In this document: piece after piece, positions 1-64,000 of the stretch
How positions within the stretch are numbered: position 1 is the stretch's first letter
How the letters are laid out: each line of letters starts with the position of its first letter
Virus record (IMG/VR): IMGVR_UViG_3300032287_004484
Span: 226,275 to 290,274 of that record
Direction: 5' to 3' (one strand)
Length of the DNA stretch: 64,000 nt
Notes under the pieces: generated by a model
Told to the model about the DNA's origin: nothing
Databases searched by the model: none
Seen by the model: only the letters and a program-made list of their open reading frames with translations
Program-made: the position numbers and the translations under genes

Positions 1-1262
1 TTATTAGCACCTTCTAAATGAAGGTGTGGATCTTTATTGTTCATGATATCATTAATTATAATTTCTTTAAAAGGTTTATCAATAGTTGAAAAAGAATTTT
101 TATCAAAAGATAATAATTTTTGGTCCAAAACTTCTTTTTCTTGATCCTTTTTATTTTTTATAAAAATATTACTTTTAACGTTTTTTCTTATTAAAACTAA
201 ATTTTCACGACTCTTATTTAATGAATAATTAAAAGAATCTAAAACATCTTTTCTGATTTTAATTTCTATATTTTTATCACAGTGAGAACACTTTTCAGTT
301 TTAATTTTACACGACTCATTAATTTTTTCAAGTATAGAAAAAATATCTTTTTTATTTCTTTTATACTGATCTAAATTATTATTTAATTCCATTTTATTTT
401 TTTTATTAGAGGACTCGTGTTCTGAAATAAACTTATTGAGTTTAACATATTCAATAAAATTATTGATAATTTCAATGTTACTATTTTTGAGCAGTAATTC
501 TAATTCAGATTCTGTTTTAGAAATCTCTAATTGATTATTTTTTATACTGTTTCTTTTATTTATAATTAAATTTTTAATTATCCCATTTAAGGATTTAATA
601 GTAGTATTATGAGCATATTTTTCTTTTTCTAAAAAATCTCTTTCTTTACGATTAGCTGATAATTTTTCTTTAACAATCTTTCCATAATCTCTTAATTTAT
701 CTAATCGTACAATATTTTCTAAAAATACTGATCTTTGATTCCAAGGCAATTCTATAAAATTAGAATTGGTTTCTTTAGTTAGTGTAACACTATGAAGAAG
801 AGTTTCGTGATTAAGAGATATTAAGTTATTAATTTTTTCTTGTGTTAATTTAATATCAGCAAAAGATTCATCAATCCAAACACCATTATCTAATCTAAAA
901 AGGTCTAATCCATTTCCTTTAGAACTTAATTTACGATATCTTTCAATTTTCCATTCATCGTTACCTAATTTAAAATTGACTTTAACTAAAAGATTTTTCT
1001 TATTCTTTTTATTGATTAATCCATCTGCTTTAATTTTCTTATCTGGATTTTCGCCAAATATAACCCAATTAAGAGCTTTAATAATAGAACTTTTACCACA
1101 ACCATTCATTTTTTTAATGTCATCGCTAAAAACATTCATTTGAAAATCATGGTTTTCACCTCTAATTAAAAAAAGTCCACTTTCTGGAAATTTAAAAATT
1201 TGATTATCAGTAAAAGAAAAGAAGTTTTGTATTTCGAGTGTTTTAAATTCTATCTTATTCAT
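1..1262 (-). CDS. 46: gp46/SbcC/Rad50-like recombination ATPase (runs off window start)
   Basis: Hand translation from ATG at 1262: MNKIEFKTLEIQNFFSF...NGVGKSSIIKALNWVIFG (Walker A), long coiled coil, zinc-hook CSHC near nt 280-290. Absent from the ORF track because it is truncated. Confidence 0.93.
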   Translation of the reverse strand, partial: MNKIEFKTLEIQNFFSFTDNQIFKFPESGLFLIRGENHDFQMNVFSDDIKKMNGCGKSSIIKALNWVIFGENPDKKIKADGLINKKNKKNLLVKVNFKLGNDEWKIERYRKLSSKGNGLDLFRLDNGVWIDESFADIKLTQEKINNLISLNHETLLHSVTLTKETNSNFIELPWNQRSVFLENIVRLDKLRDYGKIVKEKLSANRKERDFLEKEKYAHNTTIKSLNGIIKNLIINKRNSIKNNQLEISKTESELELLLKNSNIEIINNFIEYVKLNKFISEHESSNKKNKMELNNNLDQYKRNKKDIFSILEKINESCKIKTEKCSHCDKNIEIKIRKDVLDSFNYSLNKSRENLVLIRKNVKSNIFIKNKKDQEKEVLDQKLLSFDKNSFSTIDKPFKEIIINDIMNNKDPHLHLEGAN

Positions 1263-1330
1263 TTCTATATTATTATATTAAAACATTTAATATATGTTTA
1301 TAAATATACTATAGAGGGAGAAAATAAAAT

Positions 1331-1486
1331 ATGTGGAGATTATGGTGTAAAGCATTAGGTGAAAAAGCAATTCCTAACGATAAAGAAGCTGATAAAGTTG
1401 CTTTTATCAGAACGATTTTAATTCTTCAAGCAATAATCACTAATTTTTTTATAATTTTAAATTTTTTTCTAACACATTTTAAGTGA
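1331..1486 (+). CDS. small conserved phage membrane protein (51 aa)
   Basis: MWRLWCKALGEKAIPNDKEADKVAFIRTILILQAIITNFFII...; SD GAGGGAG upstream; resembles the MWRxWAKALGEK family of T4-like phages (recalled). Confidence 0.7.
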   Translation: MWRLWCKALGEKAIPNDKEADKVAFIRTILILQAIITNFFIILNFFLTHFK

Positions 1487-2150
1487 CATTTAAAAAGTAT
1501 TTTTTAAATCCATTACATATTTTACTAACGTGTTTTTTATTATTTATCCAATTTCTTTTTAAATTTAATTCTTTATGACTATCAAAAGTATCAGATATTG
1601 AACATATAAAATCATCACGTTGTATTTGTTTTATAGATCCATCCTTTACTTCACAAGTATAAATAGGATAATAATCTTCTTCTGAATGTATCTCTTGACT
1701 TAGTAATTGTAAAGTGAAGTTTAAAAATGAAAATTCAAATGCTATTAATTTTAAATCTTCTTCAACCTCTTCAATTTTTGGCCATTTTCCAATGTTATAA
1801 TTATTACAAAAAATCTTTCCATCCCAATTACACCATCCATGTAATCCACCAACCCAAGACGAAGAAATTCTATCATTATGTAGATAACTTAATTCTAATC
1901 GTTGTATTTTATCTTCTATAATATCATAGTCTATAGGTATATGTGATATCCTATCTTCTATTGGAAATGAAGAAACATATATTTTATGTAATTCATCATA
2001 CAAGAGACTATTTTTTGATATATCATATTCTAATAAATACCAACGCTGTGTCCTTATTAAAATTTCAGATGCTTGTTCTTCTGAAATGCTTTCTCCAGTA
2101 ACTAATAGTCCTGGCCATTTTGGCCATCCTTCATTTTTTTGTTGAATCAT
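1479..2150 (-). CDS. conserved phage hypothetical protein
   Basis: 223-aa ORF with SSWVGGLHGWC and NIGKWP motifs; function unknown. Confidence 0.75.
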   Translation of the reverse strand: MIQQKNEGWPKWPGLLVTGESISEEQASEILIRTQRWYLLEYDISKNSLLYDELHKIYVSSFPIEDRISHIPIDYDIIEDKIQRLELSYLHNDRISSSWVGGLHGWCNWDGKIFCNNYNIGKWPKIEEVEEDLKLIAFEFSFLNFTLQLLSQEIHSEEDYYPIYTCEVKDGSIKQIQRDDFICSISDTFDSHKELNLKRNWINNKKHVSKICNGFKKYFLNVT

Positions 2151-2394
2151 ATTTTTTTTCTTTTATTTTTTGAGAAATTTTTTTAAGAAATTTAAACCAT
2201 CTAAAAAAAAGATAACCAATAAGAAAAAATGGATAAAATAGTATAAAAAGCGGTATTTCATCTTCATGATATATTATGTTATATTTATTATCGTTTATAT
2301 TTTCATAAATATAAATTAAAGATGCAAATAAAAAACCAATAATTAGATATATGCCTAATCCTAATAAAAAACTTATTAAACTTTCTGAATTCAT
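2131..2394 (-). CDS. small membrane protein
   Basis: Probable start MNSESL at 2394 (TAATG overlap); two hydrophobic segments. Confidence 0.6.
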   Translation of the reverse strand: MNSESLISFLLGLGIYLIIGFLFASLIYIYENINDNKYNIIYHEDEIPLFILFYPFFLIGYLFFRWFKFLKKISQKIKEKKYDSTKK

Positions 2395-2846
2395 TAAAAA
2401 ATTCTCCCTATTAATTTGATAAAGATTATTCCTGAACTTGTTCCAATACCAGCACCTAAACAATAAGAAATTCTTTCTCCCCAAGATGCTATTGTAATTC
2501 TTCTAATATTAAAAGTCCAAACTAAAGATAATAAAAAGCCACATACTCCAGCTTGAATCACCATTTCTTTAGAAATAAGAATTGTATTTACAGAAACAAA
2601 AAATATTTGTAATAATGATGATAAAAAAATACTAACTAAATGTTGTTTGTTTTTAATAAATCTAAATAATGCTATTAAAAAAAATAAAGGGTAAAGAAAA
2701 ACAATAATAAAAAAAAACATTACTTCAACAAATTTAAATTCATTTACTAAAGAATCATATTGTTGATTTTCTTTAGGTTTAAATATTAACCAAATGAAAT
2801 AAAATATTGCTCCTAGTGTAATGTAATAAATAAGGTATTCTTTCAT
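2394..2846 (-). CDS. multi-pass membrane protein
   Basis: 150 aa with 4-5 hydrophobic segments. Confidence 0.65.
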   Translation of the reverse strand: MKEYLIYYITLGAIFYFIWLIFKPKENQQYDSLVNEFKFVEVMFFFIIVFLYPLFFLIALFRFIKNKQHLVSIFLSSLLQIFFVSVNTILISKEMVIQAGVCGFLLSLVWTFNIRRITIASWGERISYCLGAGIGTSSGIIFIKLIGRIF

Positions 2847-3856
2847 AATTCTAAATATCCTAATAGTTCTTTTTTATCAATTTCAAAATTATTATCATTA
2901 ACATATGATTTTAATATATCTTCTGGATTAGAAGAAACTATTGTTTCCCAATCTTTTGCAACAGCTATTTTTTGATTACTTTTTGAAAGATCCCATTCAA
3001 AAAATACATCAAAATTATTTTTTAATAATTTCTCTCTATATTGTATTAATAATGAACTGTCTAGATTTTTTCTTATTATCAATTTTATAAAACTATTACT
3101 TAGTGAATTAATATATGTCATGTTAGAGTTTTTTAGTTCGACTGATATAAATTTAGGTGAATTAAGATTAGGTACAAATTCAATCTCATCTTTATCAGTA
3201 TTATAAAAAGTCCATCCATGATCTCCTTCGTCGCCAAAATGAGATTCATAAGGTGATGAAACATAAGTCATAGATCCTTTATTTTGAAAACTATGATAGT
3301 GTCCACTAAATACTTTATAAAAATCGTTCCCAAGACAATTAATATCTAACTCAGAATAAACATCTTCATGGCCATTATCTAAATTAAAGCCTTTTAAACC
3401 TAAATGAGTACAAAGAATATTCTTTTTATCTTTATCATAATTTACTTCCTTTAATTTATTAATAATTACTTCATCATTAAAGTAGGGTAAAAAATGAAAT
3501 CTAAAATCACTAGAATCAAAAAACCCGTAATCGTCAAAAAAATTACAGGAACTACTAAATATCGAAAGTCCATTAATCTTTGCATCTCCTTTGGAAAGTA
3601 TATCATGATTACCTGGAATCATATAAGTTGGAAACTTATTCATGATTTTTCTTAAAGAAAGAAGCGCTTCGTGTTGTGCCTCTATAGCAACGATATCTTT
3701 TAAATGAAATACATCACCTAAAATAAAAACATAATCAACTTTTCTTTCTATACAAATATCATAAAAATCATCTATAGATTTTATAATATGTTTTAAAAAA
3801 TTATTATTTTTTTTGTAAATCTTAATATGAAGATCACTAATAAATCCAATTACCAT
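2843..3856 (-). CDS. 47: gp47/SbcD/Mre11-like metallophosphoesterase nuclease
   Basis: Motifs SDLH, GDVFH, GNHD, HLG, GHYH; upstream of the gp46-like gene on the same strand. Confidence 0.93.
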   Translation of the reverse strand: MVIGFISDLHIKIYKKNNNFLKHIIKSIDDFYDICIERKVDYVFILGDVFHLKDIVAIEAQHEALLSLRKIMNKFPTYMIPGNHDILSKGDAKINGLSIFSSSCNFFDDYGFFDSSDFRFHFLPYFNDEVIINKLKEVNYDKDKKNILCTHLGLKGFNLDNGHEDVYSELDINCLGNDFYKVFSGHYHSFQNKGSMTYVSSPYESHFGDEGDHGWTFYNTDKDEIEFVPNLNSPKFISVELKNSNMTYINSLSNSFIKLIIRKNLDSSLLIQYREKLLKNNFDVFFEWDLSKSNQKIAVAKDWETIVSSNPEDILKSYVNDNNFEIDKKELLGYLEL

Positions 3857-3914
3857 ATATAAATTATATAATATGAATTTATTAATGTTTAAAAATTAAT
3901 TAATTTCAGTGTTA

Positions 3915-5033
3915 TTACTTATTTATTTTATTTATATAAACTTCATTTTTACCACTGCTCTTAATAAATGGAGCAACATATCTTAGGATTATTCTTTGTA
4001 CTGACTCAAATTTATTTATTTTATCATCATATTTAGGATACATTTTAGAAAGGTCTAATTGATTTTTTCTAGAAAATCCTGGTAAATTTTGCTGATCAGA
4101 ATACTTATAAAAGAAATCTTTTGAATTTTCATAAGCATCTTCGATTAATTCATCAATCATCCCTGGAAAATCAACATCTTTATTATCTGGAAAATTCTTC
4201 TTTGGAAATAATTTTAAAAAAGTATCGTATCCTTTAAAAGTATCTCTAAATTGTTTCCAAGTTATATCAGGATCTTTTTTTGTCCAATCATCTTTTTTTA
4301 ATCCATAAATAGATTTTTTTATATTATTTAAAATAACAGTTATATTTTTTTTATCACTATAACTTTTTGGTGTAGAAATAAAATTAGTTTGTATTGCTTG
4401 TAATTCTTTAAACATTTCAATTGGATCATATCCATAAGAATAATCAAAATCACCAAAAGTATCTTCATTGTCAAATTTATTAACTGAATTAATTTCAGAC
4501 ATAGCATGAAAAATATAATCGTGAAATAAACTATTAAATAAACCTTCTACGTTTTTATATGAATTTTGATATGTACTATATTTTTCAATAGTAAATTTTT
4601 CACTAATTTCAAAAGATAATTTTTCAAAACTCATTTTTTTTAAAATATCATTATCTTTAATAAAAGCAACAATTTTATTTTTTATTTCATCCCTAAATGA
4701 ATAATTTGGTTTTTTTAAAATATCATCTAAATTTATATTTAAATCTGATTTTAAAAAATGTTCAAATATAATTTGTAATTTTTGATATATTTTATACATT
4801 TCTTCATCTTTAGAAAAAACAAAAGCTTGCAATTGTAGATCATATATATTTTGATCAGAAATATTATTTTTTTTAAAAAACTCTTTAGCAATAGAAGTTA
4901 CATATTTAATTATACAAAAAAGATCAATATAATCAAATAAATTTTGTTTAATATCTAATTGTAAATCAAAATCATATAATTCTTTTATTTTTTCATCTAT
5001 TACTGCTTCAAAATAATTTATTAGTTTCATCAT
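3915..5033 (-). CDS. putative internal head (ejected) protein, paralog of 60584..62116
   Basis: N-terminus MKLINYFEAVIDE; ATCATAAAAATA at 5047-5058; shares HDxxxH, GYxP..ELxAxQ and TWKxFRxxF segments with 60584..62116. Confidence 0.55.
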   Translation of the reverse strand: MMKLINYFEAVIDEKIKELYDFDLQLDIKQNLFDYIDLFCIIKYVTSIAKEFFKKNNISDQNIYDLQLQAFVFSKDEEMYKIYQKLQIIFEHFLKSDLNINLDDILKKPNYSFRDEIKNKIVAFIKDNDILKKMSFEKLSFEISEKFTIEKYSTYQNSYKNVEGLFNSLFHDYIFHAMSEINSVNKFDNEDTFGDFDYSYGYDPIEMFKELQAIQTNFISTPKSYSDKKNITVILNNIKKSIYGLKKDDWTKKDPDITWKQFRDTFKGYDTFLKLFPKKNFPDNKDVDFPGMIDELIEDAYENSKDFFYKYSDQQNLPGFSRKNQLDLSKMYPKYDDKINKFESVQRIILRYVAPFIKSSGKNEVYINKINK

Positions 5034-5179
5034 TATATCCTAATAATATTTTTATGATCTTTTTTTATTACTATTTAAAAAAATCATAAACATTGTATAA
5101 ACATCTTGTATAAAATTACACTGAAGGTGAAGAAGAAAATTAGTACTGATTAGTTATATAAACCAAAAAATAAATTGAT

Positions 5180-5581
5180 ATGGAAAAAAAAGAAAAACAA
5201 AAAAAATTAAATATCTTAATCTTAAGTTTTTATAAAATTTTAAAACTTTCTTCTGATGATCAATTATTTTTACCATTAGAAGATGTTAAAGAAATTAATG
5301 ATGAAATGCGTGATAATTTAATGATGAAATTTTTAAATAATTATAACATAAATAAAAATTATTTATCAGATGATTTTTTTAAATATTTTATGAATAAAAA
5401 TTTATTAGATAATATTGATGATATGAATTATTTAGATTTTAATATTAAGGATAAAAGAATAGAAAAACTTTATAATAATTTTATACAGGATTTTAGTTTT
5501 TTTAAATATAAAAATAATGTTAAAGTATCAAATGATAAAAAGTTTTTAGCAGAATTAGAAAGAATAAGAAATTTACCTTAG
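5180..5581 (+). CDS. hypothetical protein
   Basis: 133-aa ORF, no recognised motif. Confidence 0.6.
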   Translation: MEKKEKQKKLNILILSFYKILKLSSDDQLFLPLEDVKEINDEMRDNLMMKFLNNYNINKNYLSDDFFKYFMNKNLLDNIDDMNYLDFNIKDKRIEKLYNNFIQDFSFFKYKNNVKVSNDKKFLAELERIRNLP

Positions 5582-5617
5582 AATAGACACTTTTTTATTT
5601 TTCTAATACAATAAAAA

Positions 5618-6412
5618 GTGGAAAAAATAAAATTCTCTAAGTCTAGGTATGGTTCTCAAAAAAATTGTTTAGGACAGTACTTTTATCAATATATTGAAAA
5701 GAGGTCTGTCCCTACTATTTTATGGCCAGGAACTTTAATAGGAACAGCTACTCACTTATTTATTGAGGAAAATTTAAATTCAATAGTTAAAGAAAAAGAT
5801 ATTAAAAAATTACCATTATTTGAAGAAACATTTTTTAAATGTAAAAAACAAGAAACATCTAATATCAAAGTTACTTACAGAACTCCAAAAAACTTTAATG
5901 AAAAAGAAGTTTTATCTAATAACAATAATTGGATAAAAGATATAATTAGATTTCTATTTTTATATTTACCTCCTGGTACAAAGATATTTGAAGAGGAAGT
6001 TGAGCAAGATATAGTAATAGATGATTTAATAATAAATGTTAAAGGTATTATTGATCTTCAAGTTAAAGATGAAGATAAATTATGGGTTTTTGATTTTAAA
6101 ACAACTAAAAATCCAAATTCTTGGATGTTTGTAAATTGGGAAAAAGACGCTCAAAGTCTTTCTTATTTGTGGTTAAAAAGAGAACAAAACCCATTAGGAT
6201 TTAATTATCTGATTTTTGATGCAGAAAATAAAATGATTTTTTCTAATAATATTGGATTTCAAGAAAATAGTAATGTAGAAAATAACTTAACTAATTTATT
6301 AAAAGATTTTATTAAAAATCATAAAGAATCTTTTGATAATAAAAATTGGAATCCAAGTCCAGATAATTGTAAATGGTGTCCATTTAAAGTTTTATGCCCA
6401 AGAAAACTTTAA
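5618..6412 (+). CDS. PD-(D/E)XK nuclease, RecB/Cas4-like
   Basis: GTATH, GIIDL...VFDFKTT, N-terminal Cys and C-terminal CKWCPFKVLC (Fe-S staple pattern). Confidence 0.85.
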   Translation: MEKIKFSKSRYGSQKNCLGQYFYQYIEKRSVPTILWPGTLIGTATHLFIEENLNSIVKEKDIKKLPLFEETFFKCKKQETSNIKVTYRTPKNFNEKEVLSNNNNWIKDIIRFLFLYLPPGTKIFEEEVEQDIVIDDLIINVKGIIDLQVKDEDKLWVFDFKTTKNPNSWMFVNWEKDAQSLSYLWLKREQNPLGFNYLIFDAENKMIFSNNIGFQENSNVENNLTNLLKDFIKNHKESFDNKNWNPSPDNCKWCPFKVLCPRKL

Positions 6413-6993
6413 AATCCTTCAATATCAAGTATTTGATATTTTTTATTTTTTTTAATTCGTTCTATTTCTGTTTTTAAATCATCAACAAAAATTATTTCAT
6501 ATCCTTGACTTTCCATAAATTTTATAGGATCATTTATTATTTCTTGACTTTTCCATTCAATTTTTTCTTTATCGTTTTTAAAATAAAAAAATTGATTAGA
6601 TTGTGTTAATTCTATAAATTTTTCTTTATCAAATTTAGTTAAATATGTTTCATGATTATTAATTTTTTTTTCATCTTCTTTATTAAAAACAATATAATCT
6701 TTTGTTTTTAAACGATATTTTAAAAATTGTAATCCCCTAGGTGCAGCATAAGGCGCTACCATTTTTTTTGTACCGACGAATAGACCTGTCGCCTTAGAAT
6801 AATCTTTTTCTGATTTTGATTTTGCTGAAATTGCATAAGAGTTAGTCCAATTACTATTATGGTAATATGTTTTCATTTTTTTATTAAAATCTATTATTCT
6901 TTTATCGTCTAATCTATAAACATATTTATTATCTTCATTCGATTCATTTATACATATTAAATCTTTTAATTCTTTTAAAAATTTCAAAATCAA
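6409..6993 (-). CDS. putative internal head protein, tandem paralog 1
   Basis: N-terminus LKFLKELKDLICINES; clearly similar to 7045..7614 (KYVYR, GLFxG, APYAxPRG). Confidence 0.65.
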   Translation of the reverse strand: MILKFLKELKDLICINESNEDNKYVYRLDDKRIIDFNKKMKTYYHNSNWTNSYAISAKSKSEKDYSKATGLFVGTKKMVAPYAAPRGLQFLKYRLKTKDYIVFNKEDEKKINNHETYLTKFDKEKFIELTQSNQFFYFKNDKEKIEWKSQEIINDPIKFMESQGYEIIFVDDLKTEIERIKKNKKYQILDIEGF

Positions 6994-7044
6994 TTACCTA
7001 TATTCTTTATTTTTATTAATAAATAAAAATCATATTTACAAAAA

Positions 7045-7614
7045 TTAAGGTTCCTCTTCCTCAACATTAATTCCACTTTCTTCAAGTCTATCTTTTTCAG
7101 TTTTTAAATCATCAACAAATTTAATTATATAACCTTGATTTTTCATAAATTCTATTGGATTAATTATTTTTTTTTGTTTCTCAAATTCTATTTTATTATT
7201 ATTTTTGTATGCAAAATATTCATTAGAAGTTTCTAATTTTTGAAAATTTTTTTTATTGAAAGCAGTTAAAAATGGTTGATGTGATTCAATCTTAGATTTA
7301 TCTTTTTTTCTAAAGATAATATAGTCTTTTTTATTATGATTATATTTAAGAAATGGAGTGCCTCTTGGAGAAGCATAAGGAGCAATGTCAAATAAATTTC
7401 CAGAAAATAAACCAGTGGATGTTTTAAAACCTTCTTTTGGTTTTGTATTATCTTGAAGAATTCCTGATTCTGTCCAATCATCTGTATGTTGATACGTATT
7501 TAAATTTAAATTGAAATTTTCTATTTTTTTATCATCAAATCTATAAACATATTTATTATCTTTATTTGATTCATTTATATATATTAAATCTTTTAATTTT
7601 TTTAAAAATTTCAA
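7045..7614 (-). CDS. putative internal head protein, tandem paralog 2
   Basis: N-terminus MKFLKKLKDLIYINES; paralog of 6409..6993. Confidence 0.65.
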   Translation of the reverse strand: MKFLKKLKDLIYINESNKDNKYVYRFDDKKIENFNLNLNTYQHTDDWTESGILQDNTKPKEGFKTSTGLFSGNLFDIAPYASPRGTPFLKYNHNKKDYIIFRKKDKSKIESHQPFLTAFNKKNFQKLETSNEYFAYKNNNKIEFEKQKKIINPIEFMKNQGYIIKFVDDLKTEKDRLEESGINVEEEEP

Positions 7615-7742
7615 AATTAATCCCTTATGTTAATATAATATTTTTACGGGTTTATTATAAAAAATACTTAAAAATAAACATCTTATTATAGAATAATATT
7701 AATTGAAAAAATTAATCAAGCTAAAAATTAAATATTAGTACA

Positions 7743-7824
7743 GGATCTATGGTGAAATTGGTAGACACAAGAGACTTAAAATCTCTCGCATAAAAGCGTG
7801 CAAGTTCGATTCTTGCTAGATCCA
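7743..7824 (+). tRNA. tRNA-Leu(TAA), CCA not encoded
   Basis: Acceptor GGATCTA/TAGATCC, D-loop TGGTAGAC, anticodon arm AGAGA-CT TAA AA-TCTCT, long variable arm, T-loop GTTCGAT. Confidence 0.95.
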
Positions 7825-7839
7825 TTATAAGGAGAAAAC

Positions 7840-8361
7840 ATGAGTCTTATAAAGTATGCTGAAGAAGAGATTAAGGCGGCTGGATTAAACGATCCAGACA
7901 GTGATTATAATGGCGATATTGGAAAAGCAGTATTAGAGTTAATACAAGTTTTTTCTAATCAAGGGCACTCTGGAATGAGTGCTTCTATTGTGAGAAATGT
8001 ATTTAATAAACTTGTAAAATACGAACCTTTGATTCCAATTACAGGTAATACAGAAGAGTGGATGGAAGTATCAGAAGGATTATTTCAAAATAAAAGACTA
8101 GGTGGTCTTTTTAAAGAAAATGGTAGAGTTTATTATTTAGATGCTATAATTTTTGTAGATGAGAATGGTAGTAGATTTTCTGGTATCTCTTATACTAAGA
8201 AAAAGAAAAAACAAATTACAAGTCGTCAGTTAGTTAAGACTTTTCCATTTATACCACAAACTTTTGAAATAGAAGTTTTTGATAAGAATGATGAGCGTTA
8301 TATAAAAAATAAAAAAGAACTAAAAAAAGTTTTTAAATACTATAACTACTATGAAACCTGA
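7840..8361 (+). CDS. conserved phage hypothetical protein
   Basis: MSLIKYAEEE...FSNQGHSGMSA motif; AGGAG SD. Confidence 0.75.
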   Translation: MSLIKYAEEEIKAAGLNDPDSDYNGDIGKAVLELIQVFSNQGHSGMSASIVRNVFNKLVKYEPLIPITGNTEEWMEVSEGLFQNKRLGGLFKENGRVYYLDAIIFVDENGSRFSGISYTKKKKKQITSRQLVKTFPFIPQTFEIEVFDKNDERYIKNKKELKKVFKYYNYYET

Positions 8362-8575
8362 TTATCAAAGATTATTTCTTACTGAGTTTGTTGCTCTAAT
8401 ACAACAGAAATATAAAATTGAATTTACTAAATTTTTCTATGAGGGAAAAAGAGAATATACGATTATGAAGCCTGAGTTTTTAATTCAAACTTACTCTGAC
8501 CAAGAGGCAGAGAAATATAATTGCGTTTTTGTTATCAACTTTTTCTATTTTAAAATTATTAGAAAACTCTATTAA
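8351..8575 (+). CDS. hypothetical protein
   Basis: 74-aa ORF overlapping neighbours in operon fashion. Confidence 0.5.
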   Translation: MKPDYQRLFLTEFVALIQQKYKIEFTKFFYEGKREYTIMKPEFLIQTYSDQEAEKYNCVFVINFFYFKIIRKLY

Positions 8576-8775
8576 TGAAAGTTTTAAAACTAAATGAATT
8601 AGACGATTCTTATTCTTTAGTAAAAGAAATATGTGATTATTGTAATGATGATATATTAACTGACAATATAAAAATTAATCATGTATTTACTCATAAGTCT
8701 ATTATTTCTCCAGGACAAAAAATAGAATTAGATATTTGTGAAAACTGCTTTCTCCAAAAATTTTTAAATTTCTAA
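8575..8775 (+). CDS. small protein with two CxxC motifs
   Basis: CDYC and CENC suggest a zinc ribbon. Confidence 0.55.
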   Translation: MKVLKLNELDDSYSLVKEICDYCNDDILTDNIKINHVFTHKSIISPGQKIELDICENCFLQKFLNF

Positions 8776-8816
8776 AAAATAGACACTTAAAAAACTATTT
8801 AATATAATAAATAAAA

Positions 8817-8890
8817 TGGCAAGTAGCTCAGTAGGTAGTAGCAAAGCACTGTTAATGCTTGGGTCGTAGGTTCGAATCCTACCTTGCCAG
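8817..8890 (+). tRNA. tRNA-Asn(GTT), CCA not encoded
   Basis: Acceptor TGGCAAG/CTTGCCA, anticodon arm AAGCA-CT GTT AA-TGCTT, T-arm GTAGG-TTCGAAT-CCTAC. Confidence 0.95.
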
Positions 8891-8954
8891 ATATTTAAAA
8901 AAAAATAAAACATATTAGAGATAAAAAAAACTTAAGTAATTATTTTATAAAAGC

Positions 8955-9158
8955 ATGAATAATTATACTTATAAAATTGAATATAATCGTTATAATTTAG
9001 GTGATTTTTTAGTAGAATTTATAGATGGTAAAAAAAATAATGTTTGGATATTAGAAGATTTATTTAATTCAAGTGAAGTACTTGGTACAAAGCGTTATGA
9101 TGCAACTTTAAGAGCAAAGGAATATATAAGAAAAAATCATCCTGAATTATTACTATGA
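8955..9158 (+). CDS. small accessory protein with C-terminal tag (HPELLL)
   Basis: 67 aa; similar in size and ending to 60015..60215. Confidence 0.7.
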   Translation: MNNYTYKIEYNRYNLGDFLVEFIDGKKNNVWILEDLFNSSEVLGTKRYDATLRAKEYIRKNHPELLL

Positions 9159-9360
9159 AATATATATATAAAATTGAAAGTGATGCTATTATTGAAATTG
9201 GGGAGATACAAATTCGTTGGCTTTTTAAAGAATTACAAAACAAATCATCATTAATAAAATTTAGAAAATTTTATTCTATTACAACAATAGAATCTTTTAA
9301 TAGAACACAGGATTTTTTTTAAATCATGTTATTAAAAATAATCCAGAATTAATCATATAA
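9155..9360 (+). pseudogene. disrupted small accessory gene ending NNPELII
   Basis: ATG overlaps the preceding stop; frame stops at TAA 9320-9322 just after a T8 run, while a family-type NNPELII* end follows at 9340-9360. Confidence 0.5.
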
Positions 9361-9404
9361 TATTTTTTATATACTGATTACTTTTTAGGTTTAATCGTTA
9401 GTTT
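9361..9404 (+). repeat. 44-bp direct repeat copy 1 (contains promoter motif)
   Basis: tattttttatatactgattactttttaggtttaatcgttagttt; one mismatch to 10150-10193. Confidence 0.9.
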
Positions 9405-9453
9405 GTATTTATTATATTATTAACTAAAATAGTAACAAATAAAGGAGACAACT

Positions 9454-10092
9454 ATGAATAAATTACAAATACTTACAATTAAAGATTTAAATAAACAAGA
9501 TCTAAAGAATAAAGATTTTGATCTTTTAGATATTAAAAAATCCATTAATTATGCAGCAGCTAGAAAAATAAGAATTAAAGAATTAGAACAAGAGGTTATT
9601 AAAGATGCAGACTTAGCGTTAAAATATGCTAGTTCAGTTATACGTGGAGAATGGTTAGAGGGCGAAGATATTATTAGTTCAAACATTAATGCTTCAACAC
9701 GTTACGCTAAACTTGTAATAAGTAAAAGATTTACAAAAGCTGAACCTTTAATTTTACAAGAATGTTATCCTACGTTATATTATGTAAGAACGATAATAAA
9801 ACAAAGATTTCCAGAAGGTGAACAAATAATAGCATCTAAACCAGATAGTGCTTATATATATGCTAAAGAATATATTTTTAGCAGATGGCCAGAAGCAGAA
9901 AAAACTATTAGTACAAATGCAGAGTATTCCTTTCTTTATGCTGAGTTTATTAATGATAAATTTCCAATGGCTCATAAGACAATTTTTACATCTTCTAATT
10001 CTGAATGGAGAAATAAATATCTTAATCTTCTTGAAAAGCTACGAATTAATACTCAAGAAATTAAAGATGAATATATTGAATTTTTATTATGA
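9454..10092 (+). CDS. alpha-solenoid repeat protein (about 24-aa YA..VI.GRW.EGE..I repeat), tagged
   Basis: About six internal repeats; ends YIEFLL. Confidence 0.75.
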   Translation: MNKLQILTIKDLNKQDLKNKDFDLLDIKKSINYAAARKIRIKELEQEVIKDADLALKYASSVIRGEWLEGEDIISSNINASTRYAKLVISKRFTKAEPLILQECYPTLYYVRTIIKQRFPEGEQIIASKPDSAYIYAKEYIFSRWPEAEKTISTNAEYSFLYAEFINDKFPMAHKTIFTSSNSEWRNKYLNLLEKLRINTQEIKDEYIEFLL

Positions 10093-10149
10093 ATTAAAAG
10101 AATTATTAGTAGGGATAATTATTCAATTATCCCTAAATTTTTAATATGA

Positions 10150-10193
10150 TATTTTTTATATACTGATTACTTTTTAGGTTTAGTCGTTAGTTT
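10150..10193 (+). repeat. 44-bp direct repeat copy 2
   Basis: Matches 9361-9404 except aatcg/agtcg. Confidence 0.9.
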
Positions 10194-10232
10194 CTAATTA
10201 TTATACAATTTAACTATAAGGAGAAAAAGTAT

Positions 10233-10463
10233 ATGATAAAACCAAAAGAAATTAGAAAAGAAGAAATAGACCTCAAGGGTTCTCAAGGTAATGCTTTTTA
10301 TATTATTGGAGCAGGAAAGAATCTTCATAGAGATCTTACAAGAGGAGGAATAGAGTTGCCTCCTTGGGAAGAAATAAGAAAAGACATGACGAGTTCAGAT
10401 TATAATCACTTAACACGAGTTTTTGATAAGTATTTTGGCGATTATGTTGATTTAGTTTATTAA
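10233..10463 (+). CDS. conserved small phage protein
   Basis: IDLKGSQGNAF motif; AGGAG SD. Confidence 0.7.
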   Translation: MIKPKEIRKEEIDLKGSQGNAFYIIGAGKNLHRDLTRGGIELPPWEEIRKDMTSSDYNHLTRVFDKYFGDYVDLVY

Positions 10464-10538
10464 AAAATATAAAGTTTTAATGTTTGAGTAATTGAATTTT
10501 TACTTAAACATTAAAACAACTTGGTATATAATAATAAT

Positions 10539-11522
10539 ATGGGTGGAAAAGCTATTATTCCTATAATAGGGAAAGAAGCAAAAAGGTTTGATATAAATAT
10601 TAGAAATAATATAATATCAAACCTTTCAATTATTGACGATTTAGTTCCTGTAAGAGAAATTAAAGAGAAAAAAGATTTTGGAGACATAGATTTTTTATGT
10701 TATTCTGAATTAAAAAGAGAAGAAAAAAATAATCAAATAATCGTTGAAATTGAAAAAAATAATTATTCATTTCAAGGTAAAATTACTAACGATAATGTTT
10801 TTTCTTTAGCTTTTAGTGACTATCAAATAGATATTATTTTTATTTCAAAACAACATCTTAATACGAGTTATTATTATTTTGCTGATAACGATAGAGGAAA
10901 CCTAATAGGATCTATTTACCATGCTCTTAATTTTAATTATGGACATCAGGGTTTATATCTAAAATTAGATAATACTAAAATCCTTTTATCGAATGATACT
11001 GAATCTATTCTTAATTTCTTAGGTTGTGGTAATGTTTTTATTAAAAAGATTTTAAGTGACGGTTTTGATACTTTTGAAGAGATGTATAAACATATAACTG
11101 AAATACCCTATTTTAGTTCTCAATATTTTCAATTTGAAAACCTTAATAATAAGAATAGGTCACGTAATTCTAAAAGAAATACTTATAATAATTTTTTACA
11201 TTATTTAAAAGATAAAACTTTTAGTGATCCTACTCCTAATATTGAATACATGAAATATAAATCTTTATCATACTTTAATAAAGAAAAAGAGTATGTTTCT
11301 TTGTTAAAAGAACAAGAGAAAAATAAGATTATACGAAAAATGATTTCTGGTGATTTATTTTTTAATATCACTGGATTAAAAGAAAAAAAATTAGGTGAAT
11401 TTATTATTTTCTTTAAAGAGAGAAATAAATCAATAATTGAAAATATAGAAACTTATAATATAGAATATTTTGAGGAAAAAATAAAAAATGAATACGATAT
11501 TTTTATCAATAATCAAAGGTAA
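10539..11522 (+). CDS. putative Pol-beta-superfamily nucleotidyltransferase
   Basis: KKDFGDIDFL and later QIDIIF fit the GDxD...D pattern; probable start MGGKA at 10539, 6 nt after TATAAT. Confidence 0.6.
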   Translation: MGGKAIIPIIGKEAKRFDINIRNNIISNLSIIDDLVPVREIKEKKDFGDIDFLCYSELKREEKNNQIIVEIEKNNYSFQGKITNDNVFSLAFSDYQIDIIFISKQHLNTSYYYFADNDRGNLIGSIYHALNFNYGHQGLYLKLDNTKILLSNDTESILNFLGCGNVFIKKILSDGFDTFEEMYKHITEIPYFSSQYFQFENLNNKNRSRNSKRNTYNNFLHYLKDKTFSDPTPNIEYMKYKSLSYFNKEKEYVSLLKEQEKNKIIRKMISGDLFFNITGLKEKKLGEFIIFFKERNKSIIENIETYNIEYFEEKIKNEYDIFINNQR

Positions 11523-11631
11523 ATTAATGCTAAGCGATTTGTTTTCTTTTGTAACCTTTGCTTTAACAGCAACTTTACTTTTAACTTTTTTTTATTATGC
11601 TTTTATAAATAAAAACATTGAAGACGAATAG

Positions 11632-11985
11632 ATGAACTTATATGTTCAAAAACCATGTGAAGCAATTCAATTAAATAAAGAAACCGTTCAAAAAATCATA
11701 GAAATATTTCCAGAAGAAAAATTTGTGTTTTTTGGTATTGAAATAATTAATGGGATTCAACAAAAAGTGTTTGATGATAATTTATCTAAGTTTAATCACG
11801 TAGGTGGATTTTTTTATCATAAAAAAGAAGTTAAGGTAATTTTTGAAAGTGAATGGATAATTAAAAGAAAAGATATATTTGAAATAGTCAATGATAATTA
11901 TTTTAAAAGTAATTTTGTTCAAATACCATTTATTGATTTACCAGATAAGCTAAAGGAGGAAGTTAATAATGTCACTATTAGATAA
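11632..11985 (+). CDS. conserved phage hypothetical protein
   Basis: KPCEAIQ...WII...YFKSNF pattern. Confidence 0.6.
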   Translation: MNLYVQKPCEAIQLNKETVQKIIEIFPEEKFVFFGIEIINGIQQKVFDDNLSKFNHVGGFFYHKKEVKVIFESEWIIKRKDIFEIVNDNYFKSNFVQIPFIDLPDKLKEEVNNVTIR

Positions 11986-12682
11986 AGAATACGAAGATAA
12001 TATTAATGATTTTAATAACAATGGTCTTTTTTTAAACGATGATTATTTAGATAAGTCGTTTAATTTCAAATCTGTTTTAGATGAGTTTTTACTTCTCAAT
12101 AAAATAACTGATTCGTTTTTTAATGAAGTATATAAAAATGGTTTTTCTGACATTTTATATTTTGAAACAGAAAATAATTTTAATTATTCTATTGATGAAA
12201 TAAACGATTTAGAAGAAAATTTAAAAGATATCGCAGAATTTAATTTTAATAAATATAATAAAATTTTAGATTACATGATTTTAAAAAGCACAGATGTAGA
12301 ATCTGAATTTTATGGTTCTATAATACATTTTACTTTTAATATTTTTGATCAAATAAAAAGAAGTTTATTATTATTTAAAAAAGTAAAAGAAAAATGGAAA
12401 AATGAATATAAGGCAACTTATAAAACTTTTAAAGATTTTAAAAATAGCAATGAATTTGAAAATATATTAATAAACATAGCAACAGAAGAACAGTTAAAAA
12501 CAAAAGAAGAAGATTTTCATAGTTTTTTAATATTTACATCAATTAATAGTGATTTCTTATTGAAAGAATTATATAATCGTGATGCAAATAAATTTTTATT
12601 TGACGATAACAAAGTTTTTTTTAAGAATAATGGTATTTCTTTATTGAAAGATATATCTAGTAGAATTATATCTTATAATTAA
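11969..12682 (+). CDS. hypothetical protein
   Basis: 237-aa acidic ORF. Confidence 0.6.
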   Translation: MSLLDKEYEDNINDFNNNGLFLNDDYLDKSFNFKSVLDEFLLLNKITDSFFNEVYKNGFSDILYFETENNFNYSIDEINDLEENLKDIAEFNFNKYNKILDYMILKSTDVESEFYGSIIHFTFNIFDQIKRSLLLFKKVKEKWKNEYKATYKTFKDFKNSNEFENILINIATEEQLKTKEEDFHSFLIFTSINSDFLLKELYNRDANKFLFDDNKVFFKNNGISLLKDISSRIISYN

Positions 12683-12685
12683 ATT

Positions 12686-13018
12686 ATGGAAAATAATTAC
12701 AATGATAAAGCAAATTTTTTAATTGAAAAATTTGATGATTACCAAAAAAAATCAAATATTAATGAAATAAAAGACCAAAAAGTTAAATTAAGTTATTATA
12801 GTTTGTTTTTTGATTTATATCCAGAATTATTTAATCAAAATTTTAATTTTACATATTTAGATGAAATTAAAGTTTTAATAAATAAGGAAATAAATACTTT
12901 TATGGTTTATTTTTCTGACAAAGGAATAATTAAGAAGATTATTTTTGATACTCCACATTACAGTATTATCAATCATAATTTCCCGATTAATAACTGGGAA
13001 CTTCTAAAAATTAGATAA
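12686..13018 (+). CDS. hypothetical protein
   Basis: 110-aa ORF in operon context. Confidence 0.55.
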   Translation: MENNYNDKANFLIEKFDDYQKKSNINEIKDQKVKLSYYSLFFDLYPELFNQNFNFTYLDEIKVLINKEINTFMVYFSDKGIIKKIIFDTPHYSIINHNFPINNWELLKIR

Positions 13019-13026
13019 AAAAATAT

Positions 13027-13518
13027 ATGGAAAGAATTTTAATCATATTGATACCCCTATTGCTAAATGTTTTTGCATTTTGTTATCACCCAGAAAAAAT
13101 AGAAAAAAGACAAGATAATATTTATCCAGTTCGTGATGTAAGAATATCTTCTGGTTTTGGAAAAAGAAAAGGTAATTTTCATTGGGGAATAGATTTTTCT
13201 GCTCCTTATGGAACACCAATAATTTCACCTATAGATATGAAAATATTTAAAGTAGGAAGAAATGAAAATCATGGTCTTTATATAATTGGAAAAGATTATG
13301 ATAATTTTTATTATCTTTTTGCTCACCTTAGTAAAGTTGATTTTAATGAATCTAAAGAAATTAAACAAGGTGAAATTATAGGTTACATTGGAAATACTGG
13401 ACTTTCTTTTGGACCTCATTTACATTATGAAATATCTTTTAATGGAGTTAATTTTAATCCTACTAATTTTACTAAAAAAAATTTTAAAATTAGACATTTA
13501 GAAGATGAATTTTATTAA
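13027..13518 (+). CDS. M23 (LytM-like) peptidase with signal peptide
   Basis: HWGIDF (HxxxD), FAHL, GPHLHYEI (HxH); hydrophobic N-terminus. Confidence 0.92.
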   Translation: MERILIILIPLLLNVFAFCYHPEKIEKRQDNIYPVRDVRISSGFGKRKGNFHWGIDFSAPYGTPIISPIDMKIFKVGRNENHGLYIIGKDYDNFYYLFAHLSKVDFNESKEIKQGEIIGYIGNTGLSFGPHLHYEISFNGVNFNPTNFTKKNFKIRHLEDEFY

Positions 13519-13558
13519 TATTTCTTAAATATATTTTATATAAATTAAGGAATATAAG

Positions 13559-13897
13559 ATGACTAGAGATCACTCGTTTCAATCACAAATTGATTTAATT
13601 TTTGATTCTATGGATTGGAACAATATAGAAAAAATCTTTCATGTTTGTGATTATAAATATATGAAAAATTTACATGAAGAATATAATCCTGAAATAGAAG
13701 ATTTAAAAGAAATGAGTTATCATCTTTTAAAGGATTGCTATAATCTAGGTAAAAAGAAAAATATTAATATGATTATAGCAAGTGGAAGATTTGAAGCATC
13801 TTGGAATAATACAGATGAAACGTTGTGTTTGAAATTTATACCCGAAGAAAAAGAAATAATGTTAGATGAAAAAAATGAATCTATATATGTAACTTAA
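13559..13897 (+). CDS. conserved phage hypothetical protein
   Basis: IFDSMDWNNIEK...ASGRFEA pattern. Confidence 0.6.
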   Translation: MTRDHSFQSQIDLIFDSMDWNNIEKIFHVCDYKYMKNLHEEYNPEIEDLKEMSYHLLKDCYNLGKKKNINMIIASGRFEASWNNTDETLCLKFIPEEKEIMLDEKNESIYVT

Positions 13898-14208
13898 ATT
13901 AAAGATTCTGATTTTATATTAATTGTAGGATATTTTAATTTAGAATTTATTTTAGATTCTAAAACAGATTTTTCTAAACACGTTCTTAAAGATAAAAGAT
14001 ATGTTATTTTATGGACTTCTAATTCAACGTATTCATCGTCGTGATTATAAAGATATTCTTCTATATCCATTTCAAGTTTTTCACAATAATTGATAGCATT
14101 TTTATGAATAAAATTAACTAACTGATCTTTATTAAGATCAGTTTTAATTTTATAAAAAATAACATCGTTTGAATTATCAAGTGAATCTATATAGTAGAAG
14201 TTTTTCAT
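13894..14208 (-). CDS. accessory protein, paralog of 14205..14561, ends ESLI
   Basis: Shared FYY.D....V.FYKI.TDL motif. Confidence 0.65.
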   Translation of the reverse strand: MKNFYYIDSLDNSNDVIFYKIKTDLNKDQLVNFIHKNAINYCEKLEMDIEEYLYNHDDEYVELEVHKITYLLSLRTCLEKSVLESKINSKLKYPTINIKSESLI

Positions 14209-14561
14209 TCTAAATCCTCTTTGTTTATTTCCATATTTATAAAATCAAGTTTAGAAGTTAAACGTTCTTCAGATCTAAATTTACTTAGAAAAGTTTGAAG
14301 TGAAAAAACATAATTAAAATTTCCAGCATCAACATCAAAAGTAAAATAATCTGGATTTTCACATTGACCTTCACTGAAATAAGATTCTTTAATTCCTAAT
14401 CTATTGGCTTCTATTTTTGCTTGCTTTTTTAAAAGTGATCTTAAACTTTTCAAAGATAAATCTGTTTCTATTTTATAAAAAACAGGTAACTCTCTTATTA
14501 CGTCTAAATAGTAAAAAGTATTTTTTTTCATAGTTTTATCCTCTTTTTTTAAATCATCCAT
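14205..14561 (-). CDS. accessory protein, paralog of 13894..14208
   Basis: Shared FYY.D....VFYKIETDL motif. Confidence 0.65.
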   Translation of the reverse strand: MDDLKKEDKTMKKNTFYYLDVIRELPVFYKIETDLSLKSLRSLLKKQAKIEANRLGIKESYFSEGQCENPDYFTFDVDAGNFNYVFSLQTFLSKFRSEERLTSKLDFINMEINKEDLE

Positions 14562-14866
14562 TGTAATAATTTTTTTTCATCATACTTATTATTCTTTTTT
14601 AAAAATTCTATATAATCATCTTTATATTGAGATTTAAAAATAGTATGATGACCTTTTTCAAAAATATCTTCTAATATATTAATAGCATAAAAATAAGATA
14701 CGTATGCATCTTTAGAAATAACTTCTTCTCCTTCATCCCAAGCTCCTTTAATCATATACATAGCATAATAAAAAGATTGCTCAGCATCAGTAGCAATAAT
14801 TTTTTCTAGTTCTGTTATTCTTTTATCCATAGATAAACTTTTATGTAAAGCTTCAATAGGTGTCAT
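14549..14866 (-). CDS. solenoid-repeat family protein (ends LLQWMI)
   Basis: MTPIEAL...RITELEKIIATD..QSFYYA...IKGAWDEGEEVI. Confidence 0.75.
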   Translation of the reverse strand: MTPIEALHKSLSMDKRITELEKIIATDAEQSFYYAMYMIKGAWDEGEEVISKDAYVSYFYAINILEDIFEKGHHTIFKSQYKDDYIEFLKKNNKYDEKKLLQWMI

Positions 14867-15156
14867 ATTAGGTGTTCTATTAATTTTAATTGATTTAAAA
14901 CACTTTTTAATCTTCTAAAGACAAGATTATTTTCTTTTATTATAAAATATTGTTCTTGATTGATTAATAATTTAAAATCCCAATTAATATCATTTAATAA
15001 TTTATGATTATTAGAAATGATATTTTGTCCATTCTCAAAATAAATTTCTGTTTCAGTATTTTCCTGATTTACAAGAACATAATTTTTTATTAAGCAATCT
15101 GAATCTAAATAACTTTTTGATGTTTTTATACAAAGAAAATAATTCATATCACCCAT
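14863..15156 (-). CDS. small tagged accessory protein (LIEHLI)
   Basis: ATGA-coupled chain of three genes. Confidence 0.65.
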   Translation of the reverse strand: MGDMNYFLCIKTSKSYLDSDCLIKNYVLVNQENTETEIYFENGQNIISNNHKLLNDINWDFKLLINQEQYFIIKENNLVFRRLKSVLNQLKLIEHLI

Positions 15157-15467
15157 TCATGTAGATTAAATTTACCTAAAAAATCAACTTTATTTTTATT
15201 TAAAACATCTTCTTTAAAATTTAGTTTTAAAAGTTCTTCAAAAAGATCTTTATTATTTATCTTTATAGAAAGATTAAATTTAATTTTCAATTCATATTTA
15301 AAATCATTTTGGTTCTTGGTTTTCTCTTGTTTAGAATCTGAAAAATAAGAATATCCATTATAAACTAGATAATTTTCTTTATCAACATAATGATATAAAA
15401 CGCAGGTAATAATTTTATCGTTAAATAAATTAAGACACAAATAAGCGTTTATTTTATTTTTATTCAT
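15144..15467 (-). CDS. small tagged accessory protein (LHEWVI)
   Basis: First gene behind the minus-strand promoter at 15495-15511. Confidence 0.65.
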   Translation of the reverse strand: MNKNKINAYLCLNLFNDKIITCVLYHYVDKENYLVYNGYSYFSDSKQEKTKNQNDFKYELKIKFNLSIKINNKDLFEELLKLNFKEDVLNKNKVDFLGKFNLHEWVI

Positions 15468-15494
15468 ATTACAATTATATATAAGAATAGTAAT

Positions 15495-15563
15495 AGTGAC
15501 TAAACCTAAAAAAAAGACATTTATAAACTACCCGTACTGGATATTTTTTTAGGTTTAAACACT
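15495..15563. promoter_or_regulatory. divergent pair of TTTTAGGTTTA(A/G)(A/T)CACT promoters
   Basis: Minus copy 15495-15511 and plus copy 15547-15563, each followed by a TATAAT-like box. Confidence 0.75.
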
Positions 15564-15642
15564 AATAGAGTAAATAAGTATAGTATTATATTAGAAATTT
15601 TTATTTATTAAGTAGAAATTTAATTTTAACAAGGAGAAAAAA

Positions 15643-16800
15643 ATGAGGAATTTAGAAAAAATATTAGACCTTTGTCAAAAATCCGACAATTCAGTCTTAT
15701 TAAAGGGACCTCACGGAATAGGGAAGAGTGAAAGAGTAGAAGCATTCGCAAAAGAAAAAGGTTATCATTGCGAAATTTTATTTCTTTCTCACCAAGAAAC
15801 TGGAGATTTAATTGGTATTCCATATTTAGAAAATGGAAATACCGTATGGAGTACACCAATCTGGTTACAAAGAATTTATGATGCTTCTAAGAATGGAAAA
15901 ACGTGTGTATTATTCTTAGATGAATTAAACAGAGCAAGATTAGATGTTAGACAATCTGCTTTACAGTTAGTATTATCTAAGCAAATTCACCAGCACGTAC
16001 TTCCAAAAGATTCTTTAGTAGTAGCAGCAGTTAATCCAGAAGATGATTACCAAGTGTCTGAATTAGATCCAGCACTTTTAGATAGATTTGAAGCTATTGA
16101 ATTGAAAGCAAACACTGAAGAGTGGATTGAATGGGCTAGAAAAAAGTCAGTCAATGAAACAGTAGTTTCTTTTGTAGCAGATAATCCAGATAAATTGTGG
16201 TTCAAAACTAACAATGAAAATGAAATCAACCATCCTACTCCAAGAAGCTGGGTAAAAGTATCTAATTTTCTAAAAGTTTTAGAACTTGAAAAAGAAGCAG
16301 ATGAGGAAAAATTCTTTTTACTTCAAACTTTTGTAAATGGAAAGATTGGTAGAAGCGTTGGTAATCAATTTTCTATTTATTGGAAAGAAAAACAAGCACT
16401 TTCTATGGAAAGTATTGAAAAAGCAATTAAGAAAATTAAGAATAGGAAGAAAGAAAACATGGACGAAGCTATGGAGATACTAAAACCAGTTCTCTCTACT
16501 ATCGAAGTCATAAAACTTTCTCTTATTGGAGAGGACTTACTTAAAAAGTATATTCCAAAAACAGCTACTATTGCAACAATAGATAAAGCATTTGAAACCG
16601 CTTTTCCAGTTATGGCTTTTTTCTATTCTTTAGAATTAGAAGTTTCACATTCTATTCTAAAAGGTCTTAAAGAAAAAGACGATGAAAATATGAAAGAATT
16701 ATACGCTGGTTTAGCTCGTTGTGATTCAGCAGCTGCTGGAAAATTTAGAGAAAAAGAAATTTTCCGAAGGATTATAGATAAATTCGACAACAAGAAATAA
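15643..16800 (+). CDS. MoxR-like / dynein-related AAA+ ATPase
   Basis: GPHGIGKS, LFLDELNRA, AAVNP, LDPALLDRF, TPRSW. Confidence 0.92.
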   Translation: MRNLEKILDLCQKSDNSVLLKGPHGIGKSERVEAFAKEKGYHCEILFLSHQETGDLIGIPYLENGNTVWSTPIWLQRIYDASKNGKTCVLFLDELNRARLDVRQSALQLVLSKQIHQHVLPKDSLVVAAVNPEDDYQVSELDPALLDRFEAIELKANTEEWIEWARKKSVNETVVSFVADNPDKLWFKTNNENEINHPTPRSWVKVSNFLKVLELEKEADEEKFFLLQTFVNGKIGRSVGNQFSIYWKEKQALSMESIEKAIKKIKNRKKENMDEAMEILKPVLSTIEVIKLSLIGEDLLKKYIPKTATIATIDKAFETAFPVMAFFYSLELEVSHSILKGLKEKDDENMKELYAGLARCDSAAAGKFREKEIFRRIIDKFDNKK

Positions 16801-16823
16801 CTAATCCTTATTTCAATCTTCTT

Positions 16824-16860
16824 GGAAGCCACTACTTTTTTAGTGGCTCCTATTTTTTTT
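16824..16860 (+). terminator. intrinsic terminator after the AAA+ gene
   Basis: GCCACTA/TAGTGGC stem followed by a T-run. Confidence 0.75.
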
Positions 16861-16970
16861 ATTTTAAATGTTATTTTTTTAGGTTTAATCACTTGTAATT
16901 ATTATTAGTATAATTTATATTATGGAACAAAAAATAATTGAAAATAGAAAATATTTAATAGGAGGATACT

Positions 16971-18230
16971 ATGGATAAAATCAACAAAGAAGTCTATGAA
17001 GAAACAATGGCTAATACTCTTTGGGGACAAGAAAATCAATATGTATTTTATGGTCACATAATTGCAGCCACAAAAGTACATTTTGATAATACACTACCTG
17101 CACCTGCTGGGGTATATTTCGCAAAAAGTCAATTTAATTTAGTGATTAATTTAGAAAAGTTTTCTGAATACTCTCTAAAAGAAAGAAGATCAATATTAGT
17201 TCACGAAGCTTTACATATAATTCTTAATCATATAGGTAGAGCAAAGAATAAAAGAAGATTTTGCTGGAATATATCAACAGATACTGCTTTAAATCAATTT
17301 ATCAAGGATTTACCGCCAGACTGTATGTTACCAGAAAAATTTGGATTAGAACCAAAATTATCTGCGGAGAATTATTATTCTTTTCTTAGAAAGAAAATTG
17401 ACGATAAAGAAATTTCTTTCAAAGTAATTTATGAAGACGGTTCTTCTGACGATAACAACAATGGAAATCCGCAGCAAGGCAATGGAAAGAAAATATCGAA
17501 AGTTATTATGAGGGTTAAATCTAAAAGTGGTGTCAAAGAATATGAAATTGACCCTCACGTAGCAGACGATCGTAACGAAGGTGAAGTAAATGAAGAATTA
17601 GTAAATCTTATGAGGGAGAAATTAATTCAACATGCTGAGAATAAAAGTAGGGGATTGATACCATCTGATATTGCAGATGAAATTGAAAAACTTCGTTCTA
17701 AGAAAATTGATTGGAAAAAGCATATTCGTAATCAAGCTTCTAATTCTTCCATAGATGTAGAAGAGTCTATAAAAAGAAGAAATCGTAGATTTATGAATCG
17801 AGTAGAAATTAAAGGATTTATAAAAACTTATTCTTCTAAAGGAGTAGTAATATTAGATACTTCTGGATCAGTTAGTAATGAATTTATTTCTAAAACTTTA
17901 GGAGAAATTGATAACTTATGTAAATCAACTAATTCTGAAGTCGAACTAATTCAGGTAGATGCTCAAGTACATAGTATTAAAAAATATACTCCTTCTAATA
18001 AGAAAGTAGGTATTGTTGGTAGAGGTGGTACTTATCTTTATCCAGCAATTGAACATATTAAAAATAAAAAAATTCGTTGTGACTATATAATAGTATTAAC
18101 GGATGGAGAAATTGAAAATTCTTGGAAAGAAGTACCTCAACAAAATATATTCTTTCTTTTACCCAAAGATGGAAAATTAGCGTTAGATATTTCTAATTTC
18201 AAAAAAGCAAAAGTTTTTAATATAGATTAA
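16971..18230 (+). CDS. VWA-domain protein with N-terminal HExxH metallopeptidase-like domain (DUF2201-type)
   Basis: LVHEALHIILNH; MIDAS-like LDTSGS, GRGGT, VLTDG. Confidence 0.9.
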   Translation: MDKINKEVYEETMANTLWGQENQYVFYGHIIAATKVHFDNTLPAPAGVYFAKSQFNLVINLEKFSEYSLKERRSILVHEALHIILNHIGRAKNKRRFCWNISTDTALNQFIKDLPPDCMLPEKFGLEPKLSAENYYSFLRKKIDDKEISFKVIYEDGSSDDNNNGNPQQGNGKKISKVIMRVKSKSGVKEYEIDPHVADDRNEGEVNEELVNLMREKLIQHAENKSRGLIPSDIADEIEKLRSKKIDWKKHIRNQASNSSIDVEESIKRRNRRFMNRVEIKGFIKTYSSKGVVILDTSGSVSNEFISKTLGEIDNLCKSTNSEVELIQVDAQVHSIKKYTPSNKKVGIVGRGGTYLYPAIEHIKNKKIRCDYIIVLTDGEIENSWKEVPQQNIFFLLPKDGKLALDISNFKKAKVFNID

Positions 18231-18240
18231 AAAAATAATT

Positions 18241-18273
18241 AATCTCTTTCTTTTTTAAGAAAGAGATTTTTTT
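18241..18273 (+). terminator. intrinsic terminator
   Basis: AATCTCTTTCTT/AAGAAAGAGATT stem then T-run. Confidence 0.75.
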
Positions 18274-18317
18274 TAATTATTTTTGATGATTTATTAAAAA
18301 CAAAAAAGGATATAATA

Positions 18318-18608
18318 ATGAATCAAAAAGAATATACATTATCAATTAAAATAAATGATAATCAAAAAATAATAGGATTATCTGTATTTGACGCTAAAAA
18401 CAATTTAAAATATACAGGTGAAAAAATAATTAAAGATTATAGTTCAGACTTATCGTTTTATTTAGCAAATTTTCAAAGTGACCCACATCTAATTAATATA
18501 GATGAAAAAACTTTTAATCAATTTTTAAAAGCTGATTTTAGAGATATTAAAGATATGTTTTTAATTGATTTTTATAAAAAATATAATTTTGAAGAATTTA
18601 TTTTATAA
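18318..18608 (+). CDS. small tagged accessory protein (FEEFIL)
   Basis: Convergent with 18603..18923. Confidence 0.65.
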   Translation: MNQKEYTLSIKINDNQKIIGLSVFDAKNNLKYTGEKIIKDYSSDLSFYLANFQSDPHLINIDEKTFNQFLKADFRDIKDMFLIDFYKKYNFEEFIL

Positions 18609-18923
18609 ACACCACTCCTCTAATCCATTATAAATTAAAAACGTTTTTAAATCTATTTTTCTATAATCTTTTCTTTTTAAATTTAGAACTTTAAAAAATA
18701 AAACTTTATTTATTGGAACAAAAAAATCTAAATTTAATTTAAAAAAAAGTAAATTTCCTTTCATTGAAAATTCGTTTGGATTATCTAAAAAAAAAATATC
18801 TCCTTTGTTTTTATCGTACACTCTAATGGATGATATTTTTTCATTTTTTAAAGTAAAACCAAGGTAATAATTTTCTTTCATGTGTTTTAATATATTAAGT
18901 GTTTTATTTTTAGGTTTAAACAC
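18603..18923 (-). CDS. small tagged accessory protein (LEEWCL); true start probably MKENYY
   Basis: Track start lies inside the promoter motif at 18908-18924. Confidence 0.6.
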   Translation of the reverse strand: MFKPKNKTLNILKHMKENYYLGFTLKNEKISSIRVYDKNKGDIFFLDNPNEFSMKGNLLFFKLNLDFFVPINKVLFFKVLNLKRKDYRKIDLKTFLIYNGLEEWCL

Positions 18924-18981
18924 TTATTATATATTATAGTATATTATATTATTACAAATAATAAAATAAGGAGAAAGTAAT

Positions 18982-19413
18982 ATGGAAAGAAAAAAATTAT
19001 TAAAAACATCCGTTGAATTTTCAAATCTGCTTGGTATTGAACCGTTTAACTGTTCATGGGCTCAAAGATCAATAAACTTGATAAGTGAAAACTTTGATGA
19101 TTTTAAAGAATTAAAATTAAATTATGGCGTAGTTGACGTTGAAAATGATAAAGAAGTATTTTTTAAAATCTCAAATATTTCTTTTGAAGAAGAAATAAAC
19201 ATGGTCAGTTTCGTATATGGTAGCGAAGGTCACGATAGTTTAACTTTAAAAGATTTAATTGGTTTTATTGAGCACCTAAGAAAAGAAAAACCTAATAGTT
19301 GGGGTTCTATTATTCTTAATTGTGAAAACTTATTTGTTATCAATAATTGTGTTATTATTGGTGATAAACTTTGTTTTTCTTTTAAACCAAATAGTACAGG
19401 AGTTTCAGTTTGA
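18982..19413 (+). CDS. hypothetical protein, paralog of 45662..46072
   Basis: ENFDDFKELKLNYG vs ENYDSWKDIKLGY; LTLKDL vs VTLSQL. Confidence 0.6.
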   Translation: MERKKLLKTSVEFSNLLGIEPFNCSWAQRSINLISENFDDFKELKLNYGVVDVENDKEVFFKISNISFEEEINMVSFVYGSEGHDSLTLKDLIGFIEHLRKEKPNSWGSIILNCENLFVINNCVIIGDKLCFSFKPNSTGVSV

Positions 19414-19548
19414 AGATAAGAATAAATTTTGATTTTTTAAATGAAATGCTAAACAACGTAAAAAGTGTTTGGCATGAATTTAAAAAACTTGAAAAAGAAA
19501 ATAGCCCGTCTTCTTGGATTAAAGAAGTAAACTTTGAGGAGGGAGCAG

Positions 19549-19716
19549 ATGGTAAAAAATCTAATAGTTCTAGCAGCAGTTCTAGTGTTACTGAATAATT
19601 TCATTAGTGATTCAGATGTTGCAATGACAGAATATAAAATAATTGAAAAAAATGCTAAAACAGAAATCAGATTTTACGATTCAGGTGAAAAATATCGTTG
19701 TACTCTAACAAAATAA
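19549..19716 (+). CDS. small secreted/membrane protein
   Basis: AGGAGG SD before ATG 19549; signal-like MVKNLIVLAAVLVLL. Confidence 0.5.
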   Translation: MVKNLIVLAAVLVLLNNFISDSDVAMTEYKIIEKNAKTEIRFYDSGEKYRCTLTK

Positions 19717-19746
19717 AAAAATAAAACCTAAAAGGGAAAGAAAACT

Positions 19747-20271
19747 ATGAAAACAGAACCATGGATTCAAAAACAATACTTCTCACAAGAAGAAGCATTT
19801 AAAATTGGGGAATCTGAATTTTTTAATTTTTTTGAAAGCAAAAAATTAAAATTTGGAGTAGCATTAACATCTGGAGTTGTTGGTACAATTAGTAATTATC
19901 ACGCAGTTAGACACCAAATATCTGAATCAAGGTTCGATATGATAGGCTCTCATTATGCTGATATATACGCTATTGGATTAACTGCTTTTTTAGATATGAT
20001 GATTATAGTTTTTTATCTTATGAGGGATAAAAAATTAATTAACATATCTACTTTTTCAACATTCACTATTTCTGTATATGCTAACTTGATGTTATCTCTT
20101 CACAGTGCTGGTGGATCAACTTTTAAAAATTTACTTCTTAGTTTTTTAGATCCTGGACAATTTTTTCATTTATTCGTATCTTTAACTATGGCGACACTTC
20201 CAATCTTTGTATTAAAACACTGTATGGGATTATTAGTTCAACAATTAGAAAGTGAAAAAACTAACGCTTAA
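19747..20271 (+). CDS. membrane protein (DUF2637-like)
   Basis: Four hydrophobic segments; AFLDMM and SVYANL pattern. Confidence 0.55.
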   Translation: MKTEPWIQKQYFSQEEAFKIGESEFFNFFESKKLKFGVALTSGVVGTISNYHAVRHQISESRFDMIGSHYADIYAIGLTAFLDMMIIVFYLMRDKKLINISTFSTFTISVYANLMLSLHSAGGSTFKNLLLSFLDPGQFFHLFVSLTMATLPIFVLKHCMGLLVQQLESEKTNA

Positions 20272-20284
20272 GCGTTAGTTTTTT
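20255..20284. terminator. perfect 30-bp palindrome, probably a bidirectional terminator
   Basis: AAAAAACTAACGCTTAAGCGTTAGTTTTTT, overlapping the stop of 19747..20271. Confidence 0.75.
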
Positions 20285-20356
20285 GTTTAGATGTTAATAT
20301 TTTAGGATTAATCATTGTATTAAAATGTAAGTATAATTATCTAGTAGGTAATAAAA

Positions 20357-20692
20357 TTGAAAGAAAATTCTATTGTTAGACAATTAGTAAAAGTTTTAGA
20401 AGAAAAAACTCTAAAAAGAAAACAAATGATTGAAGAAATTTGGAGAATCTCTGGAAGAAAAGATCCAATTAATTATTCATCTTGGTCAACAAACATTACT
20501 AAATTATATCAACTTGGTATTTTAAGAAAGCATAAGAAAATAGGATATTGGTGTGTACCTGGAACTTCTAAATTAAAATATTTTTATACTGGACCTTTTA
20601 ATTATATAAAAGAAGGTATTATAAATGAAGATGATCTTACACACCTTATGGTTAAAAAATTTGTAGAACAAAATGCTGATCAATTTATTTAA
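20357..20692 (+). CDS. hypothetical protein, possible winged helix
   Basis: Helical basic N-half, NITKLYQLGILRK. Confidence 0.5.
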   Translation: MKENSIVRQLVKVLEEKTLKRKQMIEEIWRISGRKDPINYSSWSTNITKLYQLGILRKHKKIGYWCVPGTSKLKYFYTGPFNYIKEGIINEDDLTHLMVKKFVEQNADQFI

Positions 20693-20730
20693 AAATAAAC
20701 ATTCATTTTATTAATAAATAAAATGAGTTA

Positions 20731-21027
20731 ATGAATGATTATATTAGTGTCTCAAAATTTAACGATTCTGTTATTATTTACATTTATAGAAAAAATTATG
20801 TTTATTCAAATCTTATTATTACTTTTATGAATCCAACTAAATATTTAACTCTTAGAAGGAAATTAAAAAATAATTGGTTTGTATATTACACGACTATGCC
20901 TTTTACAAAAAATAAAAATCAACTTATAAATAAAGATAAACTTAGGTATTTATTATCTATTTCTTTTAATAAAGAAAACAATAGTAATTTTCATGTAGAA
21001 CATGGCTTTGAGGAGTATTTTATATAA
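20731..21027 (+). CDS. small tagged accessory protein (FEEYFI)
   Basis: C-terminal tag. Confidence 0.65.
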   Translation: MNDYISVSKFNDSVIIYIYRKNYVYSNLIITFMNPTKYLTLRRKLKNNWFVYYTTMPFTKNKNQLINKDKLRYLLSISFNKENNSNFHVEHGFEEYFI

Positions 21028-21266
21028 TGATATTTTCAAAATTTGAGATCAATTAATTGAAAAATATTTTAAATATTTAAAAACATTAAAAATAAGTGAT
21101 CAAAATTTAATCAGTTTTCAAGTTTAAACATTCAAATATATTTACTATATAATAATAATAGGGAATATTTTTATTATAAACACATAATAGAGGAAAATAT
21201 TTTTGAATAGCGATATAATAACACTTAAAGATATTTATGAAATTACTAAAAACACTGGAAAACTGA

Positions 21267-21773
21267 ATGGCTTTTATGAACATGATTTATCAAACTTCTT
21301 ATGCTGAAGCAAAAAAAATTCTTAAAGATTGTAAAAAGAGTAAAAAAAGGGATCTTGAGAACGAAAAAAGATTATTAAGATATAAAGAGTATGCAATTTA
21401 TTATGCTAGTAATATTATTAAAGGTAGATGGGAAGATTTAGAAAAAAATTTTTTAAGATCAAATGGAAGAGTTAATTCTAAAGAAATCGTTCTTTATTGT
21501 CGTAGAGTAATAAAAAAAAGATGGATAAAAAGTGAAAAAAAGATTTTATTATATTCTGATGCTTCTTATTATTATTCTCTTTATATAATAAAAGGTAGAT
21601 GGGAAAAAGGAGAAAAAAAAATATCTAATAGTCCATATTATTCTTTTTTATATGCTAAGCATGTTTTAAAAGATTATTTTGAATTAGGAAATGAAATTAT
21701 TTTAGATTCTGACTATGCTAACGATTATAGACAATTTTTAATTGATATAAATAAGGTAGAATATTTATTGTGA
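21267..21773 (+). CDS. solenoid-repeat family protein (VEYLL)
   Basis: Repeats YYASNIIKGRWEDLE, YYYSLYIIKGRWEKGE. Confidence 0.75.
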   Translation: MAFMNMIYQTSYAEAKKILKDCKKSKKRDLENEKRLLRYKEYAIYYASNIIKGRWEDLEKNFLRSNGRVNSKEIVLYCRRVIKKRWIKSEKKILLYSDASYYYSLYIIKGRWEKGEKKISNSPYYSFLYAKHVLKDYFELGNEIILDSDYANDYRQFLIDINKVEYLL

Positions 21774-22048
21774 ATTGTTATTTAGTGTATAGTTTATATA
21801 TAAATAAAATTGATGTATTTTACTTATATTTTAAAAAAGAAGAAAAAATAAAAATGTTTTCTTTTGCTGGGACTATATGTAACATTGATCCATTATCAAC
21901 AGAAGGTTTTAACGAAGTGTTTCCAACTAATAGCTGGAAAAGAATACCATTTAATGAGGATAATATATATGAGATAAAAAATGAAATAACAGCGTTATCT
22001 GAAAAACAATTTTTAGAAAAATTAAAACTACAAGAGTGGCAAATTTAA
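21770..22048 (+). CDS. small tagged accessory protein (LQEWQI)
   Basis: Coupled chain, C-terminal tag. Confidence 0.65.
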   Translation: MNCYLVYSLYINKIDVFYLYFKKEEKIKMFSFAGTICNIDPLSTEGFNEVFPTNSWKRIPFNEDNIYEIKNEITALSEKQFLEKLKLQEWQI

Positions 22049-22326
22049 TGAAAAATAAAAAAAGATTATATATAGAAGATTCAAAGATAACAAATAAAAT
22101 ACTTAATATTTTAGTTATAGATACCGATAAAGATATAGTTATACATCAAAAAAAAGAATTTAAAATAAAAAAAATAGAAACATATTATAAAAATATTATT
22201 AAAGATTCAATACCAATATCAGATAAATATTATGAACTGTTTAGTAAAATAAATTTAATTCATTTTTGTTGTTTAAATAGACAAGAATTTTTACAAGCAT
22301 GTTTATTGGAGGAATGGACATTATGA
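22036..22326 (+). CDS. small tagged accessory protein (LEEWTL)
   Basis: Coupled chain, C-terminal tag. Confidence 0.65.
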   Translation: MANLMKNKKRLYIEDSKITNKILNILVIDTDKDIVIHQKKEFKIKKIETYYKNIIKDSIPISDKYYELFSKINLIHFCCLNRQEFLQACLLEEWTL

Positions 22327-22803
22327 ATAATACTTTTTATCAAGGATTAAAAGGTAAAAATATATATCAAATAATAGATCAATATCTTGATAATCGTAAT
22401 GAATTTAAAATTCTTTATAAGCAAAAAGATAAAGATAAATTTTTTGTTAAAAATGAAAAAGATTTTTTCAAAATCTTTAAAAAGACTTTTTTATGAAAAT
22501 AAAAATTCTTTTTTGTTATATAACGATAGGAACTATTTTAGGTTTAATTTTTTATTTCTTAGACGATTCTTATATTGAAGAACAAGATAAAATAAAGATG
22601 TTTGCTTTGTTTTCTCTTTTTTATCCAATAATGATAATTATAAGAATATTGTTATTTTTTAAGAAAAGATAAAAAGTAATTAGTTTTTAATTTATCATCT
22701 ATATAATACTCATTTCTTTTATTAGAAGAAACATCCTCACAATGATGCTTCTTTCCATCTTTAATAACTTGCTTACATGTTCCACAAATTAAAACTTCTT
22801 TCT

Positions 22804-23088
22804 TCATTTTATCCATCCTTTATACCATTGTAAAATTACTATTTTTGCTTCACTTGATTTACGATTCATTTTTTTATATCTAGGTGCTAGAACTGGACAA
22901 TCTATTTTTTCTAAAGCTTTTTGAAGATCTTGAAATTCTTCAATATCAAACTGTTCAAAAATATTATTATCTCCAAAATTACACTTTTTATTAAAAATAC
23001 TAAAAGCTTCAAACTTTGAAAACTCGCCGCCAATTATTGCTCCAGAATAATCTTCAGAACCTTTTTTACTTATTTTATATATACTCAC
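22804..23088 (-). CDS. hypothetical protein
   Basis: AGGAG SD; promoter motif at 23131-23148. Confidence 0.6.
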   Translation of the reverse strand: MSIYKISKKGSEDYSGAIIGGEFSKFEAFSIFNKKCNFGDNNIFEQFDIEEFQDLQKALEKIDCPVLAPRYKKMNRKSSEAKIVILQWYKGWIK

Positions 23089-23158
23089 GCTATTTCTCCT
23101 TCTAGTATATAGAATACTAGAATTTTGAGTAGATGCATAAACCTAAAAGTATATCATA

Positions 23159-23494
23159 TTAAATTAGATATTCCTCTAATTTAAGAGTTGTAAAAAGATC
23201 CTCTAAACTTTGACTAAAAATTTGATTAGGATGAAGTCCTAATATATAATTTAATTGTTGAGGTGTCAAAACAAATACTTCATCCTCAGGATAACTAACT
23301 AAATACTCTTCATATAATTCATCGTTTAAAATAAAATCAACATAGTTATCACCTATTAAATCATTTTTTTTATCAAACTCATTAACGATTGATGGATCAT
23401 ATATTTTTTTATTTTCTAAATCAAATAAAACGCATTCAATTATTTGATGATTAATTTGATGGCAATTAAGATAAATATAATAACTGTTTTTCAT
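23159..23494 (-). CDS. small tagged accessory protein (LEEYLI)
   Basis: Tag present although followed by a promoter rather than a coupled gene. Confidence 0.7.
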   Translation of the reverse strand: MKNSYYIYLNCHQINHQIIECVLFDLENKKIYDPSIVNEFDKKNDLIGDNYVDFILNDELYEEYLVSYPEDEVFVLTPQQLNYILGLHPNQIFSQSLEDLFTTLKLEEYLI

Positions 23495-23883
23495 ATCACT
23501 AGCTCATATAATTTATTTTCAATAAAATATTCATTAATATATTCTGATTTCATAGATTTTGGTCTATTCCTTTTTAAGTTAAAAAAAGTTTTTAAATTTA
23601 AAGGATACATTTTTTTTATATTAACATCATATATATGATCATATTTAACATCCTTTAAAAGTAATCTTTCTAAATTAAAAGTTTTTTTGATATCATAACG
23701 TTTATCAAAATAACGAAATTCCATTAAAACGTTATCTTTAACGTCCACATAATGATATTCAGAAAAATAAGATATAAAATAATAATTATTAAAATTAATT
23801 AAATCTAATTTATATCCATATAAATTACCATTATTAACGTAATTATCATCAATAATATGAACGTAATATCCTTCAAATTTCAA
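23491..23883 (-). CDS. small tagged accessory protein (LYELVI), paralog of 25314..25658
   Basis: LDLINFNNYYFI vs LCLIDFNNYYVI. Confidence 0.7.
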   Translation of the reverse strand: MKFEGYYVHIIDDNYVNNGNLYGYKLDLINFNNYYFISYFSEYHYVDVKDNVLMEFRYFDKRYDIKKTFNLERLLLKDVKYDHIYDVNIKKMYPLNLKTFFNLKRNRPKSMKSEYINEYFIENKLYELVI

Positions 23884-24200
23884 AGTAAATGTTCACTCAA
23901 ATTATTTTCTAATAAGATGTTACGATATTGATTAATAGATTCTTCTAACTGAAATACTTTAGACGATAGAGCGTCATTTTCTTCTTGTAAGGTATCAATT
24001 TCAACTCTGTACTCTGAATTTGCACCTAGAGAGTCTGATATATCATCTTCTAATCTTGAACACTCATTTATTTTTTCTACGTAATCATAAAAAACATTCT
24101 CAATTTTGTCTAGTAGAGTTCCTCCTCTAGAAACATTAAATTCATCTTTATATTTATATAATAAAGATTCTATATCATTATAAAATTTTTCATAATCCAT
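23880..24200 (-). CDS. coiled-coil tagged protein (LSEHLL) directly downstream of the pistol ribozyme
   Basis: True start MDYEK at 24200, with GGAG 8 nt upstream. Confidence 0.75.
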   Translation of the reverse strand: MDYEKFYNDIESLLYKYKDEFNVSRGGTLLDKIENVFYDYVEKINECSRLEDDISDSLGANSEYRVEIDTLQEENDALSSKVFQLEESINQYRNILLENNLSEHLL

Positions 24201-24208
24201 ATTATGAT

Positions 24209-24282
24209 CTCCACCGCACAAACCATTTTAAAGAGTGTGCACGCTCTGGCTTAAGGAACTATTTAAAGTCGCCAGGACGACT
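24209..24282 (-). ncRNA. pistol self-cleaving ribozyme
   Basis: Minus strand AGTCG-TCCTGG-CGACT-TTAAATAG-TTCC-TTAAG-CCAGA-GCG-TGCAC-loop-GTGCG-G^T-GGAG: P1, pseudoknot, conserved UUAAAUAG, UUAAG and GCG, P3, P2 and GU cleavage site all fit the pistol consensus. Confidence 0.88.
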
Positions 24283-24317
24283 GCTAGGAAAAATTAAGGG
24301 ATATTGGTAATTCTTTT

Positions 24318-24626
24318 TTAAATATATGCCTCTAATAATCCTAATCTAAATATAAAATCTTTTACATCTATATTTTGAATTTCATAGTTAGTCATTTTTA
24401 ATATTTTTTTAAAGATATCATTATCAATAAAATATTTATAATAATTTTCTTTATTAAAAGATTTTATTATTTCTTGATTTTTAGATTTACTTACTTCTTG
24501 TCCTAACATATAAAAAGTCATTGTAAAAAAATTATTATCACTATGATAGTTATTACCTTTATTATCATATAATAATAACCCTTTTATAGAATCTCCTTCT
24601 AATCTTATATATAAAATATTATCCAT
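24318..24626 (-). CDS. small tagged accessory protein (LLEAYI)
   Basis: Behind promoter motif 24656-24672. Confidence 0.7.
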   Translation of the reverse strand: MDNILYIRLEGDSIKGLLLYDNKGNNYHSDNNFFTMTFYMLGQEVSKSKNQEIIKSFNKENYYKYFIDNDIFKKILKMTNYEIQNIDVKDFIFRLGLLEAYI

Positions 24627-24757
24627 TTGTAACTATTATATAATTATTTTAGATAAGTGTTTAAACCTAAAATTCTGTATAGGATATTCTTTTGGGTTTA
24701 GTCACTATTAAATTTTTAGTTTATTATTTAACTAGATAAATAAAAAGAGGCAAAATT

Positions 24758-25312
24758 ATGAAATTATAAATTAAAGAAATTTATACCTTCAATGGAAAAG
24801 AGTATGATTCTCTTGAACAATTAAAAGAAGCTAAAATCAAATATAATCAACAATTATTAGAGGAGTCACCTCAGAAAAAAAGTAATTTTTCTCTTATTCC
24901 AGTTTACGATGTTGATATTTCTAATTTAATTTTTCATCACGAAATTTATGATGAGGCTACTTTATTAGATTTAGTTGAAATGCGTCAAAAATTATCCAAC
25001 GAACAGTATCGTTATGTGCTACCTACTTATTCTGAAATAAAAAAATTACAAACTTTAAAACTTATTCCTGAATGGTTGCCTTTAAAAGAATTTTGGACTT
25101 CTACTAGATTTTTATATAACACTTATATTTCTTACGATAATGAAAGAAAAGTTTTTAATGATATTTATCCACAATATAAAAGAATGGCATTTCTTCTTAA
25201 AAAAGAAAATAAACAAGAATCTTGGTTTAGAGATCCTCCAATTCCAAATTCAATCGACGAAATGATTTATCTTGATGAGAAACAAAAAGGTAAAATTATT
25301 TATTCCTATTAA
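24758..25312 (+). pseudogene. Lcl/DUF1566-like protein with an in-frame TAA at codon 4
   Basis: GAGG SD and ATG 24758 are in frame with track ORF 24980..25312; single TAA at 24767-24769; YVLPTYSEI and EFWTST motifs. Confidence 0.55.
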
Positions 25313-25313
25313 T

Positions 25314-25658
25314 TCAAATAATCAATTCAAATAATTGATGCTTCTTAAAAAAATCGTTTAATGATTCTTCTGTTAAGTGTTTTGGTGTATCGTTAGATAA
25401 TTTTTGAAAATCTTTAAAAGATAACTCGTGCATTTTATTTATTTGACAATCATAATAACCATTAAAATAATGTTTAAAAACAATAAGATCTTCTTCTGTT
25501 TTAAAAAAATCAAAAATAACTTTTTGTTTATTAATTAATAAATTATCAACATTGTGAAAAATTATAACATAATAATTATTAAAATCAATTAAACATAATT
25601 CTTTATATTTTGTATGATCATAATCGTTTATACATAAATAATAATCAATAAATTTCAT
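25314..25658 (-). CDS. small tagged accessory protein (LFELII)
   Basis: C-terminal tag; paralog of 23491..23883. Confidence 0.7.
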   Translation of the reverse strand: MKFIDYYLCINDYDHTKYKELCLIDFNNYYVIIFHNVDNLLINKQKVIFDFFKTEEDLIVFKHYFNGYYDCQINKMHELSFKDFQKLSNDTPKHLTEESLNDFFKKHQLFELII

Positions 25659-26023
25659 ATATAATCTTGCATGTTTAAAATGTATTCTTTTAAAAAGTCA
25701 TCTATTTTTTCTATTGCATATTCTAAAGTATCCTTGTAATTATAATATCGAAAATAAATTGAATACTTATGTTTTAATTCAAATTTAAAACTTTTTTTAG
25801 GGAAAACCCATTGTATTTTAGATATTGTTAGTGACCAATTTTGTTTTTTTAGTTTAAAGGAAATATAATTTTTATCCTTTTGTTTAAATGAAACTTCTGT
25901 ATTAGGATTTCTAAAATTAATTGGAATATTTGTATTGATTATAATAAATTTATCAGTTTCTTTAAAATTATTAATCATTGTATATTTTTGTAATTCTTTT
26001 TTTATTATTTGTAAATTATCCAT
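25655..26023 (-). CDS. accessory protein (ends MQDYI)
   Basis: Behind promoter motif 26051-26068. Confidence 0.6.
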   Translation of the reverse strand: MDNLQIIKKELQKYTMINNFKETDKFIIINTNIPINFRNPNTEVSFKQKDKNYISFKLKKQNWSLTISKIQWVFPKKSFKFELKHKYSIYFRYYNYKDTLEYAIEKIDDFLKEYILNMQDYI

Positions 26024-26132
26024 AACTATATTTTATACTAATAGTAATTAGATGTTTAATCCTAAAAATTGAACAGTTAGAATTTTTATAAAAACTTTAA
26101 ATATGTTTTGATTAAATATATAATATAAATAT

Positions 26133-26330
26133 ATGAAACAGGAAATAATAGTTCTAGTGGTATATTTGATTGTAATAGTTTTAGTTATTGGACTTATAAC
26201 GCAAGTAGTATGGAACAGTCTTATATCAGATATATTTTCATTAAGACAAATTTCTTATTTAGAGTCAGTAGTTTTAAATATTTTTTTTAGAATATCTTTT
26301 CAAGGATTTGAATTTAACCCCAAGGAATAA
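26133..26330 (+). CDS. small membrane protein
   Basis: Hydrophobic; VWNSLISDIFSLRQISYLES pattern. Confidence 0.6.
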   Translation: MKQEIIVLVVYLIVIVLVIGLITQVVWNSLISDIFSLRQISYLESVVLNIFFRISFQGFEFNPKE

Positions 26331-26372
26331 TCAATTTTTATTCATAGTTTATCACCCCTTAAACAAACACTC

Positions 26373-26398
26373 GCCATCTTAGGATGGCATTTTTTTTT
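26373..26398 (+). terminator. intrinsic terminator
   Basis: GCCATC-TTAG-GATGGC then T-run. Confidence 0.75.
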
Positions 26399-26686
26399 AA
26401 ACATAAGTAATTTTAAATTCTATAATAAATAAAGGAATTTAAAATTGAATAATAAGAAAATTTTAATGCATCTTATTTCAACTTATGGATCACTAAGTCA
26501 CAATCAAAATCAAAAAATAATAGATGGTTTTTTTAATCAATCAAAAGATATTTTTAAAATTAAAGATTTTATAGAATATTATAATTCTAACGCTAATAAA
26601 CCTATTAATGATTATGCTTTATCCATGTATTTTAGATATATGAAGTGAACATTTTAAATTTTTAAATAATTTTATACAGGTGACAA

Positions 26687-27124
26687 ATGATTGATATAGA
26701 GTGGAACGATAAATTTAATAGTTTTTATAATTGGTATGAAATAAATGATCTTATTGCTGAATCAGAATGGGATTTAGTTCCAGATGATTTATTAATTTTT
26801 TATGTTAATTCACATAAAGATAAAATTGATAATCATATATGGACTAACAAAGTTCATAATACATTAAAAAAAGCAAGTCAGACTTATAATTATAAATATG
26901 GTTTTTTTGATTTTAGAGATAAAAATCAAAAATGTAAAGTAGTGTTATATAAAAATCCAAATAAAATAGATGTTTCTAAAAATAAATTTTGGCTGATTTG
27001 TAATGAGAAAGTAGATTTTATTAAAAAATATAATTCTCTTGAAGATGCTCAAGACGATTTATTTATAACTTCTCAAAAAAGAGAAGACGATTTATTTCTC
27101 TTAGAAACAAAAAATTTTAGATAA
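26687..27124 (+). CDS. hypothetical protein
   Basis: 145-aa ORF. Confidence 0.6.
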   Translation: MIDIEWNDKFNSFYNWYEINDLIAESEWDLVPDDLLIFYVNSHKDKIDNHIWTNKVHNTLKKASQTYNYKYGFFDFRDKNQKCKVVLYKNPNKIDVSKNKFWLICNEKVDFIKKYNSLEDAQDDLFITSQKREDDLFLLETKNFR

Positions 27125-27212
27125 AACATATTTTTAAATTTAATTTTATATAATATTTATAGAGTTAATCAAAGATTAATTCTACACACAACACACACAA
27201 GAGGTAGAAAAT

Positions 27213-27458
27213 ATGACAGCTTATGAAATTAGGCTAAAATTGCTAGAAATGGCACAAAGTTTATTGATTGAAAAGTACAATCAAGAAAATGAGATTGAAA
27301 GAATAAATTGGGAAAAAAAAGTAAATGATGCAGAGAGAACTGGCTCAGCATTACCAATTTATGAGAGAAAATCTTCCTTCCCCAGTGAAGATGACATTAT
27401 CAAAAAAGCTAAAGTTTTAAATCAATTTGTTTCATCTAAAGGTGGTTCTTATGAATGA
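27213..27458 (+). CDS. conserved small phage protein (YEIRLKLLEMA family), tandem paralog 1
   Basis: FPSEDDIIKKA..LNQFV; CA-rich leader. Confidence 0.75.
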   Translation: MTAYEIRLKLLEMAQSLLIEKYNQENEIERINWEKKVNDAERTGSALPIYERKSSFPSEDDIIKKAKVLNQFVSSKGGSYE

Positions 27459-27678
27459 GATGGAAATAAAATTGAATGTTTTAAAAATGGCTAAAGATAT
27501 AATTGTTGATAGATATTTTAATAAAAAAGAAGTTCTAATATGTAATTGGCAAGCAGGTTTGAACGTAGCCGAAAAAAGTGGTAAGGATTATCCAGATTGG
27601 AAATCAAATCTGGATTTTCCAGATGAAGATGAAGTTATTAAAATGGCAAAACTTTTTAATGATTTTATTTTTAATTAA
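27451..27678 (+). CDS. tandem paralog 2 of 27213..27458
   Basis: MEIKLNVLKMAKD...FPDEDEVIKMA..FNDFI; start MNEME at 27451. Confidence 0.7.
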   Translation: MNEMEIKLNVLKMAKDIIVDRYFNKKEVLICNWQAGLNVAEKSGKDYPDWKSNLDFPDEDEVIKMAKLFNDFIFN

Positions 27679-27688
27679 TTAAAAGCTT

Positions 27689-27717
27689 AACCTCTCTCTA
27701 TCATTGAGAGAGGTTTT
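27689..27717 (+). terminator. intrinsic terminator
   Basis: AACCTCTCTC/GAGAGAGGTT stem. Confidence 0.7.
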
Positions 27718-27796
27718 AATAATGATTAATTTTTGGGTTTTATCACTCTATTAAGAATATATTACAATATATTTATTAAGTTAATGGAGAATAAAA

Positions 27797-28228
27797 GTGT
27801 TAAAAATAGAAATAGTATATAAAGACAGTCAAGGGAATATTCTTAAAAAAGAAGATATTCAAAAACAAAAGATTTCAAAAATTAGAACAATTAACCCTAA
27901 TTTAGTTGATTCTTCTGGTTTTTATTATAAAACAAGAAAATCAAAAAACTCAGCAGTTAAGGTTTATTCAAAACAACCAGAAGTAATTCCTTCTTTTTGT
28001 TTCAAAGAAGATTCAGCTTCTATAAAAATTGAAAACCAAAAATTCTTTTTAAGTTATGATAAAAATAAAAATCAAGGTGAACTCTATCAAAAAATAGATC
28101 CAACTCTAGTGAAGAATTTTCTTAAAGATCAAAAAAGAATGATCAAACAAATCAGACTTGAAATTGAAAAAATTGAAGAAGCTAAAATTGACGAAGAATC
28201 ATTTTTAAAATTAGTAGAAACAGTATAA
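27797..28228 (+). CDS. hypothetical protein
   Basis: 143-aa ORF behind promoter motif 27731. Confidence 0.6.
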   Translation: MLKIEIVYKDSQGNILKKEDIQKQKISKIRTINPNLVDSSGFYYKTRKSKNSAVKVYSKQPEVIPSFCFKEDSASIKIENQKFFLSYDKNKNQGELYQKIDPTLVKNFLKDQKRMIKQIRLEIEKIEEAKIDEESFLKLVETV

Positions 28229-28411
28229 GGAGAATTAAAAAATGTTAGAAACTTTTTCTTTTATAGCAGTATTAATAGTTGGTTTATTAGCTGTTATTTC
28301 ATCTTTAGCATGTGAAATCAATAACAAAAAATACACATCTAAAAAAAATTGAAATACAATAAAAATATCCACTTTTAAATAAGTGGATATTTATTTTAAA
28401 AAGGAAGTTAA

Positions 28412-29341
28412 ATGAGAAATATATATATCCTTTATGGCCCACCTCTATCTGGTAAAACAACTTTTTCTAACCTTATAACTAAATACGATAAAGACATAAA
28501 AATTGTTTCAAGAGATGTTATTAGAGATAATTTAAACGATCACTCTAATTTACCTGAGATTGAAACCATAATAACTAAAATAGAGGAATCTTATTTTTCA
28601 TCTTTAATTACTCAATACGATATTATTTGTGATAATACTTTTTCTAAAGTTAAATACATTAAAGACTTCCTTAATTTAATAAAAAAAAGTAAAATAAAAA
28701 TTAAGGTTCGTCTTGTTGATTTTAGTGATATACCGTTTGATACACTATTAGAAAGATCTTTAAATCGTGATAGAAAAGTTGATCTGGTAGTAATTAAAAA
28801 ATTTTTTACAAGGTGTAAACAAAATTTAAAAAGTGTTATTGAATTAATTAATAATTTTAATAACGATTCTTCTTTTATTTCTGAATATAAACCAACAATC
28901 ATTAGTAAAATACCAATTATTAATAATAACGATAGGGCTATAATTGTTGATATAGATGGAACACTATCTCATAGTGGCGGATTAAGAAGTCCATTTGAAT
29001 ATGATAAAGTTATTAATGATGATATAGACGAAATTATTAGAGATATAGTTACTTCTTATAAAAATTCAAATCACAAAATAATAATTGTTTCAGGAAGGGA
29101 AGATTCTTGCTATAACATGACTTGTGATTGGTTAAATAAATATCGTGTTCCTTTTGATTTTTTATACATGAGAAAATATAAAGATTTTAGAAAAGATGCT
29201 ATTGTTAAAAAAGAAATATTTGATAAATATATTAAAGATAATTATAATGTTCTTTTTTGTTTAGATGATAGAAATCAAGTTGTAGAAATGTGGAGAAGCA
29301 TCGGAGTTAAATGTTTACAGGTTCAAGAAGGAAATTTTTAA
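28412..29341 (+). CDS. pseT: polynucleotide 5'-kinase / 3'-phosphatase (PseT/Pnkp-like)
   Basis: GPPLSGKTT kinase P-loop; HAD motif DIDGTL, SGR, DDR. Confidence 0.93.
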   Translation: MRNIYILYGPPLSGKTTFSNLITKYDKDIKIVSRDVIRDNLNDHSNLPEIETIITKIEESYFSSLITQYDIICDNTFSKVKYIKDFLNLIKKSKIKIKVRLVDFSDIPFDTLLERSLNRDRKVDLVVIKKFFTRCKQNLKSVIELINNFNNDSSFISEYKPTIISKIPIINNNDRAIIVDIDGTLSHSGGLRSPFEYDKVINDDIDEIIRDIVTSYKNSNHKIIIVSGREDSCYNMTCDWLNKYRVPFDFLYMRKYKDFRKDAIVKKEIFDKYIKDNYNVLFCLDDRNQVVEMWRSIGVKCLQVQEGNF

Positions 29342-29402
29342 ATAAAAACATTTATTTGATTAAAAATAAAATATATACTAATCTTAAAAATAAGGCAACA
29401 AG

Positions 29403-29870
29403 TTGAATCACTTTAAACAAAATAATCAATTATTTCAATATTTTAATAATGATAATAGATGCGAAATATTTAATTATATATCTTATAATAATGTTAATCA
29501 ACCCGATAAAAAATTACAAGCTTTATTAGGTTCAATAGAATTGATAACTTATCCTGGAAGGATACAAACTTGGCTAGGACTTAAAAGAAACTCTAGTACG
29601 ATTGATAATTTTATTTGGATTAAAATAACTAACTCATTTAGTGATAATGAAGACATGATAGATCCGCATTATTATAAAGGTTTTTATTTATCACTAATAG
29701 GTTCTGAAAATTCTCTTTTAATTCAATACAATTCTCCTTTAAAAAGTTTTGAAATAAATTCAATCATTAATTTTATTAATAAAATCACATATGTTAAAGA
29801 TAATGACTTTATCATCGATAACATTGAAAAAATTATTAAAAGAAAAGCAGACTTTATAGATAAAGTCTAA
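29403..29870 (+). CDS. hypothetical protein
   Basis: 155-aa ORF. Confidence 0.55.
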   Translation: MNHFKQNNQLFQYFNNDNRCEIFNYISYNNVNQPDKKLQALLGSIELITYPGRIQTWLGLKRNSSTIDNFIWIKITNSFSDNEDMIDPHYYKGFYLSLIGSENSLLIQYNSPLKSFEINSIINFINKITYVKDNDFIIDNIEKIIKRKADFIDKV

Positions 29871-30113
29871 TTTTTCGTTTCAAACACTAAATATATATAG
29901 TGGACAAAAAATTTATAAAATATAATCCGATAGATTATAGACACCTAGAATTTTTCCCAAGATTATCTTTAGTTATTGATAAGAATGATGTAAGTTTAAT
30001 TTTTGAATTTTTTTGGATAGGCTTTAAAATTCCTCTATAAAATTTAGGTTTATACATTAAATTGAAAATTACTTATAATTCTATTATGAACAATAAAGCA
30101 AAAAAAAATTCTA

Positions 30114-30434
30114 ATGAAAGCAAAGAAAGGTTTAGTTCTATCAAAAGAAGATGAAGATATTCTTTTTAATCCTAATATTGTTAGTATTGGTTTATCAATC
30201 AAATATGTAAATGATGTTTCTAAAGTAAGAAATTTAAAGTTTGAAAAAATTTTAGAACAGTATTGTGAAGAATATGAATCTTTATGGGGAATAGATGAAA
30301 GTGAGATTTCTTTTTACATAAGAAAAATATTAAAAGGACCTTGGCCAAAAATGGAAAAATATTTGTCAGATCCTTTTTTACAGAAATATAAAATCTTCTT
30401 AGAAGAAAATAATTTTCAAGAACACTTGATTTAA
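30114..30434 (+). CDS. degenerate solenoid-family tagged protein (FQEHLI)
   Basis: FYIRKILKGPWPKME; convergent with the RNA ligase. Confidence 0.65.
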   Translation: MKAKKGLVLSKEDEDILFNPNIVSIGLSIKYVNDVSKVRNLKFEKILEQYCEEYESLWGIDESEISFYIRKILKGPWPKMEKYLSDPFLQKYKIFLEENNFQEHLI

Positions 30435-31444
30435 TCTTCTTTTAAAAGAAATTTATTACTGATTGCTTTAAATGATGTTCGATTAAGAATTTTAGTTCTT
30501 AAAACAATCCCTTCTCTTTCTGTATCTTTATGTAATAAAGATTTACCTTCTGCATAAGTCAATAATTCTTTCATGTTAAAAGGTAATTTAAAATCTTCAT
30601 CAATCATTGGAACTGTCTCTAATCCTAGATTTTTAATGATCGTTTTAAAATCATTAAAGTTATAATATTTCATAGTGAATATATCGAAAACATTAAAGAA
30701 TTTAATTTGATGTCCAGATATTTTATACTTATTACCTTGAATACCTTCACCAATTAATTCACCTTGTAAAGCAATATTATCTATTGATTTACTTTTTAAA
30801 ATATTTTCAATATTTAATTTTCTAACAGTAGACCAAAAAGTATTTTTATCGTCTTCTAGTAAATCTAAATTCCTAGAACAAACTCCAAAGACACCGTCTT
30901 TTAAATAAATAGTTATCGAACTACCATCACATTTTTCTGTGACATAGTATTGATCATCAACTAATTTATTATAATCTAAATTTTGGATTCTTTCTTCATC
31001 AGTTTTTGGAATTTCAGATGGGAAATTTCCTCTTGCAACTCCACTTAATTGTGCTGGAATAGGAGGTTCGTATTTTTGAATTCCTAACTCTTCTGTTAAA
31101 TCTTCACTTACATAAAAGTTTCTTTCTTTTAATAAAGAAGAATCAATTAAAGTTTTTATTGGAACTATTAATCCTTGACTTATAGTTCCTCTTAACTTAA
31201 CTGTCTTTAGACGAAAGCCTTCTTGATCACCCATTTTTTTATAAGAACTTTTTCTTAAAAATTCAAACACTGGATGAATTGGTAAAAAAGAATCAATCTC
31301 AAAATAAACACACATTTGTCTAACTTCAAAATCACCTTTTTTAACAACACAGTTCCATCCGTCTACTACAGCAACCTCAATAAGATCAGCCCCTTCTATA
31401 GGAACTAATTCTTGAACATATCTAATAGTGGCTAATTTTCTCAT
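30431..31444 (-). CDS. RNA ligase, DRB0094/Rnl2-like family with N-terminal OB-like domain
   Basis: MRKLATI...IEGADLIE; TEKCDGSS (motif I), LQGELIG, EREGIV, FKAIS. Confidence 0.92.
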   Translation of the reverse strand: MRKLATIRYVQELVPIEGADLIEVAVVDGWNCVVKKGDFEVRQMCVYFEIDSFLPIHPVFEFLRKSSYKKMGDQEGFRLKTVKLRGTISQGLIVPIKTLIDSSLLKERNFYVSEDLTEELGIQKYEPPIPAQLSGVARGNFPSEIPKTDEERIQNLDYNKLVDDQYYVTEKCDGSSITIYLKDGVFGVCSRNLDLLEDDKNTFWSTVRKLNIENILKSKSIDNIALQGELIGEGIQGNKYKISGHQIKFFNVFDIFTMKYYNFNDFKTIIKNLGLETVPMIDEDFKLPFNMKELLTYAEGKSLLHKDTEREGIVLRTKILNRTSFKAISNKFLLKED

Positions 31445-31476
31445 ATTTTAAATATATAAAAAAATTATTACGATGT

Positions 31477-31782
31477 TTAAAAAAATTTAATTAATATAGT
31501 TGGATGTTTTTCATTAATATCTTCTATTAGAAAAAGAGTTAAACCAAGATCAATTGTTGTTACAGATTTATCATCTGGCGATTCTGTTGTTAAATATGAA
31601 ACACCAGGGCCAAAAGTCATATAATAATTATCAGCAATATAGTGACCTTCTTCGGGTGAAGGAATGTGAAAATCATTTAGGTTTGAATATTTTTTCATTG
31701 CATCTTTATATAGATGATCTTCTAAAACTTGCACTGATAATTTATCGTCAATTTGAATAATATTGTTTTTTAAAACTTTCAT
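31477..31782 (-). CDS. divergent Lcl/DUF1566-like small protein
   Basis: YKDAM...FHIPSPEE resembles the W-x-L-P-x-x-x-E-L motif. Confidence 0.45.
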   Translation of the reverse strand: MKVLKNNIIQIDDKLSVQVLEDHLYKDAMKKYSNLNDFHIPSPEEGHYIADNYYMTFGPGVSYLTTESPDDKSVTTIDLGLTLFLIEDINEKHPTILIKFF

Positions 31783-31785
31783 TAT

Positions 31786-32979
31786 TTATTTCTTACTCCA
31801 TTTGTCAGGCGAATCACCTTCTGAGTGATAATCACCATATTTATCATATCCACCTCGCCAAGTACCATCTTTCCAAACACCATTCTTCCATGTTCCTTTA
31901 TACCAAAGACCGTTTTCCCAAATACCATCTTCCCAAATTCCTTTAAACCAAGTACCATACTCCCAAACACCATTCTTCCATGTTCCTTTATGCCAAGTAC
32001 CATCTTCCCAAGTACCACCCCACCAAATACCAACCCACCAAGTACCGTCTTTCCAAACACCATCCTTCCACGTTCCTTTATGCCAAGTACCATCTTCCCA
32101 TGTTCCTTTCCACCAAATGCCATTTTCCCATTGACCACCTTCCCAGGTGCCATTATACCAATCACCTTTTTCCCAATTTATTTTTATTTCGTGTTGATCA
32201 TGTAAATATGTTGTATAAACAGCATCTTTTGATATATTTTTTTTGATAAGTTCATCATAGTTTTTAATGTATAATGATAATTGTTCTTGTTTTGATGTGT
32301 CAGAGTTTTGAGAAAAAACTTTTTTAAGGTAATTTATATCTTTATTAGCTGACCTCCAAGATTTACCTTCATTATCACTATAAGAAAGAGGAATTATAAT
32401 ATCATTATTATATGATACTAAAACTAAACCATCATGTCTACCAGTAAAAACTATCCCATCAATTATTTTTATTAATAACTTTTTATATACATTATAAACA
32501 TAAGAAGCTATATCAGATGAATAATTTGATGTTTTCTGTAATTCTAATATTTTTTTTTCATCTATTTGTTTATACTTATCATATTTATCAAAATCAAAAT
32601 ATTTCATTTGATCTATAATAAACATATCTTTTGATGTTTTTATTTTTTTACTAACAGATGATTTTAAAAAATTATCATAATCAAAAAACATAAATCTATT
32701 TAAAGAATTAATCATAAACTTAACAATTATATCACCATAATTTGATTTCATTCTTTGTCTAAATTGAGATTCTAATTCATAGGTACTATAAAATCCTTTT
32801 CCATAAGTATCTCCAACACCTGTCCTAAAACCTGTATTATAAATTTTATTTATAAGATCTTCTGTTTTAGTTCTATGATAAACAGTAGCTTTATTACTAT
32901 AAATACTTTCAAAAATAATATTATTTAAGTTTTTAGTAAATTTTTTATTAGTCATTTTTTTAATCCTTATATATTCCAT
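31786..32979 (-). CDS. putative ADP-ribosyltransferase-fold protein with GxWxx pentapeptide repeats (paralog 1)
   Basis: VYHRT...GF...YGKGFYST; about 21 GxWxx repeats; probable start MTNKKF at 32955 with IFE|S. Confidence 0.6.
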   Translation of the reverse strand: MEYIRIKKMTNKKFTKNLNNIIFESIYSNKATVYHRTKTEDLINKIYNTGFRTGVGDTYGKGFYSTYELESQFRQRMKSNYGDIIVKFMINSLNRFMFFDYDNFLKSSVSKKIKTSKDMFIIDQMKYFDFDKYDKYKQIDEKKILELQKTSNYSSDIASYVYNVYKKLLIKIIDGIVFTGRHDGLVLVSYNNDIIIPLSYSDNEGKSWRSANKDINYLKKVFSQNSDTSKQEQLSLYIKNYDELIKKNISKDAVYTTYLHDQHEIKINWEKGDWYNGTWEGGQWENGIWWKGTWEDGTWHKGTWKDGVWKDGTWWVGIWWGGTWEDGTWHKGTWKNGVWEYGTWFKGIWEDGIWENGLWYKGTWKNGVWKDGTWRGGYDKYGDYHSEGDSPDKWSKK

Positions 32980-34130
32980 TTATCTGGTGAATCACCTTGT
33001 GGATGAAATCTTCCAAATTTATCTTTTCCTCCATGCCAAGTACCACCTAACCAAGTGCCACCTTTCCAAGTTCCATCTAACCAATCACCGTTTTTCCAAA
33101 TGGCGTTATTCCAAGTACCTTTTTCCCAAATGCCTTTTTCCCAAATTGGATTATCATCATCATTCCAAAATATACTTCCAAATGTTCCATCCTTCCATGT
33201 TCCATCTTCCCAAGTTCCACCTTCAAAATAACCTTTTAACCATGTTCCTTTTTTCCAAGTACCATTTTCCCATGTACCATTATACCAAACTCCACTATAC
33301 CAAATCCCATTTTCCCAAGTAAAATAATTTCTATATTTTATATCATAATTTTCTATATCGTCTATTTCGTAATCAGCATCACTAGATATTTTAGCATCCT
33401 CAATCCAATGTTTTATTTTAGTGTCTTTTTTATATTTAACTTTAACGTCGTCAGTATATTGAGAGAATACTTTTTTTAAATAGTTTATATCTTTATTTGG
33501 TTTAATCCAGTCTTTTCCATCATTTAAAGAAAAAGATAATGGGATAATTAAATCAGTATTATAACAAACAATGTTTTTGCCTTCATCATCAGATGTAAAA
33601 AATACTCCATCAATATATCTTTTAATTTTAAAATGACCACCAAAATAGCTTAATATTTGATTAAAAATATCAGAACTATATTTTGATTCTCGAAATTCAA
33701 AATCTTCTAATGATTGTTCTGGTTCTAAAAATTGAAAATTAAAGTGTTTTAATTGATCAATAATAAAATTTTTTTTCTTTGATTTTAATTTTTTAAAAAG
33801 ATTAGTTTTTTTAAATTCTTTATAATCTAAAACTAAAAAATTATTTATAGATTTAATCATCATTTTAACTATAATCGAACCATATTTGTGTTCCATATAA
33901 TCTTTATTTCGACCTATTTGATGTTTTAAATCGTATGTAGCATACATACCTATTCCATAATTAGATGTATCTTTAGGCTTGTATCCATCTTTAAAAATAA
34001 GATTTATTAAATCTTTTTCTTTTGTTCGATGATATACAGTAGCTTTTGCACCATAAATATCTTCTAAAAGAATTTCTTTTAAACTTTCACTAAATAATTT
34101 TTCTTTATATAAATCCATTTTACTTCTCAC
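32967..34130 (-). CDS. putative ADP-ribosyltransferase-fold protein with GxWxx repeats (paralog 2)
   Basis: VYHRT...YGIGMYAT; same repeat and GDSPDKW end; ATCATAAAAATA at 34141-34152. Confidence 0.6.
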   Translation of the reverse strand: MRSKMDLYKEKLFSESLKEILLEDIYGAKATVYHRTKEKDLINLIFKDGYKPKDTSNYGIGMYATYDLKHQIGRNKDYMEHKYGSIIVKMMIKSINNFLVLDYKEFKKTNLFKKLKSKKKNFIIDQLKHFNFQFLEPEQSLEDFEFRESKYSSDIFNQILSYFGGHFKIKRYIDGVFFTSDDEGKNIVCYNTDLIIPLSFSLNDGKDWIKPNKDINYLKKVFSQYTDDVKVKYKKDTKIKHWIEDAKISSDADYEIDDIENYDIKYRNYFTWENGIWYSGVWYNGTWENGTWKKGTWLKGYFEGGTWEDGTWKDGTFGSIFWNDDDNPIWEKGIWEKGTWNNAIWKNGDWLDGTWKGGTWLGGTWHGGKDKFGRFHPQGDSPDKWNI

Positions 34131-34230
34131 TCAATTTAATTATTTTTATGATTAAATGTTTTATGTATTAATATTTTAATTTTAGACACTTATTATTTTT
34201 AAATAATATAATTAATTAAGGGAAAAATAT

Positions 34231-35517
34231 ATGTCACTACAAAGAGCTAAAAAACTAATATCTGATCCATTCAACAAAAGAGATAAAGATTCTAAAAATA
34301 TAGTACAATTATGTAACAAAATTAAAACAGATTTTTTATCTATTGATAATATTTTAAAATTTAGAAATAGAATGGACTATTTAGTTCCAGAAAAAAGATT
34401 ACCAGATGATTGTCTATTAATAGTGATTGATACAGAGACAACAGGTTTAATGCAACAAAATAAATTAGATGTTTTTACTGATAATCTTGGTAATAAACAC
34501 GAATATATTTCTTATCGTAATCAAATTAGAGAAATAGGAGCTGTTTCTTATAATTGGGATTTAAACTTTGAAGATAATAGTGATAAAACTTTTTTTCATG
34601 GAAAAATAAAAGATTCTGTTCTTGATGAATATAATTCTGTAGAAAAAATTGAAAACAATTTAATTTCTAAATTTCAAGAAACATATCTAGAAAATAAAGA
34701 AAATATCATAAGTGCTTTTTCTTTAGCACAAGCAAAAAGTGGAAAATTTAATCCAGATTATCAAGTTTTTAAAAGTAATTTTCCATCTATGTTTGAATCT
34801 TTAAATGAATTTAATAAAGAAACTTTAATTAAATATATCTTCAAATATAATCTATTACAAGCAATAAGTTTTATGAATCACTCAGATAAAGAAATTTATA
34901 AATATCCTTTTGACCATTCTAAAACTTATAAAATCAATAATAATTATAGTGATGAATTACATCTTATAGAATCACTTTTTGATTTTATTGAATCTAAAAA
35001 GAAATTATATTCTAATGTTATTATAGGAGCTCATAATTTGCCTTACGATGAAGGTATGATTAAAGGAGCAATAACATCTGCAATAGATTATTATACTTAT
35101 ATAGATGAAAATCCTTCTAAAAAAGAATATTATGGTTTTTTACTAGAAAGACATAAAAATATATTTTATAACAAACTAAATACTATTGATATTTTTAAAG
35201 ATATTTTAAATACTAAAAAATATGGTAATCGTTTAGTTAGTTTATATTCTCATAGGAACGATCTTAAAAAAGTAAAGATGTTAAAACATATTGTAAAATC
35301 ATTATCAAATAAAAAATATTCTAGTGGAAGTTTTAGTGTTGCACTAGGTAGTTTAGCACCTTTATCTTTAAATCAAGATTTTCATACAACAATTAACGAT
35401 ATTTATGTTACGGTAGAAACTCTTAAATATTATTTTTGTATTCCAATAATATTAGATTATAATCATAAATTAAAAGTAAGTGATGACTTACAAGAAACAA
35501 TAGGAAATATTTTATGA
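34231..35517 (+). CDS. DnaQ-like DEDDh 3'-5' exonuclease
   Basis: VIDTETTG (ExoI), GAHNLPYD (ExoII), HTTIND (ExoIII). Confidence 0.8.
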   Translation: MSLQRAKKLISDPFNKRDKDSKNIVQLCNKIKTDFLSIDNILKFRNRMDYLVPEKRLPDDCLLIVIDTETTGLMQQNKLDVFTDNLGNKHEYISYRNQIREIGAVSYNWDLNFEDNSDKTFFHGKIKDSVLDEYNSVEKIENNLISKFQETYLENKENIISAFSLAQAKSGKFNPDYQVFKSNFPSMFESLNEFNKETLIKYIFKYNLLQAISFMNHSDKEIYKYPFDHSKTYKINNNYSDELHLIESLFDFIESKKKLYSNVIIGAHNLPYDEGMIKGAITSAIDYYTYIDENPSKKEYYGFLLERHKNIFYNKLNTIDIFKDILNTKKYGNRLVSLYSHRNDLKKVKMLKHIVKSLSNKKYSSGSFSVALGSLAPLSLNQDFHTTINDIYVTVETLKYYFCIPIILDYNHKLKVSDDLQETIGNIL

Positions 35518-35744
35518 ATCAAAAAGTTACTGTTGCTGATGGTACTTGGACTAAAACTTTAGATAAATCTACTAGACCAGAGACTGGTGATTACACTTGG
35601 TTTTATGATAAATTTTATCGAGTCATAGTAAAAAATCTTTATAACAATGATAATTATATAGTTCTAAGAGCTAAAAATGGAGAAACAATATCTATTGATT
35701 CTTCTCTTTATCAAACTCTTGGAAGAGTAGATATAAATTCATAA
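35514..35744 (+). CDS. hypothetical protein
   Basis: 76-aa coupled ORF. Confidence 0.55.
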   Translation: MNQKVTVADGTWTKTLDKSTRPETGDYTWFYDKFYRVIVKNLYNNDNYIVLRAKNGETISIDSSLYQTLGRVDINS

Positions 35745-36121
35745 TGTTAGAAAAACATTCTTTAACTTATCCGACAGAAGTTGGATCTATTAAAATTGAA
35801 ATTGAAAATGATCTTGACTTATATAAAGATTCTAAAAAATACGGAAGTGATTCTTATTACCTTACTAAAATTTTACAAATAAAAAATCAATTAATTTCTT
35901 TAAATGAAGAAAAGAAATGGAACGATATTATATGGGAAAACATAAAATTTAAAACTCATATTGGTATTAGAATTTATCTTTATTTAAAAGAAGAAAATAA
36001 ATATCTTTGTTCTATTATTTCTCCTGATGAATGGAAAAATAAATTTAACTTTATTGGGGATTTTATTTTAAATACAGATAGTATTTGGATAAAAAATAAT
36101 ACCTCTTTATCCAAATCTTAA
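35744..36121 (+). CDS. DUF2452-like protein
   Basis: IYLY...SIISPDEW pattern. Confidence 0.55.
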   Translation: MLEKHSLTYPTEVGSIKIEIENDLDLYKDSKKYGSDSYYLTKILQIKNQLISLNEEKKWNDIIWENIKFKTHIGIRIYLYLKEENKYLCSIISPDEWKNKFNFIGDFILNTDSIWIKNNTSLSKS

Positions 36122-36122
36122 A

Positions 36123-37880
36123 TTATTTTTTTAAAAAATTTCTCGTTGATTCTATACTTGCTTTTATATCATCTAATCCAACGATGTCAGGATTTAATTC
36201 TTCTATTGATAATTCTAAGAAATCTAAATAATCTAATCTAGTTTTTACAGGTGTTTTTGAAACTTTTATTTTATTAATAAAACTTCTTAAATTATTAATT
36301 GTTTGATAAATAACATTCTGTGAAGTAGTTCCACTTTTTATGAAATCTATTTTTTTAATAAAATCACTAAATACATTAGATTCTCTATCTATTTCTTCTT
36401 GTTCTAATTCAATTAATTCATCTAATTTATCTTCATCTTCTTGTTCTTTTTTTAATAATTTATTAAAGATTTGTTCTTCTTCTTTTTCTTTAATTTTTGA
36501 TGGACTTAATACAGAAGTTTGAGTTTTACTAATATCTTTTTTTGCTTTTTCAATTTCATCTGGAACTAAAGTTCCTTTTTCTATTTGTGAAAGCACAGAA
36601 TTTATTTTTTGTAAAATTTTCTCTGGATTTTTAGATGTATTTTCTTTTTTTATTTTTGAGATAATAGAAGGAGGTAAAAGTGATAAAAAAGTTTTTGTAA
36701 GTATTTTTTCATAAGTTGCATCTGAGACGTCATTGTTATCAAGATTATTTTTTCTTTCTTTAAAGATAGAATAGAACATTTTATTTTCGTCACTTAAATT
36801 ATAGTATCCAGTATTTAAAGATGAACTTTTTATTGAATCAAATACACCTTTAACTTTATTCCATCCGTCAATAATTGCTGGTTTATATTCTTCCCATTTA
36901 TTAATTCTATCTTGTGGTTTAAGATTATCCCAACCTATACTTTTTTTATCAGCTAATGAAACTTTTATATTAGAACTAGGAATCGTCATGGTTGATGCAG
37001 TGCTTAAAGTTTTAGATTTGGTAATACCATAAGTAGATTGGAGTTTATCTTTTCTTTCTTGTTCTTTCGTATCTTTATCTATTTTTAATAAATATTCTTT
37101 TTGAGCATTTAATAATTTATTAAGTTGTTCATTTTCATTTTTTTTCTTTATAAGTTCGTTTAACATGTTAGACTTAAAAGCTGAAACGCTATATTTATTC
37201 CCGCCTGTTTTATCTTTTATTATTTCTCTAGCCATTTCAATCATAGATTGATTATTAAGCTTTTTTTCTAAAGAGCGAGCTTCTATAATATTTTCTCGTA
37301 TGTTTGTTATTGTTTGTCTTTCAAATTTTTTATTTTTTTCTAATTCTTCTCGTTTTTTATCTTCTGATAAATTACTTGATAAAATGTCTTTTTCTCTTTT
37401 ACTATATCTTTCTTTTTCAATTTCAATTTTATTTTCATATCGTTCAATTTCTTTTTCTTGAAATTCTAAATTTTCAAATTCTTTATCTTCTAAACGTTTC
37501 ATATAACTTTGTTTTTCTTTTTTTGTTAATATAGGGTTTCTTATAACCATATTAAAAAAAGCTGATGGAAAATCTTTTTCTCTTTTAGTCAATTCTTCTG
37601 CATCTAAAAGATTTTTTTCGTTTATAATAACGTCATTCTGTGCGAAAGACATGTTAAAAGTTTGAATATGAATTGCATCATTAAAATTTACTTGTTTATC
37701 ATCTAAAAACATCTTCTCGAAATCTTCTATTTCTTTTTTCGCTTTTTTACCATCGGTACTATTAGGTTCTTTTAAAAAAGAATTAAAATCAATTTCATTA
37801 AATTGATCAAATATTTTTTTTGCCTCATCTATTGATTCATATATGTATATAATGTTTTTTAGTAGCGATGAAAATTTCAT
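36123..37880 (-). CDS. large coiled-coil putative internal head protein
   Basis: MKFSSLLKNIIYIYE|S N-terminus; charged heptad regions. Confidence 0.6.
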   Translation of the reverse strand: MKFSSLLKNIIYIYESIDEAKKIFDQFNEIDFNSFLKEPNSTDGKKAKKEIEDFEKMFLDDKQVNFNDAIHIQTFNMSFAQNDVIINEKNLLDAEELTKREKDFPSAFFNMVIRNPILTKKEKQSYMKRLEDKEFENLEFQEKEIERYENKIEIEKERYSKREKDILSSNLSEDKKREELEKNKKFERQTITNIRENIIEARSLEKKLNNQSMIEMAREIIKDKTGGNKYSVSAFKSNMLNELIKKKNENEQLNKLLNAQKEYLLKIDKDTKEQERKDKLQSTYGITKSKTLSTASTMTIPSSNIKVSLADKKSIGWDNLKPQDRINKWEEYKPAIIDGWNKVKGVFDSIKSSSLNTGYYNLSDENKMFYSIFKERKNNLDNNDVSDATYEKILTKTFLSLLPPSIISKIKKENTSKNPEKILQKINSVLSQIEKGTLVPDEIEKAKKDISKTQTSVLSPSKIKEKEEEQIFNKLLKKEQEDEDKLDELIELEQEEIDRESNVFSDFIKKIDFIKSGTTSQNVIYQTINNLRSFINKIKVSKTPVKTRLDYLDFLELSIEELNPDIVGLDDIKASIESTRNFLKK

Positions 37881-37998
37881 TGATAATGATCCTCTTGTTA
37901 TTTATTTTTAAGTGTTATTAGTAAATATATGATTTTTTTTTAGGTTTCAACACTAGAATAGTAATTTATTATAATATAGAAAAGTAAAAAAATAAATT

Positions 37999-38307
37999 AT
38001 GAATAATAAATATTTAGCAATAAATGTCTTTAAAGACTCCACAATAAAAAGTCTATATGTTATAGATTTTGATACTAAACTAATGTATTGCGGAGTTTCA
38101 AACATAGGAGGCGCTACAGAAGTTTTTAATTATAATATTAAAAAAATAAATTCTACTGAAAGAGGAAGTATTTATTTTGATTATTTTTTTTTAATAAACG
38201 ATAAAAACGTTCTATCTAAAATTTTAAATTCTTCTTACACTGAATTATCAGAAATGAGAATAGAGCAAGTTATCCAAAAATTTGGAATGATAGAATGGTC
38301 TATTTGA
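37999..38307 (+). CDS. small tagged accessory protein (MIEWSI)
   Basis: Promoter motif at 37937; C-terminal tag. Confidence 0.7.
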   Translation: MNNKYLAINVFKDSTIKSLYVIDFDTKLMYCGVSNIGGATEVFNYNIKKINSTERGSIYFDYFFLINDKNVLSKILNSSYTELSEMRIEQVIQKFGMIEWSI

Positions 38308-38580
38308 TTTTAAAAAATACATGCTATATTTTTAGGTTTAATCTTTTATTCAAAAATATTATATTATATATATAAGAGGTAAAAACAATATGATGAAAAT
38401 TTCAATATACTTATTTTTATTCATGATAGGTATAAATTTATATTTTGACAACTGTGAGCTTGCTAAACCTTATCCAGAGCCAAAAGCTAAGGTTAAAAGT
38501 AAATATAAAAACGCTGATGAAAGAACAACAGAAATTGTAGATAGTAATTATGACGTAAAATATCCAAAGAGAAATTAATT

Positions 38581-38874
38581 ATGGATAAAAATGATATATA
38601 CAATGAAGACTTTAAAGATCAAATAAAAAAAGCAATAATGGAACAAATTGCTGATGAGAGTCAAAAAGTTAATCACGCTATATCAGAAATTAAATATAAA
38701 ATTCAAATGATAACTACTTCAAAATTAAGTAAGGATACAAAAAAAAGAAAGATTAAAGAAATTACTGATTATATAACTAAAAATTCAGCACAATGGATAG
38801 AACATTCAAACGATATTGCTTCTTCTTTTTTATATAATATAAAAAAAGGAGAATCAAATGCAAACATCAAGTGA
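38581..38874 (+). CDS. helical protein, tandem paralog 1
   Basis: SEIK.K...SKLSK.TK shared with 38858..39088. Confidence 0.65.
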   Translation: MDKNDIYNEDFKDQIKKAIMEQIADESQKVNHAISEIKYKIQMITTSKLSKDTKKRKIKEITDYITKNSAQWIEHSNDIASSFLYNIKKGESNANIK

Positions 38875-39088
38875 AGATCAATTTAAAAGAGTAATGTTAG
38901 AAAGGCTATCAGAAGAAAATCAAAAAGTTAAAAAATTAAAATCAGAAATTAAATCTAAATTTCAAGAGATATGTGATTCTAAATTATCTAAAGAAACAAA
39001 AAGAGAAATAGTGATTGAATTGAAAAAATACCTAGAATATGGAGAACCCTGGATTAATAATTCCAGTGAAATAAAAGATCCAACATAA
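38858..39088 (+). CDS. helical protein, tandem paralog 2
   Basis: Similar to 38581..38874. Confidence 0.65.
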   Translation: MQTSSEDQFKRVMLERLSEENQKVKKLKSEIKSKFQEICDSKLSKETKREIVIELKKYLEYGEPWINNSSEIKDPT

Positions 39089-39100
39089 AGGAGAAAAACA

Positions 39101-39559
39101 ATGGGGTTAGATATGTATGTGTATGCTACATCTAAAAAGAATCTAGTTAGTGATGAATTAAATCCTGTAATTAGATTAAAGAAAAATTCTAAGGAAGAAG
39201 AAGTTTTTTATTGGAGAAAACATCCTGCTCTTCATGGATGGATGTACAATAAATATTTAGATAAATTAAAAGAGAATGAAATTTCTCCAAGTGAAGATGA
39301 TTTAGATTTCAATGGTCCTTGTCTAAGACTAAATGAAAGTGATTTAGACGAACTTGAAAATGATTTAAATGATTTTAATCTACCTTGGGATACTACTGGA
39401 TTCTTTTTTGGCTCAGATAACCCTCAAAGTTTAGATATGGATAAAGAAGAAAAAGAAAAGTACTTTAAACAAATTATAGAAAATGATTTAGAATTTGTGT
39501 CTAAAAGTAGAACTTTCCTTAAAAAGGGTTTTATTGTTTTATATCATGCGAGTTATTAA
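39101..39559 (+). CDS. conserved phage protein (MGLDMY...YWRKH family)
   Basis: YWRKHPALHGWM, TTGFFFG. Confidence 0.75.
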   Translation: MGLDMYVYATSKKNLVSDELNPVIRLKKNSKEEEVFYWRKHPALHGWMYNKYLDKLKENEISPSEDDLDFNGPCLRLNESDLDELENDLNDFNLPWDTTGFFFGSDNPQSLDMDKEEKEKYFKQIIENDLEFVSKSRTFLKKGFIVLYHASY

Positions 39560-39922
39560 ATGAATTACTTTGTATGTAAAACTTCTAAACTGCTTTCTCT
39601 TGAAACTGGTTGGGGTAATGGATATATTTCATTACCTCCATCACATCCATTATATGAAAAACATTATAATAATATAAATGATAACGATGAATATTTTATT
39701 CCTCATGGTCTATGGACTTACTCCAACTATTTTTCTAGTTTTAATAAAAATCATATTAGTCTAATTTATTTTAACGATATTGAAATAAACGATAAAGATT
39801 GGATTCTTGGTTTTGATACTTCACATTTAGGAGATAATCCTAAAAATTGGAATAAAAATAAAGTTATTAAAGAAACTCTAATAACTTTTGATTTTTATTC
39901 CAAAATTGAGAACTTTATTTAA
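39560..39922 (+). CDS. conserved phage protein ending IENFI
   Basis: GYISLPPSHP...HG...GFDTSH motif. Confidence 0.7.
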   Translation: MNYFVCKTSKLLSLETGWGNGYISLPPSHPLYEKHYNNINDNDEYFIPHGLWTYSNYFSSFNKNHISLIYFNDIEINDKDWILGFDTSHLGDNPKNWNKNKVIKETLITFDFYSKIENFI

Positions 39923-40857
39923 TCTTCTAATCCATAAAATGGAGCGTTATCTTGAAATATATCTTTAAACATTCCATATTCCATTTTCATTATTTCATCT
40001 TTATCATACATTTCACTTCCATCATCAGAATTATAAGATGAAGAGAAAGCATTATCAACAATTTCTTTTAATTTATCTTTACTAATGCCAGCAATTTGTA
40101 TTGCGTTATATTCTAAAGATTCTTTATCATCATACTCTTTTTTTGATATAATTATTATATCTTCTTTTTTATCTACATTATATCCATTAAAAGGATTAGA
40201 ATTTACTTCGTCTAAAAAATAACCTATTGACATAGTTCTAGCACGTATAGGAGAAATTTTATTTTGACTCATAATAGAAGATATTTTATCTTCTGAAAAT
40301 TTTAGTTTATCTTTTATTACTGATAAAAATTTATCGTTGATTGATGCTTCTATTTTTTTTACTTCTTTCTTATTTTTTTGTTTTTTTATTGAGCTTTCAC
40401 TTTCTAATCTTTTTAAAATATCATCTTTATAAAGTTTAACATATTTTTCTGGAGTAATTAAACGATAATTAAAAATAAATTCGATAGGATCTCCATTAAA
40501 AAATCCTGTAATTATCTTTCCAAGATTAACATCTTCGATAATTTTTTCTTGAAACTTTTTTAAACTTTCTTTATTAATCTTAAAAAGATTCATGATAGCA
40601 ATATCTGTTTTATTAAAATTTGCAATATTTTTCTTAGTATCATCATCTATGTTACTATTAGATTTTAATTTATTTAATAAATCTCCTAATTTTTGTTTTT
40701 TAGCATAATCATAACTTATTTCTTCAATTATATATTTTTCTTGATTTATTAAATAACAAAAAACATCAGGCTTCTTATAAGAATTTAAAATACTTCTTTT
40801 TTCAGAATCACTATATCCTTCTTGAATGATTGAAATGTATTTTTTAAACAGCGACAT
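39919..40857 (-). CDS. putative internal head protein
   Basis: MSLFKKYISIIQE|G; ATCATAAAAATA at 40875-40886. Confidence 0.6.
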   Translation of the reverse strand: MSLFKKYISIIQEGYSDSEKRSILNSYKKPDVFCYLINQEKYIIEEISYDYAKKQKLGDLLNKLKSNSNIDDDTKKNIANFNKTDIAIMNLFKINKESLKKFQEKIIEDVNLGKIITGFFNGDPIEFIFNYRLITPEKYVKLYKDDILKRLESESSIKKQKNKKEVKKIEASINDKFLSVIKDKLKFSEDKISSIMSQNKISPIRARTMSIGYFLDEVNSNPFNGYNVDKKEDIIIISKKEYDDKESLEYNAIQIAGISKDKLKEIVDNAFSSSYNSDDGSEMYDKDEIMKMEYGMFKDIFQDNAPFYGLED

Positions 40858-40919
40858 ATTTACCTCTTTTTCTTTATTTTTATGATAAAAAGATAAATAT
40901 GTAGTATTTTTTTAAAAAA

Positions 40920-41264
40920 TTATAATTTTTTAAAGTTTAAATGATTTTGATAATATAACCATTCTTCATTAATCCAAACATAGTTATATTCTTGTCTAAA
41001 ATCAAGTAACTGCTTTTGAGTTTTTAAAATTTCTGATTTTTGATCTTTTTCTTGACGATCACGTTCATAAAAAAGACTAGAATTAATATCCTCTCCAAGA
41101 GAAGATATATTTCCGAAAGATAATAACTGTCTAATTTTATCTTCAGAATTATAATTTTCTTTTAGAGTTTTTCCAACTCCTCCTAAATAACCATCCCAGT
41201 GACAATAAACTGATTCTATTGTCTCATCATCGTTTTGAATTCCTATTGTACTTCTTGTTGCCAT
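40920..41264 (-). CDS. YCHWDGY-family protein, paralog of 56811..57182
   Basis: MATRSTI...YCHWDGYL.GVG.TL. Confidence 0.75.
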   Translation of the reverse strand: MATRSTIGIQNDDETIESVYCHWDGYLGGVGKTLKENYNSEDKIRQLLSFGNISSLGEDINSSLFYERDRQEKDQKSEILKTQKQLLDFRQEYNYVWINEEWLYYQNHLNFKKL

Positions 41265-41279
41265 GGTTTTCTCCTTTTT

Positions 41280-41615
41280 TTAAATAATCCATTCTTCAAA
41301 TGAAAATTTCTTGCTAAATGTTATTGAATCCATTCTATGAATATCTATCATTTTTAATTTTTTAATTTTTTCAAAATTTTCAAAACTGATTGGTATTTTA
41401 GATGAATTATTATAATAAATTTTAAAAAGCAATAAATCTTTACTAATTTTAGTGTACAAAATTCTATCATTAGAAATATCTTCTTTATCTGTAAAAAAAG
41501 TAACTTTTTTTTGTCCATCAATTAATAAAAGACTGTCAATTTCATTTCTATTTGATTTTTTAGAATAATAATCATCAAATTGATATAGACTGGTTAAAAT
41601 TAAAAAATAATTCAT
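41280..41615 (-). CDS. small tagged accessory protein (FEEWII)
   Basis: Tag present although the next gene has its own separate SD. Confidence 0.7.
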   Translation of the reverse strand: MNYFLILTSLYQFDDYYSKKSNRNEIDSLLLIDGQKKVTFFTDKEDISNDRILYTKISKDLLLFKIYYNNSSKIPISFENFEKIKKLKMIDIHRMDSITFSKKFSFEEWII

Positions 41616-41980
41616 ATTAATAATTCAGCTTTTTCATTAATTATTTTTTCTGCTTTTTCTAAAGACTCTATTTGTTTAAAACTAAGTGCTTTTCCCCATT
41701 CATTACAAGAAGAATAAATCTGATTACTAACAAATTGTATTGAGCGTAGAAACATTCCCATTTTTGTTCTTTCTTCTTTAGGTACTGGTTTATTCATAAT
41801 AGATAAGTAGATTTCACGAACTCTAAGGAGGCGATTCCAATTCTTTTTATCTTCATCAGCCCATTTAGAAATAGATTCTTGACGATATCTTTCTTTTCCT
41901 TTGTCCATATTTTGCTGATAAAGTCTTGCTTTTTTTACTTTATCAGAATTTATACCACCTCTAAAATTCGTATATATCAT
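41612..41980 (-). CDS. accessory protein ending KAELLI
   Basis: Behind minus promoter 42027-42043. Confidence 0.65.
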   Translation of the reverse strand: MIYTNFRGGINSDKVKKARLYQQNMDKGKERYRQESISKWADEDKKNWNRLLRVREIYLSIMNKPVPKEERTKMGMFLRSIQFVSNQIYSSCNEWGKALSFKQIESLEKAEKIINEKAELLI

Positions 41981-42105
41981 ACTATTCTTCTCCTATATAT
42001 TAATATAATAACTATTTTTCTAATATGATGTCTAAACCTAAAAAAGAAACAATAGAACTATTAGGTTTAAACACTTAACTCTATTGCTAATATAATAATT
42101 TTACT

Positions 42106-43116
42106 ATGGTTAATATAAATTTACTTGAAAAAATGGTTGAAGAAGATTTAGTCAATGCTACTGATCACCCTACTCTTCCAATTACGATCTTTAATTATTC
42201 TAAATTTTGTCAATTCAAAAAGGAATGGAATGAAATAACTCTTCAATGTAGAGGATTAATCTTAGACGATAATTATAATGTTATCGCTAAACCTTTTCCT
42301 AAGTTTTTTAATTTAGAAGAAGAAAAAAGTATTCCTAACGAACCTTATACGATTTATGAAAAATTAGATGGATCACTAGGTATTCTTTTCTTTTATGAAG
42401 GTTGGCATATGGCAACTAGAGGATCCTTCATTTCTGAACAGTCTGTTAAAGCTAAACAAATATTAATCCAAAAATATTCTCATCTTTTAGATTCTTTAAA
42501 TCGTGATTGGACTTATCTATTTGAAATAATTTATCCTGAGAATCGTATTGTATTAAACTACGGTGATCAAGAAGATATTATAATGCTTGGCATTTTTGAT
42601 CGCAATTCCTTACAAGAAATAGAATTAAAAGATTATGGTTTTCCATATTTAAAACCTAGCCAATACAATTCACTATCTTTTAAAGAACTTAAAAATCTTA
42701 ACATCAAAAATCACGAAGGTTTTGTAATTAAGTTTGAAAATGGAAAAAGAATTAAAATTAAATTTGAAGACTATGTTCAATTACATGGAATCGTTACTGA
42801 ATTTAGCAATAAAAAAGTATGGGAGATGTTAAGCACTGGAGCAAATTTTAATGATCTTCTAGAAGTTGTTCCAGATGAATTCTTTCAAAAAGTTAAAGAT
42901 GTTAAAGAAGAATTAGAAAATCAATTTTCTTCTATTAAACAAAAATCAATTTCTATTGCTAATGATGTTAAAAATTTTCCTGATCGTAAATCAATAGCAG
43001 TTCACTTACTTAATAATCACAAAGATGTAATGTCTGTTGTATTTGGATTATTAGATAATAAAGATGTAGATAAAATAATTTGGAAAATGATTCAGCCAGA
43101 TTTTGAAAAAATTTAA
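42106..43116 (+). CDS. rnlA: T4 Rnl1-like RNA ligase
   Basis: CRGLIL, PFPKFFN, EKLDGS, TRGSF, FEII, EGFVI, KIKF. Confidence 0.92.
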   Translation: MVNINLLEKMVEEDLVNATDHPTLPITIFNYSKFCQFKKEWNEITLQCRGLILDDNYNVIAKPFPKFFNLEEEKSIPNEPYTIYEKLDGSLGILFFYEGWHMATRGSFISEQSVKAKQILIQKYSHLLDSLNRDWTYLFEIIYPENRIVLNYGDQEDIIMLGIFDRNSLQEIELKDYGFPYLKPSQYNSLSFKELKNLNIKNHEGFVIKFENGKRIKIKFEDYVQLHGIVTEFSNKKVWEMLSTGANFNDLLEVVPDEFFQKVKDVKEELENQFSSIKQKSISIANDVKNFPDRKSIAVHLLNNHKDVMSVVFGLLDNKDVDKIIWKMIQPDFEKI

Positions 43117-43646
43117 ACTGATTTCTTTAAAAGAACATAACAGTACATATTAATATTCACTATAACTTTCTTATTATTTTTAAAAGAAAATGCCCAATAA
43201 TTTTGATGATCATATGGTGTTGAACTCCAATAAAAATCATCATCAAAATTTTTCTTTATACTGTTAGGTAAACTAATAAAATCATCTATCGTTAAAAGAC
43301 TCCAGTTACTACCTCTATTATAAAGATAATGTGATAATTTAGAATATGGCAAACAAGGATGTTTATAAGTCTCTTCTAGTTCTATTTCTTCTTTGACCTC
43401 TTGAATATGAACGTTTTTTTTAACGCTAAAAAATCCTTTTAAGTAATCTTCAATTCTATTAAAAAGCAAACCCTCATTTATTTGAGAGGTTTGTTCTTGA
43501 TTATCAATAAAAACTTCTTCATAAAAAATATCTTTTATGTTTTCTATTATAAGATCTACATCATTACTATTAATCATATCTATCTTATCTTTGTTAATAT
43601 CTTGATTTAAAATTTCTTTTTTGTTGTTTATTTCTTCTTGTTTCAT
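43113..43646 (-). CDS. protein with C-terminal Lcl/DUF1566-like domain
   Basis: WSLLTIDDF...FYWSST...YWAFSF. Confidence 0.65.
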   Translation of the reverse strand: MKQEEINNKKEILNQDINKDKIDMINSNDVDLIIENIKDIFYEEVFIDNQEQTSQINEGLLFNRIEDYLKGFFSVKKNVHIQEVKEEIELEETYKHPCLPYSKLSHYLYNRGSNWSLLTIDDFISLPNSIKKNFDDDFYWSSTPYDHQNYWAFSFKNNKKVIVNINMYCYVLLKKSV

Positions 43647-43750
43647 TTCTTAATCAGTAGTATTATTTTCTCTACCTTCAGAGAATTTTATACAAGATGT
43701 TTATTATATGTTTATGTTTTTTTTATTTTATGATAAAAAATTTTTAACAG

Positions 43751-44335
43751 TTGATGTTATATAATATCTATATGAAACATAAAAAAACTATAAAAACAGA
43801 AACGATGGATTTTAAATTTATAAGTTTATTTGGCGATATTACTGACGAATCTTCTAAAGATGTTATTATACCGATACTTAAAGAAAGAAATAAAAATTTG
43901 ATTTTATTAATTAATTCTATGGGTGGAAGTGTTAGTGCTGGTAATGCTATTATTGATGCTATGCTTTGGTCTAAGGTTCCAGTGTACACAGTAGTAATAG
44001 GAGCAGCTTATTCTATGGCTTTTAATATCTCTATTATGGGAGAAAAAAGATTTTGTACTCCTCTTTCAACTTTTATGGTTCATGATAGTCAATATGATTT
44101 TGGTGTTTATAATCATCCATTAGATATAAAAGATGTAGTTGATTTTCAATTAAAAGTTGATAGTATTCTTAATAAATTTATAACTACTAAAACAAAAATA
44201 ACTCCTCAAGAACTTGAAAAGATGTTAACATCTAGAAGAGATAATTATTTTATGGCTGATGCTGCACTAAAGAAAAAGATTGTAGATTATGTTATAAAAG
44301 ATGAAGATGAATTATTAAAAAATATTGTTGATTGA
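43751..44335 (+). CDS. clpP: ClpP-like protease
   Basis: INSMGGSV, AYSMA (Ser), MVH (His), RDNYF (Asp). Confidence 0.9.
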   Translation: MMLYNIYMKHKKTIKTETMDFKFISLFGDITDESSKDVIIPILKERNKNLILLINSMGGSVSAGNAIIDAMLWSKVPVYTVVIGAAYSMAFNISIMGEKRFCTPLSTFMVHDSQYDFGVYNHPLDIKDVVDFQLKVDSILNKFITTKTKITPQELEKMLTSRRDNYFMADAALKKKIVDYVIKDEDELLKNIVD

Positions 44336-44887
44336 TTATTTAGTTTCTTCTGGAGGAGTCTCTTCAGCAGGTGTAGATTCAACCTTTTCTTCTGGAGCCA
44401 TTTCAGATGCAAAATCATCAGATCCAGATTGTCCATCCTTTTTACCAGCAATAACATATGCTCCTCGAATTGTTTTAGAATCAAGATAATATTTTTGATT
44501 ATTAAAAGTTAAACTTTTTTTATCATCGCTAATATTAATCTCTTTTTTATTGTTTTTTTGATAAATTACATTATTTATAATTGGGTAATAAGAATTATTA
44601 ACCTCAAGATATAATTTTTCTTCATCTTTTGGAAGATCTTCTAAAGTAGATTCTTTAATTTTTCTTGAATAAAAAAATATTTTAATTGGTTTATTTAAAG
44701 CTTTTGGTTCTATATATCCAATATCTTTAATATTAGGAAAAAGACCTTTATTAATAAATGATTTATATTGACCATTGATACGAATACTATTTATAGGATA
44801 AAATGTATTTTCTTTTTTATCGTAAAAAACTTTTTCTAAAAATTCAAACAATAAAATTTTGTTTTCAAAGTATTTTATTAAATTCAT
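44336..44887 (-). CDS. putative internal head protein
   Basis: MNLIKYFENKILLFE N-terminus; acidic/proline tail. Confidence 0.5.
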   Translation of the reverse strand: MNLIKYFENKILLFEFLEKVFYDKKENTFYPINSIRINGQYKSFINKGLFPNIKDIGYIEPKALNKPIKIFFYSRKIKESTLEDLPKDEEKLYLEVNNSYYPIINNVIYQKNNKKEINISDDKKSLTFNNQKYYLDSKTIRGAYVIAGKKDGQSGSDDFASEMAPEEKVESTPAEETPPEETK

Positions 44888-44962
44888 GTTAAAGATTACT
44901 TAATATATATTTTATAATTTTATAACATTTTTATTTATTTTTTATGATTTTATTTTTAGACA

Positions 44963-45000
44963 TAAAAAAAAGTGGGAATTTTATATCCCACCTTTTTTAT
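44963..45000. terminator. terminator downstream of 45004..45189
   Basis: AAAAGTGGGA...TCCCACCTTTTTT; similar to 54412-54444. Confidence 0.7.
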
Positions 45001-45003
45001 TTT

Positions 45004-45189
45004 TTAAGAACTTTTGTTTACTACATTGAGTGCTTTGATAATATCGTTTGCTTTCGCAACTACGTTATCTAAGCCTTTTGGTATTTCCTCATAAAGAAGC
45101 TCCATAGCAGCTGCCTTTGTTGCTTCTTCTAACGTTGAAAACTCTCTGTCCCCTACTTTATAAGTCTTGGATATTTCTATTCCTTCCAT
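45004..45189 (-). CDS. about 60-aa protein, triplicated family
   Basis: YKVGDREFSTLEEA; paralogs at 46104 and 54449. Confidence 0.75.
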   Translation of the reverse strand: MEGIEISKTYKVGDREFSTLEEATKAAAMELLYEEIPKGLDNVVAKANDIIKALNVVNKSS

Positions 45190-45359
45190 ATTTAATTTAC
45201 CTCTTTTATTTTAGTTATATAAATAGAATAATACTATTTTGAATTAATGCAAAAACCCAAAAAGTATATCCAGTAATATAGGATATATTTTTAGGTTTAA
45301 TCACTTACTAGAATAAATAGTATAAATTAGTATGGCAAGAAATAAAAGTATGGTACAAT

Positions 45360-45653
45360 ATGGTTAATAAAAAATTAATTCTAACTGTTTTTCTAATCTC
45401 AAAATCAATATTTAGCACTCCTGAAATAGGTGATATAATTGAAGATCCATTATCTTTTTCTGAGTGGGATTATTGTTTTATTCTTAAAAAGAATAAAACA
45501 GATAAGGAACATTTTGCGAAAGTAGAAAATGGTGAAAAAATCAAGAATATCATGATTCAAGAGAATTTAAAAAGTATCTACTTTAGGGATTGCCGATTAG
45601 AAAAAAAATGGAGGAAAATATTGAGGAAGATTCAAATTGAAAATAAAATTTAA
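45360..45653 (+). CDS. small secreted protein
   Basis: Signal-like N-terminus. Confidence 0.5.
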   Translation: MVNKKLILTVFLISKSIFSTPEIGDIIEDPLSFSEWDYCFILKKNKTDKEHFAKVENGEKIKNIMIQENLKSIYFRDCRLEKKWRKILRKIQIENKI

Positions 45654-45661
45654 AATAAAAG

Positions 45662-46072
45662 GTGAGTAAAATGGATGAGCACATGATAGATGATTTATTA
45701 GATGAATCAAGCAATGAAGGTTTGTGTTCAATGAATTGTTCTGATATACAGAGCATAATAAATTTCTGTAAAGAAAATTATGATTCTTGGAAGGATATTA
45801 AACTAGGATATGTAATGACTTTTTCTAGCGATAAAAAATTACCTTTAGAAGTAAATGATTTTGAATTAGATAGAGGACGAAGAAATTTAGTTTTCAAATC
45901 TAAGGATAATATATCTGAGATAGTTACTTTATCACAATTAGAAAAATATTTAGATTTCTTAAAGTTTGATATAGATGATTGGTCTAGCGTTAGAATTTCT
46001 TGTGATAACTATTCATATGCTAATGGTAGTTATATGAATGATTCTAATGATACTTATTATTTTCTTTCTTAG
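45662..46072 (+). CDS. hypothetical protein, paralog of 18982..19413
   Basis: Shared motifs noted at 18982. Confidence 0.6.
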   Translation: MSKMDEHMIDDLLDESSNEGLCSMNCSDIQSIINFCKENYDSWKDIKLGYVMTFSSDKKLPLEVNDFELDRGRRNLVFKSKDNISEIVTLSQLEKYLDFLKFDIDDWSSVRISCDNYSYANGSYMNDSNDTYYFLS

Positions 46073-46103
46073 GTCAACAAAAAAATAAAAAGGAGGTTTC
46101 TGA

Positions 46104-46280
46104 ATGAAACTCGAAAGTAAAAAAGTGTATAAGGTAGATGGTATGGATTATGAAACGAAAAAAGAGGCTAATTTAGCTTTATCTAAAAAATCTCTTCAAG
46201 AGTACCTAGATAAAGGTATTGATGAGATTGTTGCTAATTCCTCTGAAGTTATCAGACTTCTCCGACCATTTAAAAAATAA
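46104..46280 (+). CDS. 58-aa protein, triplicated family (not in track)
   Basis: MKLESKKVYKVDGMDYETKKEA...; AGGAGG SD; terminator 46296-46326. Confidence 0.8.
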   Translation: MKLESKKVYKVDGMDYETKKEANLALSKKSLQEYLDKGIDEIVANSSEVIRLLRPFKK

Positions 46281-46331
46281 AATAGGAGCCTAATTATAGG
46301 GAGTACAAAACTCCCTATTTTTTTTTAAACT

Positions 46332-47108
46332 ATGAATCAACTAACAATAAATAAAGAAATATGGGGATATAATTTTGAATCTTTTTTAGACCAAGAAATT
46401 CCACAAAATATTTTTCAAGATGATCTTAAGATTTTAAATTCTGAAAAATTTGATTTCAATGAAAAAGAATTAAGTGATTTTTTATTCTTTCTAAAATTAG
46501 ACTCATTAAATACTATCTATAAAGAAGTCCATGTCGCTAGAAAAAGAACAATAAATAGAGAAACAGTTTATAATGATACTCCATTTCAATCAGCAAGGAT
46601 CAGAGTTATTAAAGACTATATCTATAAAAAACAAATGTTCTTTAACTTATTTAATTTTTATTTAGAATCTAATTTTTCTAATGATAATCCAACTTCACAT
46701 AAACAACTGACTGTTGAAGTATTAGAAAAAATGGTTTTAAGTTTAAGTTATATGTCTGGATCTGGATTCAATAAATCTTTAACTGAGATGCTAAGAAAAT
46801 CACAAAGTAAAAATTATTCATTTCAATTAAAAGATATTGTTTGGATTAAAGAAACTGAAAACTTTAAGGATTGTATGTTAGTCGAATTGGACTTAGATTT
46901 ACCTCCTGATTCTAATGTATTTTTTAATTCTTTTATGAATAATAAAAGTTTTGAAGATACTTTTAATTCTCTTGGAGATGATAAATTTAAGTATGCTAAA
47001 CATATCAACCTTGATAACAAACTATACCACTTCTCTAAAAAATCCCTTCAAAAAGACAATCAAAAGGTTATCTTCTTTTTAGATAAACTTTTTGAATTAA
47101 AAAAATAA
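46332..47108 (+). CDS. hypothetical protein
   Basis: 258-aa ORF. Confidence 0.6.
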   Translation: MNQLTINKEIWGYNFESFLDQEIPQNIFQDDLKILNSEKFDFNEKELSDFLFFLKLDSLNTIYKEVHVARKRTINRETVYNDTPFQSARIRVIKDYIYKKQMFFNLFNFYLESNFSNDNPTSHKQLTVEVLEKMVLSLSYMSGSGFNKSLTEMLRKSQSKNYSFQLKDIVWIKETENFKDCMLVELDLDLPPDSNVFFNSFMNNKSFEDTFNSLGDDKFKYAKHINLDNKLYHFSKKSLQKDNQKVIFFLDKLFELKK

Positions 47109-47149
47109 AAAATTAGTTCATCTTATATACCTAACTATATAATTAATAT

Positions 47150-47728
47150 ATGGTATATAAGATGAACTTCTTCTATTTAAAAAGAAAAATTAAAGTTAAA
47201 AGTTTTTTTCTTCGTCAAGATTTTAAATATTTTTTTAGTGATATTCATGATAAAATAGATAAGATTTTTATTTCTAATCCAAGATGGTTTTTTAAAAGAA
47301 TAAAATATCTCATTTACTGGATTCCTATAATTTGGAAAGATTATTGGTTTGATGATTATTATATTTTAATTATTTTAAAACATAAATTAAAAGATATGGC
47401 AATTAATTTTAAAGAAAATGGGATGACTGTCGAATCAGCTACAATAGCTAAAGAAATAGATGAATTAATAAGATTAATTGATTTATATCATTATGAAGAT
47501 AACGAGATATATGGTAATGAAGTAGAAAAAATTTACGGTAAAGATATAGATCCGTTTTCTACTAAAAGAGTTAAACAAGGTTATAGATGGTTAGTTTCTA
47601 AAAATAGAAATGAAAAATATTTTGAAGATTTAAGAAATTTTATGGATTTAAATGAAAAAAGAAAAAAGATTTTAATAGATAAAATATATAAAACTCTAGC
47701 GGAGAATAATGGTTATTGGTGGGATTAA
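47150..47728 (+). CDS. conserved phage hypothetical protein
   Basis: WIPIIWKDYWFD...KHKL and terminal WWD. Confidence 0.7.
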   Translation: MVYKMNFFYLKRKIKVKSFFLRQDFKYFFSDIHDKIDKIFISNPRWFFKRIKYLIYWIPIIWKDYWFDDYYILIILKHKLKDMAINFKENGMTVESATIAKEIDELIRLIDLYHYEDNEIYGNEVEKIYGKDIDPFSTKRVKQGYRWLVSKNRNEKYFEDLRNFMDLNEKRKKILIDKIYKTLAENNGYWWD

Positions 47729-47939
47729 TTTTCAAAATATATATTTGATGATTAAAAAAAACAAAGATAAAATAAAGCCAATCAATACCATTAATTGTTC
47801 TAATAACTTAAAAAAAAATAAAGAAGGTGAAAATAAAAACATTGAATTTTATGTTTAATATGTTTTTTCGTTTCTGATTTAATATAATTTAAATAGCTGA
47901 TATTTAATATCAGAGATCACTATAAGGAGACCATAAAAC

Positions 47940-48188
47940 ATGGCAAAACTCAGAACAAAAAAAACTAAAACAATTTCTAAAATTTCTAAAACACCTAAAA
48001 TAGCAACTGCATCTGCAAAAGATTTAGGATTAGAAAAAGTACAAGTTAACTCCATCAAGACTCTTTACACAAAAGAAAAACTAGGCGCTAAAAAGATTTC
48101 TGATACCATAGGTATTCCAAGAAGAAAAGTAATGAGAGTTCTAGAACTCGAAGGACTTTGTTCTTTCGCAACCGGTTCTTACAAATAA
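47940..48188 (+). CDS. basic HTH DNA-binding protein
   Basis: K/T-rich N-terminus; LGAKKISDTIGIPRRKVMRVL helix-turn-helix. Confidence 0.6.
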   Translation: MAKLRTKKTKTISKISKTPKIATASAKDLGLEKVQVNSIKTLYTKEKLGAKKISDTIGIPRRKVMRVLELEGLCSFATGSYK

Positions 48189-48207
48189 TTTTTAATAGGA
48201 TTAAATA

Positions 48208-48879
48208 GTGAAAAAAATAATTTTCCTCGAAAAAGAATTAAAAATAGACGACTTCTCAGCGAGTAAAATGGGATCTTTCTCTGGAACACTAGATGAAAAT
48301 GGTTATTCTATTTTAAGAGAAGAGAAAAAAATAAGATATTTTTTAAATCAATCTTTAAAATATTCTAATCCAGTTCTTTTAGATATTGGATCTAATTTTG
48401 GTTCTTATTCTTATTTATCACTATTTAATCCTAACCTAGTAGTACACTCTTTTGAACCAGTTCCAATAGTATATCAATCTTTTTTAGAAAACATAAAATT
48501 AAACGATATTCCTAATATCAATATTTATAATTATGGATTATCTTCTTATAATGGAAACGCTAAAATTAGAATACCAAAAAGTAACAACATTGGCATGTCT
48601 AAAATATCTAAAAAAGGTGATTTAGATATTGAATTAAGAACTTTAGATTCTCATATAGATAGCATTAAAGAATGTCACCTTATTAAAATAGACGTTGAAG
48701 GACACGAGTTAGAAGTTCTAAAAGGATCAGTAGAGTTTTTTAAACTTCGTAATCCAAAATATATTCAAATAGAAATCTGGAAAGATTCACCTACAAAAGA
48801 AGAAACGATTAATTGGTTTTTAGATAGAGGATATCAGTATAAAAAAAATAGAACTGATTATATATTTTTTCCAAAATAA
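48208..48879 (+). CDS. FkbM-family SAM methyltransferase
   Basis: LDIGSNFG, SFEP, KIDVEGHELEVLKG. Confidence 0.9.
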   Translation: MKKIIFLEKELKIDDFSASKMGSFSGTLDENGYSILREEKKIRYFLNQSLKYSNPVLLDIGSNFGSYSYLSLFNPNLVVHSFEPVPIVYQSFLENIKLNDIPNINIYNYGLSSYNGNAKIRIPKSNNIGMSKISKKGDLDIELRTLDSHIDSIKECHLIKIDVEGHELEVLKGSVEFFKLRNPKYIQIEIWKDSPTKEETINWFLDRGYQYKKNRTDYIFFPK

Positions 48880-49067
48880 TCATTGTCTTAATATAAAAAA
48901 TAAATTATGAAAAATAAAACATATGAATTAATAAAGGTATTATTAGCAATAGTTTTATTACCTGTTTTTATTATAATTTTTGTTGTTTCATTAATCATAA
49001 CTTCATTAGTTACTTTTTACTCTTATTTTTTTGAAATAAACAATGAAGATAAAAAAGGAGAATCAAA

Positions 49068-49382
49068 ATGAAAAAAATTATTTTTATTTTATTATTATGT
49101 ATTTTACCTCTTAAAGCTGAATCAGAGAACGAACTTTTATTTTCTGTTTTAGTTGAAAGTTCTATAACACCGGCACAAAAAACAATTATGAGTAATTATT
49201 TTAAATCTTTAATTTCTAAAAAAGAAAATGAAATTAAAAAACTTGAAGATAAAATTTTATTATCTTATGGCGGTAAATATCAAAGAGATAAAATCATTAA
49301 ACAAAACATAAAAAACGAAATGATATCTCTTGAAAAAGAAATTGAAACTTATAAATACACATCTAATCAACTAGGAAAATAA
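49068..49382 (+). CDS. small secreted protein
   Basis: MKKIIFILLLCILPLKA signal peptide. Confidence 0.55.
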   Translation: MKKIIFILLLCILPLKAESENELLFSVLVESSITPAQKTIMSNYFKSLISKKENEIKKLEDKILLSYGGKYQRDKIIKQNIKNEMISLEKEIETYKYTSNQLGK

Positions 49383-49742
49383 ATGGAAGAATTTAATAAA
49401 ATAGAATTGCCCGAAGGATTAACTTCTACAGGACTTAAAGCTCCTAGAGGAATCTCTGTATCTAGGGAAAGAGCGGGTAATTATTATGATGCTGAGGAAT
49501 TTGCTAAAACAGATCCTAATCATCATATTCCTGTGATAGAAGAGTTACATGTTATTGCTGATGTTGCTCCATTTATGTTACCACAAATGGTAAGATTAGT
49601 TTCTAACACTGAGACTCCCGAATTTAATTCTGTTATGGGGTTCCTTTTAGAAAAAATCGGTAATGATCGTTATCGTTCAGAACTTTCTCCAATAAGTAAA
49701 ACTAAAAAGTGTTCTTTTGTATTAGTGAGGATTGATTATTAA
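49383..49742 (+). CDS. divergent Lcl/DUF1566-like protein, tandem paralog 1
   Basis: YYDA...HHIPVIEEL...FVLVRIDY. Confidence 0.5.
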   Translation: MEEFNKIELPEGLTSTGLKAPRGISVSRERAGNYYDAEEFAKTDPNHHIPVIEELHVIADVAPFMLPQMVRLVSNTETPEFNSVMGFLLEKIGNDRYRSELSPISKTKKCSFVLVRIDY

Positions 49743-50055
49743 AATTCGTATTCCTTCAAATTTAACTATAAATCAAATAAAAAAAGGCACTTATTATGAT
49801 GCTATTAATGATAAGAGTTATGATGATACTTTTCATGTTCCTTCTATTGAAGAAATAAGAATAGCAATTAAATATGCTGATATACCTTTTATTCAAAATA
49901 AACCTTATATTTCTAATGAATTAGTTAAAGATTCAGAAAATGAGATTAAGTGTTTAGTTTTTGTAAATTATTATAATAAATATGATTTCAAAGAAATAAC
50001 AATGGATAAGAATTCTAAGAGTACCTATTATTTTTTAATTAAAATTGATTACTGA
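49732..50055 (+). CDS. divergent Lcl/DUF1566-like protein, tandem paralog 2
   Basis: YYDA...FHVPSIEEI...YFLIKIDY. Confidence 0.5.
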   Translation: MIIKIRIPSNLTINQIKKGTYYDAINDKSYDDTFHVPSIEEIRIAIKYADIPFIQNKPYISNELVKDSENEIKCLVFVNYYNKYDFKEITMDKNSKSTYYFLIKIDY

Positions 50056-50064
50056 TGAGGTTAT

Positions 50065-50688
50065 ATGAGTTTTATAAACGCTAACATACCATTGATAGAG
50101 TGTTACATAAGAAAAGAATTTCTTTTTAATGGTGAAGAACAAAATGAACAGTTTGAAGAAGTTATAATTTTTGGCGTTACATCTTTAAGGTTCAGAACAT
50201 TGATGTTTAATGTTATGACTAAAGGCGGTGGACATTTTTGTAGAATGCCAATACACGCTTTTTGCCATAAAAAAAACGCTCCTAAACAAAAACTTGAAGA
50301 TTTAGTTATTTGGAATAATTTCTCATATGATATTGATGTTATCAGATATGATTATTTAGCTGATTGTAAACCTAAAGTTTTTTTAAGAGATAATAACCCT
50401 TATTTTGGTGATTATCTATTTACTATTGACTACGCTCATCCACAAAAAAACAATTTAGATTTTGATTACTCAGAAGATCCTGATGATCATAAAAGTGCTA
50501 ACTTAATAAAACTAGATAATGGAAATTTTGCTATTATGCCTAATAATAGAATTTTATGGAGTGATACATCTTTTATAGATCCTTATAAAGAAACTCCGAA
50601 ATGGAAAGCTAACACAAAAATATGGGAAATACCAAAGAGTGGTTGGAAAGCTGAAGGTGAATATTTTTATAACATTGAATCTAAATAA
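50065..50688 (+). CDS. conserved phage hypothetical protein
   Basis: INANIP...RMPIHAF...PNNRILW. Confidence 0.7.
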   Translation: MSFINANIPLIECYIRKEFLFNGEEQNEQFEEVIIFGVTSLRFRTLMFNVMTKGGGHFCRMPIHAFCHKKNAPKQKLEDLVIWNNFSYDIDVIRYDYLADCKPKVFLRDNNPYFGDYLFTIDYAHPQKNNLDFDYSEDPDDHKSANLIKLDNGNFAIMPNNRILWSDTSFIDPYKETPKWKANTKIWEIPKSGWKAEGEYFYNIESK

Positions 50689-50774
50689 AAAATAAACATT
50701 TACAAATAGGACTAAATATAATAATACAAAGTGGTTTACAAAGAACTACAAAATTTAACAAAAGGAAAACAAAA

Positions 50775-51701
50775 ATGAGTGCAAATGACTATTTAGAAAA
50801 ACTCCGACAACAAGCGATGGCAGCTTTAGACGGTGGTCCAAAAAAGTATATAAATGAAAATGAGTGGGCTCCAACAGATGTTCCAACAAAAGTAAGATTT
50901 TTACCTTTACCTGAAAAAGAAGGTAAGTTAAATTTCCCTTACATGACTCATACTTATCACTATATTCAAGGTGGTAGAGATGATGGAAAAGACATTAAAC
51001 TCTTCGTACCAAAGAAAGTAAATAAAGATGGAGCACTAGTTGAAGATCCAATAGATGTATTTGTAAGAAAACTTTACGATACAAAAATTGATAGTGAAAT
51101 TAAGATTGCAGCTTCTTTAAAAAGAAAAAGAGCTTTTTATTTTAATGCTCTTGTATATGAAGATGGTGTTACTCCAACTCTTAAAGTTATAGTTGATACA
51201 TCTGGAGAAGGAAAATTAGCAAGAAGAATCTGTTCTGTAATGGGAATACCATTTTGTAAAGATATTGATGACAAATGGTTTCCTGATAAAGATTTTGCTT
51301 ATGATCCAGATAAACCATATTTTAATCTTGTCGACACTACCTCTGGATATGATTTTAAAATTAAAAAAAGCATAACTGGAAAAGATCCATGGAATTTTGA
51401 TTACAATGAATCTTTCCCAATTACTAATAAAGGACTTAGACCTCTAACTGATACTGAACAGTCGATGTTAAAGAGTGCTCCTGATCTTTATAATTATGTA
51501 AATTATGAATCTGACTTTAATAAAATTGAAGAATATTTAAATAGGGCTATTAGCCATTTAAGTATTAATAAATCAAGTGGAAGTACTGCTTCTCCAAAAG
51601 CACCGTTTACTTCTAAAACAACAGCTGCTCCATATGTTCAATCAGCTACTGTTGAAGATGATTTATCAGAAGAAGATCTTAGAGCTCAATTATTAGATTA
51701 A
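50775..51701 (+). CDS. 32: gp32-like single-stranded DNA-binding protein
   Basis: KVRFLP, NALV, GYDFKIK, acidic C-tail; next to UvsX. Confidence 0.85.
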   Translation: MSANDYLEKLRQQAMAALDGGPKKYINENEWAPTDVPTKVRFLPLPEKEGKLNFPYMTHTYHYIQGGRDDGKDIKLFVPKKVNKDGALVEDPIDVFVRKLYDTKIDSEIKIAASLKRKRAFYFNALVYEDGVTPTLKVIVDTSGEGKLARRICSVMGIPFCKDIDDKWFPDKDFAYDPDKPYFNLVDTTSGYDFKIKKSITGKDPWNFDYNESFPITNKGLRPLTDTEQSMLKSAPDLYNYVNYESDFNKIEEYLNRAISHLSINKSSGSTASPKAPFTSKTTAAPYVQSATVEDDLSEEDLRAQLLD

Positions 51702-51710
51702 TTTTAAAAC

Positions 51711-51733
51711 AAGCCACTTATTAAAAGTGGCTT
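51711..51733. terminator. hairpin between gp32 and uvsX
   Basis: AAGCCACTT/AAGTGGCTT stem; weak T-tail. Confidence 0.5.
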
Positions 51734-51753
51734 CATATGACTATGAGGTTAAA

Positions 51754-52908
51754 ATGGCTAAAAAAGAAAAAGGTGAAGTGACAGAATTAGATCTTCTCCA
51801 AAAAGAAATAAATTCATTTATTAAAACTAATTCTAAAATAGAAGTCGAGAGTTTAGAGGACCATGATTTTTTCCCTGAATTTTTAGACACTGGTAATTTT
51901 GCACTCAACTGGGCAATCTGTGGTAAATTCAAAGGCGGATTCCCTGCTACAAAATGTGTAGAAATGTTTGGTGCAGAAGGAAGTGGTAAATCTTTAATGC
52001 TAATAAAATTAGCAGGTGAAAATATTAAAAAAGGCGGTCTTTCTTATGTCGTTGATACAGAAGACGCTGTTAATCCTAATTTTGCACGAATTATTATGAA
52101 TGATCCTGAAGGAAAGATAATTAATAAAATCCAAAGAATTGATACTATTGATACAATAGAACAATTAAAAGGTTTTTTAATTAATCTTGCTGAAAAGAAA
52201 ATTGCTATGAAAACAGAGATCCCTATTTTTGTGGGGATAGATTCTATTTCTCAATTAAGTTCTGATAAAGAAATGGAAGATTCTAGGACTGGTAATAGTG
52301 CTCGTGATATGACTAAACAGCAAGCAATGAGAGCGCTCTTTCGAGTTGTTAATCGTTACTTACGGGCTGCTAATATGACTCTTGTTGTTCTAAGTCATAC
52401 GAGTGCTGCTATTGGAGCTTTTGGTAATCCTGTAACAGCTGCTAATCACGGAGGTGGAGTTAAATTTGCTTCATCTGTTAGGGCTTGGATTACTTCGTCT
52501 AAAGAGGTTTCTGATTCTGCTGGGATACCACTAGGAGTTAGAATTAATTTTAAAATAGAAAAGAATCGTCTTGTTTTTAAAGGTAGAAAAGCAAGTGTTA
52601 ATCTTTCATTTAAAAAAGGAATTCAAAAGTATAGTGGATTACTAGAGCTTCTCGCTGATAATGATGTAATTAAATTAAGCACCAAAGATATTAAAAAGAC
52701 AACTAAAGTTGTTTTTGAAGGTGAAGAATTTAGTGCTTCTAAGTTAGAGGAATGGATAGCACAAAGTGGTGGCGAAGAAAAAGTTTTAGAAAGATGGCAA
52801 AAACATTTAGATGATATTTATGGAAACCAAAACATCGAAGAATCTTTTGAAGAAGAAGGAGACGATGAAGAAGATGTTTTGGTTCCATTAATGGAAGTTG
52901 CTGATTGA
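51754..52908 (+). CDS. uvsX: UvsX/RecA-like recombinase
   Basis: DTGNFALN, GAEGSGKS, IDSI, GGGVKFASS, KNR; start MAKKE at 51754 with GAGG SD; no intein. Confidence 0.93.
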   Translation: MAKKEKGEVTELDLLQKEINSFIKTNSKIEVESLEDHDFFPEFLDTGNFALNWAICGKFKGGFPATKCVEMFGAEGSGKSLMLIKLAGENIKKGGLSYVVDTEDAVNPNFARIIMNDPEGKIINKIQRIDTIDTIEQLKGFLINLAEKKIAMKTEIPIFVGIDSISQLSSDKEMEDSRTGNSARDMTKQQAMRALFRVVNRYLRAANMTLVVLSHTSAAIGAFGNPVTAANHGGGVKFASSVRAWITSSKEVSDSAGIPLGVRINFKIEKNRLVFKGRKASVNLSFKKGIQKYSGLLELLADNDVIKLSTKDIKKTTKVVFEGEEFSASKLEEWIAQSGGEEKVLERWQKHLDDIYGNQNIEESFEEEGDDEEDVLVPLMEVAD

Positions 52909-53321
52909 TAGTTAATCTTTATCGTGAAATAAAAAAAGAGGGGTCTCTAATTATAGAGACCTTTTCTATTTCGCCTAGAAAAAAAGAATTAATATCTACT
53001 TCTACAAGAGTTACCGATTTTATAGTTTTATTGACCCAATTACATTCTATTAGAGAAGATTATCCATTAATCAAAATAGAGTTTTTTGATTATATCATTA
53101 GACGAACTTATAATTATATAGAAAATAAACCAATACCTGAAAGAGGTCTTAATTTTCAATTTAACTATATTCCATTTAAGGGTGAAAAAAAATGTAAGAA
53201 ATGTTTTCATTATAGAAAAAAAGGTAAAGTAGAATACTGTTCTGGTAGGCTTAAAAAACTAAAATGGGATGTATGGAAAGATTGTCTTTATTGGAAAGAA
53301 AATTCAATAATTAAACTTTAA
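52905..53321 (+). CDS. hypothetical protein with C-terminal Cys cluster
   Basis: CKKC...YC...DC. Confidence 0.55.
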   Translation: MIVNLYREIKKEGSLIIETFSISPRKKELISTSTRVTDFIVLLTQLHSIREDYPLIKIEFFDYIIRRTYNYIENKPIPERGLNFQFNYIPFKGEKKCKKCFHYRKKGKVEYCSGRLKKLKWDVWKDCLYWKENSIIKL

Positions 53322-53461
53322 CGTGCAAAGTGCCAATTATTTCTATCGTTAAAAACTTTTAATTTATTTTAAATGTTTTTAATCTACAACATAAAATTAT
53401 TTTTGGGTTTATACATCTATTTCTTTTTATATTAGAATTAATATATGGAGAATAAAACACT

Positions 53462-53842
53462 ATGAGAAAGTCAACAAGAAATAAAACAACTTATTCAAGA
53501 GCTCAAAGGGCTTTAGAAATATGTCGTGAGTATAACAAAAGAATCCATAAACTTGAAAAAATAATTGCATCTGAAGAAGATACCGCTTATGTTTATGCTT
53601 TAGACGTAGTAGGAGGATCTTTTCCAGAGGGAGAAGCAATTATTCTTAAAAATCCACAACTTGCAACAGAGTATGCTTTTTATGTTTTAGATGCACCCTT
53701 TGAAAAAGGACATCCAGTTATTTTTAATTCAAAAAATGATCAAGACTGTATAGATGATTATGTGGATTTCTTAATTGAAAAAGGATATAGTAAGGAAAAA
53801 ATTGATTCGCTTTTAATTCAATATTCTCATCAATTAATATGA
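53462..53842 (+). CDS. solenoid-repeat family protein
   Basis: RIHKLEKII...YVYALDVVGGSFPEGE. Confidence 0.75.
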   Translation: MRKSTRNKTTYSRAQRALEICREYNKRIHKLEKIIASEEDTAYVYALDVVGGSFPEGEAIILKNPQLATEYAFYVLDAPFEKGHPVIFNSKNDQDCIDDYVDFLIEKGYSKEKIDSLLIQYSHQLI

Positions 53843-54015
53843 ATAAAAGTGATTTTTCTTTAAAAGAAAATAAATATATTGATGATAATCTGACTTCAAT
53901 AAGAGCATCAATAGATTTTTTAATAGAAGAAAGATTTATTTACTATGATAATTCTTATGTATATAAAGATATGTTAAAGTGGTTAAAAAAATATCATTCT
54001 GAATTAATTATTTAA
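53839..54015 (+). CDS. 58-aa tagged protein (HSELII), not in track
   Basis: Hand translation; ATGA overlap with the previous stop. Confidence 0.65.
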   Translation: MNKSDFSLKENKYIDDNLTSIRASIDFLIEERFIYYDNSYVYKDMLKWLKKYHSELII

Positions 54016-54081
54016 TTTCATTTTTTATACCTTTTGTCCTTTTCTTAATATAATTATATTAAGAAAACATAAAAATAAAAA

Positions 54082-54360
54082 ATGGAACTAGAATGGGAAA
54101 AATTTCATTGCACAGAAAAATTAAATTATAAAGATGCTATGGACTATTTAAAAACTGTATCTGAAGATGGTTGGAGATTACCTTCTATTGATGAATTACT
54201 GTATGCTTGTAAAAATTATGAAGAAGGTTTTCAGAGATGGGGTTATTGGAGTTGTGATACAGAAGATCAATATAAATTAATTGTTTATTTTTATACTGCT
54301 AATATTTGGAAAATGGATTTAGATTCAAGAATGTATGTTCGTTTTGTAAGAGATATTTAA
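54082..54360 (+). CDS. Lcl/DUF1566 (C-type lectin-like fold) protein
   Basis: LNYKDA...GWRLPSIDEL...YWS...YVRFVR. Confidence 0.8.
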   Translation: MELEWEKFHCTEKLNYKDAMDYLKTVSEDGWRLPSIDELLYACKNYEEGFQRWGYWSCDTEDQYKLIVYFYTANIWKMDLDSRMYVRFVRDI

Positions 54361-54411
54361 TATAAAACATAATTAACAAATTTTATTAAATGATAAAAAA
54401 TAAATAAACAT

Positions 54412-54444
54412 AAAAAAAGTGGGATTTTTCAACCCCACTTTTTT
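54412..54444. terminator. bidirectional terminator
   Basis: AAAAAAAGTGGG...CCCACTTTTTT between convergent genes. Confidence 0.75.
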
Positions 54445-54448
54445 CTTC

Positions 54449-54625
54449 TTACTTAGAAAGAATGTTTAAAGCCTTTCGTACTTCTTCAGCATTCTCAATA
54501 AGAGCCTCTAACCCATTCTCGAAGTGTTTTTCAAGAATTTCTCTTGCGGTTGCTTTGACTGCTTCTTCTTTAGAATTGTATTCAACCCCGTTTACTCTGT
54601 AAACTTTACTTACTTTAATTTCCAT
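54449..54625 (-). CDS. 58-aa protein, triplicated family (not in track)
   Basis: MEIKVSKVYRVNGVEYNSKEEA...; GGAG SD. Confidence 0.8.
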   Translation of the reverse strand: MEIKVSKVYRVNGVEYNSKEEAVKATAREILEKHFENGLEALIENAEEVRKALNILSK

Positions 54626-54785
54626 GGTTTTTTCTCCGGTTTTAAAATTTATACTAATAGAATAATATTTTTTGTAAGTATTTTATAAACCCAAAAAATT
54701 ACTATTAAAATACGCTATTTTTTTAGGTTTAAACATTTATTTTATATTTGTATATAATTTAATTAGAAATTTTATATATAAATAT

Positions 54786-54992
54786 ATGGATATTAAAAAA
54801 AGAAAAATCATATGGGAATCACTAGTAGTAGACATAAACAAGAAAAGAATTTTTTATAAAACTGAAGATCACTATCATCATTTCTTAAATGTTGCGTTTA
54901 AAGATTTGTTGATACTAGAGAAAGATGCTCCAGAACATTATAAAATTTTTCAAGAAATTTTATATCGTAATTATGGGGAGTGGATAATATGA
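54786..54992 (+). CDS. small tagged protein (YGEWII)
   Basis: First gene of a long tagged-gene array. Confidence 0.65.
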   Translation: MDIKKRKIIWESLVVDINKKRIFYKTEDHYHHFLNVAFKDLLILEKDAPEHYKIFQEILYRNYGEWII

Positions 54993-55378
54993 CCCCTAGA
55001 CAAGCACTTGATAAAATTATTAAAAACAATAAAAGATCTTGTAGATTAGAAAAAATAATTGCACAAGATCCAGAATCTTCTTTTCTTTATGCTTGTCATT
55101 TAAACGAAAGATTCGTTCAAGGAGAAGAAGCGATAATCATTAGTGTATATCATACTCATCACTATATTGAAGAAATAGTAAGGGCTCCTTTTCCAAAAGG
55201 AGAAAAGATTATTTCCACAGAACCATTTTATTCTTATCGTTATGCAAAAAATATATTAAAAAATGTATTTCATCTCGCTCATCCAGTTATTTTTAAATCT
55301 TCATTTAAAAATGATTATATAAATTTCTTAAAATCTATTAATTATGATCTTAATGAAATAGGAGAATGGTTAATATGA
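54989..55378 (+). CDS. solenoid-repeat family protein (IGEWLI)
   Basis: MTPRQAL start at 54989. Confidence 0.75.
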   Translation: MTPRQALDKIIKNNKRSCRLEKIIAQDPESSFLYACHLNERFVQGEEAIIISVYHTHHYIEEIVRAPFPKGEKIISTEPFYSYRYAKNILKNVFHLAHPVIFKSSFKNDYINFLKSINYDLNEIGEWLI

Positions 55379-55691
55379 CTCCTAAAGAAGCCTATATTAA
55401 ATGTTATAATGAAAATCGTAGAATACCTGAATTAGAAAATATTATTGCTACTGATTCATATTATTCTTATCGTTATGCTAGTGATGTAATTAGAGGAAGA
55501 TGGGAAAGCCGTGAAAAAAATATTGCTACACATTCAGAATATTCTTATTATTATGCTCATTATGTAATTAAAGGTCCATTCAATTTATGTCATCCAATTA
55601 TTTTTAGTTCTATTTATAAAAACGATTATATAAACTTTTTAAAATCTATCAATTATGATCTTAATGAAATAGGAGAATGGTTAATATGACT
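55307..55691 (+). repeat. 74-bp direct repeat pair (55307-55380 and 55618-55691)
   Basis: Both encode KNDYINFLKSINYDLNEIGEWLI* plus the next ATG; four differences, all synonymous. Confidence 0.9.
55375..55689 (+). CDS. solenoid-repeat family protein (IGEWLI)
   Basis: MTPKEAY start at 55375. Confidence 0.75.
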   Translation: MTPKEAYIKCYNENRRIPELENIIATDSYYSYRYASDVIRGRWESREKNIATHSEYSYYYAHYVIKGPFNLCHPIIFSSIYKNDYINFLKSINYDLNEIGEWLI

Positions 55692-55731
55692 ATTTATAAT
55701 TTTTATAAAAACATGAGGATTATTTAGTATA

Positions 55732-56049
55732 ATGAATTATAAGATCAAAAAGATAAATAAAAAAATAATGTTAAATACTCCTTACTATTTAGAAATAACT
55801 TCTGATAGTCTTAATAAAATTGATAGTTTTATTTTATATGATTTCAATGAAAAACTTTGTTTTTTTGGAACATATGAAATTAAAAATTATTATGATAGTT
55901 TTGATGAATCTCAAAAAACAAAACAATATAAAATTCCAATTTCAAAAAGACTGTTTAATGATTTTTTAAAATTATCAATACATAATTTACGAGAAACTAA
56001 TAAAAACATTTTTCTTGCTCTAAATGGATTAGAAGAGTGGATCATATGA
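55732..56049 (+). CDS. small tagged accessory protein (LEEWII)
   Basis: C-terminal tag. Confidence 0.7.
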   Translation: MNYKIKKINKKIMLNTPYYLEITSDSLNKIDSFILYDFNEKLCFFGTYEIKNYYDSFDESQKTKQYKIPISKRLFNDFLKLSIHNLRETNKNIFLALNGLEEWII

Positions 56050-56333
56050 GAAAATTGTTTATTGTAACAATTAATGATATGTATAAGAAAATTAGTCAAG
56101 ATGAAAAATTTTTTAATGGCAATTTAATTCATACGATATATACATATGATGATTATAATATTAATGAAGTAGCATCTTATTTATCATTATCAATTGATTT
56201 TATTAAAAAGCATACAATCTTTATTGATGAAAATGTTTTTACTAAAATAAATACTTATGGAATTATGAAAAAACACCATATTAATATTAAGGATTTTTTT
56301 GAAAAAATATCTTTAGAAGAACACTTAATATGA
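56046..56333 (+). CDS. small tagged accessory protein (LEEHLI)
   Basis: ATGA-coupled start at 56046. Confidence 0.65.
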   Translation: MRKLFIVTINDMYKKISQDEKFFNGNLIHTIYTYDDYNINEVASYLSLSIDFIKKHTIFIDENVFTKINTYGIMKKHHINIKDFFEKISLEEHLI

Positions 56334-56800
56334 CTCCTAAAATAGCTTTTTTTATTTCTTCATACGAAAATAAGAGATCTCCTAAATTAGAAAATATTAT
56401 TTCTACTGACGCTAATTATTCTTATCAGTATGCTCTTCACGTTGTTAAAGGTAAATGGAGAAAAGGAGAAAATATAATTATTACAAGTCCTTATTATTCT
56501 TACTTATATGCCCTTCATATTGTTAAAGGTAAATGGATAAAAGGAGAAGAAGTAATTTCTAATGATTCAGAGTGTTCTTATCATTATGCCAAAGATATAA
56601 AAATAGGAAGATTTAAAAAAGGAGAAAAAAGTATTATTAAAAATCCAAAATATTCTTACTGGTATATAAAGTACGTTGTCAAAAAACCATTGCCACAATT
56701 TAATAAAATAATTTTTAATTCTAAATTTTTACAAGACTATATACAATTTTTACAAAACAACAATTACAACATTAACAAATTTTCTGAATATATGATATAA
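56330..56800 (+). CDS. solenoid-repeat family protein (FSEYMI)
   Basis: Four YA.H.VKG.W.KGE repeats. Confidence 0.8.
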   Translation: MTPKIAFFISSYENKRSPKLENIISTDANYSYQYALHVVKGKWRKGENIIITSPYYSYLYALHIVKGKWIKGEEVISNDSECSYHYAKDIKIGRFKKGEKSIIKNPKYSYWYIKYVVKKPLPQFNKIIFNSKFLQDYIQFLQNNNYNINKFSEYMI

Positions 56801-56810
56801 GGAGATACAA

Positions 56811-57182
56811 ATGGCTACAAGATCAACAATTTCAATTTTAAAAAAATATGGAACATTAAAATCAATCTATTGTCACTGGGATGGGTATTTAGAAGGAGTA
56901 GGAGAAACGTTAATTGTAAACTATAAAACGCCTCAACAAGTAGATGAACTTATTGAAAATGGCGATGTTTCTTGTTTAGGATCAACGATAAATGAAACAG
57001 ATTTTTATCATGAAAAAGATAGTCGTATTGCTTATTTAGAATATAAAAGTTTAGATGAACCAGGATATTTTCATTCTTTACAAGATTATAATTACATTTA
57101 TAAGGAACAAGAACAAAGATGGGAATATTTTCGTTGGTACGAAATAAATAAAATGACTTGTTTCTTACACCATTTGATTTAA
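56811..57182 (+). CDS. YCHWDGY-family protein with tag-like end (FLHHLI)
   Basis: Paralog of 40920..41264. Confidence 0.75.
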   Translation: MATRSTISILKKYGTLKSIYCHWDGYLEGVGETLIVNYKTPQQVDELIENGDVSCLGSTINETDFYHEKDSRIAYLEYKSLDEPGYFHSLQDYNYIYKEQEQRWEYFRWYEINKMTCFLHHLI

Positions 57183-57221
57183 AAAGATTTTTTAAAAGAT
57201 TAACTAATTAGACTGTTTACT

Positions 57222-57259
57222 TTTTAGGTTTAAACACTTATTATAAATTGAATTATAAT
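57222..57259 (+). promoter_or_regulatory. type example of the repeated promoter
   Basis: TTTTAGGTT-TAAACA-17 nt-TATAAT. Confidence 0.8.
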
Positions 57260-57281
57260 ATAATATATAGGATAAAATAAT

Positions 57282-58175
57282 ATGAATAAATATAACTATA
57301 AATACGATCACATAATAAAAATTGATGACCAAATTTTAAAAGAAGATTTTTACGAAATTGTAAGAAAGCATAAAGTTAATAGAAAAAGAGATTTAAATTT
57401 AGAGGAAAGAATTTTAAAGAGTCAAAATCCTTTATTAGCTGTTTTCTATGCTAGAGAAGTTGTAATGGATAGATGGATAGAAGGCGAAGATATAATTTTT
57501 AACTTTCCTTCTGATCAATCTATTTATTTTTATTTAACTTTTTTGATAGAAAATAAAGTTAGAGATCTTGAAGATTTATTTCCAAAATTAGAAAAATGTA
57601 TGGTAGAGTTTAAGGATTTTATGGCTATTAGATATTATATCTCTAGTGTAATTAAAAGAAGATGGAAAGAAGGTGAAGACGCTATTATTGAATGTAAATC
57701 TCTTAACGATATTAATTGGTATTCTAAATATTATATTAAAGGTAGATGGAAAGAGGGAGAACAAGTTTTTTTAGAAGAAATAACAAATATAAACTTTTCT
57801 AGCCATTTGCACTTCCACCTTGTTTACCAATTATCTTATTATATAGATAAAATCGCTAAATGTAAAATTGACGATATTGATAAAGAGATTATTAAAAATA
57901 TGAAATATTTTTGCGAGAAATATCCTCATGTAAATATTTTTAGATATATAAATGGAGCACATCCAAAAGGTTGGGAAGAAGCAGAAGAGTTTATTGTTCT
58001 TGATGCTAACCTTAGTGTTATGTATGCAATGAAAATTATAAAAAGACCTTTTGTAAAAGCACATCAAAATATCTTTAGTTCTAAAACAGATAAAAGAATT
58101 ATAAATCGCTATACAAATTTTCTCAATAAATTAAGTAAAAAGAAAACAGTAAACTTCTCAGAGTTCTTAATTTAA
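57282..58175 (+). CDS. long solenoid-repeat family protein (FSEFLI)
   Basis: About eight repeats (VMDRWIEGE, IKRRWKEGE, IKGRWKEGE). Confidence 0.75.
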   Translation: MNKYNYKYDHIIKIDDQILKEDFYEIVRKHKVNRKRDLNLEERILKSQNPLLAVFYAREVVMDRWIEGEDIIFNFPSDQSIYFYLTFLIENKVRDLEDLFPKLEKCMVEFKDFMAIRYYISSVIKRRWKEGEDAIIECKSLNDINWYSKYYIKGRWKEGEQVFLEEITNINFSSHLHFHLVYQLSYYIDKIAKCKIDDIDKEIIKNMKYFCEKYPHVNIFRYINGAHPKGWEEAEEFIVLDANLSVMYAMKIIKRPFVKAHQNIFSSKTDKRIINRYTNFLNKLSKKKTVNFSEFLI

Positions 58176-58177
58176 AA

Positions 58178-58708
58178 ATGAAAACTTTATATTTATTAGA
58201 AAATAAAAAGATAAAAGAGAAATATAATAATTTTCTAATTAAAAATAATGTTTTTTATTCTTATCAATATTATCTTGGATCAGGAGATGAAGGAGACGCT
58301 TTTATGGTTTCTGATTCTGAAATAAGAGGAGTTATAAAATTAACAACTAGAAGATTAGAATATAAGATTTCTAAAAAATTAATTAAGAATCAATATCTTA
58401 ATCTTTGTACAGTATATGATTGTAATATTTTAAGTCCTAATGAATTATATGTTATTTATAAAAAGTTTTATTTTGTTAATTCTATAACATCTGATTTAGT
58501 TGATTTTGCTTTAAAAAATAAAGATTTAAATAATTTTGGACTTATTGGTTTTGAATTAAAAAAGATTAAAAGTCAATTAAAAGAATTTGGATTAAGTGAT
58601 GGAGGTGATTTATGGGGTGGTAATGTAGGATGGGATAAAAATAAATTAGTTCACTTTGATATAGATGAAACTGTTTATGGAACGTATAAAGAAAGTTTTT
58701 TAGAATAA
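58178..58708 (+). CDS. minimal protein-kinase-like-fold enzyme
   Basis: LGSGDEG (Gly loop), VIK, DLWGGNV (catalytic loop), FDID (metal binding). Confidence 0.65.
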   Translation: MKTLYLLENKKIKEKYNNFLIKNNVFYSYQYYLGSGDEGDAFMVSDSEIRGVIKLTTRRLEYKISKKLIKNQYLNLCTVYDCNILSPNELYVIYKKFYFVNSITSDLVDFALKNKDLNNFGLIGFELKKIKSQLKEFGLSDGGDLWGGNVGWDKNKLVHFDIDETVYGTYKESFLE

Positions 58709-58753
58709 ACACTTTTATATTTTGTATATATATTATATATAAAGGAATATTAA

Positions 58754-58945
58754 ATGACAAAAAAAGAAGCAACTAGAATTTTAAACATTAGATTAGAAGC
58801 TCTTAATGAAGCAATTAAAAGAAAGGCAATTAAAACTGATATTACTGGTAAAATAATTGATCAATCAGTTTTTGATTACCTTAATGAATTAGAGGAAAGA
58901 AGAAAAGCACCTCCAATAAATTGGATTAAAAGAAATGAATTTTAA
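58754..58945 (+). CDS. excisionase-like HTH protein, tandem paralog 1
   Basis: TKKEATRILNI...LEERR. Confidence 0.65.
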   Translation: MTKKEATRILNIRLEALNEAIKRKAIKTDITGKIIDQSVFDYLNELEERRKAPPINWIKRNEF

Positions 58946-58961
58946 AAGGATAAAAAAATAA

Positions 58962-59180
58962 ATGGAAACAACAATAGAAAAACAAACAATAACTAAAAAA
59001 GAGGCATGTGATATTTTACAAATTAAAAAACACACATTAAATAATCTTATTAAAAGTAAAATAATATCTTCTTTTAACGAAGAAGTTATTTTTTCTTCTG
59101 TTTTTAAATATAAAAAAGAATTAGAAGAAAGAAGATCAATTAACAAACCAATGTGGATAAATAGAGGCGGATATGGTTGA
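58962..59180 (+). CDS. excisionase-like HTH protein, tandem paralog 2
   Basis: TKKEACDILQI...LEERR. Confidence 0.65.
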   Translation: METTIEKQTITKKEACDILQIKKHTLNNLIKSKIISSFNEEVIFSSVFKYKKELEERRSINKPMWINRGGYG

Positions 59181-59508
59181 ATCTAAAAAAGAAACTTACT
59201 TATATATGGGAATATCGTTAGATAAATTTTCTAATGATCCAACAGATAAAATTTCCATGATAGACTTTTATAATTCTTTTAATCAACAAATATATTCTCA
59301 TTGTTCTACAAGTTTTAAAAATAAAGAAAGATTCACGTTTCAAAAACTTGGAGATAACTTTACTTTTGAAGAATGGAGAACTGGACATGATATTATTATT
59401 CCTATTACAAAAGAAAAATTTGATATGATAAAACAGATTAACATTCTTAATCATAAAAGTTTAAAAAAGTTTTTAAGATCGTTTAGTTTTGAGGAGTACA
59501 TTATATAA
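59173..59508 (+). CDS. small tagged accessory protein (FEEYII)
   Basis: C-terminal tag. Confidence 0.7.
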   Translation: MVESKKETYLYMGISLDKFSNDPTDKISMIDFYNSFNQQIYSHCSTSFKNKERFTFQKLGDNFTFEEWRTGHDIIIPITKEKFDMIKQINILNHKSLKKFLRSFSFEEYII

Positions 59509-60018
59509 ATGATAAAAATATTAATTGCTAATACACATTCTAAAATAGATTTTGAATCAGTCGATAAATCAGAAAAGAAAGAATTTATTAAAATGCTGAA
59601 AGAAAAATTTACAGTTAGAAATCCATCGCTAGAAAGAAACCCTATGGTAATAAGAGGACTAATGAGTGCTGATCATTGTTTTTACGACGTTGAAAACTCT
59701 ATTCTTCCAACTGGTTTAGTTCCACATCTTAGAATTTATTCTAAACAAAATAATTTTCAAATTGAAATTAAAGACTTTAGAAAATTTCCAAAACAAAACC
59801 AAAACATATTAGATGGGATCAACGATAAACAAATTAAAATGGGAATTCACGAAGCAAGGGATTACCAAATAGATGCTCTAGCTGATTTAGTTAAATATCG
59901 TGGAGGAATAATGGAGGGAGGAACTGGAATGGGTAAATGTCTTGGTAAATCAACAGAGATTGAAATAGAAGTTGATGATGACTTTTATTCATTTCTAATA
60001 AAACATAATTTTATATGA
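59509..60018 (+). CDS. uvsW: UvsW-like SF2 helicase N-fragment fused to a 26-aa split-intein IntN
   Basis: ARDYQ (Q motif), GGTGMGK then CLGKSTEIEIEV...; Cys1 at 59938. Confidence 0.9.
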   Translation: MIKILIANTHSKIDFESVDKSEKKEFIKMLKEKFTVRNPSLERNPMVIRGLMSADHCFYDVENSILPTGLVPHLRIYSKQNNFQIEIKDFRKFPKQNQNILDGINDKQIKMGIHEARDYQIDALADLVKYRGGIMEGGTGMGKCLGKSTEIEIEVDDDFYSFLIKHNFI

Positions 60019-60215
60019 AAAATCAATATACAATAGAATATGATAAGATGATTAAAAATTACCAAGTCAGTTGTGTAGGAAAATTTAACTTTAGTGCATC
60101 GCTAGGATATTTAAAAAATCTTGATAACCAAAGCATGTGGAAAGAAAAAAAATTAGAATATTATTTTGAACTTCTTGATTGGGTAGAAAAAGAACACCCA
60201 GAGTTATTAATATGA
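60015..60215 (+). CDS. small tagged protein (HPELLI) between the helicase halves
   Basis: ATGA overlap with the IntN stop. Confidence 0.7.
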   Translation: MKNQYTIEYDKMIKNYQVSCVGKFNFSASLGYLKNLDNQSMWKEKKLEYYFELLDWVEKEHPELLI

Positions 60216-60550
60216 ATGATTCAGAATGGGATGAAATGATTGCTTGGTGTCCAACACAATTAAGTAAAAGAGTTTATGTCGAAGGAATAGAGTTAATTCT
60301 TTATTTAAGATGGAGATGGAATGATCCGTTCACTTATAACATTTATATTGAAGAAGATAAAAAAGAATTAGAAGAACTTCTAAAAATAGGGATGTTTCAT
60401 TATGATTTATTTAATAAGTATAATCGTTGGTATTCACAAAAAGATTTTGATAAAGATAAAATAGAAAGGGATGCAGAAGATATTTGGTATAACTTCGAGA
60501 AGTCAAGGATAGAAAAAATTTTAAAAGATAATCCGCATTTAATAATTTAA
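60212..60550 (+). CDS. accessory protein (NPHLII) between the helicase halves
   Basis: WCPTQ...YLRWRW motif; start 60212. Confidence 0.65.
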   Translation: MNDSEWDEMIAWCPTQLSKRVYVEGIELILYLRWRWNDPFTYNIYIEEDKKELEELLKIGMFHYDLFNKYNRWYSQKDFDKDKIERDAEDIWYNFEKSRIEKILKDNPHLII

Positions 60551-60583
60551 AGAATTTTTATTTTTAAATCATAAAAATAAATT

Positions 60584-62116
60584 ATGAAATTTATTGAAAA
60601 ATTAAATCTTCTTGTTGAAGGTATAGGTTCAACGATTAATTTTAATTCCACTCAAATTGGTCTTAATATAGGAAAAGATGATTCATTTTTAAATTTTATT
60701 GATAATGCTTATTTAATGAAACAGATAAAATTTTTTATTAACGAAGAGATAGATAGATTTAATAAAATTTTTCCTAACAATAAAAAACAAAAAATTAAAA
60801 TTGAATTTAATCAAACGAAGGAAAAAAATGAATCGTTAGAAATGGTTGAAAAATTTATAGAAGACGATAAAAATGATAAAGCAGCGCTTCACAATTTTAA
60901 AATAAAATATATTAATCATATAGTAGAATGGTTTAAGGATGATAAAAATTTAAATAAAGATTATAAAAAGCATTTTGAAAAAGAATTACAAAATTCTAAT
61001 TTTTGGGCCTTTTTTAAAAGTGAAAGAGGCGAACTTTATTTAAGCGATGTAACTACGCTTAATAATATCAATGCAGAAATAATTCATGATTTAGTTTTAC
61101 ATCTTTTTGCTAATCAAGAAGATATGTTTTATTTTTCAATAAGTGATAATGGATATGGATTTAATGATCCTAGCGGTTATTCACCAGAAAGTTTATTAAA
61201 TGAACTATATGCTTTACAGTCTGATCATATGATTTTTTATTATAGTTATGAAGTTCAAAAACCTTTTATAGACGTTTTTTATAAAGATCTTTCTGAGATT
61301 CAATCAAAAAATCAATTAGAAACAGTTCTTAATTTCTTTAAAGATGAAAAAATAAAATATTTAATACAAAGACAGTTATTTAATGAAAAAGTTGTTTACG
61401 GAAAACTCTTAATTGATATTTTTTCAGTTGTTGAAAAACATAAACAATATTTTCAAAACTCATATTCTTTTTTACAAAAACATAAAGATTCTCAAGGTAA
61501 AATAGTTAATTTTAAAAGATATAGTTATCCATTTATTCAAAACGTTATTTCTTCAATTCAAAAACGTCAAAGTAAAATTCCAACGTGGAAAGATTTTAGA
61601 ACATACTTTAACGATTACCCAGCAATACAAATATTATTTAAAAAAGATAAATATCTAGATGATAAAAAAATTAGTGATCATCCTGAACTTAATGATATTA
61701 ATCAAATATTTTATAAAGCATTAGATTCTGGTCAAAGCTTAATGAAAACAAGTTCTACATCTGGTAATACTAAAAGAAAAGAAGAGATAGTAGAACTTCC
61801 TAATTTTTTAAAGAGGATGAGAGGTAAAAGTAAAAACGACATTGAAGCAGCTATGTTGAAAATACCAGATAAAGAAAAAAGAGAAAGATTATTTAAAAAA
61901 TATATTCAATTTCAAAAATATACTAATCAATATGAAATAGGTCAAATAGGAAAACAATTAGTTGGTAAAAAAGAAGTTTATAATTTTCAAAATACAATAG
62001 ATGTTATATTAGATAAAATTTTTAAATTAGTTAGAAGCAATAAATTTACTAATAATAAAATTTATTATGATATGATAGAGAAAAAAATAAAAATAGAAAA
62101 GGAAAATAATCCTTAA
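60584..62116 (+). CDS. putative internal head protein between the helicase halves
   Basis: MKFIEKLNLLVE|G; ATCATAAAAATA at 60568-60579; paralog of 3915..5033. Confidence 0.6.
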   Translation: MKFIEKLNLLVEGIGSTINFNSTQIGLNIGKDDSFLNFIDNAYLMKQIKFFINEEIDRFNKIFPNNKKQKIKIEFNQTKEKNESLEMVEKFIEDDKNDKAALHNFKIKYINHIVEWFKDDKNLNKDYKKHFEKELQNSNFWAFFKSERGELYLSDVTTLNNINAEIIHDLVLHLFANQEDMFYFSISDNGYGFNDPSGYSPESLLNELYALQSDHMIFYYSYEVQKPFIDVFYKDLSEIQSKNQLETVLNFFKDEKIKYLIQRQLFNEKVVYGKLLIDIFSVVEKHKQYFQNSYSFLQKHKDSQGKIVNFKRYSYPFIQNVISSIQKRQSKIPTWKDFRTYFNDYPAIQILFKKDKYLDDKKISDHPELNDINQIFYKALDSGQSLMKTSSTSGNTKRKEEIVELPNFLKRMRGKSKNDIEAAMLKIPDKEKRERLFKKYIQFQKYTNQYEIGQIGKQLVGKKEVYNFQNTIDVILDKIFKLVRSNKFTNNKIYYDMIEKKIKIEKENNP

Positions 62117-62157
62117 TATTGTTTAAACATATAGTTATAGTTGAAATATAATTATAT

Positions 62158-63675
62158 ATGAAAAAGGTAAAAATTAAAATAGGTAAACTATTTGAAGCTA
62201 TTGAAAAATATGAAAAACATAACTTTTATACAGATGAAGAATATTATCCAAAAACAGAAATTAAATTAAAAGATAAAAATGGTGATTTTCAAAAAGTTCC
62301 AGCACTAATAAAAAAACGAGATCAAATCTTAAAAATTGTATTACAAAATAAAGATCTTCTTAAGGTAGGTACAAATCATATTATTTGTACCCAAAATTGG
62401 GAAGAAAAAAAATGTAAAGATTTAAACCTAAAAGATAAACTCATTAAAAACAATGCAAGTCTAGTTGGCATAGAAAGCATAAAACTAGAAGATGAAGAAG
62501 ATGTATTTGATCTTCAAATAGATAGTGAGGATCACTTATATTCTGATGCCAAAGGATATGTTCACCACAATACTTTTATTATGTCTATGGCGTGTAGTCT
62601 TTATAATACATCTAAAATTTTAGTTCTTTTTAATCGTACAGAACTTCTTTTTCAAACACGAGAAAAATTTGTTAAAGAGTATGGATTCAAAGAAGATGAA
62701 GTTGGTATAATTGGTGGCGGATCTTATGATGATTCGTGTAGAATAACACTTCTAACAACACAAAGTTATCAAAATATCTTTCATCTTTTTCCAGATATAA
62801 AAGTTATTATTACTGATGAGTGTCACGAAACTGGTAGAACGTCAACAGCAGAGAAGATTATTTATTCTTGTCAAAGCGCTTCTATTAAAATAGGTTTGTC
62901 AGCAACTGTATCAGTAATTGAAAATCCTTACGAAAAAATGAAATTACATGGTAACATAGGTCCAATCATACATAAGGTACCATACGATAAATTACGTGAT
63001 ATGGGAACACTAGCAACAGTATCAGTAACTATGTATAAAATAGGTGTTATAAATTCTATACCAATAATTGGATCTTGGAATGATGTTTATGAAACAATAA
63101 AAATTAAAAAACCAGAAGATATAGAGATTTATGAAAAATTAAATTATGAAATCGTTAAAGAAGGTAATAACATAAGTGCTAGAAAATTTATTTGTTATGG
63201 TGATGAAAGCAATTTATATATTTATAATTCCACTAGAAATGAACTCATTGCTAAAATAGCATCGCAAAAAGAAAGAGTTCTTATCCTATTCACTAAGTTA
63301 GCACATGGAAGAGAATTATTAAAACTTATTCCACATGGCATTTTAATTAGTGGTGATGATGATCGTTACGCTCGTGAACAAGCTAAACAAAAAATAAAAG
63401 ATGATCTAAACACAGTAATTATTGCGAGTTCTATTTTTGATGTCGGAGTAGATATACCAGCAATTAAAACACTTATCCTAGCTGGTAGTTCTGTAAGTAA
63501 TGTTAGAGTCATGCAAAAGATAGGTAGAGCAACTAGAAAAGATTTAAACACTCTTAAAGAAGACGCTGAAATAATTGATTTCATGCAATATGATAATCCT
63601 TTATCTTTAAAGCAAAGTAAAAAAAGAAAGAAGATATACGAAAATTTATTAAAGGTTCCTGTAACTTTAATATAA
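62158..63675 (+). CDS. uvsW: 138-aa split-intein IntC fused to the UvsW-like helicase C-fragment
   Basis: GTNH (block B), VFDLQI (block F), YVHHN|T (block G, ends 62571); extein has TDECH, SAT and IASSIFDVGVDIP...QKIGRATR. Confidence 0.92.
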   Translation: MKKVKIKIGKLFEAIEKYEKHNFYTDEEYYPKTEIKLKDKNGDFQKVPALIKKRDQILKIVLQNKDLLKVGTNHIICTQNWEEKKCKDLNLKDKLIKNNASLVGIESIKLEDEEDVFDLQIDSEDHLYSDAKGYVHHNTFIMSMACSLYNTSKILVLFNRTELLFQTREKFVKEYGFKEDEVGIIGGGSYDDSCRITLLTTQSYQNIFHLFPDIKVIITDECHETGRTSTAEKIIYSCQSASIKIGLSATVSVIENPYEKMKLHGNIGPIIHKVPYDKLRDMGTLATVSVTMYKIGVINSIPIIGSWNDVYETIKIKKPEDIEIYEKLNYEIVKEGNNISARKFICYGDESNLYIYNSTRNELIAKIASQKERVLILFTKLAHGRELLKLIPHGILISGDDDRYAREQAKQKIKDDLNTVIIASSIFDVGVDIPAIKTLILAGSSVSNVRVMQKIGRATRKDLNTLKEDAEIIDFMQYDNPLSLKQSKKRKKIYENLLKVPVTLI

Positions 63676-63754
63676 GGTTTAATTTTTGGGTTAATACATC
63701 TAATTAATTCTATATTACAATACTATTATAGAAATTTAATTAGGAGCAGATACT

Positions 63755-64000
63755 ATGTTCGATACAAAAGAATATAAAAAACAATACTATGAAGAAAATA
63801 AGGATAACTTAAAAAAATATCAAAAACAATATTATAAAAAAAATAAAGAACAAAGTAAACAATACTATGAAGAAAATAAGGATAAGATTAAAAAATACTA
63901 TGAAGAAAACAAGGATAAGATTAAAATTTTCTATGAAGAAAATAAGGATAACTTAAAAAAATATCAAAAACAATATCGTGAAGAAAATAAGGATAAAATA
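63755..64000 (+). CDS. YYEENKDK-repeat protein, possibly a homing endonuclease N-terminus (truncated by window)
   Basis: AGGAG SD, own promoter at 63685, tandem YYEENKD(K/N) repeats. Confidence 0.55.
   Translation, partial: MFDTKEYKKQYYEENKDNLKKYQKQYYKKNKEQSKQYYEENKDKIKKYYEENKDKIKIFYEENKDNLKKYQKQYREENKDKI

Follow-up and report, generated by a model that had tools for sequence, protein, structure and literature searches.

The window, a 64,000-nt stretch of the 290-kb genome (24% GC) of a jumbo phage, carries a helicase gene that is divided between two separate open reading frames on the same strand of one locus, 2.1 kb apart. The N-gene (59509-60018, plus strand, as are all features described below) encodes 169 aa and the C-gene (62158-63675) 505 aa; reading of the open reading frames bore out the positions and junction residues given in the initial annotation. 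The first 143 residues of the N-gene product (59509..59937) represent the N-extein, i.e. the helicase N-terminal domain up to the Walker A residues G-T-G-M-G-K, so that the protein reads GGTGMGK followed by CLGKSTEIEIEVDDDFYSFLIKHNFI and the stop codon. Cys144, encoded from nt 59938 directly after GMGK, is residue 1 (Cys1) of a predicted N-terminal intein half (IntN) of 26 aa (59938..60018 including the stop; coding 59938-60015), which comprises Cys1, the strand TEIEIEV and the helix DDFYSFLIK. The C-gene product begins with a predicted C-terminal intein half (IntC) of 138 residues (62158..62571) that contains the strand KVKIKI, the helix GKLFEAIEKYE, block B (GTNH) and blocks F and G (DVFDLQIDSEDHLY...GYVHHN); from T139 onwards it continues as TFIMS into the 367-aa C-extein (62572..63675 including the stop). 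Thr+1 completes Walker A, and the superfamily 2 (SF2) motifs read from the sequence are GMGK+T, DECH, SAT and QKIGRATR.

N-gene and C-gene match the same phage DNA-helicase family, phrog_16, at profile positions 66-233 and 303-609, respectively (N-extein: E=6.5e-13), and the C-extein is additionally matched by the Pfam models ResIII (3.5e-13) and Helicase_C (2.3e-7). An uninterrupted 510-aa allele, P0013, reads GGTGAGKTFIMSM across the junction compared with GGTGMGK plus TFIMSM in the window, its DNA being ...GGTAAA|ACTTTT... at this point; amino acid identity amounts to 76% between the N-extein and P0013 residues 1-143 and to 87% between the C-extein and residues 144-510. As P0013 is uninterrupted in the same reading frame, it shows precisely where in Walker A the empty site lies. 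In the PDB, P0013 matched T4 UvsW best (2oca, 2.9e-18), with XPB-type helicases at an equal level (3.8e-18). Both T4 UvsW and P0013 comprise 510 aa, the N-terminal UvsW fragment 1rif aligns to P0013 residues 14-256, and phage homologues of the helicase are annotated as UvsW or RNA-DNA helicase; in contrast, the identity of the helicase to UvsW proteins of cultured phages is only about 25-28%. "UvsW-like SF2 helicase" is accordingly to be read as a description based on similarity that does not imply orthology to UvsW.

At the same site, a more distant helicase homologue, P0095, contains a contiguous intein of 170 aa (GMGK|C...HHN|S), to which the window IntN aligns without gaps (residues 1-26) and IntC with its residues 4-138 (residues 34-170). 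The AF2 model of the P0095 intein reached a pLDDT of 97.3 and a pTM of 0.90, and all of its top Foldseek matches were inteins (TM 0.75-0.76 for TFIIB Mvu and Pho RadA, TMt 0.78 for VidaL, TM 0.67-0.78 for solved inteins overall); this evidence for a HINT fold refers to a contiguous homologue about 40% identical to the two-piece intein of the window, the IntC of which, modelled alone from a shallow alignment, attained a pLDDT of 62 only. The single window sequence yielded no intein match in the PDB, and recognition therefore rests on the profile of the intein family; the Pfam model Intein_splicing matched the C-gene at E=0.091 only. Searched against the PDB, the family profile retrieved gp41-1 (4.5e-10), VidaL (6.7e-10, also 2.2e-8), PolB16 (1.2e-7) and CatC (2.8e-7); gp41-1 and VidaL are the closest solved relatives.

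The catalytic positions are conserved. Cys1 is invariant in the contiguous family members (17 of 17), and the N-halves of relatives keep it as well; none of 135 family sequences deviates at the block-B His or the terminal Asn, and the C-terminal HN is present in 138 of 139 family matches, with the +1 residue being Thr in 108 and Ser in 29; the block-B Thr position (GTNH in the window) is variable among relatives (T, S or G). Cys1 paired with Thr+1, as in the window, is a less common nucleophile pair. That continuity is instead restored at the RNA level, by an intron or by trans-splicing, or that the separation is an assembly artefact, has a nearly negligible probability, and no evidence in its favour was found: both borders of the interruption are in frame, the full set of intein motifs is encoded within it, independent assemblies from several samples and projects show the same arrangement, and the region 58000-64000 gave no Rfam match at E<=1, group I and II introns included, apart from one at chance level.

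Both intein halves are under purifying selection, with dN/dS values of 0.07-0.23 for IntN and 0.08-0.28 for IntC (N-extein: 0.06-0.12; all four segments: 0.05-0.28) at a dS of about 1. The two-gene layout recurs, with the lengths of 169 aa (N-gene) and 505 aa (C-gene) kept exactly, in at least five related metagenomic lineages, which together with the shared helicase family and the uninterrupted allele speaks against chance; IntN is conserved in the 169-aa N-genes of relatives. Both halves were found in one locus, again on the same strand, solely in the window, L003 and L007; upstream of the IntC gene, no N-half was present within 6.5 kb in L005 and within 3.9 kb in L006. These data bear on the view that the helicase is a decaying pseudogene broken by foreign DNA, the intein-like ends being functionless remnants. 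Such decay would be in line with the unrelated gap genes that vary between relatives and with the truncated or rearranged helicase N-terminal fragments found in metagenomes (P0010, P0011); it is, however, largely refuted by the selection analysis and made very improbable by the exact retention of both lengths without frameshifts or internal stops, by the conserved promoter-like motif preceding the C-gene and by the break lying precisely at the intein boundaries.

Purifying selection would equally be expected of a pure docking module, and the variation of the block-B Thr among close relatives might point in the same direction, namely that the intein halves bind to each other but no longer splice, leaving a non-covalent two-chain helicase or fragments that only cleave. 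A module of this kind would, however, have no need of catalytic residues, whereas Cys1, block-B His, the penultimate His, terminal Asn and Thr+1 are kept in every relative and across the family; in addition, a bulky 164-aa domain inside the P-loop (GK...T) would probably block ATP binding. Docking without splicing is thus considered unlikely. The proposal of the initial annotation, a split intein at Walker A, is upheld by the empty site, the contiguous intein at the same site, the catalytic residues and the selection pattern, as well as by the HINT fold predicted for the relative and the absence of an RNA intron at the locus. Judged from these comparisons, the window locus is a genuine split intein, a further example of a kind that is known but has seldom been described, the splicing of which is predicted. 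Very probably, it is a naturally split class-1 intein at Walker A GK|T of a UvsW-like SF2 helicase that rejoins the two products.

According to the mechanism proposed, two polypeptides would be synthesized, a 169-aa N-extein-IntN and a 505-aa IntC-C-extein. IntN would contribute Cys1, the first beta strand and a short helix and would dock on the nearly complete IntC, thereby finishing the HINT fold. Along the standard class-1 pathway, the thioester formed at Cys1 would be followed by transfer of the N-extein to the hydroxyl group of Thr+1; cyclization of Asn138 would free the intein, and an O-to-N shift would result in a 510-aa helicase reading GTGMGKTFIMSM. As neither half possesses a complete P-loop, helicase activity should need both products and their splicing.

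The window break maps to loop residues 23-32 of the P0095 intein, behind its first helix, which form the block of lowest confidence in the model. By family alignment, the short IntN (26 aa) carries only block A, and IntC contains blocks B, F and G. Split inteins have been distinguished into an S1 type, with the split after the second strand as in VidaL and PolB16, and an S2 type, with the split after helix alpha-1 (PMC13014065). In the window, the break would fall within a variable loop that follows the family's first helix; seen from IntC, its position would match that in PolB16 and be close to that in VidaL (S1-type): the IntC start coincides with that of PolB16 and lies about 10 residues before the start of the VidaL alignment. 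As the extra IntN helix (P0095 residues 14-22) has no counterpart in the minimal HINT fold, this S1 equivalence of the split point is approximate. With VidaL (6vgv; IntN 16 aa) and PolB16 OarG (8cpn; IntN 15 aa) the window intein shares the short IntN, the long IntC with blocks B, F and G and the phage or metagenomic origin; with VidaL also class 1 and Cys1, and with PolB16 the IntC start, its strand plus helix (..KIDIKSLYDSLAKKYD) aligning with KIKIGKLFEAIEKYE of the window. Differences lie in the window IntN, which extends to 26 aa owing to an additional helix (DDFYSFLIK) that is specific to the family and follows the first strand, in the location of strand KVKIKI on the IntC side, and in Thr as the +1 residue. 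VidaL furthermore terminates in SHN instead of HHN, sequence similarity to it being visible only by the family profile, and PolB16 combines Ser1 with Ser+1 instead of Cys1 with Thr+1. AceL-TerL, GOS-TerL and the consensus intein Cat (6dsl), atypically split inteins of the S2 type, resemble the window intein in IntN length (25-37 versus 26 aa) and in their origin from phage genes in metagenomes, and CatC was recovered by the family profile as well as by the fold search (profile positions 25-138 match CatC 6-111). The host protein there is, however, the large terminase; the Cat IntC begins after the helix equivalent to GKLFEAIEKYE, whereas the window intein keeps this helix in IntC, and the split points of the two consequently differ.

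The IntN tail had initially been likened to the C-terminal tag of small genes, a resemblance not recovered by the tag HMM, which does not score the tail. It is instead a native helix of the intein family, occurring in contiguous members as well as, within IntN, in many other split ones. An IntN of about 15 aa may be functional: some contiguous members are devoid of the helix; on the other hand, the tail shows both conservation and purifying selection in the lineage of the window.

The gap between the halves (60019-62157; 2,139 nt) holds three open reading frames on the same strand. Gap gene 1 (60015..60215; 66 aa), the start codon of which overlaps the N-gene stop (ATGA), belongs to a multi-copy family of small proteins with the tail ..EKEHPELLI that counts 81 copies in related loci and makes up arrays between the halves in relatives. 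Gap gene 2 (60212..60550; 112 aa) overlaps gap gene 1 likewise via ATGA and has a 66%-identical homologue in L003 outside the gap, downstream of the C-gene. Neither of them matched Pfam, PHROG, NCBIfam or PADLOC. Gap gene 3 (60584..62116; 510 aa), an 86%-identical copy and a paralogue of which precede the C-gene in L006, was without match in Pfam, PHROG, NCBIfam, PADLOC and PDB, all Atlas leads being below 0.9; its initial label as a CTS-type gene found no family match in support. As had been noticed at the outset, the gap thus contains no recognisable endonuclease, no such domain being detected in the Pfam, PHROGs, NCBIfam, PADLOC and PDB searches; the gap genes also show no relationship to the endonuclease-like genes in the gaps of other family members. 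Among close relatives the gap measures 2.1 kb, 5.5-5.7 kb with 14-23 paralogous small genes, or more than 6.5 kb.

As in the fractured genes of Dassa et al. 2009, the split intein interrupts a DNA-metabolism enzyme of a phage, and its two halves are encoded on the same strand of one locus (PMC2677866); other members of the window's intein family carry an endonuclease gene in the gap (Vsr/DUF559-like or TnsA-like). The window differs by its three gap genes lacking any endonuclease signature and by a gap size and content that shift between close relatives. Furthermore, the fractured genes of 2009 are canonical splits with an IntN of 88-105 aa, and UvsW-type helicases are absent from their eight enzyme types; one terminase locus with an unusually long C-part of 122 aa and gp41-7 without endonuclease were also reported (PMC2677866). 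In the window lineage, the endonuclease gene is absent and the gap would have turned into a variable store of accessory genes.

The intein family comprises 204 matches, its site being GK|T/S of many P-loop NTPases; the C-exteins are ResIII helicases, Clp and other AAA+ proteins, RecA, DnaB and PhoH. In 125 of the 150 best cluster representatives, the intein part begins right at the N-terminus of the protein, as is the case for split C-halves. In other split members, the IntN measures 21-42 aa and includes the same helix, and the gap spans either 35-113 nt or about 0.85-1.23 kb. Seven of the longer gaps were examined, six of which contain one gene each; these genes belong to one and the same family, which shows a Vsr/DUF559-like motif at the C-terminus. 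In L013 a TnsA-like endonuclease gene directly precedes the IntC gene. The ATP-binding P-loop of ATPases and helicases is a known hot spot of intein insertion (DnaB-b, MCM-a, RFC-a; Novikova et al. 2016, PMC4760082), which the insertion in the window helicase shares; the inteins described there are mostly contiguous and from cellular genomes, whereas the window family is mostly split-like and its 34 loci examined are viral contigs (IMG/VR). Tentatively, the family might be a large clade, undescribed as such, of phage class-1 inteins specific to GK|T/S, of which about five sixths of the sequence clusters would be naturally split close to the N-terminus, the IntN of 21-42 aa containing a docking helix particular to the family; in the jumbo-phage lineage of the window, an ancestral endonuclease gene might have been replaced, and the space between the halves might have turned into a hot spot for the growth and shrinkage of arrays of small accessory genes.

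A short IntN is prized because its synthetic production is possible, which serves protein labelling and semisynthesis. To the handful of characterised, naturally atypically split inteins (AceL-TerL, GOS-TerL, VidaL, PolB16; PMC13014065) the locus adds a well-supported one with a Cys1/Thr+1 pair, predicted from sequence. More than 100 natural variants, divergent and each accompanied by its own N-half, make up the family and could be a resource for finding pairs that are fast and mutually orthogonal; if a 12-residue IntN core suffices, as hinted by the helix-less contiguous members, the family would also be a source of very short natural IntN tags. The locus further shows that the halves of an intein, after its splitting, need not adjoin: in close relatives, the gap extends from 2.1 to more than 5.7 kb and fills with unrelated cargo. 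With the halves apart and the P-loop divided, an essential recombination helicase would depend on two products being made and, as predicted, spliced.

Separate promoters had been postulated for the halves, which holds for the C-gene: a promoter-like motif, TTAAACA-N17-TATAAT (62123..62152), is located 5 nt before its ATG, and both blocks are invariant in five relatives despite differing upstream genes. The N-gene is without a motif of its own and lies in a tightly packed upstream gene string, headed by TTAAACA-N16-TATAAT at 57230..57259 (22 nt before the ATG at 57282), no further such motif occurring between this position and the N-gene. As the string begins with a copy of the C-gene's motif, nothing suggests a differential regulation of the halves. 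The motif class is significantly enriched in the window (nine found versus 0.42 expected, a number reached by 0 of 100 shuffles), and eight of the nine copies are followed by a same-strand ATG at a distance of 5-39 nt.

The window forms the final 64 kb of a viral contig of 290,274 bp (IMGVR_UViG_3300032287_004484) and has a GC content of 23.8%. An ORF check showed the coordinates of the initial annotation to be base-exact: the N-gene (59509-60018, plus strand; 169 aa) reads GGTGMGK, followed by the 26-aa tail CLGKSTEIEIEVDDDFYSFLIKHNFI (IntN) and a stop codon, and the C-gene (62158-63675, plus strand; 505 aa) starts with 138 residues ending in GYVHHN (IntC), followed by TFIMSM. Three plus-strand ORFs of 66 aa (60015-60215), 112 aa (60212-60550) and 510 aa (60584-62116) occupy the gap; ATGA stop/start overlaps tie the N-gene to the 66-aa ORF and this in turn to the 112-aa ORF. 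Both halves matched the phage DNA-helicase family phrog_16 (N-gene at profile positions 66-233, C-gene at 303-609), and the Pfam domains ResIII and Helicase_C were present in the C-gene. The uninterrupted relative P0013 is 510 aa long, i.e. the 143 aa of the N-extein plus the 367 aa of the C-extein, to which it is 76% and 87% identical, respectively; its junction reads GGTGAGKTFIMSM, with the DNA empty site ...GGTAAA↓ACTTTT... (arrow, insertion point). When the 26 and 138 residues are taken out and the flanks joined, Walker A (GxGKT) is restored exactly. Judged from these comparisons, N-gene and C-gene are the two halves of one helicase, the uninterrupted P0013 being the decisive evidence.

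The best solved match of P0013 was T4 UvsW (2oca, also 510 aa; E=2.9e-18), with an XPB-type ATPase scoring nearly equally, and the cultured-phage homologues annotated as UvsW that were found with the C-gene shared an identity of only 25-28%; on these grounds, "UvsW-like SF2 helicase" describes the protein fairly. A tblastn search of cultured phages with the N-gene gave no match. The first ~105 residues of the helicase N-domain also occur in two short proteins (P0010, P0011) that then diverge and may be rearranged or truncated variants of other lineages. More distant helicase homologues (P0041, P0046, P0050, P0062, P0064, P0026) carry contiguous LAGLIDADG-type inteins at other points, among them TG↓SGKT (P-loop, three residues earlier) and DE↓CH (motif II). 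Inteins have thus entered this helicase family independently at several positions.

Searches with single sequences lacked the power to classify the intein: Pfam Intein_splicing matched the C-gene alone with E=0.091, phmmer of the single IntC against the PDB gave no match, a six-sequence profile reached only E=0.06-0.16, and the AlphaFold2 model of IntC alone, built with six sequences, had a pLDDT of 62 and was left out of the fold search. A larger family profile was thus needed. The IntC profile of six relatives was searched against 1.84 billion cluster representatives and retrieved 204 proteins at E<=0.001 (90 at E<=1e-10); the 135-sequence family alignment built from these matches recognized the solved inteins gp41-1 (E=4.5e-10), VidaL (6.7e-10), PolB16 (1.2e-7), Npu-type DnaE (1.3e-7) and the atypically split consensus intein CatC (2.8e-7). 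The block-B histidine and the terminal asparagine were invariant in 135/135 family sequences, as was Cys1 in the 17 contiguous members; 138 of 139 family matches ended in His-Asn, followed by Thr (108) or Ser (29) at position +1. The catalytic set is thus present and conserved, and the intervening pieces are identified as an intein. A second intein of the same family was not found in the window.

A contiguous counterpart is provided by P0095, a 736-aa helicase homologue (35-36% identical to P0013) that harbors a 170-aa intein at the same position as in the window (GMGK↓C...HHN↓S). The window IntN aligned without gaps to residues 1-26 of this intein (13/26 identical), and IntC residues 4-138 aligned with residues 34-170. 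The AlphaFold2 model of the P0095 intein, computed with the family alignment as input (mean pLDDT 97.3, pTM 0.90), retrieved only inteins as top Foldseek matches (TFIIB Mvu and Pho RadA, TM 0.75-0.76; VidaL, TMt 0.78). It comprises a strand (residues 8-12), a helix (14-22) that matches DDFYSFLIK of IntN, a loop (23-32) forming the block of lowest confidence, and a strand (33-36) plus helix (38-49) as the counterpart of KVKIKI-GKLFEAIEKYE at the IntC start; alignment and model together thus place the break of the window intein in the loop after the first helix. Two positions have been described for natural atypical splits: S1 after strand beta-2 (VidaL, IntN of 16 aa; PolB16, 15 aa) and S2 after helix alpha-1 (AceL-TerL, 25 aa; GOS-TerL, 37 aa) (PMC13014065). 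The comparison with VidaL and AceL-TerL was made through PDB profile alignments. CatC aligned only from profile position 25 on, i.e. past the GKLFEAIEKYE-type helix, whereas the IntC start of PolB16 aligned with that of the window; seen from IntC, the split thus resembles the S1 type, an approximate placement made by sequence alignment. Unlike the S1 type, however, the window IntN has an extra helix without counterpart in the minimal fold.

Both halves are of strictly conserved length among relatives: the N-genes are exactly 169 aa in P0006-P0009 (82-99% identical) and the C-genes exactly 505 aa in P0001-P0005 and P0012. Pairwise dN/dS values (Nei-Gojobori; window and the related loci L003, L005, L006, L007 and L012) were 0.06-0.12 for the N-extein, 0.07-0.23 for IntN, 0.08-0.28 for IntC and 0.05-0.11 for the C-extein, at a synonymous divergence of ~0.5-1.5 in most pairs. 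The intein has a rate of evolution two to three times that of the helicase, yet is clearly constrained, and the constraint on both intein halves argues against a pseudogene. Joining of the halves at the RNA level was rejected, as positions 58000-64000 gave no match to RNA families including introns. The core interpretation of the initial annotation, a split intein in a helicase, is borne out by the empty site, the catalytic set, the contiguous twin and the selection pattern; that the intein is functional in trans-splicing is a computational prediction held with high confidence.

IntC was located at the protein N-terminus in 125 of the 150 best family representatives, and about 17 carried a contiguous intein. 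All C-exteins of the family are P-loop NTPases: ResIII/DEAD helicases (23), Clp-type AAA_2 (22), AAA_5 (19), AAA (15), RecA (10), DnaB (5), PhoH (4) and others. A search with a degenerate DNA pattern built on the C-terminal motif added 34 further viral loci, 16 of them with an N-half upstream on the same strand. The IntNs of these 16 loci (21-42 aa, mostly 26-28) all read GxGK↓CL..xE.x.. with a D-x-Y/F-x-F/L helix after it, which makes the tail of the window IntN a family trait. Its earlier proposed resemblance to the tagged families did not hold: an HMM built from the 24 C-terminal residues of the 66-aa gap-gene family did not report the window IntN and gave <=2.3 bits for other IntNs, under the best of 2,000 shuffles (4.1 bits), so that derivation from, or mimicry of, the C-terminal tag of the small genes was rejected. 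Some contiguous members (P0104, P0194, P0205) lack the helix, so the fold does not need it, and the functional IntN of ~15 aa proposed in the initial annotation may suffice; in the lineage of the window, however, the helix is conserved.

Gap lengths at the loci with an upstream N-half were 35-113 nt in one group and 0.85-1.23 kb in the other. Of seven longer gaps examined, six contained one gene of a single family with the C-terminal motif ..YD..IIE(F/Y)(D/H)G..H.., on either strand (L025 7510-8604, L026 2651-3622, L021 10599-11093 and, on the minus strand, L024 2452-3630, L032 4162-5241, L033 1574-2722). One member gave a weak DUF559 (Vsr-like) match, and the family may represent a homing endonuclease; helix-rich repeats were also observed in it. 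At locus L013, a TnsA-like PD-(D/E)xK endonuclease gene (1-468; Pfam 1.5e-7, above the curated cutoff) directly precedes the split helicase homologue P0075 and overlaps the start of its IntC gene. The layout is that of the "fractured gene" of Dassa et al. 2009 (PMC2677866), combined here with an atypical split. In the simplest history that we infer, a contiguous P-loop intein would have received an endonuclease gene in its variable loop and persisted as two trans-acting pieces; the window's lineage would then have lost this endonuclease gene, and other genes would have gathered in a gap that had become tolerant.

None of the three gap genes of the window had a match in Pfam, PHROGs, NCBIfam, PADLOC or PDB, and the protein-atlas leads for the 510-aa gene all lay below the level where chance matches are common; the earlier statement that no endonuclease is recognizable in the gap stands as the negative result of these searches. 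A diverged homing endonuclease akin to those in other family gaps was considered for the 510-aa gene and rejected, since phmmer detected no similarity. The gap is not conserved among relatives: it spans 5.67 kb in L003 and 5.54 kb in L007, the loci with both halves, and is filled by >20 small genes in each. No C-gene was found within 5.8 kb downstream of the N-gene in L008, and no N-gene upstream of the C-gene within 6.5 kb in L005 or 3.9 kb in L006; the latter also has the 510-aa gene (86% identical) with a paralogue beside it. The small gap genes of the relatives are paralogues of the 66-aa gene and belong to a family of ~60-80-aa proteins with ATGA overlaps and a strongly conserved C-terminal tail (..WLKENHPELLI), of which six related loci hold 81 copies, arranged in tandem arrays of 14-23 (L003 2414-6986 and 11934-13068; L007 2558-6657; also L008 and L012). 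In relatives, such arrays occupy the space between the intein halves; the window holds only two copies (60015-60215 and 8955-9158).

A generic sigma-70 scan of the window was uninformative, giving 37 sites where 37.0 were expected. The motif TTAAACA-N14-18-TATAAT, however, occurred nine times versus 0.42 expected, a count reached in 0/100 shuffles (10504-10532, 21124-21153, 26397-26426, 42067-42096, 54729-54758, 57230-57259, 62123-62152 and, on the minus strand, 3863-3892 and 24635-24664); all but one of the copies precede a same-strand ATG by 5-39 nt, and the motif likely represents a phage promoter class with very short leaders. Inspection by eye revealed no Shine-Dalgarno sequence ahead of the gene starts read. 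The copy at 62123-62152 ends 5 nt before the C-gene, and its two blocks show no variation across five relatives with differing upstream genes; the C-gene probably has its own transcription start. The separate promoters proposed for the two halves are hence supported for the C-gene and not for the N-gene, which lacks such a motif; the closest copy upstream (57230-57259) heads a densely packed run of genes. No terminator between the halves was convincing, the one weak hairpin lying inside the 510-aa gene. With the same motif class apparently serving both halves and read-through possible, there is no sign of differential control.

Short-IntN natural split inteins are already known, and the VidaL type has reportedly been described from helicase and UvsX genes in the primary papers. 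New are this particular intein and host protein, its Cys1/Thr+1 pair and the additional helix in IntN, as well as how large a family it reveals and the variable cargo that has taken the place of the endonuclease; novelty at the family level is uncertain. Fractured phage genes are known as well, including gp41-7 without endonuclease and one terminase locus with a long C-part (PMC2677866), and P-loops are intein hot spots (PMC4760082). The value of the locus lies in a source of new atypically split inteins and in an example of a split-intein gap that has become a cargo site, and not in a new principle.

Further gene families were observed in the neighborhood. Immediately following the C-gene, an ORF truncated by the end of the window (63755-64000) begins with YYEENKD(N/K).(K)KY repeats; its homologues of 387-395 aa adjoin the C-gene in relatives (L005 8066-9253, L003 10105-11268), and there was no Pfam match. 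BLASTP clustering united eight ORFs of the window in one paralogous family (9454-10092, 14549-14866 on the minus strand, 21267-21773, 53462-53842, 54989-55378, 55366-55689, 56330-56800 and 57282-58175), with more copies in related loci. Upstream of the N-gene lie two adjacent paralogous small genes of 63 and 72 aa (58754-58945 and 58962-59180) that share 44% identity; they are part of a family with 12 members in related loci.
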